A DNA stretch of 10,558 bases from Methanosarcinaceae archaeon (GTDB taxonomy: Archaea; Halobacteriota; Methanosarcinia; Methanosarcinales; Methanosarcinaceae). A program made the translations under genes and the position numbers. How positions within the stretch are numbered: position 1 is the first letter of the stretch; the number at the start of each line of letters is the position of its first letter. Positions 1 through 10,558 of the stretch are shown in pieces. The stretch covers positions 1 to 10,558 of the forward strand of contig JAFGQV010000187.1 in NCBI GenBank assembly GCA_016935475.1, read 5' to 3'. The notes under the pieces were generated by a model that did not search any database, was not told the origin of the DNA, and was given only the letters and a program-made list of their open reading frames with translations.

Positions 1-36
1 AATTGTTCCATCTTCTAATCCTATTACTGCATTCAT
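1..36 (-). CDS. Possible N-terminus of carbamoyl-phosphate synthase small subunit (CarA), running off the window start (partial).
   Basis: The minus-strand frame is open from 186 down to 1 with no stop. An ATG at 36..34 gives MNAVIGLEDGTI..., which resembles the conserved CarA N-terminus (M-K-A-x-L-x-LEDGT). An upstream AT-rich element (aaatacttatactcc) is ~45 nt 5' of this ATG on the minus strand. Only 12 codons are visible, so the call is weak. Confidence 0.3.
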   Translation of the reverse strand, partial: MNAVIGLEDGTI

Positions 37-186
37 CTTGAGAACCTTCACATACATATCCCTGATGGAGTATAAGTATTTCGATGGCAGGAATGTTATG
101 AAATTGTATTGTTGTGCTTTGAAGGAGTATATGAAAAATATCAACGGACTGTTTCCGGATAGATGCAGCAGGATAACAGAAGCAGG

Positions 187-1236
187 TCAGAAACCCTTGG
201 TCGCCAGTTTAAAAATTATCAGGATCAAAAGAACAGCTCCCAGCAGAGCAGCGCCTGATATAAACAGTGAATAATCCTTCATGAATTCCTCGATTACACC
301 CTCTTCTGAAACTGTTTCGGTCTCTACCTCGGTTGGGGTGTATCCTATCTCTGAATCCGTGCCGTGAAGCGACATGACCCATATATTATAATCACCTGCC
401 TCATTCGAAACATAGACGATCTTTTCACCGTTCGGGTGCCATTCAGGTTGATTTTGCACCAGTTCGTTAAAGGTAAGCTGAAGGGCACCAGTACCATCGG
501 AATTCATGAGCCATATATCATAATTACCACTCCTGTCCGAGACAAAGGCGATCTTTGTGCCATCAGGGCTAAATACCGGATCAATGTTGTGGAATTCATC
601 TTCTGTTAATTGTTCCTGATGAATTCCATCCCTGTCAATTGTCCGGATATCGCCATATGATGAATATACAAGAGCTGTACCGCCAGGACTCCAGGAGGGG
701 GCACCTTCATCCCCGGCTGCATCCGTAAGCCTTACGGGATTCGAGCCGTCAGGGTCCATTATCCAGATGTCATAATTTCCGGACTTTTTAGAAAGATATG
801 CAACGGTTCTGCCGTCGGGGCTTGCCGCAGGGGATCGCTGGTCTGCATTCTTTGTCAGTTGCACCCTGTTCCTGCCATCCGGATCCATCATATGGATGCT
901 AACAAACTGGGTATTCGAAGAATCTGATGCAAAATAGATATTAGTACCGTCACTGCTAAAGCAGGGCTCACCATCCCAGATCACACTGTCATATATCTCC
1001 TTCTGGTTCGAGCCGTCCGAATTCATTGTCCAGATCGCCTGATCCGAGGTATACACAATTTTGGTGCCGTCCGGACTCCATGCTGGAGTGTTCTGGTTTA
1101 TGCCTGTAGTAAGCTGTATTGTTCCTTCAACTGAAATTGCAGCCATTGAAATGGGTAATATCAGTAAAAGGGTTACAGACACAAGGATGCATGTCTGAAA
1201 AACTCTTCCCACCATCGTAATTGCTTTATATCTCAT
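187..1236 (-). CDS. Secreted/surface PD40 (TolB-like) beta-propeller repeat protein with N-terminal signal peptide and C-terminal TM anchor.
   Basis: The N-terminus has a hydrophobic signal-like segment (VFQTCILVSVTLLLILPISMAAIS). There are at least seven repeats of the PD40 signature (SPDG(T/S)KI(A/V)(F/Y)xSxxxGNYDIW(I/L)MxxDGSxxxQLT). The C-terminus has a Thr/Glu-rich linker (TPTEVETETVSEEG), then a hydrophobic helix and KLATKGF. No canonical PGF motif is seen. Confidence 0.8.
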   Translation of the reverse strand: MRYKAITMVGRVFQTCILVSVTLLLILPISMAAISVEGTIQLTTGINQNTPAWSPDGTKIVYTSDQAIWTMNSDGSNQKEIYDSVIWDGEPCFSSDGTNIYFASDSSNTQFVSIHMMDPDGRNRVQLTKNADQRSPAASPDGRTVAYLSKKSGNYDIWIMDPDGSNPVRLTDAAGDEGAPSWSPGGTALVYSSYGDIRTIDRDGIHQEQLTEDEFHNIDPVFSPDGTKIAFVSDRSGNYDIWLMNSDGTGALQLTFNELVQNQPEWHPNGEKIVYVSNEAGDYNIWVMSLHGTDSEIGYTPTEVETETVSEEGVIEEFMKDYSLFISGAALLGAVLLILIIFKLATKGF

Positions 1237-1278
1237 GACATTGACACAGTTTCAAATCTGAATCATTTACCTCAAAAA

Positions 1279-2976
1279 TCATTCGAATTTAGTCCCGCAC
1301 ACCGAACAGAACTTCTCACCTTCACCTTTCTCTTTCCCACACTGTGGACAGGTTTTTGGTTCATCTTTTTCGACTTTTGATTTATACACAAAACTGTCTT
1401 TTACCTGTGTACCGATGCTATCACCATAATTGTAAATGTTCTGCACCATGGCAGAATCTATGAGACCTTTTACCAGTGTTCGCTTTTCGACCTCTTCAAG
1501 AATGCCGTGATAGAATCCGATCAGTGCTTCCTCGGTCTCTGCCCATGCCTTGATTATGAGTCTTGACTTATTCGTGCCGCCAACGACCTCGATCTGTGCA
1601 GCGTATTTAAGGTCCTTTACGCCAATTCCATAGAACCTTGCCACACCGTTATACATCTGGGGACTGGAAGATACCTCAGGTTCGAACATGAACATGTTCA
1701 TGTCCTCTATCACCCTTGATGCCATACCAAACAACGTTTCAGCCGGAATTGATATCTCCCGGGTTGTTTCCTCGGTCTTGACAAGATGAGTGATTATGTT
1801 TCTCCATTCGGTTATTGTGATCTCCTTGAGCTTCAGAAGCGGACAGATCACGCTGAGCGATTTTGTTTCAAGGTCGATCTCCTGGCGTTTCTTGGTGCTG
1901 TAATCATAGTAATTAACCCTGCCGGAAACATTGCAGTCTCCGCATTCGCCGGTAGGTCTGATCTCAAAGGTGACGGTTTTACTCTCACAGGGTTCGAGCA
2001 TAGAAATGGTTTTTTCGCTGTCGCTCAAAAGGAATACATCAGGAACAAAAAGGTGAACTTTGACGTCGCTGATAGGTTCAGATGTGGGATTTTCAACCTT
2101 GACCTTATAGTTGATCGTTGCACCTTTATATCCGAAAGCCGAGGAGGTTACCAATTTATCAGATGTATCGATTGCTTGCAAATCCGGTTCTGGTTCCGGA
2201 GCAAACGTTGGTTCTGGTGTTCTTGGTGGCTCTGGTGTTTTTGCGGGTTCTGGCGTTTTCGCTTGTTTTTTTCTGGCAGCATTCCTTTTTCTTGCTTTTC
2301 GAATACCTCTTATCATAAACAAAAAAAAGAACAACGATAACAACAAAAACAAAAGACCCAAAGCCTCTTCATCGGAAGAATCCTGTGCTGTGATCCCATT
2401 ATTCCAGTCTGTTTCAATAACCCTTGTATTGTCAACTGCAATTCCCTCTTTTTCGAGTGTTTGTGAAAACTCTGCTACATCATTGCTTGTAACATCAACG
2501 TACCCGAACGCATCATAATAATCCCATTTAGATAGTTCGATTTCATGCAGTCCGGTAGTTGTCTGGATCTTTATTGGGGTGGTGCCTTGATAAATACCAT
2601 CAAGATATACATCTGCACCATCAGGATAGGAAGTGACTGAAATGTACCCTGTGCTCAGTTTCTGCGCCAGGATTGCTTCAACATACGTAAATTCACCGGA
2701 TTCCACAGATATTTGCTCTAAATAATCATCGTAACCTGAACTTCTGATTTTGACCTTATGCGTTCCAACCGGAACGCCATCAAACCAGACCCAATCAGAT
2801 CCGGTCTGCCCATAGTACGTACCGTCAATATAGATATCCGAATATACCTGGTCAGACCAGACCGCAACAGAACCGGTTTGAGTTACAGTCGGAGCACATG
2901 CCACATTGGCATTCAATGCTATGACCAAAAATAAGATAATTGCTATCTTGATGGAATGTTCAATTCGTTTTGTCAT
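1279..2976 (-). CDS. Type-I membrane protein with extracellular PEGA domains, a TM helix, a KTPEP-repeat linker and a cytoplasmic ~290-aa module ending in a C-terminal zinc ribbon.
   Basis: Signal peptide MTKRIEHSIKIAIILFLVIALNANVA. Two PEGA-like repeats (VTSYPDGADVYLDGIYQGTTPIKIQTTTGLHEIELSKWDY; SDIYIDGTYYGQTGSDWVWFDGVPVGTHKVKIRSSGYDDY). Hydrophobic TM LGLLFLLLSLFFFLFMI, followed by a basic stop-transfer RKARKRNAARKKQAK. PEP-rich repeats KTPEPAKTPEPPRTPEPTFAPEPEP. The cytoplasmic domain is paralogous to the C-terminal part of the 6790..8289 protein. The terminal zinc ribbon is CPQCGKEKGEGEKFCSVCG. An AT-rich promoter-like element (aaaaatataataatattaatt, minus strand) lies in 2977..3035. Confidence 0.8.
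   Translation of the reverse strand: MTKRIEHSIKIAIILFLVIALNANVACAPTVTQTGSVAVWSDQVYSDIYIDGTYYGQTGSDWVWFDGVPVGTHKVKIRSSGYDDYLEQISVESGEFTYVEAILAQKLSTGYISVTSYPDGADVYLDGIYQGTTPIKIQTTTGLHEIELSKWDYYDAFGYVDVTSNDVAEFSQTLEKEGIAVDNTRVIETDWNNGITAQDSSDEEALGLLFLLLSLFFFLFMIRGIRKARKRNAARKKQAKTPEPAKTPEPPRTPEPTFAPEPEPDLQAIDTSDKLVTSSAFGYKGATINYKVKVENPTSEPISDVKVHLFVPDVFLLSDSEKTISMLEPCESKTVTFEIRPTGECGDCNVSGRVNYYDYSTKKRQEIDLETKSLSVICPLLKLKEITITEWRNIITHLVKTEETTREISIPAETLFGMASRVIEDMNMFMFEPEVSSSPQMYNGVARFYGIGVKDLKYAAQIEVVGGTNKSRLIIKAWAETEEALIGFYHGILEEVEKRTLVKGLIDSAMVQNIYNYGDSIGTQVKDSFVYKSKVEKDEPKTCPQCGKEKGEGEKFCSVCGTKFE
2185..2265 (-). repeat. In-frame ~15-nt tandem repeats encoding (K/R)TPEP x3 plus PEP-rich linker, immediately cytoplasmic to the TM helix.
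   Basis: On the plus strand the repeats are ggttctggtgttctt / ggtggctctggtgtt / tttgcgggttctggcgtt. The translated peptide is KTPEPAKTPEPPRTPEPTFAPEPEP. Confidence 0.7.
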
Positions 2977-3035
2977 TGATAGTATTTACTCAATTAATAT
3001 TATTATATTTTTGCACCACACTGTCCACACTTTTA

Positions 3036-3254
3036 TCAGGCGTAAATCAATCTGCCCTTTGGTGTTGGAATGCTCCGTCCCAGTTCCCTGGCGGTTTCGA
3101 TCCATTCCTCGATCACGATAAGGGCGTTTCGAACTGCTTCTTTGTATGTCCTGCCGTCTGCCATACAACCCGGGAGTTCCGGTACTTCCACAATATAGAC
3201 ACTATCGTCTTCACTCCAGTAAACGACCAGTTCATATTTTATATCTTCTGCCAT
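3036..3254 (-). CDS. HicB-family (UPF0150/RNase-H-like fold) antitoxin-like protein.
   Basis: The 72-aa product YELVVYWSEDDSVYIVEVPELPGCMADGRTYKEAVRNALIVIEEWIE matches the HicB N-domain signature (hhhhhxxEdGgYxaxvPdLPGCxsxGxTxEEAlxnxxEAIxl). An SD GGAGAA lies 8 nt upstream of the ATG. No HicA-like ORF is adjacent. Confidence 0.65.
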   Translation of the reverse strand: MAEDIKYELVVYWSEDDSVYIVEVPELPGCMADGRTYKEAVRNALIVIEEWIETARELGRSIPTPKGRLIYA

Positions 3255-3266
3255 GCTCAGTTCTCC

Positions 3267-3452
3267 TTAAGAGTAAAACTCCACGCCACACTTTGAGCAG
3301 AACCGCTCTCCCTCAACTCTCTCCTTCCCGCACTGCGGACAATTTTCACACCGCTTCCGACAATCGAGCACACAAACCACCACTACAACTTCGCCCCACA
3401 CTGCCCGCAGAACTTGGCATCTACTGGAATTGTTGCCCCGCACTCGGGACAT
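3267..3452 (-). CDS. Small Cys-rich double zinc-ribbon protein. 61 aa from the ATG, or ~37 aa if it starts at the GTG at 3380.
   Basis: Seven Cys are present: CVLDCRKRCENCPQCGKERVEGERFCSKCG. The C-terminal ribbon is identical at 14 of 22 residues to the ribbon at the end of the 1279..2976 protein. The ATG-initiated form overlaps the 3' end of the upstream SPFH gene by 70 nt. GTG codons lie immediately after that gene's stop. The stop at 3267 is 12 nt from the HicB start, with an SD in between. Whether it is translated as a separate protein is uncertain. Confidence 0.4.
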   Translation of the reverse strand: MSRVRGNNSSRCQVLRAVWGEVVVVVCVLDCRKRCENCPQCGKERVEGERFCSKCGVEFYS

Positions 3453-4666
3453 TTTTTCACAGCTGGACCCTTAACACCCTGCGCCGCGCCCATCATCCCG
3501 GCATCCAGTTCCTGCCGCCTGTATGAATCCGCACGCTCCCGGTCTTCAACATCCATCATGAACTGGACCTTATCTTCCTTTGCCCGGGCTTCAGCTTCCC
3601 GTATCTTTGCGAGGGCTTCGAGTTGTTCGGGTGACATACCGCCAAGTTCCCGACCCTGTACTATGGTACTGGCAACATCCGAACCACCTTTCTCGGTGAT
3701 CGTATTCAGGTACTCCATGTCACGGGAATGTTTTCGGTCGGTCATGTCTTCCTCAACTTCCAGATCAGCTCGTTTTGCCCCCGTCTTCGCTTCTTTCCAT
3801 GTTTTGAACGTCTCGATCGCCTGCCGTGCCTCCGCTGCATCCGCTTCATTTTCTATACCGGAGATATCAGCCTTAATGCGTGCCTCTTTGATCTTCTCTG
3901 CACGCTCATGCTCCCTCATAGCTGTTTCGGGTGCAAGCCTGCTCCTGACATCTGCAACACCCACGCGTCCCGTGCGTTCAAGGTCGCCTTCGGTGGTAAG
4001 AGTTTCCATATCCTTGAGCTCTTCTTCGGTCTGGAACTTGTTCGATGCCTCAAGGACCTCGCCGTAGCTTCCAAGGTCCCACTGTGCAGTGTAGCGCAGC
4101 AGCTCAAGTCCCCACATGGAAAGCGATGTCTTAAGTTGCATCTCAAGCTCGTTCTCCATCTTTAGCTGGAGATTGCGGTTGCCATAAATGTTCTCAATGT
4201 TCACCTGCTTGATCTCAGGCTCCAGTACCCGCGTGATCGTCTCGCTTTCAAGACGGCCATAGATATCCTGGATAGAAAGTGCACGCTCTCCTTTTTTATC
4301 GGGCGTCGTATATGCAAAAAGCATCTGGAAAAATTTTTTCGGGTCCTGCATCTTAAACCGCAGGATACCACTGCAACCAACCTTCTGGTTATCTGCTGTC
4401 CACATCTCAGCATGCTCCCACTCAAGGTCCTTTGGAGACGTGTCCATAAGTGCAACATCAACATCCTTCCCGATGTTGCCCGGTTTGAGTATGCCGCCCA
4501 CACGCAGTTTACCACTGTCGATTATCTCTTCGACCGTACCGTTCTTGATTATGGCAGCTTTTTCGTTAGGCGAAAGTATTATCGACTTGCTGAACAATCC
4601 ACCTACATCTTTTTTTGGGATCACCCTTGCAATATCATCTGATTGTTTTTTCCATTTGAATACCAT
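3383..4666 (-). CDS. SPFH/band-7 (flotillin-like, YdjI-type) protein with a long charged coiled-coil region and a C-terminal zinc ribbon.
   Basis: The N-terminus FKWKKQSDDIARVIPKKDVGGLFSKSIILSPNEKAAIIKNGTVEEIIDSGKLRVGG matches the N-terminal signature of the YdjI-like SPFH family (W...D.IvwkfP...i..gSqLiV.e.Q.AvF..dG...d.f.pG...L). A ~200-aa E/R/K/A-rich helical region follows. The end is KKCPECGATIPVDAKFCGQCGAKL. An SD AGGTG lies 8 nt upstream of the ATG at 4666. Confidence 0.7.
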   Translation of the reverse strand: MVFKWKKQSDDIARVIPKKDVGGLFSKSIILSPNEKAAIIKNGTVEEIIDSGKLRVGGILKPGNIGKDVDVALMDTSPKDLEWEHAEMWTADNQKVGCSGILRFKMQDPKKFFQMLFAYTTPDKKGERALSIQDIYGRLESETITRVLEPEIKQVNIENIYGNRNLQLKMENELEMQLKTSLSMWGLELLRYTAQWDLGSYGEVLEASNKFQTEEELKDMETLTTEGDLERTGRVGVADVRSRLAPETAMREHERAEKIKEARIKADISGIENEADAAEARQAIETFKTWKEAKTGAKRADLEVEEDMTDRKHSRDMEYLNTITEKGGSDVASTIVQGRELGGMSPEQLEALAKIREAEARAKEDKVQFMMDVEDRERADSYRRQELDAGMMGAAQGVKGPAVKKCPECGATIPVDAKFCGQCGAKL

Positions 4667-4723
4667 ATTTACGACACCTGTTCCTTTCGATAGCTTGTTT
4701 GCTTAGAAAGATATTGGGTAAGT

Positions 4724-4736
4724 ATTATATATAATG
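4724..4736. promoter_or_regulatory. Shared AT-rich TATA-box-like element (tattatatataat) in the divergent intergenic region between the SPFH gene and the RHH/ESCRT-III operon.
   Basis: The 127-bp intergenic region 4667..4793 is strongly AT-rich. The near-palindromic element is placed ~25-30 nt upstream of plausible TSSs on both strands. Confidence 0.35.
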
Positions 4737-4738
4737 TT

Positions 4739-4758
4739 TTCTATTGTATACAATAGAA
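4739..4758. promoter_or_regulatory. Perfect 20-bp palindrome TTCTATTGTATACAATAGAA, a candidate operator (likely for the adjacent RHH protein), between the TATA element and the RHH start.
   Basis: The sequence equals its own reverse complement (10+10, no spacer). It lies 36 nt upstream of the RHH ATG at 4794. Confidence 0.5.
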
Positions 4759-4793
4759 GCCAGTTTGACTATAATTATAACGGTGGAGACCAA

Positions 4794-4949
4794 ATGGGAA
4801 TATCATATCCGGTAAGTGCAAGAGTATCAGAGAACATAAAACAATACCTAGATGAATTGGTTGAGAGGGGGATCGCAATTAATACTTCTGAAGCATTAAA
4901 AATATGTATAAGGTATGCTAAACAAAAGAAAATGGAGGATGAAATATAA
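4794..4949 (+). CDS. Ribbon-helix-helix (CopG/Arc-like) DNA-binding protein, 51 aa, likely autoregulator of the downstream operon.
   Basis: MGISYPVSARVSENIKQYLDELVERGIAINTSEALKICIRYAKQKK shows a beta-strand with alternating hydrophobics followed by two helices. An SD GGTGGAG (4783..4789) lies 5 nt before the ATG at 4794. The track's upstream ATG at 4734 lacks an RBS and would start inside the promoter. The stop overlaps the next start (TAATG). Confidence 0.6.
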   Translation: MGISYPVSARVSENIKQYLDELVERGIAINTSEALKICIRYAKQKKMEDEI

Positions 4950-5512
4950 TGGGACTTGGAAATCCATTCAAAAAAGTATCACCTGAAGAACTGAAAACAA
5001 AACTCGCGATATCCGAACAGAGATTATCTGCACGGGAATCTGAACTCTCCAAAAAACGCCAGAAATCACGTGAACAAGCAAAGGAAGCACTGGCAAACGG
5101 TAACGACCGTGAGTTTAGGGTTGCATCCCGCAGGTATTCCATGGTTGAGGGACAGGTCAATACCATCAGCAGCATGGTGGAGATGGCACAATCCATGACA
5201 GATGTGATTGAGATGCAGACAGGGCTTAAGGAAGTTGTTGATATCGGGAACGATCTTGGCAAATGGCAAAAACAGCTTGGATTTGACACGAGTAAACTGG
5301 AGAGTGCAGTTACCAACATCCGCACCTCCATGGAGAAAGTGAACACTGCAACCAATATGATGACATCTTCAATGGATGCAGCCATGGCTGGCGGAACTGA
5401 ACTTAGCGATATGCAGGATTCACTCAGGGGCGAGTTGCTGGCAGAACTTAGCGGTGAGACGGCATCCAAGGATAAGCTATCCAAGAAGATCGAAGAAGAG
5501 ATGGAAGAGTGA
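4949..5512 (+). CDS. ESCRT-III/Snf7/PspA-superfamily protein (CdvB/CHMP-like), 187 aa.
   Basis: MGLGNPFKKVSPEEL... parallels the CHMP/Snf7 N-terminus (MGLFGK..PKE). The basic helical N-half (KKRQKSREQAKEALANGNDREFRVASRRYSMVEGQ) and the acidic, Met-rich helical C-half follow the charge asymmetry of the Snf7 domain. The protein ends in an acidic amphipathic helix DKLSKKIEEEMEE, which is MIM-like. A strong SD GGAGGA lies 9 nt upstream. The gene is followed by a MIT-AAA ATPase gene. Confidence 0.55.
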   Translation: MGLGNPFKKVSPEELKTKLAISEQRLSARESELSKKRQKSREQAKEALANGNDREFRVASRRYSMVEGQVNTISSMVEMAQSMTDVIEMQTGLKEVVDIGNDLGKWQKQLGFDTSKLESAVTNIRTSMEKVNTATNMMTSSMDAAMAGGTELSDMQDSLRGELLAELSGETASKDKLSKKIEEEMEE

Positions 5513-5600
5513 ATTGGTGCTATGGTTGGGTGTGAACCTATGGCATTATTATTTTACCATATCCACTGAAACCACATAGCCACAGCAATAAATAACGGAT

Positions 5601-6767
5601 GTGCCCCATTTGACATCTACAAGTTCACTCGCGGCCCAGGCCCGCGGATATGCAAAAGCTGCCAGGACCTTAGAGGATGAGAACAAATACGAGCGAGCGA
5701 GAGAACTCTACCTCAAGGCAGCTAAATTATACAACGAAGCATCAAAGATCGCAACCGACAAGACCGATAAGAACACCCAGCGCGACCTTGCAGAGCATCT
5801 TCTTGCAAAAGCGCAGTCCCTCAAAAGCTCAGGTGCCCACGATTCAGTTTCCGGGATTAGCAGTGGAAGCGGTGGTAGCGATTCTGACGAGTCTTCGTTA
5901 TCAAAGGATGACCTTATCCTGAAACAGATCCCTAACATCGGATTTGATGACATCGGCGGTCTTGAATCCGTAAAAGAGGACATCAGGAAGGCGATCATAT
6001 ACCCCTTCACCCACAAGGACCTGTACAAGATGTACGGACAGAAAGCAGGCGAAGGCATTCTCCTCTACGGACCTCCAGGCTGCGGTAAGACCATGATGGC
6101 AAAGGCTGCTGCTAAGGAATGCGGCGCGGACTTTATCAGTGTCAAGACGAGTAGTATTGTGAGCAAATGGGTGGGAGCGTCCGAGAAGAATGTCAAACAG
6201 GTTTTTGAGACTGCGCGCCAGTGTGAGAAATCCATCATCTTTTTTGATGAGATCGATTCAATAGCCGGAAGGCGCAGCGAGAGCGAGGATTACGCCAAGC
6301 GCGTGGTTAACGAACTCCTCGCCCAGATGGACGGGGTCGATACGGCTGATGACAATCTCCTTATCCTTGCAGCCACCAACGAGCCGTGGGCGATCGACCC
6401 GGCTCTGCGGCGCCCGGGGCGTTTCAGTAAACTGGTGTTCATACCTGAACCGGACCTCGATGCCCGTGCAGCAATATTCAAGCTCAACCTGAAAGGGCGA
6501 CCGATTTCGGATGATGTTGATGTCAACCGGCTTGCCGGGATCACAGAATCGTATTCAGGTGCGGACATTTCTGCTATCTGTAAAGAAGCAGCGGATATTC
6601 CGCTGGGCGAGGCGCTTCGTGGCGGTGAGGCACGGAAGATCGCAATGAAGGATTTCGTAACAGTACTGCAAGGTCGGAAGCCTTCTATCTTAAGCTGGTA
6701 TGTGGAAGCCCGGGCGGAAGTTAGGAAGAGCGGGGAAGAAGCAGTGTTTGAGGGGATAATGGGATGA
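5601..6767 (+). CDS. Vps4/CdvC-like AAA+ ATPase (meiotic clade) with N-terminal MIT-like three-helix domain.
   Basis: The start is a GTG at 5601, the only in-frame start before the domain. The N-terminus AAQARGYAKAARTLEDENKYERARELYLKAAKLYNEASKIA...LAEHLLAKAQSLK resembles the Vps4 MIT domain (A..LA..A...D..G.YeeAl.lY..a...f.......  ....eYl.RAE.LK). An S/G/D-rich linker follows. The AAA core has Walker A GPPGCGKT, Walker B IIFFDEID, an SRH LAATNEPWAIDPALRRPGRF and a sensor-2 region. The protein ends shortly after the AAA lid, so no Vps4 beta-domain or C-terminal helix is evident. Confidence 0.8.
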   Translation: MPHLTSTSSLAAQARGYAKAARTLEDENKYERARELYLKAAKLYNEASKIATDKTDKNTQRDLAEHLLAKAQSLKSSGAHDSVSGISSGSGGSDSDESSLSKDDLILKQIPNIGFDDIGGLESVKEDIRKAIIYPFTHKDLYKMYGQKAGEGILLYGPPGCGKTMMAKAAAKECGADFISVKTSSIVSKWVGASEKNVKQVFETARQCEKSIIFFDEIDSIAGRRSESEDYAKRVVNELLAQMDGVDTADDNLLILAATNEPWAIDPALRRPGRFSKLVFIPEPDLDARAAIFKLNLKGRPISDDVDVNRLAGITESYSGADISAICKEAADIPLGEALRGGEARKIAMKDFVTVLQGRKPSILSWYVEARAEVRKSGEEAVFEGIMG

Positions 6768-6789
6768 TGATTATAGTGAGTGTTTTTTA

Positions 6790-8289
6790 ATGAATGTTAT
6801 ACTTACAAATCAAATGAAAAAGATACTGCATGGTGAAAAAGCAGTAGCTATTGCATCAGCATCTATGAACAAATCAGTATTTGATACTGATGTAGGTGTC
6901 AGTGATTCAGAACTCTTAAATAACGTGGTTTCAACAGTCAACGAAGTATTTGAGAATGATAAAAAAATTAGTGGTTCAGTGCTTTTAACAGATAGTCGTA
7001 TCATACTATATTCAAAACGGACTTTAGGTGGTTACTATTTCAAAGATTTTCGAATAAATTCGATTAACGGTGTCACATTCAAAAATGGATTTTTAAAATC
7101 TAGCATGATATTTCATACAAATAACGGTGATACTAAAATAAATATGCCAGATAAAAACGCCGCAAAAAAATTAAATATCGCTCTGGAAACACGCATATCT
7201 AAATGGAAAAAAGAAGCAATTGCCATTGAATCTTATGACGCCGTAGAAATAACATCACATAAACCCACAAAACATTCAGACAACATTAATTCAGACCTTT
7301 TAATATCCCGCGAAACCGAATTTTACCAGGGTTTTATTCGATTAAAGATGTCTGTCACCAACACTTCATCCTTTGTAGTTAACGATGTCACTCTCGATTT
7401 TGATTATGATAACAACTTATTAAGAATAGACAGACACGAACCTGATTATCAAATTGAAAATGGAAAAGTCATATTTGGAAATATATCTGTCGATTCTTCA
7501 AAAACCGTTGCAATTTACTTTGATCCAATGATGTGCTCAAAAGGTACAGACATCAACTGCCAGATAAATTACAAAGATGCAAAAGGGCAGCTCCAAACTA
7601 CTCAGATGGAATCAAAGAAAATTAGTGTGGTTTGCCCGATAATGGAAACAGAATCTGATATAAACATCGGCAGACTTAAAGAGTTCATCAAAAAACTGCC
7701 GTATAGTGACAGCAAGGTGTATCAATTACAGAACAATTATGATATCGATATTCTAAAAAATATCTCACGGGAAGTTGTACAAAAACACAATGTTAAGCAC
7801 ATAAGGACTCTTATTACGAAAGATGAAAAAATGTGTGAGGTATGGTACTATGGCAAGACCAAAGTGCACAGCCATGATATTGTCATTAAAATTACAATTT
7901 TAAGCGAAACACAGAACATTGAATTGTTTGCTGCAACTCAAACTGTAGAATCTCTTGCCGGACTGCTGGCAGAAGTAGGACGTGAGTTGAAGAGTGCTAT
8001 TGAAAGTAAGATCACCGGCAATGTTCAGCAAGTCATCAATGTGTCTATCAAGGATTCTATTGTCCAGCGAAGCAACCTTTTGAGTTATTGTGATATTGAC
8101 GGTAATTGCAGTGGGGATGTTGTTATTGAAGACAGTCTTGTGATGCGTTCGAATATTAGTTCGGATGCTGAAGTTAAGGACAGTGTAGTGCAAAAAACTA
8201 ATGTCGGTAATATCTTTTGTACGGCTTGTGGAGAGGCTGTGCCGGCTGGTGCAAAGTTCTGCATGGAATGTGGGGAGAGGTTAAAGTGA
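6790..8289 (+). CDS. Multidomain protein with four parts: a PH/GRAM-like N-domain, a two-Cys beta-sandwich-like domain, KDSxVxxSN repeats and a C-terminal zinc ribbon. Paralog of the cytoplasmic part of the 1279..2976 protein.
   Basis: Residues ~60-125 (SGSVLLTDSRIILYSKRTLGGYYFKDFRINSINGVTFKNGFLKSSMIFHTNNGDTKINMP) fit a bacterial-PH/GRAM-like strand pattern. Residues ~178-283 align to residues ~283-380 of the PEGA protein (SKTV..F...P..C..G.D.N....INY.D.......+.....K.+SV+CP). The repeats are IKDSIVQRSNL / IEDSLVMRSNI / VKDSVVQKTNV. The end is CTACGEAVPAGAKFCMECGERLK. The first ~1.1 kb is markedly AT-rich relative to its neighbours. Confidence 0.55.
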   Translation: MNVILTNQMKKILHGEKAVAIASASMNKSVFDTDVGVSDSELLNNVVSTVNEVFENDKKISGSVLLTDSRIILYSKRTLGGYYFKDFRINSINGVTFKNGFLKSSMIFHTNNGDTKINMPDKNAAKKLNIALETRISKWKKEAIAIESYDAVEITSHKPTKHSDNINSDLLISRETEFYQGFIRLKMSVTNTSSFVVNDVTLDFDYDNNLLRIDRHEPDYQIENGKVIFGNISVDSSKTVAIYFDPMMCSKGTDINCQINYKDAKGQLQTTQMESKKISVVCPIMETESDINIGRLKEFIKKLPYSDSKVYQLQNNYDIDILKNISREVVQKHNVKHIRTLITKDEKMCEVWYYGKTKVHSHDIVIKITILSETQNIELFAATQTVESLAGLLAEVGRELKSAIESKITGNVQQVINVSIKDSIVQRSNLLSYCDIDGNCSGDVVIEDSLVMRSNISSDAEVKDSVVQKTNVGNIFCTACGEAVPAGAKFCMECGERLK

Positions 8290-8320
8290 ATGAAACGAAT
8301 TATAACTATAGGGAGGATAA

Positions 8321-8722
8321 ATGAGCAACCTAGAAGAAGGCATGCGGTGGTTCAAACAAAGTGAACGCGACCTCGGCGCAGCTGCGAGTCTGCGGGATAG
8401 TGAATACTACGAATCTGCATGTTTCCATGCGCAGCAGGCGTCGGAAAAAGCACTCAAAGGACTGCTCTATGCGAAAGGGTACAGGTCTGTAATAACCCAC
8501 TCCACGCGAGAATTATACAAACATGTAAAAAAACTGATCCCGGACTTTAAGGATTATGACCATGCATCGATGAATCTTGACAAACACTACATTCCACCGC
8601 GCTACCCGGATGCATTCCCCTCCGGCTCACCCTATGAATATTACACAAAAGAGGATGCAGACAAATGCATAAACTATGCAGGATTGATATTAGCCGAAGT
8701 GAGAAACTTCATGAGCGAATAA
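8321..8722 (+). CDS. HEPN-domain protein (toxin partner of the HEPN/MNT module).
   Basis: FHAQQASEKALKGLLYAKG is a typical HEPN helix. An R-x4-H motif (RELYKH) is present. An SD GGGAGG (8311..8316) lies 5 nt upstream of the ATG. The 3' end overlaps the downstream MNT gene by 58 nt. Confidence 0.75.
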   Translation: MSNLEEGMRWFKQSERDLGAAASLRDSEYYESACFHAQQASEKALKGLLYAKGYRSVITHSTRELYKHVKKLIPDFKDYDHASMNLDKHYIPPRYPDAFPSGSPYEYYTKEDADKCINYAGLILAEVRNFMSE

Positions 8723-9024
8723 AACAGTTCGTGTCAAGACTCGCATCCCGTCCGGGCATCAAGCAGGTCTACCTGTTCGGCTCGGTCGCGCGGGACGATT
8801 TCAATGAAGGCAGCGACATAGACATTGCTATCATAGGGGATTTCAAAGAGCGATTTTTAGATAGGGGTGACGCGTTTTTTGAAATGACCGATCTTCCGAT
8901 AGAACCGCTCTGCTACACCGAATCTGAATTTGAAACAATGAAGAAGAGCAATAATCCCTTTGTAAAAGAGATATTGAAAGGGAAGATACTGTTCGATCAT
9001 CAGAAAAGGCGAGGTTTCACATGA
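8665..9024 (+). CDS. Minimal nucleotidyltransferase (MNT, Pol-beta superfamily), antitoxin-type partner of HEPN.
   Basis: LFGSVARDDFNEGSDIDIAII matches the G[SG]x9-13Dh[DE]h NTase signature. The true start may be a non-ATG codon downstream of 8665. The stop overlaps the next gene's start (ATGA at 9021..9024). Confidence 0.8.
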   Translation: MHKLCRIDISRSEKLHERIKQFVSRLASRPGIKQVYLFGSVARDDFNEGSDIDIAIIGDFKERFLDRGDAFFEMTDLPIEPLCYTESEFETMKKSNNPFVKEILKGKILFDHQKRRGFT

Positions 9025-10199
9025 CCGACCACGAAACAGACCCAAAAACCCTCCAGCAAAATAACCGCAAAAAGGCGATCAACAACCTGCGCGATGTGCA
9101 TGCGGCAATCGAAAGACTGATGAACAAAACCTACCGCCAGCAGGATGTGACCGCAAGTTCCGCACTCAGGCAGATGAGGACAAGGGTAACTGCGCTGCTC
9201 TCGGAGATGGAGAACACAGGTCTTGACACATTCAGCGGACGCGAGGGTACACTGGATGAGTTCTACAACGCTGAGGAGCATTTCACCAAAAGCTCGACCA
9301 GACTGATAAAAGCAGTCGAAGATGCTGAGGTCACCGATGAAAAGGTCGATGTGTTTTCACTGGAAGATCTTGTCGATGCACTGGAGAGGGGTTTCAACAA
9401 CAGGATCATTCTCACACAGGAACACCTGAAAGAATACGAAAAACTACGAACGGAGTCCCGGAAAGAAGAAATTACCGAGGAGCCCTTCAAGGCTGTGCAG
9501 GATACTGTATCTGAAACCGTGGCGGATGCAGAAGTTGAAGAGATATCCGAAGATATTGATTCATCAATGCCACCGGAACTCTATAATTACATCAACATCC
9601 TTGAGCAGAAATACTCGACCTACAGACCCGAGATATCAAACAGCGGCGATTATATTGCAAACAAATCATGGAAAGTGGATACAGCAGAGGACGGTATTCG
9701 AGCTGTTGTCAAGGACGGGATGTTCAAAACACTACTTGTTTTTGAGACATACTGGATGCCACTGGATAATGTGCAGGATACTGTAAAGTTCGTGCAGTCG
9801 CAGGCGAATGCGGTTGGCAAGAACCAGTACAAAAGCCTGTGTCTCATTAACAGTGTATGGAACAATGAGGTCCAAAACTGGGCAGGAAGTTTCGTTCATC
9901 AGCGTATGGTTCTATTCCTGTATGAACTTGAAAGCGGGACACTCATTTTTAATGGAACATCAAAGACTGCAGACAACTTTAAGTTCTGGCACTCTACTGA
10001 CAATCAGAAAATGACACTTGCCGATGAAATGGCTGGTTTTATTGAGGATACGGAATACTTCACGGTCACTGACGTTATGTCACGTTTTGGCTTGAACTCC
10101 CGCGGGGCAGAGATGTACCTGGATGAACTGGTAAAGAAAGGAAAACTTGTTGATGTGGGACTCGAAAAACCGAAATACACAAAATCAAAACTCAGCTGA
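9021..10199 (+). CDS. Hypothetical 392-aa protein translationally coupled to HEPN-MNT. It has three parts: a helical N-region, an acidic linker and a C-terminal winged-helix-like domain.
   Basis: An SD GGCGAGG precedes the ATG. The acidic stretch is EEITEEPFKAVQDTVSETVADAEVEEISEDID. The C-terminus YFTVTDVMSRFGLNSRGAEMYLDELVKKGKLV resembles a wHTH. No catalytic motif was recognised with confidence. Confidence 0.6.
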   Translation: MTDHETDPKTLQQNNRKKAINNLRDVHAAIERLMNKTYRQQDVTASSALRQMRTRVTALLSEMENTGLDTFSGREGTLDEFYNAEEHFTKSSTRLIKAVEDAEVTDEKVDVFSLEDLVDALERGFNNRIILTQEHLKEYEKLRTESRKEEITEEPFKAVQDTVSETVADAEVEEISEDIDSSMPPELYNYINILEQKYSTYRPEISNSGDYIANKSWKVDTAEDGIRAVVKDGMFKTLLVFETYWMPLDNVQDTVKFVQSQANAVGKNQYKSLCLINSVWNNEVQNWAGSFVHQRMVLFLYELESGTLIFNGTSKTADNFKFWHSTDNQKMTLADEMAGFIEDTEYFTVTDVMSRFGLNSRGAEMYLDELVKKGKLVDVGLEKPKYTKSKLS

Positions 10200-10207
10200 G
10201 GATTCCA

Positions 10208-10558
10208 CTATTTACCAAGGAACTCACTGACCTTTTGCTTCAGCGTCTCGCTCAATATTTTACCATCAACCTTGCCCCTGAATTCTGCCATAACAACTCC
10301 CATCAATGGACCAACCGCAGCCATACCTTTTTCCCTTACGAAGTCCTGACGGCTCGCCACCACACTTTCAATGAACTTCTCGATCTGTGCAGTATCGATA
10401 CCTGTTAATCCGAGGTTGGCTACTGCTTCCTTTGCGCTCAATGACGGCTCCTTTGCAAGCAAGCGCAGGATCTTCTCAATTCCCTCCTTTGCAACCTCGC
10501 CACCTGCAAGGATGTCGAATAACTGGATGAAATGCTCATCCTTGAGGTTATCAACCTC
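10208..10558 (-). CDS. C-terminal part of a GatB/YqeY-domain protein (aspartyl/glutamyl-tRNA amidotransferase subunit B or E). Partial; continues beyond the window end.
   Basis: The minus-strand frame is open from 10558 to the stop at 10208. The product ...LAKEPSLSAKEAVANLGLTGIDTAQIEKFIESVVASRQ...GPLMGVVMAEFRGKVDGKILSETLKQKVSEFLGK resembles the helical GatB/YqeY tail domain. It is convergent with the 392-aa gene, with only an 8-bp gap. Confidence 0.5.
   Translation of the reverse strand, partial: EVDNLKDEHFIQLFDILAGGEVAKEGIEKILRLLAKEPSLSAKEAVANLGLTGIDTAQIEKFIESVVASRQDFVREKGMAAVGPLMGVVMAEFRGKVDGKILSETLKQKVSEFLGK

Follow-up and report, generated by a model that had tools for sequence, protein, structure and literature searches.

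C-terminal zinc ribbons on accessory proteins of a Methanosarcinaceae ESCRT-type gene cluster

Organization of the locus

The window, a stretch of 10,558 nucleotides from a Methanosarcinaceae contig (JAFGQV010000187.1), contains a central promoter region flanked by a divergent gene pair. On one side, all on the forward strand, lie genes for a small RHH-like protein (4734..4949; 71 aa with a conserved 51-aa core; Pfam RHH_1 E=0.006), an ESCRT-III-like protein (4949..5512; 187 aa), a Vps4/CdvC-like MIT-AAA ATPase (5601..6767; 388 aa), a membrane-associated adaptin-appendage protein (6790..8289; 499 aa) and a coiled-coil protein carrying a C-terminal winged helix (9021..10199; 392 aa). The other side, on the reverse strand, encodes a soluble SPFH cage-type protein (3383..4666; 427 aa) and a second adaptin-appendage protein, which is TM-anchored and has extracellular PEGA domains (1279..2976; 565 aa). 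The RHH-like gene, whose stop codon overlaps the ESCRT-III start (ATGA), immediately preceded ESCRT-III in all loci compared. The ESCRT-III-like protein's Snf7 match lay under the Pfam cut-off (E=0.0027 over 4-161 of 171), and the protein was 78-90% conserved among loci. The ATPase matched Pfam AAA (E=3.5e-45) and MIT (E=0.0068) and the NCBIfam CdvC model from end to end (7-369 against 4-359 of 370). The winged-helix protein, with a weak EAP30/Vps36 match at residues 298-377 (E=0.0045), was found in the compared loci and is encoded by the final conserved gene of the cluster.

There is good support from sequence comparison that the 'Meth_adaptin' ESCRT system described by Makarova et al. in 2024 is present in the window in a Methanosarcinaceae copy. 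Orthologues in the Methanosalsum zhilinae locus (WP_013898571-WP_013898578) share 31-76% identity (ESCRT-III 76%, Vps4 66%, SPFH 50%, adaptin protein 48%, winged-helix protein 31%), and the gene order is kept across ~15 related loci. Both loci have the core of small RHH-like gene, ESCRT-III, Vps4 and coiled-coil/winged-helix protein, two adaptin-appendage (arCOG15284) proteins and, on the divergent strand, an SPFH-coiled-coil-Zn-ribbon protein. The cluster is already on record, as are Zn ribbons on the SPFH protein and one adaptin-like protein, which were noted in M. zhilinae on the SPFH protein and on WP_013898571 (PMC10936438). The window differs in that its TM-adaptin has an N-terminal extracellular PEGA head and a C-terminal cytoplasmic cassette with ribbon, whereas in the TM-adaptins of M. 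zhilinae, whose heads are GOLD and ProX, the cassette comes first and a ribbon is lacking. The head of the Vps4-side adaptin protein also varies, being a PH domain in the window, two to three TM helices in Methanolobus and another N-domain in M. zhilinae. Finally, the ProX gene is absent from the window, and toxin-antitoxin genes are inserted in two intergenic slots.

These inserted genes are outside the ESCRT system. The first, a HicB-like antitoxin of 72 aa (3036..3254, reverse strand; Pfam HicB_lk_antitox E=7e-10), lies between the SPFH and TM-adaptin genes, a slot in which no other compared locus has one; the same hicB does occur in contig L107, downstream of a ribbon-ended gene. The second is a putative HEPN/nucleotidyltransferase pair (8321..9024, forward strand), named from the translations alone, whose overlapping ORFs (8321-8722 and 8665-9024) sit between the PH-adaptin and winged-helix genes. 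ORF 8665-9024 is ~90% identical to two ORFs in the equivalent slot of L086, one with NTP_transf_2/Polbeta, and that slot also holds other toxin-antitoxin-like genes.

Three ribbon-tailed proteins and a relic

Four ORFs in the window, those of the PEGA, SPFH and PH proteins and a small ORF, end in a common motif, C-x2-C-G-x7-[KR]F-C-x2-C-G, a PF13240-type zinc ribbon in which the spacing between the second and third cysteines is fixed at 10 residues. The first-pass annotation had described these four terminal ribbons, and all of its quoted peptides were found in the sequence exactly. All four also match Pfam Zn_Ribbon_1 (PF13240), at 33.3 bits for SPFH (E=3.8e-8), 28.9 for the small ORF and 28.7 for PH, above the 25-bit cut-off, and at 21.5 bits (E=1.9e-4), slightly under it, for the PEGA protein. 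Their net charge is about zero, with the exception of a flanking KK on SPFH. The ribbon tails are a real, conserved feature of three accessory proteins and one fragment.

The same annotation had treated the carriers as otherwise unrelated, which proved incorrect. In the PEGA protein (Pfam PEGA E=2.3e-25) a signal/anchor is followed by two extracellular PEGA domains, a TM helix (201-228), a RKARKRNAARKK stretch, an adaptin-appendage-like cassette (residues ~271-535) and the ribbon CPQCGKEKGEGEKFCSVCG (543-561 of 565; 1294..1350, reverse strand). As the TM helix precedes a poly-basic stretch, the cassette and ribbon are predicted to be cytoplasmic (hydropathy, positive-inside pattern). Orthologues are found at the corresponding position of 10 loci, every complete one ending in a ribbon. 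The Vps4-side protein consists of a PH domain, an adaptin-appendage-like cassette, a tether predicted to be disordered (449-473, pLDDT<50 in the structure model) and the ribbon CTACGEAVPAGAKFCMECG (477-495 of 499; 8218-8274, forward strand). Residues 271-565 of the PEGA protein are homologous to 167-499 of the PH protein (BLASTP E=9e-10), so that the two are paralogues over a ~300-aa ribbon-carrying cassette. Among PH protein homologues, ribbon tails are confined to those with a C-terminal cassette, the majority of which carry one.

The SPFH protein (Pfam Band_7 E=7e-8) has no TM segment by hydropathy. In its AF2 model an SPFH domain (1-198) leads into helices (199-327 and 346-395), a tether (395-399, pLDDT<50) and a terminal domain (403-427) containing the ribbon CPECGATIPVDAKFCGQCG (406-424 of 427; 3395-3451, reverse strand); the ribbons themselves reach pLDDT 63-78 in the PH and SPFH models. 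Foldseek matched the SPFH model to flotillin, HflK/C, prohibitin, stomatin and erlin cages (E 6e-10 to 1e-6), with which the predicted SPFH domain and long helical stalk align. Unlike those proteins, it lacks a TM or hairpin anchor, adds a C-terminal ribbon and is encoded beside ESCRT-III/Vps4.

The fourth ribbon, CPQCGKERVEGERFCSKCG (3285-3341, reverse strand), occupies residues 38-56 of a 61-aa reading of the small ORF (3267-3452, reverse strand) that starts from an ATG at 3452 and overlaps the SPFH gene. PGAP annotates a 34-aa form (3267..3371; MBN2489174.1), which is present in NCBI nr. A fresh local duplication of the ribbon module, as had been suggested, is rejected: similarity to the PEGA tail (16 of 22 aa, 68% nt identity) comes with saturated synonymous sites (pS 0.95, pN 0.16), and the fragment is ~90% identical at the nucleotide level to the end of a gene running off contig L107 (...KDSFVYKSNVGSSETETCPQCGKDRVEGELFCSKCGVEFHSKGN*), a longer reading frame that is followed by the same hicB. 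Homology to L107 begins immediately past the SPFH stop codon, and relative to that copy the window has 3-nt and 4-nt deletions ahead of the ribbon. The other compared loci have no counterpart. By these comparisons the small ORF is the truncated, decayed 3' end of another TM-adaptin paralogue, the remnant of a third cassette-bearing gene, and the fully intact ribbon proteins number three.

Enrichment and origin of the ribbons

After overlapping ORFs were dropped, a C-terminal CxxC-x5-14-CxxC was found in 30/93 genes inside 15 related clusters, in 0/135 genes in the flanks of the same contigs (Fisher p=8e-14) and in 2/1037 genes in ~1.2 Mb of unrelated archaeal loci, counts that are inflated by shared ancestry. 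The proposed clustering of membrane-proximal ribbon proteins around an ESCRT-III/Vps4 core thus held up, the arrangement being conserved in Methanosarcinales loci and the ribbons strongly enriched relative to neighbouring genes. Since two paralogues and the relic share descent of the adaptin cassette, the independent acquisitions are only about two, by the SPFH protein and by the cassette.

One explanation for the data is that the ribbons are ordinary PF13240 'end caps' that keep the termini stable or attach to zinc or to the membrane surface, with no specific role in ESCRT assembly, and that their clustering reflects one paralogous cassette and a coincidence with SPFH. The residues common to all ribbons (CPxCG, FCxxCG) fit this, being fold determinants of the whole family, which is found on many unrelated prokaryotic proteins, rather than system-specific, and they count against docking. 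Of the three full-length ribbons two have a common origin, leaving about two acquisitions to explain, and with an upper 95% bound of ~2% on the flank base rate, two hits among ~8 conserved families give p ~0.01. Again counting against docking, ribbon-tailed neighbours are missing around the more distantly related ESCRT-III genes (33-42% identity) that have a Vps4-like AAA next to them. We nevertheless consider this explanation rather unlikely, given the scarcity of such tails among flank and control genes and the retention of the ribbon in 88/93 SPFH homologues, down to 48% identity. Six-frame ORFs of the control loci gave three tail matches only, one of which adjoins another Snf7/Vps4 pair: in L003 an unrelated beta-propeller/solenoid protein with the same ribbon end is encoded right after a Snf7-like/Vps4-like pair, which also serves as an independent parallel in favour of docking. 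The SPFH ribbon lies at the stalk end, which points away from the membrane in solved SPFH cages and argues against lipid binding. The near-zero net charge also counts against this explanation.

At variable ribbon positions identity is 0.36-0.60 within a family and 0.15-0.25 between families, the between-family values being no higher for ribbons from one locus than for ribbons from separate loci. Each ribbon is therefore under its own long-term selection. These family-specific surfaces argue against a single common binding site.

A proposed docking role

We propose that the ribbons may serve as protein-protein docking handles, a shared recruitment role that is plausible because of their anatomy, a tethered cytoplasmic module with family-specific conservation, and by analogy. 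Each would fold independently into a small cytoplasmic knob, carried on a flexible tether at the very C-terminus. In the adaptin-like proteins, built as 'variable head + appendage cassette + ribbon', it would be the constant terminal part, and in the SPFH protein it would stand at the distal tip of a helical stalk of ~190 residues, so that a flotillin/HflK-type cage, if formed, would display many ribbons together, away from the membrane. The handles would join the SPFH scaffold and the membrane-anchored cargo or sensor receptors with the ESCRT-III/Vps4 core in one assembly, with three candidate partners: ESCRT-III itself, the MIT domain of Vps4 and the winged-helix protein. On the two ribbonless M. 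zhilinae TM-adaptins, with their N-terminal cassettes, the ribbon is dispensable, which counts against docking. The Meth_adaptin identity of the window and the docking role, taken jointly, form a tentative reading that we place just short of an even chance.

The analogy with YdjG drawn in the first-pass annotation is apt for the PspA-YdjGHI (SamGHI) system of Bacillus subtilis, in which an ESCRT-III-superfamily protein is likewise encoded with a TM protein bearing zinc ribbons and a soluble SPFH protein, YdjI/SamI, with a zinc finger at its C-terminus and a linker of low complexity (PMC11237479; bioRxiv 10.64898/2026.02.06.704340). YdjI binds PspA and needs YdjG and YdjH to reach the membrane (PMC8581546; PMC11237479), the members being interdependent for localization (PMC8581546; PMC11237479; bioRxiv 10.64898/2026.02.06.704340); the two-hybrid data did not dissect the role of the zinc finger itself (PMC8581546). 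The likeness is one of design and not of membership. The Bacillus system is bacterial, has PspA rather than a Snf7-like branch and lacks Vps4 and adaptin-like proteins, and the ribbons of YdjG come as a pair at the N-terminus (PMC11237479; bioRxiv 10.64898/2026.02.06.704340) rather than singly at the C-terminus. The archaeal SPFH-ribbon proteins showed no sequence relationship to Bacillus proteins, the named matches among 93 homologues being all archaeal.

Another possibility is that the SPFH and receptor ribbons bind each other, perhaps through a shared zinc, and tether soluble SPFH to the membrane as YdjG and YdjH recruit YdjI, which depends on ribbon-bearing YdjG and on YdjH for membrane localization (PMC8581546). 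In Methanolobus-type loci the TM-less SPFH protein always neighbours a TM protein with a cytoplasmic ribbon. Such coupling is decidedly unlikely in our view, as M. zhilinae SPFH keeps its ribbon although its TM-adaptins have none, four cysteines per ribbon suffice for its own zinc, and the two-hybrid contacts of Scholz et al. were YdjI-YdjH and YdjI-PspA, with YdjI-YdjG not reported (PMC8581546).

The suggested likeness to NZF fingers did not survive. The NZF/RanBP2-type finger of the eukaryotic ESCRT-II Vps36 GLUE domain and the finger of Asgard Znr_PH_CC_SB proteins are also small four-Cys ribbons with C-x2-C-x10-C-x2-C spacing, borne by an ESCRT accessory protein with a PH domain, and in eukaryotes the finger docks Vps28 and ubiquitin (summarized in PMC10936438). 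However, the window ribbons gave no zf-RanBP Pfam match at E<=0.1, lack the conserved Trp, Asn and Thr-Phe ubiquitin-binding dipeptide, have a Gly after the second Cys and are C-terminal rather than inserted into the PH domain, and there is no sign of ubiquitin-like cargo in these loci. Nucleic-acid binding or a regulatory role, as Popp et al. suggested for YdjG (TF_Zn_Ribbon; PMC9239133), is barely probable. Some zinc ribbons do bind DNA or RNA, and profile comparison with the PDB gave weak matches to ribbons of ribosomal and RNA-binding type, but the proteins carrying the window ribbons are scaffolds and receptors of the membrane rather than regulators, the ribbons lack a basic patch, and the best PDB match was a terminal ribbon with no assigned function on a cyclic-nucleotide-binding protein.

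Lastly, the ribbons could be recognition tags that let the Vps4-like AAA act on SPFH and adaptin assemblies, engaging them through its MIT domain or its pore and taking them apart. Eukaryotic Vps4 recognizes C-terminal motifs of its substrates, and the ribbons stand at extreme C-termini on flexible tethers. We judge this very unlikely; zinc ribbons are not among the known MIT-interacting motifs. No ribbon protein follows Vps4 in L088, L091 and L093, whereas in the window and in L082, L084, L085 and L003 the gene next after the Vps4-like one encodes such a protein.

A Meth_adaptin ESCRT locus

The window locus very probably belongs to the Meth_adaptin ESCRT system, a clade whose neighbourhood has already been described and whose parts, in the available text of that paper, are Vps4, ESCRT-III, an SPFH/coiled-coil/zinc-ribbon protein, a coiled-coil/wHTH protein and two adaptin-appendage proteins (arCOG15284, with Ig-like and TBP-like domains) (Makarova et al., 2024; PMC10936438). 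The Meth_adaptin proteins of the window have orthologues in the example locus from Methanosalsum zhilinae (L106), which was fetched for comparison. Identity is 76% for the 187-aa ESCRT-III-like protein (4949-5512, plus strand), 66% for Vps4, a 388-aa MIT-AAA ATPase (5601-6767, plus), 70% for a 71-aa RHH-like protein (4734-4949, plus), 50% between the 427-aa SPFH protein (3383-4666, minus) and Mzhil_1285, 48% over residues 152-491 between the 499-aa PH-domain protein (6790-8289, plus) and WP_013898571, and 31% between the 392-aa coiled-coil/wHTH protein (9021-10199, plus) and WP_013898572. The ESCRT-III gene lies immediately upstream of the ATPase gene, as in Meth_adaptin; two adaptin-appendage proteins are encoded, the PH protein and the TM-anchored PEGA protein (565-aa ORF, 1279-2976, minus), and SPFH domain, coiled coil and ribbon are combined in one protein (Band_7 and Zn_Ribbon_1 matches, AF2 model, Foldseek). 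The Pfam Snf7 and MIT matches both fall under their own cut-offs and alignment of ESCRT-III against the PDB gave no Snf7/CHMP match, so the ESCRT-III assignment is based on the sub-threshold Pfam match together with orthology to the published locus. The NCBIfam CdvC model aligns end to end with the ATPase. By sequence score alone this ATPase is as near to the Cdc48/VCP D2 domain as it is to CdvC (NCBIfam models: 268.9 bits over 244 residues for CDC48 and 245.4 bits end to end for CdvC), and its assignment to Vps4 rests on architecture (a weak MIT match and a single AAA domain) and the published phylogeny. An OpuAC/ProX gene was found neither in the window nor in Methanolobus-type loci (Pfam scan and locus comparison). 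In M. zhilinae ProX forms the head of one TM-adaptin protein; it counts among the variable heads of Meth_adaptin, not among its core features.

The ribbons, their carriers and their distribution

The four ribbon peptides quoted in the first-pass annotation, from the PEGA, SPFH and PH proteins and a small ORF (3267-3452, minus), were all found in the window exactly as written. All lie within 4-6 residues of the C-terminus, with the spacing C-x2-C-x10-C-x2-C in four of four tails, Gly after the second and fourth Cys and [KR]F before the third; the Cys, invariant across 22 aligned tails, make up two CxxC knuckles and one predicted Zn site. Two Pfam families had been put forward for comparison. 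Zn_Ribbon_1 (PF13240) matches all four proteins, with scores of 33.3 (SPFH), 28.9 (small ORF) and 28.7 bits (PH protein) against a gathering score of 25 bits; the PEGA protein, at 21.5 bits (E=1.9e-4), is slightly under the cut-off and has the same motif. DZR (PF12773) reached at most 26.1 bits (SPFH) against a cut-off of 27.3, its alignments span half of the model, and the ribbons are not DZR because there is one ribbon per protein. The proposed likeness to NZF fingers shrinks to the Cys spacing: a Pfam scan gave no zf-RanBP (PF00641) match at E<=0.1 in any of the four proteins, and the W, TF and N positions of the NZF signature W-x-C-x2-C-(T-F)-x-N are missing in the alignment of tails. The ribbons are members of PF13240, and neither DZR nor NZF/RanBP2 fingers. 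A profile of the 22 tails found its best PDB match in the C-terminal ribbon of a Bdellovibrio cyclic-nucleotide-binding protein, 9SFA, for which the accessible text describes no ribbon function.

The four carriers had been called otherwise unrelated, which does not hold for two of them. The PEGA protein consists of an N-terminal anchor, two PEGA domains, one TM helix and a poly-basic stretch, and residues 271-565, which form its cytoplasmic part, show homology to PH-protein residues 167-499 (E=9e-10); the two proteins therefore share an adaptin-cassette-plus-ribbon module by descent. In the AF2 model of the PH protein (mean pLDDT 78) a PH domain (1-140) and a linker are followed by an Ig-like sandwich (166-285) and an alpha/beta domain (290-410), then by a poorly predicted repeat region, a disordered segment (449-473) and the ribbon. 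Residues 411-473 of this protein (window 8020-8215) contain three short repeats, [IV]xDS[ILV]VQ[RK][ST]N, between cassette and ribbon and a nearly invariant C-x5-C (C434, C440), and are conserved in homologues yet of low confidence in the model. The cassette forms a large Methanosarcinales family with PH, TM-helix, TPR, HEAT, WD40/PQQ, FGE-sulfatase, GOLD, FKBP and MIT heads. Only where it is the C-terminal part of the protein does the ribbon tail occur, and most such proteins carry it; the ribbon is missing if the cassette comes first and a TM helix and outside domain lie behind it. Genomes contain several copies of the cassette, Methanosarcina sp. MTP4 for instance having three (proteins P0021-P0120).

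No TM segment is present in the SPFH protein. In its model the SPFH domain leads into approximately 190 residues of helix and, after a brief linker, the ribbon; Foldseek aligns this model with subunits of the flotillin, HflK/C, prohibitin, stomatin and erlin cages. A sequence search with the protein against the PDB found nothing. Among 93 homologues retrieved, all those with a named source were archaeal (Methanosarcinales, Halobacteriota or Euryarchaeota) and none came from Bacillus.

To place the ribbons in their genomic setting, orthologous loci were gathered via PH- and SPFH-protein homologues on long contigs, and a genome-collection scan with the Vps4-like protein, in which back-translated AAA motifs drew Cdc48-like two-domain ATPases from many archaea and not orthologues, supplied 80 Cdc48-type loci as controls. 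With overlapping ORFs removed and a tail counted if the gene ended in CxxC-x5-14-CxxC, 30 of 93 genes within 15 clusters were ribbon-tailed, against 0 of 135 in the flanks of the same contigs (Fisher p=8e-14) and 2 of 1037 in the control loci. Across these flank and control genes, therefore, such tails are rarer than in the clusters; equal frequency on random membrane proteins of the same genome was the outcome that the first-pass annotation had named as fatal to its proposal. About two independent acquisitions of the ribbon are represented, since the orthologous loci are non-independent and two of the ribbon proteins are paralogous; the presence of two ribbon families among ~8 conserved cluster genes is unlikely to be due to chance (p ~0.01 at the upper confidence bound of the flank rate, ~2%). 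As two more distant ESCRT-III loci (L108-L110 and L112) have no ribbon tails on the neighbours of ESCRT-III, the tails are clade-limited within this family. The ESCRT-III family is rare (67 clusters at 50% identity among 1.84 billion representatives). At L108-L110 and L112 ESCRT-III lies beside a Vps4-like AAA, and the rest of the neighbourhood is of an entirely different make-up: L108-L110 encode a 508-aa protein containing an internal CxxC pair together with a 1275-aa surface protein, and L112 has high-GC genes for which Pfam annotation is sparse or absent.

The raw six-frame count gave just three ribbon-tailed ORFs in the controls, and the one in L003 lies directly 3' of another Snf7-like/Vps4-like pair. 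This region (L003:2244-7936; JBAXBF010000128.1, labelled a Chloroflexota MAG) is an independent ESCRT-like locus met by chance among the controls, in which a Vps4-like AAA, a 219-aa Snf7-like protein (Pfam E=2e-4) and a second Vps4-like AAA with Vps4_C are followed by an 879-aa PQQ beta-propeller and TPR/alpha-solenoid protein ending in the same ribbon (NKNCPVCNLPIEKGAKFCEACGTKL). The layout of this protein is protocoatomer-like, and it has only the ribbon in common with the window proteins (hhalign 94%, 25 columns).

Within the related clusters the ribbon is kept in 88 of the 93 SPFH homologues, the exceptions being partial or degraded, and in every complete TM-adaptin orthologue from ten loci (10/10). 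The slot after Vps4 varies: some loci have an adaptin there with a PH or TM head and a ribbon tail, others have no such gene, and one lineage has a version whose tail differs; L082 encodes a fourth protein (289 aa) with the same pre-ribbon motif and ribbon. M. zhilinae has a canonical ribbon on SPFH only, two TM-adaptins without any, and in WP_013898571 a derived CPC...CPIC site with an extension. At the twelve variable ribbon positions, identity is 0.36-0.60 within a family across loci and 0.15-0.25 between families, in the same locus or not, so that each family keeps its own ribbon surface. Concerted evolution or gene conversion among the ribbons of one locus is ruled out by the same figures, because between-family identity is equal within and between loci.

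The small ORF had been taken as a local duplication of the ribbon module. Its ribbon is of the TM-adaptin class (CG[KR]E...GE[KR]FC) and nearest to the PEGA tail of the window (16/22 aa, 68% nt identity); with pS at 0.95 (saturated) and pN at 0.16, values that are approximate as there are only 13 synonymous sites, the two would be old paralogues under protein-level selection, and a recent duplication of the PEGA tail is ruled out with the same reservation. A better account comes from metagenome contig L107, which carries a near-identical relative of the HicB-like protein encoded next to the small ORF (3036-3254, minus). On that contig the gene ahead of hicB is cut off by the contig edge, and its remaining end reads '...KDSFVYKSNVGSSETETCPQCGKDRVEGELFCSKCGVEFHSKGN*', in which KDSFVYKS is the conserved TM-adaptin pre-ribbon motif. 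The window aligns to L107 at ~90% nt identity from just past the SPFH stop codon, with 3-nt and 4-nt deletions ahead of the ribbon. From this alignment and these deletions, the small ORF is read as what is left of a second TM-adaptin paralogue: its 3' end, truncated and with a broken frame. In the other loci compared the SPFH gene directly adjoins the TM-adaptin gene, with no ORF in between, and the small ORF is a singleton cluster in the protein collection. The last 34 codons alone are still open and PGAP annotates exactly those (MBN2489174.1); as an ORF of 34-61 aa that is absent elsewhere and homologous to the longer L107 gene, it does not qualify as an independent conserved gene. The L107 gene end also rules out a functional mini-ribbon, with expression of the 34-aa ORF possible, and an alternative SPFH tail made by -1 frameshifting at the A-run 3451-3457.

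A possible docking role

The system and, according to the available text, two of its ribbons were already in the 2024 paper (PMC10936438), so the present work adds detail to that system and does not define a new one. What is new is that the TM-anchored receptor of Methanolobus/Methanosarcinaceae also ends in the ribbon, that the adaptin cassette has the ribbon as its constant tail, that ribbon enrichment has been quantified, its conservation found to be family-specific and the small ORF recognized as a probable relic, and that an unrelated ribbon-tailed propeller/solenoid protein stands beside another Snf7/Vps4 pair. Archaeal ESCRT systems outside TACK and Asgard have no experimentally known function or assembly order, and a conserved tethered zinc knob common to an SPFH scaffold and membrane receptors offers a mutable handle on accessory recruitment to ESCRT-III/Vps4.

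The ribbons are cytoplasmic and terminal, lie behind low-confidence or low-complexity tethers and are under family-specific purifying selection. They may act as docking knobs, an explanation that we regard as plausible and a little short of probable. On the adaptin-like proteins the ribbon is the constant end of a 'variable head/constant cassette' design, which has the look of a series of adaptors for cargo or sensing. In the SPFH protein its place is the stalk end, which in solved SPFH cages forms the membrane-distal cap; multivalent display therefore seems likely there and a lipid-binding role unlikely. The first-pass annotation had proposed a common docking role, and a single common partner is opposed by the family-specific ribbon surfaces, by the M. 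zhilinae TM-adaptins without a ribbon and by the lack of ribbon tails around the more distant ESCRT-III family members compared.

The closest functional precedent is the PspA-YdjGHI system of Bacillus subtilis. YdjI/SamI has an SPFH domain, a low-complexity linker and a C-terminal zinc finger, lacks a membrane anchor and binds PspA (PMC8581546; PMC11237479), and it needs YdjH and the ribbon-bearing YdjG for membrane localisation (PMC8581546); the B. subtilis work did not separate the contribution of the zinc modules. The window has only architecture in common with this system: a Pfam scan found no PspA_IM30 or TPM-domain gene in it, and no Bacillus protein turned up among the 93 SPFH homologues. 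By analogy, the locus may work like PspA-YdjGHI, of which module it is not a member, and the parallel makes the recruitment idea approachable in a tractable bacterium. It is improbable, in our estimate, that the C-terminal PF13240 ribbon serves ESCRT-III-superfamily machines as an ancient, modular code for recruitment, used in Meth_adaptin archaea, with YdjI/YdjG and PspA in bacteria and at L003-type Snf7/Vps4 loci. If it did, tethered zinc knobs of one kind would couple the polymer to SPFH scaffolds as well as to receptors for cargo or sensing in all three settings, the ribbon would be a prokaryotic functional counterpart of the ESCRT-II NZF fingers, and the variable-head adaptin-ribbon paralogues of Methanosarcinales would be a cargo adaptor family feeding one ESCRT machine.

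Other genes of the cluster

The RHH-like gene is translationally coupled to ESCRT-III by an ATGA overlap; its product has a 51-aa core in every related locus and gives weak matches to Mb1296_C and to the C-terminal portion of the AbmR model, and the available text of Makarova et al. (2024) does not discuss it. The gene adjoining the PEGA gene encodes a PD40 propeller protein (187-1236, minus) that starts with a signal/anchor, has a TM helix at its C-terminus and has no homologue among the 23 other related loci compared. G+C in the PH-adaptin gene region (window 6501-8000) is 0.34-0.37, compared with 0.51-0.52 in the SPFH and Vps4 regions, which suggests replacement via recombination or transfer and fits the variable slot after Vps4.

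In Methanolobus-type loci a further gene, for a protein of ~420 aa, separates the adaptin gene (or Vps4) from the wHTH gene (L084:11823-13094 and L085:11817-13109, with equivalents in L089, L095, L098, L099 and L102). The protein has 2 TM helices at its N-terminus and three Ig-like repeats in its interior, carries no ribbon and is missing from the window. Two chimeric ORFs, one joining the ESCRT-III N-terminus to the SPFH C-terminus (L104:167-502) and one the wHTH-protein N-terminus to the TM-adaptin C-terminus (L092:8906-10126), each including the ribbon, reflect either errors of assembly or genuine rearrangements that span the divergent promoter. Toxin-antitoxin-type genes occupy two intergenic slots of the window, with hicB lacking hicA at 3036-3254 and a putative HEPN/nucleotidyltransferase pair at 8321-9024 (plus), and at L086:7421-9833 the slot between the adaptin and wHTH genes holds two UPF0175/DUF3368 pairs and nucleotidyltransferase fragments; these two slots of the cluster seem to be insertion hot spots.

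What the first reader, a model, noticed from the sequence alone, without database searches (positions are those of the whole stretch)
1279..2130. The cytoplasmic module of the PEGA membrane protein is paralogous to the C-terminal ~320 aa of the PH-domain protein at 7321..8289
The two proteins align over three segments. The first is a two-Cys beta-sandwich-like segment (ESKTVTFEIRPTGECGDCNVSGRVNYYDYSTKKRQEIDLETKSLSVICP against SSKTVAIYFDPMMCSKGTDINCQINYKDAKGQLQTTQMESKKISVVCP). The second is an alpha/beta segment (..FYGIGVKD.. against ..WYYGKTKV..; IIKAWAETEEALIGF against ELFAATQTVESLAGL). The third is a KDSxV repeat before the ribbon (QVKDSFVYKSKV against EVKDSVVQKTNV). One paralog is tethered by a TM helix with extracellular PEGA domains. 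The other is tethered by a PH/GRAM-like lipid-binding domain. Both are therefore membrane-targeted versions of the same unknown module. This module is not a family I recognise.
Basis: seen in the sequence. Interest (0 to 1): 0.75.

Follow-up and report, generated by a model that had tools for sequence, protein, structure and literature searches.

The report
Paired adaptin-ear-like modules, archaeal ESCRT locus
Two neighbouring archaeal genes do share a roughly 240-residue cytoplasmic module, but it is the adaptin-appendage-like domain already published in 2024 as part of a Methanosarcinales ESCRT-type gene cluster, so the finding is real but not new.

Summary
The cytoplasmic part of the PEGA membrane protein (1279-2976, minus strand) and the C-terminal part of the PH-domain protein (6790-8289) are homologous. 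BLASTP gives E=9e-10, or 5e-8 without the zinc ribbon. Family profiles give E=4.8e-17.

The similarity is uneven. The beta-sandwich and the KDSxV motif are each significant. The alpha/beta segment is not significant by sequence alone, but it has the same secondary-structure order, in register.

The module is therefore not an unknown family. [quoted passage not shown] 2024 (mBio), which named this the "Meth_adaptin" system. The window holds the rest of that system: an SPFH zinc-ribbon protein, an ESCRT-III-like protein, Vps4 and a winged-helix protein.

The likely role is an adaptor linking membrane or surface proteins to ESCRT-III/Vps4, but this is inferred and untested. Small additions here are the PH-domain assignment, the PEGA ectodomain, and fusion of the module to many other domains.

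The parts
1279..2976 (-). Gene A, 565 aa: signal anchor, two PEGA domains, TM helix, Pro/Glu-rich linker, appendage-like module, KDSxV motif, zinc ribbon
   Evidence: ORF; Pfam PEGA E=2.3e-25; hydrophobic segments at residues 8 and 203 onward; family-A module HMM E=7.6e-137
2446..2880 (-). Extracytoplasmic PEGA domains of A (about residues 33-177)
   Evidence: Pfam PEGA, two stretches, best at residues 110-177
2311..2361 (-). Transmembrane helix of A (residues 206-222), followed by the basic stretch RGIRKARKRNAARKK
   Evidence: Sequence and hydropathy. The positive-inside topology is inferred.
1837..2151 (-). Ig-like beta-sandwich subdomain of A (residues 276-380), with conserved Cys in PTGECGDC and VICP
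   Evidence: AlphaFold model, eight strands, block-mean pLDDT about 87-96; hhalign against the family-B sandwich E=1.3e-10; conserved columns
1462..1833 (-). Alpha/beta platform (TBP-like) subdomain of A (residues 382-505)
1357..1461 (-). Low-confidence tail of A carrying one KDSxV motif (QVKDSFVYKSKV)
   Evidence: pLDDT below 50; tail hhalign E=2.6e-8
1282..1356 (-). C-terminal zinc ribbon of A (CPQCG...FCSVCG)
   Evidence: Pfam Zn_Ribbon_1 E=1.9e-4, 21.5 bits, below the 25-bit cutoff; CxxC...CxxC visible in the sequence
6790..8289 (+). Gene B, 499 aa: bacterial PH domain, appendage-like module, three KDSxV-type repeats, zinc ribbon
   Evidence: ORF; Pfam; family-B module HMM E=3e-155; identical over 491 aa to an NCBI MAG protein named 'PH domain-containing protein [Methanosarcinaceae archaeon]'
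6937..7182 (+). bPH_3 (bacterial PH) domain of B (residues 50-131)
   Evidence: Pfam PF14470 E=1.8e-9, 38.4 bits against a cutoff of 23; close homologues also carry a precomputed GRAM hit, PF02893
7297..7638 (+). Ig-like beta-sandwich subdomain of B (residues 170-283), with invariant Cys
7642..8010 (+). Alpha/beta platform subdomain of B (residues 285-407)
8011..8208 (+). Tail of B with three KDSxV-type repeats flanking CDxDGxC
   Evidence: Sequence; conserved across family B, including fusions that lack the ribbon
8209..8286 (+). C-terminal zinc ribbon of B
   Evidence: Pfam Zn_Ribbon_1 E=1.1e-6, 28.7 bits against a cutoff of 25
3383..4666 (-). SPFH/Band-7, coiled-coil and zinc-ribbon protein (arCOG15283-type)
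   Evidence: Pfam Band_7 E=7.4e-8 and Zn_Ribbon_1 E=3.8e-8; 62-79% identical orthologues next to family-A genes in related loci
4794..4949 (+). [quoted passage not shown]
   Evidence: 70-84% identical in 5 related loci and 72-75% in L001; the Methanolobus orthologue carries a precomputed PF27540 hit
4949..5512 (+). ESCRT-III (Snf7)-like protein
   Evidence: Pfam Snf7 E=0.0027, below threshold; 82-86% identical orthologues named 'Snf7 family protein' by UniRef
5601..6767 (+). Vps4/CdvC-like AAA ATPase with a weak N-terminal MIT match
   Evidence: Pfam AAA E=3.5e-45, MIT E=0.0068; NCBIfam CdvC E=8.3e-73 over 4-359 of 370 profile positions, below the equivalog cutoff
9021..10199 (+). Protein with a weak EAP30/Vps36-family match at its C-terminus; its counterpart in the published locus is described as coiled-coil plus winged-helix
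   Evidence: [quoted passage not shown]

Best explanation
Genes A (1279-2976, minus strand) and B (6790-8289) are the two paralogous adaptin-appendage-like subunits of a Meth_adaptin-type ESCRT system in a Methanosarcinaceae archaeon.

Shown here: each protein carries an Ig-like beta-sandwich, then a TBP-like alpha/beta platform, then a short conserved KDSxVQRSN-type motif, then a C-terminal zinc ribbon. Both genes lie in a conserved cluster with an SPFH zinc-ribbon protein, an ESCRT-III-like protein, a Vps4-like ATPase and a winged-helix protein.

Inferred, not shown: the module sits on the cytoplasmic face of the membrane and acts as a protein-interaction hub, as adaptin and COPI ears do. 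It would dock the protein onto the ESCRT-III/Vps4/winged-helix/SPFH assembly. The variable part of each protein would decide what is coupled to that machine. In A this is a pair of extracellular PEGA domains joined through a single membrane pass. In B it is a PH domain that could bind membrane or protein. The two would then act like ESCRT-0/I or adaptor subunits, for sorting membrane proteins, forming vesicles or remodelling membrane. The zinc ribbon, which the SPFH protein also has, and the KDSxV motif are candidates for a shared docking element.
For: Homology:
- BLASTP E=9e-10, and 5e-8 without the ribbon, z=14.7.
- hhalign E=4.8e-17.
- Same secondary-structure order, in register.

Fold:
- Foldseek against the PDB with the A model gives ranks 1-19 all from COPI coat, AP-2 alpha/beta2 ear or BBSome BBS9 entries. 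They span 237-260 alignment columns with E from 2.4e-11 to 1.4e-5. The first generic Ig hit is at rank 20 with 111 columns.

Identity with the published family:
- P0065 = WP_094228178.1, a B orthologue (47% identity over 76% of B).
- P0187 = WP_129582672.1 and P0163 = WP_048205090.1, A orthologues (52% and 58% identity to the A module).

Context:
- The arrangement A-SPFH | small gene-Snf7-Vps4-(B)-wH recurs in Methanolobus sp. WCC4 and in metagenome-assembled genomes.
- The hub and ESCRT-0-analogue idea is the one proposed in PMC10936438.
Against: - No experiment exists for any component.
- No adaptin Pfam family reaches its threshold. Alpha_adaptinC2 matches 21 of 82 family-A members with best E=0.0039. 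Generic prokaryotic Ig families (NPCBM_assoc, CARDB) match at least as well. No platform family is among the 25 families matching the most members.
- Foldseek TM-scores are low (0.25-0.33) and rmsd is 12-15 A, because the two subdomains are oriented differently from solved ears.
- The alpha/beta segment is not significantly similar between A and B by sequence alone.
- In two related loci (L005, L006) no B-type gene lies beside Vps4.
- One B-type module fusion lies in a Methanosarcina sp. MTP4 locus with no ESCRT genes within 8 kb. The module may therefore work independently of ESCRT.
Confidence: 0.8

Rival explanations
1. The shared module is a generic prokaryotic Ig-like domain (CARDB, NEW3 or DUF11 type) followed by an unrelated small alpha/beta domain. 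Its resemblance to adaptin ears would then be convergent or too generic to imply common descent or a common mode of action.
For: - Sequence-level Pfam hits to NPCBM_assoc (47 of 82 members) and CARDB (35 of 82) outnumber those to Alpha_adaptinC2 (21 of 82), and none pass threshold.
- UniRef names some family-A proteins 'DUF11 domain-containing'.
Against: - The platform-only AP-4 beta4 ear matches on its own.
- HHpred probabilities of 98% to AP-2 beta and COPI beta appendages are reported for the Methanosalsum orthologues (PMC10936438 Table S3).
Confidence: 0.12
2. The module is a general cytoplasmic signalling or oligomerisation domain of Methanosarcinales surface and repeat proteins. Its presence in the ESCRT-like locus would be one use among many, so A and B would not be dedicated ESCRT adaptors.
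For: - The B-type module is fused to FGE-sulfatase in 43 of the 120 best hits. It is also fused to TPR, HEAT, WD40/PQQ, GOLD and FKBP domains.
- The A-type module is fused to Kelch/LamG, WD40, beta-helix/CARDB and HEAT domains.
- One FGE fusion (P0046, Methanosarcina sp. MTP4) has no ESCRT neighbours.
- No ESCRT-III orthologue named as Methanosarcina appeared in the search.
Against: - A family-A gene follows the SPFH gene in every related locus that extends past it (L001, L003, L005, L006, L007, L008), though in L007 a B-type gene lies between them. A B-type gene follows Vps4 in the window, L001, L003 and L004.
- Contigs of identical length are listed for dispersed fusions and for ESCRT-III orthologues (1,128,000 bp for P0075, P0100 and P0248; 87,895 bp for P0077 and P0245), so they are probably the same contigs.
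- A large set of proteins carrying one common handle is what a cargo or adaptor system would look like, so this rival overlaps the main explanation.
- Absence from Methanosarcina was not tested on whole genomes.
Confidence: 0.2
3. The apparent paralogy is an artefact of the shared zinc ribbon and of compositionally biased linkers.
For: Three proteins in the window end in very similar zinc ribbons (A, B and SPFH), and BLAST links them through that ribbon.
Against: With the ribbon removed the match remains (E=5.3e-8, z=14.7). Ribbon-free profiles give E=4.8e-17. The sandwich alone gives 1.3e-10.
Confidence: 0.01

Closest known systems
[quoted passage not shown] 2024, mBio 15:e00335-24; PMC10936438)
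   Same: - Orthologues of both A and B are listed in this arCOG.
- The two-subdomain module and zinc ribbon are the same.
- The locus partners are the same: SPFH-coiled-coil-zinc ribbon (arCOG15283), ESCRT-III, Vps4, and a coiled-coil/winged-helix protein.
- One membrane-spanning and one soluble version are described there too.
   Different: - In the reference Methanosalsum zhilinae locus the membrane-spanning paralogue has the order module, TM, GOLD. Here it is PEGA x2, TM, module, zinc ribbon.
[quoted passage not shown] Here it is a bPH_3 PH domain. Whether the two are the same domain was not tested.
- No ProX gene is seen in this window. HicB-like and HEPN/nucleotidyltransferase genes are interspersed.
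Eukaryotic adaptin and COPI appendage (ear) domains: AP-2 alpha and beta2, gamma-COP and beta-COP, AP-4 beta4, BBSome BBS9
   Same: An Ig-like sandwich followed by a TBP-like platform. These are the best and the only two-subdomain structural matches. In eukaryotes they serve as protein-interaction hubs at membranes (as summarised in PMC10936438).
   Different: - Sequence families do not match at threshold.
- The subdomains are oriented differently (rmsd 12-15 A).
- The module is not attached to a HEAT trunk in A or B.
- It carries conserved cysteines, a KDSxV motif and a zinc ribbon; whether solved ears have these was not checked here.
- It is associated with ESCRT-III and Vps4, not with clathrin or COPI coats.
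ESCRT-II Vps36 (GLUE/PH domain plus zinc fingers) and the Asgard Znr_PH_CC_SB protein
   Same: A PH-type domain combined with zinc-ribbon or zinc-finger elements in an ESCRT accessory protein. The domains are proposed to give membrane association (PMC11188069).
   Different: B has no detected winged-helix pair or steadiness box. Its PH domain is of the bacterial bPH_3 type. Its core is the appendage-like module.

Membership tests
arCOG15284 / Meth_adaptin appendage-like proteins | Sequence orthology to listed members | tested here: met
   P0065 = WP_094228178.1 (47% identity over 76% of B). P0187 = WP_129582672.1 (52% identity over 96% of the A module). P0163 = WP_048205090.1 (58% identity). 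All are listed in Table S1.
arCOG15284 / Meth_adaptin appendage-like proteins | Encoded next to Vps4, ESCRT-III, the SPFH zinc-ribbon protein and the coiled-coil/winged-helix protein | tested here: met
   Window gene order. The same order occurs in L001 and L003-L006.
arCOG15284 / Meth_adaptin appendage-like proteins | Ig-like plus TBP-like two-subdomain fold | tested here: met
Eukaryotic adaptin/COPI appendage domain | Sandwich subdomain recognised by Pfam Alpha_adaptinC2 or GAE-type models | tested here: not met
   The window's A module has no Alpha_adaptinC2 hit at E<=1 and only PTHB1_GAE at E=0.11. Across 82 members the best Alpha_adaptinC2 E-value is 0.0039, below threshold.
Eukaryotic adaptin/COPI appendage domain | Platform subdomain recognised by sequence models (B2-adapt-app_C, Alpha_adaptin_C, COP-gamma_platf) | tested here: not met
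   No such family among the window A module's hits at E<=1, nor among the 25 families matching the most members.
Eukaryotic adaptin/COPI appendage domain | Three-dimensional similarity over both subdomains | tested here: met
Eukaryotic adaptin/COPI appendage domain | Attached through a hinge to a HEAT-repeat trunk of a coat large subunit | tested here: not met
   A has PEGA domains and a TM helix. B has a PH domain. Some relatives elsewhere do carry short HEAT-repeat regions (P0039, P0025, P0366).
Eukaryotic adaptin/COPI appendage domain | Binds short linear motifs (FxDxF, DPF/W and similar) of accessory proteins | not testable with these tools
   Needs binding assays or complex structures.
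PEGA domain (PF08308) | Pfam match above the gathering score | tested here: met
   88.7 bits against a cutoff of 20.8, two stretches.
Bacterial PH domain (bPH_3, PF14470) | Pfam match above the gathering score | tested here: met
   38.4 bits against a cutoff of 23, residues 50-131. No solved relative found by sequence.
ESCRT-III / Vps4 system | Snf7-family protein and MIT-domain AAA ATPase | tested here: inconclusive
   Snf7 scores 17.8 bits against a cutoff of 27.3. MIT scores 16.9 bits against 30. CdvC gives E=8.3e-73 but is below the equivalog cutoff. Orthologues are named Snf7 family by UniRef and are assigned to arCOG00454 and arCOG01307 in PMC10936438.

The most novel reading that the evidence does not exclude
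The appendage-like module may be a portable cytoplasmic handle. In Methanosarcinaceae and Methanoperedens-type archaea it is attached to many different proteins: FGE-sulfatase, GOLD, PEGA, CARDB/beta-helix and Kelch domains on membrane-spanning proteins, and TPR, HEAT, WD40 and PH domains on soluble ones. Together these would form a repertoire of cargo receptors or adaptors for a euryarchaeal ESCRT-III/Vps4/SPFH sorting or vesicle machine. The HEAT-plus-appendage members would then echo the build of adaptin large subunits outside Asgard archaea and eukaryotes. The main text of the 2024 paper does not describe this expansion.
Probability: 0.25. Interest if true: 0.6.

Novelty: already known. 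Interest (0 to 1): 0.25.

Why it matters
The Meth_adaptin locus has been proposed as a model for the ancestral archaeal ESCRT system. It is also cited as evidence that adaptin-ear, GOLD and SPFH building blocks of eukaryotic trafficking predate eukaryotes (PMC10936438). This window is one more example of it, with a PEGA ectodomain and a clearly assignable PH domain. It does not change that picture. Its practical value is as a target for experiments, since no component has been tested, and as a pointer to the wide range of proteins that carry the same module.

Tried and rejected
- A PDB sequence search with the family-B profile (A2) returned only FGE-sulfatase structures. More than half of the aligned proteins carry that extra domain, so the search says nothing about the module.
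- The N-terminal 165 residues of B have no solved relative by phmmer.
- The afdb50 fold library was unavailable.
- The genome-contig scan with the SPFH protein found only 6 close loci.
- NCBIfam has no model for A, B, the SPFH protein or the Snf7-like protein.
- The bacterial promoter and terminator scan is not meaningful for an archaeon and showed nothing.
- The profile search of 1.84 billion representatives lists only the best 150 hits, all close family members. It could not show whether the profile reaches Asgard or eukaryotic adaptins.
None appears in the structural matches shown.
- An explanation based only on the zinc ribbon or on low complexity was rejected.
Full report
**What is in the window.** The 10,558-base window is a whole contig from a Methanosarcinaceae metagenome-assembled genome. 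The 6790-8289 product is identical over 491 residues to an NCBI protein named [quoted passage not shown], found on a contig of exactly 10,558 bases. The genes, are:

- 187-1236 (minus): PD40 beta-propeller with a C-terminal anchor.
- 1279-2976 (minus): protein A, with two PEGA domains, a TM helix, the module and a zinc ribbon.
- 3036-3254 (minus): HicB-like protein.
- 3383-4666 (minus): SPFH/Band-7 protein with a zinc ribbon.
- 4794-4949 (plus): small conserved gene.
- 4949-5512 (plus): Snf7-like protein (weak Pfam match).
- 5601-6767 (plus): MIT/AAA Vps4/CdvC-like ATPase.
- 6790-8289 (plus): protein B, with a bPH_3 domain, the module and a zinc ribbon.
- 8321-9024 (plus): HEPN and nucleotidyltransferase pair.
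- 9021-10199 (plus): protein with a weak EAP30/Vps36-type match at its C-terminus.

**Checking the observation.** BLASTP aligns A271-565 with B167-499 at E=9e-10. I removed the zinc ribbon because it is a promiscuous element, also present on the SPFH protein. The match remains at E=5.3e-8, and the Smith-Waterman score is 14.7 standard deviations above 500 shuffles.

I collected homologues of each protein, trimmed them to the ribbon-free module and compared the two family profiles. hhalign gives 99% probability and E=4.8e-17 over 262 columns.

The signal is uneven along the module. The beta-sandwich is significant alone (1.3e-10), and so is the short KDSxV tail motif (2.6e-8). The alpha/beta segment alone is not significant (E=0.055; pairwise z=-0.8). 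That segment is supported by structure instead. AlphaFold models of both modules (pLDDT 81.3 and 83.7) show the same order of elements: an eight-strand sandwich, then H-E-H-E-E-E-E-H. When the model secondary structures are mapped through the hhalign alignment, they agree at 91% of positions in the sandwich and 77% in the alpha/beta domain. Registers shifted by 3-12 residues give 29-57%.

Foldseek against the PDB is more discriminating. Ranks 1-19 for the A model all come from COPI coat entries (including the gamma-COP appendage), AP-2 alpha and beta2 appendage entries, or BBSome BBS9. Each spans 237-260 alignment columns, with E from 2.4e-11 to 1.4e-5. The first single-domain Ig match is at rank 20 with 111 columns. 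TM-scores are low (0.25-0.33) because the two subdomains are oriented differently from the solved ears. The fold is therefore sandwich plus platform, the adaptin appendage architecture.

At the sequence level no adaptin Pfam family reaches threshold. Alpha_adaptinC2 matches 21 of 82 family-A members, best E=0.0039. Generic prokaryotic Ig families (NPCBM_assoc, CARDB) match at least as often. No platform family is among the 25 families that match the most members.

**It is already described.** Makarova et al. 2024 (mBio; PMC10936438, preprint PMC11188069) define a "Meth_adaptin" clade of archaeal ESCRT systems. [quoted passage not shown] One has a zinc ribbon and an uncharacterised N-terminal domain. 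The other is fused through a transmembrane linker to a GOLD domain. The neighbourhoods also hold an SPFH-coiled-coil-zinc ribbon protein, ESCRT-III, Vps4 and a coiled-coil/winged-helix protein. The paper's Table S3 reports HHpred probabilities of 98% to AP-2 beta and COPI beta appendages. Its Table S1 groups these proteins in arCOG15284.

I linked the window's proteins to that table by exact accession:

- P0065, a B orthologue, is WP_094228178.1.
- P0187 and P0163, A orthologues, are WP_129582672.1 and WP_048205090.1.
- P0114 is WP_094229259.1.

All four are listed in arCOG15284. Both the paralogy and the fold assignment are therefore in the literature. A later literature search found no experimental follow-up.

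**Context.** The arrangement A-SPFH | small gene-Snf7-Vps4-(B)-winged helix recurs in Methanolobus sp. WCC4 (L001) and in five metagenome-assembled loci. A family-A gene follows the SPFH gene wherever the locus extends that far, although in L007 a B-type gene lies between them. A B-type gene follows Vps4 in the window, L001, L003 and L004, but not in L005 or L006. Named orthologues of the Snf7-like protein come from Methanolobus, Methanomethylovorans, Methanohalophilus, Methanococcoides, Methanosalsum and Methanoperedens. Both module families include Methanoperedens-type sequences. The A/B duplication is therefore probably older than the split between those lineages.

**Likely mechanism.** The following are shown: homology, fold, domain order and conserved neighbourhood. 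The topology of A is inferred. A has an N-terminal hydrophobic anchor, PEGA domains, a TM helix at residues 206-222 followed by RGIRKARKRNAARKK, a Pro/Glu-rich linker and then the module. By the positive-inside rule the PEGA domains face outward and the module faces the cytoplasm.

By analogy with adaptin and COPI ears, and following the 2024 proposal, I take the module to be an interaction hub that couples its carrier to the ESCRT-III/Vps4/winged-helix/SPFH assembly at the membrane. A would contribute a surface-exposed part and B a PH domain. This functional part is inference only. I give about 0.8 to the identity of the genes as Meth_adaptin appendage-like paralogues, and much less (about 0.3-0.4) to the specific adaptor mechanism.

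The main rival is that the module is a general-purpose domain whose link to ESCRT is only one of several uses. Its wide range of fusions supports this, as does one fusion gene that lies away from any ESCRT gene.

**What goes slightly beyond the paper.**

1. The N-terminal domain of B is a bPH_3 PH domain above Pfam threshold. This parallels the PH/GLUE domain of Vps36 and the Asgard Znr_PH_CC_SB protein.
2. The membrane paralogue here has PEGA ectodomains, with the order ectodomain, TM, module.
3. Both module types are fused to many other domains. For the B type these are FGE-sulfatase (43 of the 120 best hits), TPR, HEAT, WD40/PQQ, GOLD and FKBP. For the A type they are Kelch/LamG, WD40, beta-helix/CARDB and HEAT. 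The paper's main text does not mention FGE, and it mentions HEAT and TPR only for eukaryotic adaptins or Asgard proteins.
4. A KDSxVQRSN-type motif and a set of conserved cysteines are shared by both families.
5. At 50% clustering the family has 132 representatives at E<=1e-30 and 277 at E<=1e-10.

**Verdict.** Novelty: already known. Interest is low to moderate, mainly as an untested system and for the module's wide range of fusions.

Noticed in passing
window 3276-3347 (minus strand), inside ORF 3267-3452: An orphan zinc-ribbon coding stretch (ENCPQCGKERVEGERFCSKCGVEF). It is 67% identical to the C-terminal ribbon of protein A (tblastn E=1.3e-10) and lies just downstream of the SPFH gene. 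In L008 a 112-aa family-A fragment occupies the same position. It may be a remnant of a lost or truncated A-type paralogue.
   Followed up: partly
window 3036-3254 (minus strand); L008 5179-5448: A HicB/UPF0150-like gene with no visible HicA partner lies between protein A and the SPFH gene. An 83%-identical copy lies between two family-A paralogues in another MAG. The repeated adjacency may not be accidental.
   Followed up: partly
window 4794-4949 (plus strand): A small gene of about 51 aa, possibly ribbon-helix-helix. [quoted passage not shown] Its stop codon overlaps the Snf7-like start codon. It could be a regulator of the operon.
   Followed up: partly
proteins P0042-P0120; L002 8001-9845: The B-type module is fused to FGE-sulfatase domains in 43 of the 120 best hits, usually in the order module, charged coiled coil, TM, FGE. 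Several copies occur per genome, for example three in Methanosarcina sp. MTP4. One of those (P0046) has no ESCRT genes within 8 kb.
   Followed up: partly
P0039, P0025 (L009 2738-5290), P0366: Some relatives combine a short HEAT-repeat region with the appendage-like module. The HEAT region gives a sub-threshold Adaptin_N match (E about 4-6e-8, 32-33 bits against a cutoff of 37). The order echoes that of adaptin large subunits. P0025 lies two genes from a PH-type B orthologue.
   Followed up: partly
window 1837-2151 (minus strand) and 7297-7638 (plus strand): Conserved cysteines in a cytoplasmic Ig-like sandwich. In family A, C81 is invariant and C84 and C114 are nearly so. In family B, C85, C93 and C118 are invariant. 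They lie at the hairpin before strand 7 and in the closing 'VCP'. A metal site is possible.
   Followed up: no
window 8011-8208 (plus strand) and 1357-1461 (minus strand): A KDS[IV][IV]QRSN[IL]-type motif sits between the platform and the zinc ribbon, three copies in B flanking CDxDGxC and one in A. It is conserved in both families and kept even in FGE fusions that lack the ribbon. It could be a docking peptide or a small beta element.
   Followed up: partly
window 8321-9024 (plus strand); L001 4365-4808: A HEPN and nucleotidyltransferase pair lies between B and the winged-helix gene. Its ORFs overlap, and the second ORF overlaps the start of the winged-helix ORF. A gene with a faint HEPN match also flanks the Methanolobus locus.
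   Followed up: no
L003 4428-5315 and L004 4440-5306: A third, much weaker match to the module HMM (E about 1e-6, about 290 aa) lies between the B-type gene and the winged-helix gene in two related loci. In Methanolobus (L001 11832-13094) the same position holds a 420-aa protein with a faint Transglut_C (Ig-like) hit.
   Followed up: no

Follow-up and report, generated by a model that had tools for sequence, protein, structure and literature searches.

The window analyzed here, a stretch of 10,558 nucleotides from a Methanosarcinaceae archaeon, carries an SPFH gene on the minus strand and, divergent from it, an operon in the order predicted ribbon-helix-helix (RHH), Snf7-type ESCRT-III, Vps4-like ATPase, appendage/zinc ribbon, (HEPN/MNT insertion) and coiled-coil/winged-helix. 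An earlier note on this DNA had paired the SPFH gene with the ESCRT-III gene, and both open reading frames were found exactly where it had placed them, at 3383-4666 (minus strand, 427 aa) and 4949-5512 (plus strand, 187 aa).

The 427-aa protein, of arCOG15283 type, is composed of an SPFH domain, a coiled coil of about 200 aa and a C-terminal zinc ribbon. In the Pfam search, residues 30-191 matched Band_7 (E = 7.4e-8; 33.1 bits versus a gathering score of 23.6) and residues 405-427 matched Zn_Ribbon_1 (E = 3.8e-8), confirming both the SPFH domain and the terminal zinc ribbon that had been proposed. The generic Band_7 was the only SPFH-domain profile matched, and the best HHpred match of the Methanosalsum zhilinae ortholog is a CDD entry, 'cd3405', labelled just SPFH (Makarova et al. 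2024). The AF2 model (mean pLDDT 76) showed the SPFH domain followed by long helices at residues 201-298, 303-342 and 346-395 and then the zinc ribbon. When this model was searched with Foldseek, the top PDB folds were flotillin (E = 3e-10), HflK/C, stomatin, prohibitin and erlin, with a probability of 1.00 for the first four, and the best alignment, with flotillin, spanned 411 columns. As no hydrophobic or transmembrane segment was detected (the maximum of the 19-residue Kyte-Doolittle hydropathy was 0.65), the protein is predicted to be soluble and to lack a membrane anchor. Over its whole length it shares 50% identity with Mzhil_1285 of M. zhilinae (WP_013898576, arCOG15283). Neither a partner protease (FtsH) nor NfeD was present in the neighborhood of the SPFH gene.

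The SPFH and ESCRT-III genes had been described as lying head-to-head across one AT-rich region at 4667-4948. The divergent layout and the AT-richness were borne out, but the immediate head-to-head neighbor of the SPFH gene encodes a predicted 51-aa RHH protein (4794-4949, plus strand) and opens the ESCRT operon, with ESCRT-III in second place. Because the RHH gene precedes ESCRT-III, the actual spacer is limited to 4667-4793 (127 bp). This putative control region, common to the SPFH gene and the RHH-ESCRT-III operon, has a GC content of 31.5%, compared to 44.8% for the whole window. The RHH product is deposited in GenBank as a 51-aa hypothetical protein (MBN2489176.1). RHH_1 was matched by 8 of 12 orthologs (best E = 4.4e-5) and RelB by two, while the window protein itself reached 18.1 bits against the RHH_1 gathering score of 20.5; the C-terminal region of AbmR also matched it, with E = 1.8e-5. 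The RHH stop codon overlaps the ESCRT-III start codon (TAATG) and a Shine-Dalgarno sequence, GGAGGAGG, lies within the final RHH codons ahead of ESCRT-III, so the two genes are predicted to be translationally coupled. The RHH gene was found in all 40 of the related loci described below, with a median dN/dS of 0.066, and is under strong purifying selection.

Within the spacer, the flanks could not be aligned between loci, and the central block was almost invariant. This 25-nt block, TTATATATA-NN-GTTTTCYATTGTAT (4725-4749), consists of a TATA-box-like element surrounded by purine-rich, BRE-like flanks on either strand. Of 43 fetched loci, 37 had a single exact match to its degenerate pattern, in every case within the SPFH-RHH spacer, and the block is likely to be a core promoter or operator. 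The TATA-like element is followed directly by a perfect 20-bp palindrome, TTCTATTGTA/TACAATAGAA (4739-4758), which is an operator candidate; its left arm was almost invariant across loci, and the whole palindrome was only partly conserved, 16 of 40 loci having 8 or more of the 10 positions complementary. A 71-aa open reading frame starting at 4734 was rejected as an artefact, as its 'MFSIVY' codons correspond to the conserved DNA block and in other loci are broken up by stop codons.

The ESCRT-III protein (4949-5512, plus strand; 187 aa, arCOG00454 type) had been described as a member of the ESCRT-III/PspA superfamily. In the window it matched Snf7 weakly (Pfam, E = 0.0027); among the 20 family members, comprising the window protein and 19 relatives, 17 matched Snf7 over almost the whole profile, the best with E = 3.1e-5. 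PspA_IM30 (PF04012) gave zero matches among the window protein, the 19 relatives and 10 distant representatives. The structural model was all-helical, made up of four long helices, and in Foldseek the PDB structures closest to it were Asgard ESCRT-IIIB, Sulfolobus islandicus CdvB (probability 0.99) and the Snf7 core, with Vipp1 and PspA ranking below these. The protein is 76% identical to WP_013898574 of M. zhilinae, an ortholog which was placed in arCOG00454 by Makarova et al. 2024. These results indicate that it belongs on the Snf7/CdvB side and not on the PspA side. An invariant C-terminal helix (L159-E162-L163-A165-E166) is a possible MIM.

The existence of a Vps4-like ATPase in the locus, as claimed before, was confirmed at 5601-6767 (plus strand; 388 aa, arCOG01307 type), 88 bp after ESCRT-III and in the same order as in M. 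zhilinae, where WP_013898573 is 66% identical. The AAA domain was matched in Pfam (E = 3.5e-45), and an N-terminal helical, MIT-like domain gave a weak match which covered the full MIT profile (E = 0.0068; 16.9 bits versus a gathering score of 30). Against the PDB, residues 1-105 returned calpain-7 alone (E = 0.67). With the CdvC model the alignment covered residues 7-369 and scored 245 bits; on the AAA part the CDC48 model reached 269 bits, and the score of the AAA module against Cdc48 D2 was no lower than that against CdvC. Neither a protease domain (Pfam) nor a transmembrane segment (hydropathy) was found in the ATPase.

Three further proteins complete the set. The gene at 6790-8289 (plus strand) encodes a 499-aa protein of arCOG15284 type with a bacterial-PH domain (bPH_3, E = 1.8e-9), an adaptin-appendage-like region (Alpha_adaptinC2, just E = 0.09) and a C-terminal zinc ribbon (Zn_Ribbon_1, E = 1.1e-6), which is 48% identical to WP_013898571 of M. 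zhilinae. At 9021-10199 (plus strand) lies the gene for a 392-aa coiled-coil protein with a C-terminal, ESCRT-II-like winged helix (wH), which matched EAP30/Vps36 weakly at residues 298-377 (Pfam, E = 0.0045) and is 31-39% identical to its M. zhilinae and Methanococcoides methylutens counterparts, described as 'coiled-coil fused to wHTH' (Makarova et al. 2024). Downstream of the SPFH gene, the 565-aa protein encoded at 1279-2976 (minus strand) has a signal or transmembrane segment, two PEGA domains outside the membrane (E = 2.3e-25), a second transmembrane segment, a Pro-rich linker, an appendage-like region and a C-terminal zinc ribbon (Zn_Ribbon_1, E = 1.9e-4), with hydrophobic windows near the N-terminus and around residues 204-228. 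It is the sole membrane-spanning component of the locus, a candidate membrane anchor, and 40% identical (E = 2e-118) to WP_048205009 of M. methylutens (arCOG15284). For both the 499-aa and the 565-aa protein, the appendage-like identity comes from orthology alone. A HEPN/MNT pair is inserted within the ESCRT operon, and a HicB-like gene and a 61-aa zinc-ribbon ORF lie downstream of the SPFH gene. In the Pfam scan, CdvA and PRC domains were absent from the ten window ORFs scanned, as was ProX/OpuAC from the ORFs scanned.

The pairing was then followed in those related loci for which 900 bp or more of upstream sequence was available (n = 40). In 40 of 40, ESCRT-III was divergent from the SPFH gene and within 1.5 kb of it, upholding the adjacency proposed in the earlier note, and in every one of them it was the RHH and ESCRT-III genes together that diverged from the SPFH gene. 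All 37 of the genome loci came from Methanosarcinales-related genomes or MAGs. The SPFH proteins of genera keeping this arrangement were just 50-79% identical, with synonymous sites saturated. In Methanoperedens-type loci the ATPase gene was 1.4-9 kb from ESCRT-III or absent from the fetched stretch, and the SPFH/ESCRT-III junction was intact despite this displacement. The SPFH/RHH+ESCRT-III junction is thus invariant across the lineage. Near the genes of a sister ESCRT-III clade (51-60% identity) SPFH genes were not observed, indicating that not every member of this ESCRT-III subfamily has SPFH as a partner.

Taken as a whole, the locus is best explained as a complete copy of the euryarchaeal 'Meth_adaptin' ESCRT system, together with the SPFH-platform mechanism suggested below, and we put the probability of this reading at about 0.85. 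The Meth_adaptin system was described with the M. zhilinae locus WP_013898571-WP_013898578 as its model (Makarova et al. 2024, mBio 15:e00335-24), so the SPFH/ESCRT-III pairing was already known; that study (PMC10936438) assigned the SPFH-CC-ZnR component to arCOG15283 and drew the YdjI/PspA analogy. Every window protein had a same-order counterpart in M. zhilinae and M. methylutens (tblastn), and the counterpart coordinates mapped one-to-one onto proteins in the supplementary tables (arCOG15283, arCOG00454, arCOG01307, arCOG15284 and CC+wHTH); this gene-by-gene orthology identifies the window as a Meth_adaptin copy. Shared with it are the SPFH-CC-ZnR protein, Snf7-type ESCRT-III, Vps4, two arCOG15284 appendage-like proteins, the coiled-coil and wH component and an identical divergent arrangement, with protein identities to M. 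zhilinae of 31-76%. The differences are that the membrane-spanning appendage protein has extracellular PEGA domains and a C-terminal zinc ribbon here but a GOLD domain in M. zhilinae, that the wH and appendage genes are in swapped order, that the window has the HEPN/MNT pair, the HicB-like gene and the 61-aa ORF noted above, and that the ProX gene of M. zhilinae is missing; as it is also absent in M. methylutens, ProX is an accessory and not a defining gene. The RHH gene and the conserved block also occur in M. zhilinae. They were not found in the text, neighborhood tables or searched supplements of Makarova et al. 2024, and are the only, modest additions to that account.

Considering the domain architecture, a homologous archaeal counterpart of the Bacillus subtilis PspA-YdjGHI (PspA-SamGHI) envelope-stress module, hybridized with a Cdv-type Vps4 and serving membrane stress or repair, had to be weighed against the Meth_adaptin reading. 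B. subtilis YdjI is an SPFH protein that has no membrane anchor, ends in a zinc finger and recruits an ESCRT-III-superfamily protein (PMC8581546; bioRxiv 10.64898/2026.02.06.704340). The window protein shares this YdjI/SamI architecture and the strict linkage to an ESCRT-III-superfamily gene, a separate membrane protein of the same cluster could tether it in the role of YdjG/H, and an ancient SPFH-ESCRT-III connection was raised by Makarova et al. 2024 (PMC10936438). By the same token, the 'fusion' of SPFH and zinc ribbon, once singled out as special, does not set the protein apart, because YdjI has such an end as well. However, the partner here is Snf7-type, with PspA_IM30 in 0 of 20 family members and 0 of 10 distant relatives and with Asgard ESCRT-IIIB, CdvB and Snf7 outranking Vipp1/PspA by fold; the SPFH domain matched nothing more specific than Band_7, or 'cd3405' for the ortholog, which leaves the 'YdjI-type' label of the earlier note unsupported; the coiled coil of about 200 aa replaces the low-complexity linker of YdjI; and the Vps4, appendage-like and wH proteins are missing from the Psp system. 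The genes are divergent here and form a single sigma-W operon in B. subtilis, and the domains of the only transmembrane protein, PEGA-appendage-ZnR, appear unrelated to YdjG/YdjH. Homology of the two modules is unlikely. A functional analogy, as distinct from it, is possible, and the parallel with YdjI-PspA is reasonable. The 'PspA-type and Cdv-type hybrid' of the earlier note was accordingly rejected, because ESCRT-III is Snf7/CdvB-type without PspA_IM30 signal, the scan of ten window ORFs detected no CdvA domain, and the adaptin-appendage-like and winged-helix proteins are those of the published euryarchaeal ESCRT class. As in the Cdv system of TACK archaea (CdvA-CdvB-CdvC), an arCOG00454 ESCRT-III is followed by a Vps4/CdvC-type ATPase, but CdvA is lacking and ESCRT-III is without the C-terminal winged helix of CdvB. 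A role in cell division is unlikely, since organisms with complex euryarchaeal ESCRT systems retain FtsZ-based machinery for division (Makarova et al. 2024, PMC10936438).

Alternatively, the SPFH protein might act as a cage around the AAA ATPase, confining or regulating it as HflK/C does with FtsH, leaving ESCRT-III as a substrate or bystander. HflK/C-FtsH cages were among the best structural matches, the AAA module falls in the classic clade near Cdc48, FtsH and PAN, and both genes belong to one conserved cluster. An SPFH fold followed by long coiled-coil helices is indeed common to flotillin, HflK/HflC, stomatin and prohibitin cages, but here there is no transmembrane helix or hairpin, a terminal zinc ribbon is present and no FtsH/NfeD partner was found. 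The ATPase has no protease domain or transmembrane segment, and the invariant neighbor of SPFH is RHH+ESCRT-III, a junction kept intact in Methanoperedens-type loci with the ATPase displaced by 1.4-9 kb or not found, making this a very improbable explanation. That an unrelated SPFH gene came to lie beside the ESCRT operon by chance has nothing in its favor beyond the abundance of SPFH genes in archaea. The divergent layout in 40 of 40 loci, at 50-79% SPFH identity and saturated synonymous sites, and the nearly invariant 25-nt block led us to reject it as having practically no likelihood.

For the Meth_adaptin system in the window, we suggest a mechanism in which every step is drawn from domain content and gene order. 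Both arms would be co-regulated from the common spacer, with RHH probably serving as their dedicated (auto)regulator. The SPFH protein would oligomerize via its long coiled coil into a flotillin- or HflK/C-like assembly at the cytoplasmic membrane face; as it lacks an anchor, the membrane-spanning appendage protein would take it there, in a role like that of YdjG/H towards YdjI. The resulting platform may recruit or nucleate the Snf7-type ESCRT-III polymer, which the Vps4-like ATPase would remodel or recycle, using its N-terminal MIT-like domain and the conserved helix at the C-terminus of ESCRT-III. As cargo or bridging adaptors, the appendage-like and winged-helix proteins may take part, and the candidate outputs are vesicle or cargo sorting versus membrane repair.

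For RHH, we tentatively propose, at somewhat less than even odds, that it is a dedicated, integral part of the ESCRT system which binds the TATA-adjacent block and thereby co-controls SPFH and ESCRT-III/Vps4 through one bidirectional promoter. In other archaeal systems, wH/CdvA proteins are encoded upstream of ESCRT-III, and in a less likely variant RHH would fill their slot as a structural nucleator of ESCRT-III. If true, RHH control would be the first proposed regulatory handle for any euryarchaeal ESCRT system.

What makes the system interesting is that methanogens with FtsZ also possess an ESCRT-III/Vps4 machine whose partners are adaptin-appendage-like, ESCRT-II-like and SPFH proteins, which has implications for the age of the SPFH-ESCRT-III partnership and of cargo-sorting modules. 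This case, including the YdjI analogy, was already made in the 2024 publication, and the window is a further instance and not a new idea. Contributed here are the quantitative statement of the SPFH/ESCRT-III junction's invariance (40 of 40 loci) and the clear assignment of ESCRT-III to the Snf7 rather than the PspA side, and the overlooked RHH gene with its conserved, putative promoter/operator block offers an easy experimental entry into the regulation of the system.

In the window, a 10,558-bp contig from a Methanosarcinaceae MAG, the minus-strand gene at 3383-4666 encodes a 427-aa protein in which Pfam places a Band_7 domain over residues 30-191 (E=7.4e-8; 33.1 bits against a cut-off of 23.6) and a zinc ribbon at residues 405-427 (E=3.8e-8), so that the SPFH identity proposed for its N-terminal domain in the earlier note was borne out by profile search. 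Within Pfam, the domain matched generic Band_7 only; no NCBIfam model matched the SPFH, ESCRT-III or ribbon-helix-helix (RHH) proteins discussed here, and the SPFH alignment profile returned only noise when compared with PDB sequences. For an ortholog, the best HHpred match was the CDD entry 'cd3405', labelled SPFH (Makarova et al. 2024, PMC10936438). In an AF2 model built from 18 homologs (mean pLDDT 76), the SPFH domain was followed by helices at residues 201-298, 303-342 and 346-395 and then by the ribbon, and the closest PDB folds were flotillin (E=3e-10, 411 aligned columns), HflK/C, stomatin, prohibitin, erlin and QmcA. The protein contains no hydrophobic segment, the maximum 19-residue hydropathy being 0.65.

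A ribbon of the form CPxCG-x7-9-FCxxCG ends three proteins of the window, namely the SPFH protein (3386-3454) and both appendage-like proteins (1282-1350, and within 6793-8286), and one might speculate from this shared motif that it acts as a docking tag within the system. Zn_Ribbon_1 was also matched (E=9.2e-7) by a 61-aa ORF at 3267-3452 (minus strand), which is read in a different frame from SPFH and overlaps the final 70 nt of that gene. The ribbon of this ORF (CPQCGKERVEGERFCSKCG) is similar to the one at the C-terminus of the PEGA-appendage protein, and the ORF could be a small zinc-ribbon gene or a remnant of a rearranged appendage gene.

The plus-strand gene at 4949-5512 encodes a 187-aa protein for which the choice lay between the Snf7 and PspA branches of the ESCRT-III superfamily. 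The window protein alone matched Snf7 with E=0.0027 in Pfam, while 17 of 20 family members matched this profile over nearly its whole length (best E=3.1e-5) and none of the 20 matched PspA_IM30; a single distant representative, P0201, scored above the Pfam cut-off (29.1 bits). The structural model consists of four long helices (residues 12-49, 53-110, 115-146 and 152-186). In a Foldseek search, the upper ranks were taken by Asgard ESCRT-IIIB, S. islandicus CdvB, Loki CHMP4-7 and the Snf7 core, with probabilities of 0.97-1.00 and E-values that were weak throughout (≥0.05), and Vipp1/PspA ranked lower (probability 0.6-0.92). The ESCRT-III profile found nothing significant among PDB sequences (IST1, E~1; MakA, E~0.03). 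The 187-aa protein is an ESCRT-III protein of the Snf7 kind, and its C-terminal helix carries the invariant residues L159, E162, L163, A165 and E166. The subfamily is small, with 82 representatives at E≤0.001 among 1.84 billion. A sister clade with 51-60% identity had no SPFH or RHH neighbour in the two contexts inspected (8550-9110 of locus L043, and P0153); an AAA ATPase comes after the sister gene in one of them, and the gene stands alone in the other.

Between the SPFH and ESCRT-III genes, the ORF list contained a 71-aa ORF at 4734-4949, of which comparison across loci limited the coding part to the last 51 codons. The longer reading was rejected, as the 20 codons at its start, 'MFSIVY' among them, correspond to a conserved DNA block in which many other loci have stop codons. 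The gene thus starts with the ATG at 4794, preceded by GGTGGAG, and runs on the plus strand to 4949; its 51-aa product, a hypothetical protein in GenBank, was present in all 40 loci. The median dN/dS was 0.066 for the 114 unsaturated pairs (dS was saturated in most pairs), indicating strong purifying selection. Eight of 12 orthologs matched RHH_1 (best E=4.4e-5), two matched RelB, and the 51-aa protein matched the C-terminal region of the transcription factor AbmR (E=1.8e-5); by sequence, it looks like a ribbon-helix-helix protein. A 410-aa protein in the same 90%-identity cluster, P0256, proved to be an unrelated membrane protein and was discarded as a clustering artefact. The RHH stop codon overlaps the ESCRT-III start (TAATG), depicting translational coupling, and the final RHH codons (ATGGAGGAGGAA) form the Shine-Dalgarno sequence for ESCRT-III.

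Since the true RHH start lies at 4794, it is the RHH gene that faces the SPFH gene head-to-head, across a shared spacer at 4667-4793. The earlier note had placed SPFH head-to-head with ESCRT-III across a common AT-rich region; the divergent orientation and the AT-rich spacer (31.5% GC versus 44.8% for the window) stand, but the immediate neighbour had to be replaced. The spacer contains a 25-nt block, TTATATATA-NN-GTTTTCYATTGTAT, at 4725-4749; 37 of 43 loci have it exactly once and in this position, and its flanks did not align. The block is a TATA-box-like element flanked on either side by a purine-rich, BRE-like sequence (plus strand, GGGTAAG; minus strand, AGAAAAC), and we infer from this arrangement that one symmetric TATA could serve both directions. 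In the window, the block continues into a perfect 20-bp palindrome at 4739-4758. Across loci, conservation covered the left arm and the TGTATACA core and nothing further, and 16 of 40 loci had complementary bases at 8 or more of 10 positions. The idea of an operator whose palindrome is strictly conserved was accordingly downgraded.

To assess the conservation of the junction, one genome per species was scanned, giving 37 loci, all from Methanosarcinales-related genomes or MAGs (Methanolobus, Methanococcoides, Methanomethylovorans, Methanoperedens and other MAGs); members of arCOG15283, the published SPFH-coiled-coil-zinc-ribbon family, have also been tabulated outside Methanosarcinales, in Methanocorpusculum, Natronolimnobius and marine group II (Makarova et al. 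2024, PMC10936438). Forty loci, two pairs of them duplicates, offered 900 bp or more of sequence upstream of SPFH; in tblastn searches with all window proteins, every one of these (40 of 40) had ESCRT-III on the opposite strand, no more than 1.5 kb away. The adjacency reported in the earlier note is thus conserved in related genomes, with no exception in the data gathered. The divergent arrangement was the same in M. zhilinae, Methanococcoides methylutens and a JGI metagenome contig resembling Methanoperedens MAG loci, and identities across loci were 50-79% for SPFH and 68-90% for ESCRT-III. The ATPase directly follows ESCRT-III in Methanosarcinaceae-type loci, and is displaced or not seen within the fetched stretch in Methanoperedens-type loci.

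Six Methanoperedens-type loci (L004, L030, L032, L034, L035 and L040) are rearranged and retain the SPFH/RHH/ESCRT-III junction; in loci of this type, the ATPase and winged-helix protein are on the other side or several kb away, and the SPFH proteins have an N-terminal extension of about 45 aa. A second, partial copy of SPFH is present in locus L032 (19629-20225). The RHH and SPFH genes are 46-250 bp apart except in one MAG (L037, 8925-10000), where roughly 1 kb more DNA lies between them, perhaps inserted into the shared spacer.

The ESCRT operon continues on the plus strand with the ATPase gene (5601-6767). The NCBIfam CdvC model covered residues 7-369 of its product with 245 bits, slightly below the 269 bits of the CDC48 model against the AAA module; the closest PDB sequences were p97/Cdc48 D2, and MIT was matched with E=0.0068, under the Pfam cut-off. 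The 'Vps4-like' label rests on gene context and the weak MIT signal. An ortholog has been assigned to a deep-branching Vps4 clade (Makarova et al. 2024, PMC10936438), with which these scores agree. Downstream are genes for a protein with bPH, an appendage-like region and a zinc ribbon (6790-8289) and for a coiled-coil and winged-helix protein (9021-10199), followed by a GatB/YqeY fragment on the minus strand (10208-10462). Beyond the SPFH gene, the minus strand encodes a protein with two PEGA domains, a transmembrane segment, an appendage-like region and a zinc ribbon (1279-2976) and a PD40 propeller (187-1236). Two further elements interrupt this order: a HEPN (8321-8722; E=7.9e-31) and nucleotidyltransferase (8665-9024; E=2.4e-14) pair, overlapping by 58 nt on the plus strand between the appendage and winged-helix genes of the operon, and a HicB-like antitoxin gene (3036-3254, minus strand) between the SPFH and PEGA genes. 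As tblastn found no counterparts of either in the related loci, they look like genome-specific insertions of toxin-antitoxin type.

The system of the window corresponds to the published 'Meth_adaptin' clade, whose model locus is M. zhilinae WP_013898571-578 (Makarova et al. 2024, PMC10936438); the coordinates of this locus coincide with our L001, and those of M. methylutens MM1, tabulated in the same study, with L003. At 9700-11586 of L001, the gene caller gave a 628-aa OpuAC protein where RefSeq has only a 275-aa ProX; towards its N-terminus it is similar (25% identity) to the appendage region in the 499-aa window protein (6790-8289), and it may be a fusion or a pseudogene. The same study noted that some PspA loci of bacteria encode YdjI, which localises PspA (Makarova et al. 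2024, PMC10936438), and the central idea of the earlier note was therefore already in print. The SPFH-zinc-ribbon fusion, which that note pointed out, does not separate the window protein from YdjI (Scholz et al.); what does set it apart is its coiled coil of about 200 aa. Nor was a hybrid of PspA-type and Cdv-type systems supported, as the ESCRT-III is of Snf7 type and PspA and CdvA are absent.

Alongside the observed identities, orthology, gene order, translational coupling and conserved spacer, a mechanism can be proposed. As other SPFH proteins do, the anchor-less SPFH protein would oligomerise by means of its coiled coil, and it would be recruited to the membrane by the PEGA-TM-appendage-zinc-ribbon protein, the sole membrane-spanning component. 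It could then provide a membrane platform on which Snf7-type ESCRT-III polymerises, with the ATPase recycling the polymer via the invariant C-terminal helix, and the RHH protein may regulate both arms, SPFH and the ESCRT operon. In the tables of Makarova et al. 2024, neither M. zhilinae nor M. methylutens has a gene entered between ESCRT-III and SPFH, and terms for RHH/CopG or a small protein are absent from the text of that paper; neither the RHH gene (4794-4949) nor the TATA-like block and palindrome (4725-4758) is in the published description. As the system and the YdjI/PspA analogy have been published, the finding itself is already known, and the present analysis adds modestly to it the assignment of ESCRT-III to Snf7 rather than PspA, the 40/40 count and an RHH gene with a conserved putative promoter/operator block.

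What the first reader, a model, noticed from the sequence alone, without database searches (positions are those of the whole stretch)
4794..6767. ESCRT-III-like plus Vps4-like (MIT-AAA) operon under an RHH regulator in an apparently euryarchaeal, FtsZ-type context
A 187-aa Snf7/CHMP/PspA-superfamily protein with a MIM-like acidic C-terminal helix is immediately followed by an ATPase that combines a MIT-like three-helix bundle with a meiotic-clade AAA core. This is the defining ESCRT-III/Vps4 (CdvB/CdvC) pairing. Here it is preceded by a tiny RHH gene whose stop overlaps the ESCRT-III start (TAATG). It is also flanked by SPFH and zinc-ribbon adaptor-like proteins, an arrangement not found in the TACK or Asgard Cdv/ESCRT loci. 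The ATPase lacks an obvious Vps4 beta-domain and C-terminal helix, which suggests a minimal variant. This is a candidate membrane-remodelling or repair module in a lineage not known for Cdv-type division. Less likely, it is a defence or abortive-infection device, given the neighbouring TA genes.
Basis: partly seen in the sequence, partly recalled or inferred. Interest (0 to 1): 0.85.

Follow-up and report, generated by a model that had tools for sequence, protein, structure and literature searches.

The report
Known euryarchaeal ESCRT-III/Vps4 operon with RHH
This is a real ESCRT-III plus Vps4-like membrane-remodelling gene set in a methanogen, but it belongs to the "Meth_adaptin" ESCRT system described in 2024; the only undescribed part is a small regulator gene and its conserved DNA palindrome.

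Summary

The window is a Methanosarcinaceae MAG contig. About 40 genomes (Methanosarcinaceae, Methanoperedenaceae) share most of one neighbourhood: PEGA/appendage-ZnR, SPFH-ZnR, RHH, ESCRT-III, MIT-AAA, appendage-ZnR and coiled-coil-wH. In some Methanoperedenaceae loci the ATPase lies outside the stretch fetched.

This is the "Meth_adaptin" ESCRT system of Makarova et al. 2024 (mBio e00335-24). Our proteins are 31-82% identical to their Methanosalsum zhilinae exemplar. The finding is therefore already known.

Three corrections apply:
- The AAA core is not clearly meiotic-clade. Its nearest sequence and fold matches are Cdc48/p97 D2, and it carries an RRPGRF motif.
- The beta-domain is absent, but a C-terminal helix is predicted.
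- The toxin-antitoxin genes are variable insertions.

That paper does not mention the RHH gene. It also does not mention the conserved palindrome (TTCTATTGTATACAATAGAA, 4739-4758) just downstream of the TATA box, which is a likely autorepression site.

The parts
4723..4735 (+). TATA-box-like element (TATTATATATAAT) of the RHH/ESCRT-III/ATPase operon promoter
   Evidence: Read directly. The same T(A/T)TATATA(T/A) element sits at the same place in nearly all related loci. Promoter function is inferred.
4739..4758 (.). Perfect 20-bp palindrome TTCTATTGTATACAATAGAA (core TTGTATACAA, 4744-4753). [quoted passage not shown]
   Evidence: Palindrome scan. The core occurs once in the window; that single match is not by itself beyond chance (56 of 200 shuffles gave at least one). 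TTTTC(C/T)ATTGTATAC... is conserved 4 nt downstream of the TATA-like element in Methanosarcinaceae, Methanoperedenaceae and M. zhilinae, with a diverged version in Methanomethylovorans. Binding by the RHH protein is inferred, not shown.
4794..4949 (+). 51-aa ribbon-helix-helix protein. Its stop codon overlaps the ESCRT-III start (TAATG).
   Evidence: Pfam RHH_1 E 0.006, below the gathering cut-off. NCBIfam AbmR C-terminal region E 1.8e-5. Found at 71-88% identity directly upstream of the ESCRT-III gene in all 41 Methanosarcinaceae/Methanoperedenaceae loci, with the stop overlapping or abutting the next start.
4949..5512 (+). 187-aa ESCRT-III (Snf7/Vps20/32/60-like) protein. It has a basic-hydrophobic N-terminus and a C-terminal MIM1-like helix (..DKLSKKIEEEMEE).
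5601..6767 (+). 388-aa Vps4-like ATPase. MIT three-helix bundle (aa 7-77, nt 5619-5831), disordered linker (aa 78-104), one AAA+ cassette (aa about 105-345) and a C-terminal helix (aa 366-377). No beta-domain.
   Evidence: Pfam AAA 3.5e-45, AAA_lid_3 7e-11, MIT E 0.0068 below cut-off but full length. MIT is hit in 20 of 26 homologues, best 1.2e-5. The N-terminal profile hits the calpain-7 MIT (1.2e-3) and Sulfolobus and human Vps4 MIT domains (0.17-1). AF2 model. NCBIfam CdvC aligns end to end at 245 bits, below its 650 cut-off.
3383..4666 (-). SPFH/Band_7 + coiled-coil + C-terminal Zn-ribbon protein, transcribed divergently. Conserved accessory component.
   Evidence: Pfam Band_7 33.1 bits (cut-off 23.6), Zn_Ribbon_1 33.3 bits. 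Full-length orthologues occupy this position in the Methanosarcinaceae and Methanoperedenaceae loci where the contig reaches that far, with weaker partial matches elsewhere in L042 and L043. 50% identical to M. zhilinae WP_013898576.
1279..2976 (-). PEGA x2 (outside) - TM - Ig-like/appendage-like region - Zn ribbon protein. Conserved accessory component.
   Evidence: Pfam PEGA 2.3e-25 and Zn ribbon. Its C-terminal half is paralogous to the 6790-8289 protein and is conserved in the loci. The appendage fold itself was not tested here; it is taken from Makarova 2024.
6790..8289 (+). Bacterial-PH domain + appendage-like region + Zn ribbon protein. Conserved accessory component with a lineage-variable N-terminal module.
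   Evidence: Pfam bPH_3 38.4 bits (cut-off 23), Zn_Ribbon_1 28.7 bits. Residues 152-491 are 48% identical to M. zhilinae WP_013898571 (arCOG15284). N-terminal modules differ between genomes.
9021..10199 (+). 392-aa coiled-coil + globular + C-terminal winged-helix protein. Conserved accessory component.
   Evidence: 31% identity over the full length to M. zhilinae WP_013898572, annotated 'coiled-coil and C-terminal wHTH'. Present in almost all loci. Only generic wH matches; EAP30 E 0.0045, below cut-off.
8321..9024 (+). HEPN (8321-8722) and MNT nucleotidyltransferase (8665-9024) toxin-antitoxin pair, inserted between two system genes. Not a core part.
   Evidence: Pfam HEPN 7.9e-31, Polbeta 2.4e-14. 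No homologues at this position in the other Methanosarcinaceae loci, which carry other genes there.

Best explanation
The region is the core operon of a Meth_adaptin-type archaeal ESCRT system in a Methanosarcinaceae archaeon.

Shown here:
- a single ESCRT-III (Snf7-like) subunit;
- a Vps4-like ATPase with an N-terminal MIT bundle and one AAA+ cassette;
- a conserved set of accessory genes around them (SPFH-ZnR, two appendage-like ZnR proteins, a coiled-coil-wH protein).

Inferred mechanism:
- The ESCRT-III protein binds the cytoplasmic face of the membrane through its basic-hydrophobic N-terminus and polymerises.
- It is recruited or organised by the SPFH scaffold and the Zn-ribbon/appendage adaptors.
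- The hexameric ATPase docks on the C-terminal MIM1-like helix (L-x-x-K-I) through its MIT domain. It pulls subunits through its pore (SKWVG loop) and so turns over the polymer and drives membrane deformation or scission.
- The 51-aa RHH protein is translationally coupled to ESCRT-III. [quoted passage not shown] This would keep a potentially toxic polymer under tight, perhaps stress-responsive, control.

The cellular role is membrane remodelling other than primary cytokinesis: vesicle or protein sorting, or membrane repair.

For: MIT-AAA: and an end-to-end alignment to the CdvC model.

The C-terminal (D/E)L(E)xK(I/L) motif and the N-terminal MxLFKKK motif are conserved even in distant family members.

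Neighbourhood conserved in about 40 genomes.

Orthology to the published M. zhilinae Meth_adaptin locus; description in Makarova et al. 2024, PMC10936438.

RHH coupling and promoter palindrome are conserved; the core occurs once in the window, a count also reached by 56 of 200 shuffles.

Precedents:
- The RHH gene cdrS lies 3 nt upstream of ftsZ2 (PMC8406309).
Against: - No experiment exists for any member of this system; all function is inferred.
- The Pfam Snf7, MIT and RHH hits of the window proteins are each below the gathering cut-off.
- The AAA core is at least as close to Cdc48 D2 as to VPS4 and has the Cdc48-type RRPGRF motif. Orthology with canonical Vps4 therefore rests on a published tree that I could not reproduce.
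- The MIM motif matches only part of the MIM1 consensus.
- The Methanomethylovorans promoter element is diverged although the RHH beta-strand is unchanged. This weakens the operator assignment.
Confidence: 0.78

Rival explanations
1. Same machinery, but its role is envelope or osmotic-stress membrane repair (PspA-like) rather than vesicle or protein sorting. The SPFH protein would recruit ESCRT-III to damaged or stretched membrane, under RHH and c-di-AMP control.
For: - The SPFH partner recalls the B. subtilis SPFH-family protein YdjI, reported to be required to localise PspA to the membrane (cited in PMC11188069).
- ProX/OpuAC (osmolyte binding) lies in the M. zhilinae locus.
- In Methanoperedenaceae the orthologous ATPase is fused to a diadenylate cyclase domain (DAC E 3.6e-16).
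- The tight RHH control suggests inducible expression.
Against: - The ESCRT-III protein matches Snf7-type proteins, not PspA or Vipp1.
- ProX is absent from this window and from most loci.
- The DAC fusion is restricted to one lineage.
- No expression data exist.
Confidence: 0.3
2. It is a Cdv-like cell-division machine, or an essential late-abscission factor working with FtsZ.
For: ESCRT-III + Vps4 drive cytokinesis in Sulfolobales. RHH regulators control division genes in both Sulfolobales and haloarchaea.
Against: - No CdvA or PRC-barrel gene appears in the window or in the conserved neighbourhood.
- From established knowledge, Methanosarcinales divide with FtsZ.
- The ESCRT-III family is small (79 representative clusters in 1.84 billion proteins) and was recovered from few lineages (a handful of Methanosarcinaceae genera, Methanoperedenaceae, one Thermoplasmata MAG). 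This looks like an accessory function.
Confidence: 0.07
3. It is an anti-phage or abortive-infection device, suggested by the neighbouring HicB and HEPN/MNT genes.
For: Toxin-antitoxin genes sit inside the locus. The ATPase gives generic hits to the IetA defence ATPase. A HepT/MNT pair occupies the same slot in a Methanoperedens locus.
Against: - PADLOC finds nothing for the RHH, ESCRT-III, SPFH, appendage or wH proteins.
- The TA genes of the window have no homologues in the other loci, and the slot holds different cargo in different genomes.
- The IetA hits are shared AAA+ similarity, far weaker than the Cdc48 and CdvC matches.
Confidence: 0.04
4. The ATPase is a Cdc48-derived unfoldase that acquired a MIT domain independently. 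On this view it is a convergent 'Vps4' and not an orthologue of CdvC/Vps4.
For: - Best PDB sequence and fold matches are p97/Cdc48 D2.
- BLASTP gives 233-246 bits to archaeal D2 against 194-202 to VPS4.
- GPPGCGKT and RRPGRF match Cdc48.
- No beta-domain.
- The sister Halo_adaptin clade carries a VAT-N domain instead of MIT.
Against: - The published tree rooted with Cdc48 puts the clade inside Vps4 (arCOG01307).
- NEPW and RF(S)K are VPS4-like.
- The protein aligns colinearly with the CdvC model.
- My four-group NJ split is compatible with the Vps4 placement but uninformative.
Confidence: 0.2

Closest known systems
Meth_adaptin ESCRT system (Makarova et al. 2024, mBio 15:e00335-24; exemplar Methanosalsum zhilinae WP_013898571-578)
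   Same: Same gene set and almost the same order. Identities to the exemplar: SPFH-CC-ZnR 50%, ESCRT-III 76%, Vps4-like ATPase 66%, appendage-ZnR protein 48%, coiled-coil + wH protein 31%. The RHH gene and the promoter palindrome are also present in M. zhilinae.
   Different: - No ProX gene in the window.
- The membrane-spanning adaptor carries PEGA domains rather than GOLD, in the reverse order.
- The soluble adaptor has a bacterial-PH N-terminal module.
- HEPN/MNT and HicB genes are inserted.
- The paper does not mention the RHH gene or the palindrome.
CdvB/CdvC (ESCRT-III/Vps4) of Sulfolobales and other TACK archaea
   Same: An ESCRT-III gene sits next to a MIT-AAA ATPase gene. The ATPase aligns end to end with the NCBIfam CdvC model. 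CdvB is hit by the family profile at 4e-4.
   Different: - No CdvA.
- No wH extension on the ESCRT-III protein.
- Only one ESCRT-III paralogue.
- The CdvC equivalog score is far below its cut-off (245 against 650).
- The host is expected to divide with FtsZ.
Asgard/eukaryotic ESCRT-III (Snf7/CHMP4, ESCRT-IIIB) and Vps4
   Same: Best profile and fold matches are Heimdall ESCRT-IIIB, Loki Vps20/32/60-like and yeast Snf7. MIT domain, pore loop SKW(V/L)G, NxPW.
   Different: - No ESCRT-I, ESCRT-II or ubiquitin genes.
- The ATPase lacks the beta-domain and the RR-RF form of the SRH.
- The C-terminal motif is helical and MIM1-like, not the proline-rich MIM2 of Snf7-class proteins.
PspA/Vipp1 with the SPFH partner YdjI (Bacillus subtilis)
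   Same: An ESCRT-III-superfamily protein is genetically linked to an SPFH protein that may recruit it to the membrane (discussed in PMC11188069).
   Different: The protein matches Snf7-type profiles, not PspA_IM30. A dedicated MIT-AAA ATPase is present, which Psp systems lack.
Small archaeal RHH regulators aCcr1 (Sulfolobales) and CdrS (haloarchaea)
   Same: All are RHH proteins of about 50-60 aa controlling membrane-division genes.
[quoted passage not shown]
- cdrS lies 3 nt upstream of ftsZ2.
[quoted passage not shown]
   Different: Homology to aCcr1 or CdrS was not tested because no sequences were available. The target here is an ESCRT-III/Vps4 operon in an FtsZ organism. DNA binding is untested.
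Cdc48/p97/VAT D2 AAA+ module
   Same: Closest solved sequences and folds. Shared GPPGCGKT and RRPGRF motifs, and no beta-domain.
   Different: A single AAA cassette. A MIT domain replaces the double-psi-barrel N domain. The gene is always next to an ESCRT-III gene.

Membership tests
ESCRT-III (Snf7/CHMP/CdvB) family | Sequence-profile similarity to bona fide ESCRT-III proteins | tested here: met
   The 50-sequence family profile hits the ESCRT-III chains 9ftl (2.8e-8), 9fn1 (4.4e-7), Snf7 (2.4e-6), CHMP1B (6e-5) and CdvB (4e-4) over nearly the full length. Pfam Snf7 for the window protein alone is below cut-off (17.8 against 27.3 bits).
ESCRT-III (Snf7/CHMP/CdvB) family | alpha1-alpha2 hairpin followed by shorter helices (ESCRT-III fold) | tested here: met
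ESCRT-III (Snf7/CHMP/CdvB) family | C-terminal MIT-interacting motif | tested here: inconclusive
   A conserved terminal (D/E)-L-x-x-K-(I/L) helix matches the first half of MIM1, (D/E)xxLxxRLxxL(K/R). The last hydrophobic position is not conserved. Binding was not testable.
ESCRT-III (Snf7/CHMP/CdvB) family | Membrane-bound polymerisation | not testable with these tools
   Only a conserved basic-hydrophobic N-terminus (MGLxxFxKK) hints at membrane binding.
Vps4/CdvC ATPase | N-terminal MIT three-helix bundle | tested here: met
   Pfam MIT full-length match, E 0.0068, below cut-off. 20 of 26 homologues hit MIT, best 1.2e-5. The N-terminal profile hits calpain-7 and Vps4 MIT structures. AF2 helices 7-26, 30-50, 54-77.
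Vps4/CdvC ATPase | Meiotic-clade signatures: RR-RF second region of homology without PG, beta-domain insertion, closest relatives Vps4/katanin/spastin | tested here: not met
   The SRH is RRPGRF as in Cdc48. There is no beta-domain. The top PDB sequence and fold hits are all p97/Cdc48 D2. VPS4-like NEPW and RFSK motifs are present.
Vps4/CdvC ATPase | Phylogenetic placement in the Vps4 clade, and the curated CdvC model cut-off | tested here: inconclusive
   NCBIfam CdvC scores 245 bits against a 650 cut-off. The four-group NJ split ours+VPS4 | D1+D2 is 100/100 but uninformative, because D1 and D2 are sisters. The published tree places the M. zhilinae orthologue in Vps4 arCOG01307.
Meth_adaptin ESCRT system | Vps4 + ESCRT-III with an SPFH-CC-ZnR protein, two appendage-domain proteins and a coiled-coil/wH protein in one neighbourhood | tested here: met
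   Orthologues of all five exemplar proteins are present (31-76% identity), and the neighbourhood is conserved. The adaptin-appendage fold itself was not re-tested (Pfam Alpha_adaptinC2 only E 0.09).
Meth_adaptin ESCRT system | ProX/OpuAC gene in the locus | tested here: not met
   No OpuAC-type protein among the window ORFs. It is present in M. zhilinae. Probably optional.
Cdv cell-division system | CdvA (PRC barrel + coiled coil) next to cdvB/cdvC | tested here: not met
   No CdvA or PRC hit in any window protein scanned.
PspA/Vipp1 (IM30) | Match to PspA_IM30 or solved PspA/Vipp1 | tested here: not met
   No PspA or Vipp1 among the Pfam or PDB hits at E up to 10.
Ribbon-helix-helix (CopG/Arc/MetJ) transcription factors | N-terminal beta-strand plus two helices with a G-x-(S/T) turn, and a palindromic operator | tested here: inconclusive
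   RHH_1 scores 16.9 bits against a 20.5 cut-off; AbmR C-terminal region 1.8e-5. The sequence pattern SYPVSARVSE...GIAINTSEALK fits. A conserved palindrome lies at the promoter. DNA binding is untested.
Known anti-phage defence systems (PADLOC) | Match of the signature proteins to defence-system models | tested here: not met
   Only generic AAA (IetA, TRIP13) and MNT hits; nothing for the other seven proteins.

The most novel reading that the evidence does not exclude
[quoted passage not shown] In addition, the whole Meth_adaptin machine is an osmotic or envelope-stress-responsive membrane-repair system wired to c-di-AMP (MIT-AAA-DAC fusions in Methanoperedenaceae, ProX in M. zhilinae), rather than a constitutive protein-sorting system. 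It would then be a third case, after aCcr1-cdvA and CdrS-ftsZ2, of RHH control of membrane-remodelling cytoskeletal genes in archaea.
Probability: 0.25. Interest if true: 0.55.

Novelty: already known. Interest (0 to 1): 0.3.

Why it matters
ESCRT systems outside TACK and Asgard archaea bear on how the eukaryotic sorting machinery arose. Makarova et al. argue that the last archaeal common ancestor had a system about as complex as Meth_adaptin. This window adds nothing categorically new to that picture.

It does supply three concrete experimental handles:
1. A conserved, translationally coupled RHH gene with a well-defined palindromic site. This makes regulation of the system directly testable.
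2. An ATPase whose core is a mosaic of Cdc48 and Vps4 features. This is relevant to how Vps4 arose from Cdc48-like ancestors.
3. Lineage-specific adaptor heads (PH, PEGA, propeller, sulfatase-like) and a DAC fusion. These hint at cargo or signal diversity.

No member of this system has been studied experimentally.

Tried and rejected
- Single-sequence phmmer of the 187-aa protein against the PDB gave only chance hits.
- The narrow 32-sequence profile gave only weak IST1 N-terminal matches. A broader profile from the representative library was needed.
- The look-up of encoding contigs with the RefSeq form of the M. zhilinae ATPase found nothing; the GenBank form worked.
- The bioRxiv copy of the paper had no supplements; the mBio copy did.
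- I tried to place the ATPase with an NJ tree of our family, vertebrate VPS4 and archaeal Cdc48 D1 and D2. The 100/100 split is trivial, because D1 and D2 are sisters. I had no PAN, FtsH, katanin or CdvC sequences (timed out, 70).
- ESCRT-II (EAP30) kinship of the 392-aa protein could not be established beyond a generic winged helix.
- The 88-nt ESCRT-III/ATPase spacer has no significant RNA structure (z -0.05).
- There are no Rfam families or tRNAs in the window.
- The bacterial-type promoter and terminator scan is not informative for an archaeon.
- The defence reading was rejected.
- MIT-MIM complex modelling was not possible with the tools offered.
Full report
**What is in the window.** ORF listing and domain scans give this gene order:
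- TolB-like propeller, 187-1236 (minus strand)
- PEGA x2 - TM - Ig-like region - Zn ribbon, 1279-2976 (minus)
- HicB, 3036-3254 (minus)
- SPFH/Band_7 + coiled coil + Zn ribbon, 3383-4666 (minus)
- RHH, 4794-4949 (plus)
- 187-aa helical protein, 4949-5512 (plus)
- 388-aa AAA+ ATPase, 5601-6767 (plus)
- bacterial-PH + Ig-like region + Zn ribbon, 6790-8289 (plus)
- HEPN, 8321-8722, and MNT, 8665-9024 (plus)
- 392-aa coiled-coil/winged-helix protein, 9021-10199 (plus)
- the 3' end of gatE, which runs off the window

The TAATG overlap of the RHH stop with the next start was read directly, and a GGTGGAG ribosome-binding-like site precedes the ATG at 4794. An identical ATPase comes from an NCBI record named 'MAG: Methanosarcinaceae archaeon' on a contig of exactly 10558 bp. 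The window is therefore that contig.

**The 187-aa protein is an ESCRT-III.** Alone it matches Pfam Snf7 over nearly the whole model, but below the gathering score (17.8 against 27.3 bits). It finds nothing in the PDB by phmmer. Its homologues form a compact family of 185-200-aa proteins in Methanolobus, Methanomethylovorans, Methanococcoides, Methanohalophilus, Methanosalsum, Methanoperedens and one Thermoplasmata MAG. The family has only 79 representative clusters at E <= 1e-3 among 1.84 billion proteins. A profile built from 50 of these hits solved ESCRT-III proteins as its best PDB matches, over nearly the full length:
- Heimdallarchaeota ESCRT-IIIB, 2.8e-8
- Lokiarchaeal Vps20/32/60-like, 4.4e-7
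- yeast Snf7, 2.4e-6
- CHMP1B, 6e-5
- CdvB, 4e-4
- CHMP3, 4e-3

**The ATPase.**
- Domain evidence. AAA and AAA_lid_3 are strong. MIT is a full-length match below cut-off. It recurs in 20 of 26 homologues (best 1.2e-5).
- MIT structures. A profile of the first 80 residues hits the calpain-7 MIT and the Sulfolobus and human Vps4 MIT structures.
- Predicted structure. The AF2 model shows a three-helix bundle (7-77), a disordered linker (78-104) and one AAA+ cassette. There is no beta-domain insertion, and there is a C-terminal helix at 366-377.
- Clade of the core. The claim of a meiotic-clade core is not supported either. The best PDB sequences and the top 50 Foldseek hits are all p97/Cdc48 D2.
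- Pairwise scores. BLASTP bit scores are 233-246 to archaeal Cdc48 D2, 181-222 to D1 and 194-202 to vertebrate VPS4.
- Curated models. NCBIfam scores are CDC48 269 bits, CdvC 245 bits (end to end, but far below its 650 cut-off) and PAN 244 bits.
- Motifs. In alignment, GPPGCGKT and RRPGRF are Cdc48-like. NEPW and RF(S)K are VPS4-like. SKWVG is shared by both.
- Own tree. My four-group NJ tree groups the family with VPS4 at 100/100. This is uninformative, because D1 and D2 are sisters and I had no further outgroups.

**Conserved neighbourhood and prior description.** Forty loci fetched from reference genomes show largely the same arrangement: appendage/PEGA-ZnR (minus), SPFH-ZnR (minus), RHH, ESCRT-III, MIT-AAA, often a second appendage-ZnR protein, and the coiled-coil/wH protein. 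In several Methanoperedenaceae loci the ATPase is not within the fetched flank. One of these carries it elsewhere on the same contig. This is the 'Meth_adaptin' ESCRT system of Makarova et al. 2024 (PMC10936438 / PMC11188069). Their exemplar locus in Methanosalsum zhilinae lists the following:
- WP_013898571, appendage + ZnR
- WP_013898572, coiled-coil + wHTH
- WP_013898573, Vps4, arCOG01307
- WP_013898574, ESCRT-III, arCOG00454
- WP_013898576, SPFH
- ProX
- WP_013898578, appendage-TM-GOLD

I fetched that locus and compared it with the window. Identities are SPFH 50%, RHH 82%, ESCRT-III 76%, ATPase 66%, appendage-ZnR 48% and coiled-coil/wH 31%. Their tables also list the Methanohalophilus ESCRT-III and the Methanolobus appendage proteins. 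The finding is thus a further member of a catalogued system. No member has been studied experimentally.

**What is not in that paper.** The text contains no mention of RHH, CopG, ribbon-helix-helix or transcription. Their locus table skips the small gene between ESCRT-III and SPFH. Yet the 51-aa RHH is the most conserved protein of the locus (71-88% identity). It lies directly upstream of the ESCRT-III gene in all 41 Methanosarcinaceae and Methanoperedenaceae loci, with its stop overlapping or abutting the ESCRT-III start. It is absent in the Thermoplasmata locus. The promoter is also conserved. A TATA-like element (window 4723-4735) is followed 4 nt later by TTTTC(C/T)ATTGTATACAAT(A/G)G. In the window this is a perfect 20-bp palindrome at 4739-4758. 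Its 10-bp core occurs only once in the window, though that single count is not beyond chance on its own (56 of 200 shuffles gave at least one). The weight comes from the element's conservation across genera. Methanomethylovorans carries a diverged copy. [quoted passage not shown] A small RHH gene 3 nt upstream of a cytoskeletal gene is the cdrS-ftsZ2 arrangement of haloarchaea (PMC8406309). I therefore infer autorepression. Binding is untested.

**Rivals.**
- Defence is unlikely. PADLOC matches only generic AAA and MNT models. The window's TA genes have no counterparts in the other loci, where the same slot holds other cargo.
- Primary cell division is unlikely. There is no CdvA, the ESCRT-III family is small and was recovered from few lineages, and the host group is expected to use FtsZ.
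- A stress or repair role is a live alternative to the protein-sorting role proposed in the paper. It is suggested by the SPFH partner, by ProX in M. zhilinae and by MIT-AAA-DAC fusions in Methanoperedenaceae.
- Whether the ATPase is an orthologue of Vps4 or a Cdc48 derivative that captured a MIT domain needs a full AAA+ phylogeny.

**Verdict.** The system is already known from comparative genomics. Interest is modest. It rests on the undescribed RHH/operator pair and the mosaic ATPase core.

Noticed in passing
L046 10001-11683 (Ca. Methanoperedens, JAPMTX010000139.1); also P0159, P0162: In Methanoperedenaceae the orthologous MIT-AAA ATPase carries a C-terminal diadenylate cyclase (DAC) domain (aa 434-555, E 3.6e-16, above the gathering cut-off). 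This suggests a c-di-AMP link to the ESCRT system. The fusion gene lies several kb from the RHH/ESCRT-III pair, on the same contig.
   Followed up: partly
window 8321-9024; L046 1984-2807; L005 7031-9631: The slot between the appendage-ZnR gene and the coiled-coil/wH gene collects toxin-antitoxin genes. It holds HEPN+MNT here, a non-homologous HepT+MNT pair at the same position in Methanoperedens, and two PIN-type pairs in the closest relative. In the window the MNT stop overlaps the start of the next system gene (9021-9024).
   Followed up: partly
window 6790-7240 (aa 1-150 of the 499-aa protein); for other loci: The N-terminal module of the appendage-ZnR adaptor differs between genomes. It is a bacterial PH domain here (bPH_3, 38 bits). 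Elsewhere it is TM + Ig-like repeats in Methanolobus, a beta-propeller in L035, a sulfatase-modifying-factor-like domain in L001 and L047, and the 'uncharacterised' domain in M. zhilinae and L032. It looks like a swappable cargo or membrane-binding head.
   Followed up: partly
window 3267-3452 (minus strand): A 61-aa ORF overlaps the 3' end of the SPFH gene in another frame. It ends in a Zn-ribbon motif (CPQCGKERVEGERFCSKCGVEF) very like the C-terminus of the PEGA-ZnR protein (CPQCGKEKGEGEKFCSVCGTKFE). DNA similarity is only about 75-80% over short stretches. It is possibly a remnant left when the HicB cassette was inserted.
   Followed up: partly
window 3036-3254 (minus strand): A HicB-like antitoxin gene with no recognisable HicA partner next to it. 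It sits between two conserved system genes.
   Followed up: no
L045 5534-7420 (M. zhilinae, GenBank gene call of 628 aa): The ProX/OpuAC gene of the exemplar locus is called as 628 aa in GenBank and as about 275 aa in RefSeq. Its longer form contains a region 25% identical to the appendage-like region of the window's 499-aa protein. The osmolyte-binding protein may therefore itself be fused to an adaptor domain.
   Followed up: no
L009 13594-14859, L007 11922-13184, L021 11838-13085 and others: Methanolobus-type loci carry an extra gene of about 420 aa (N-terminal TM helices + repeated Ig-like/CARDB-like domains) between the ATPase or adaptor gene and the coiled-coil/wH gene. It is absent from the window.
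   Followed up: no
window 187-1236 (minus strand): A TolB-like PD40 beta-propeller protein with an N-terminal signal/TM segment and a C-terminal TM helix lies next to the system. It is not among the conserved neighbours.
   Followed up: no
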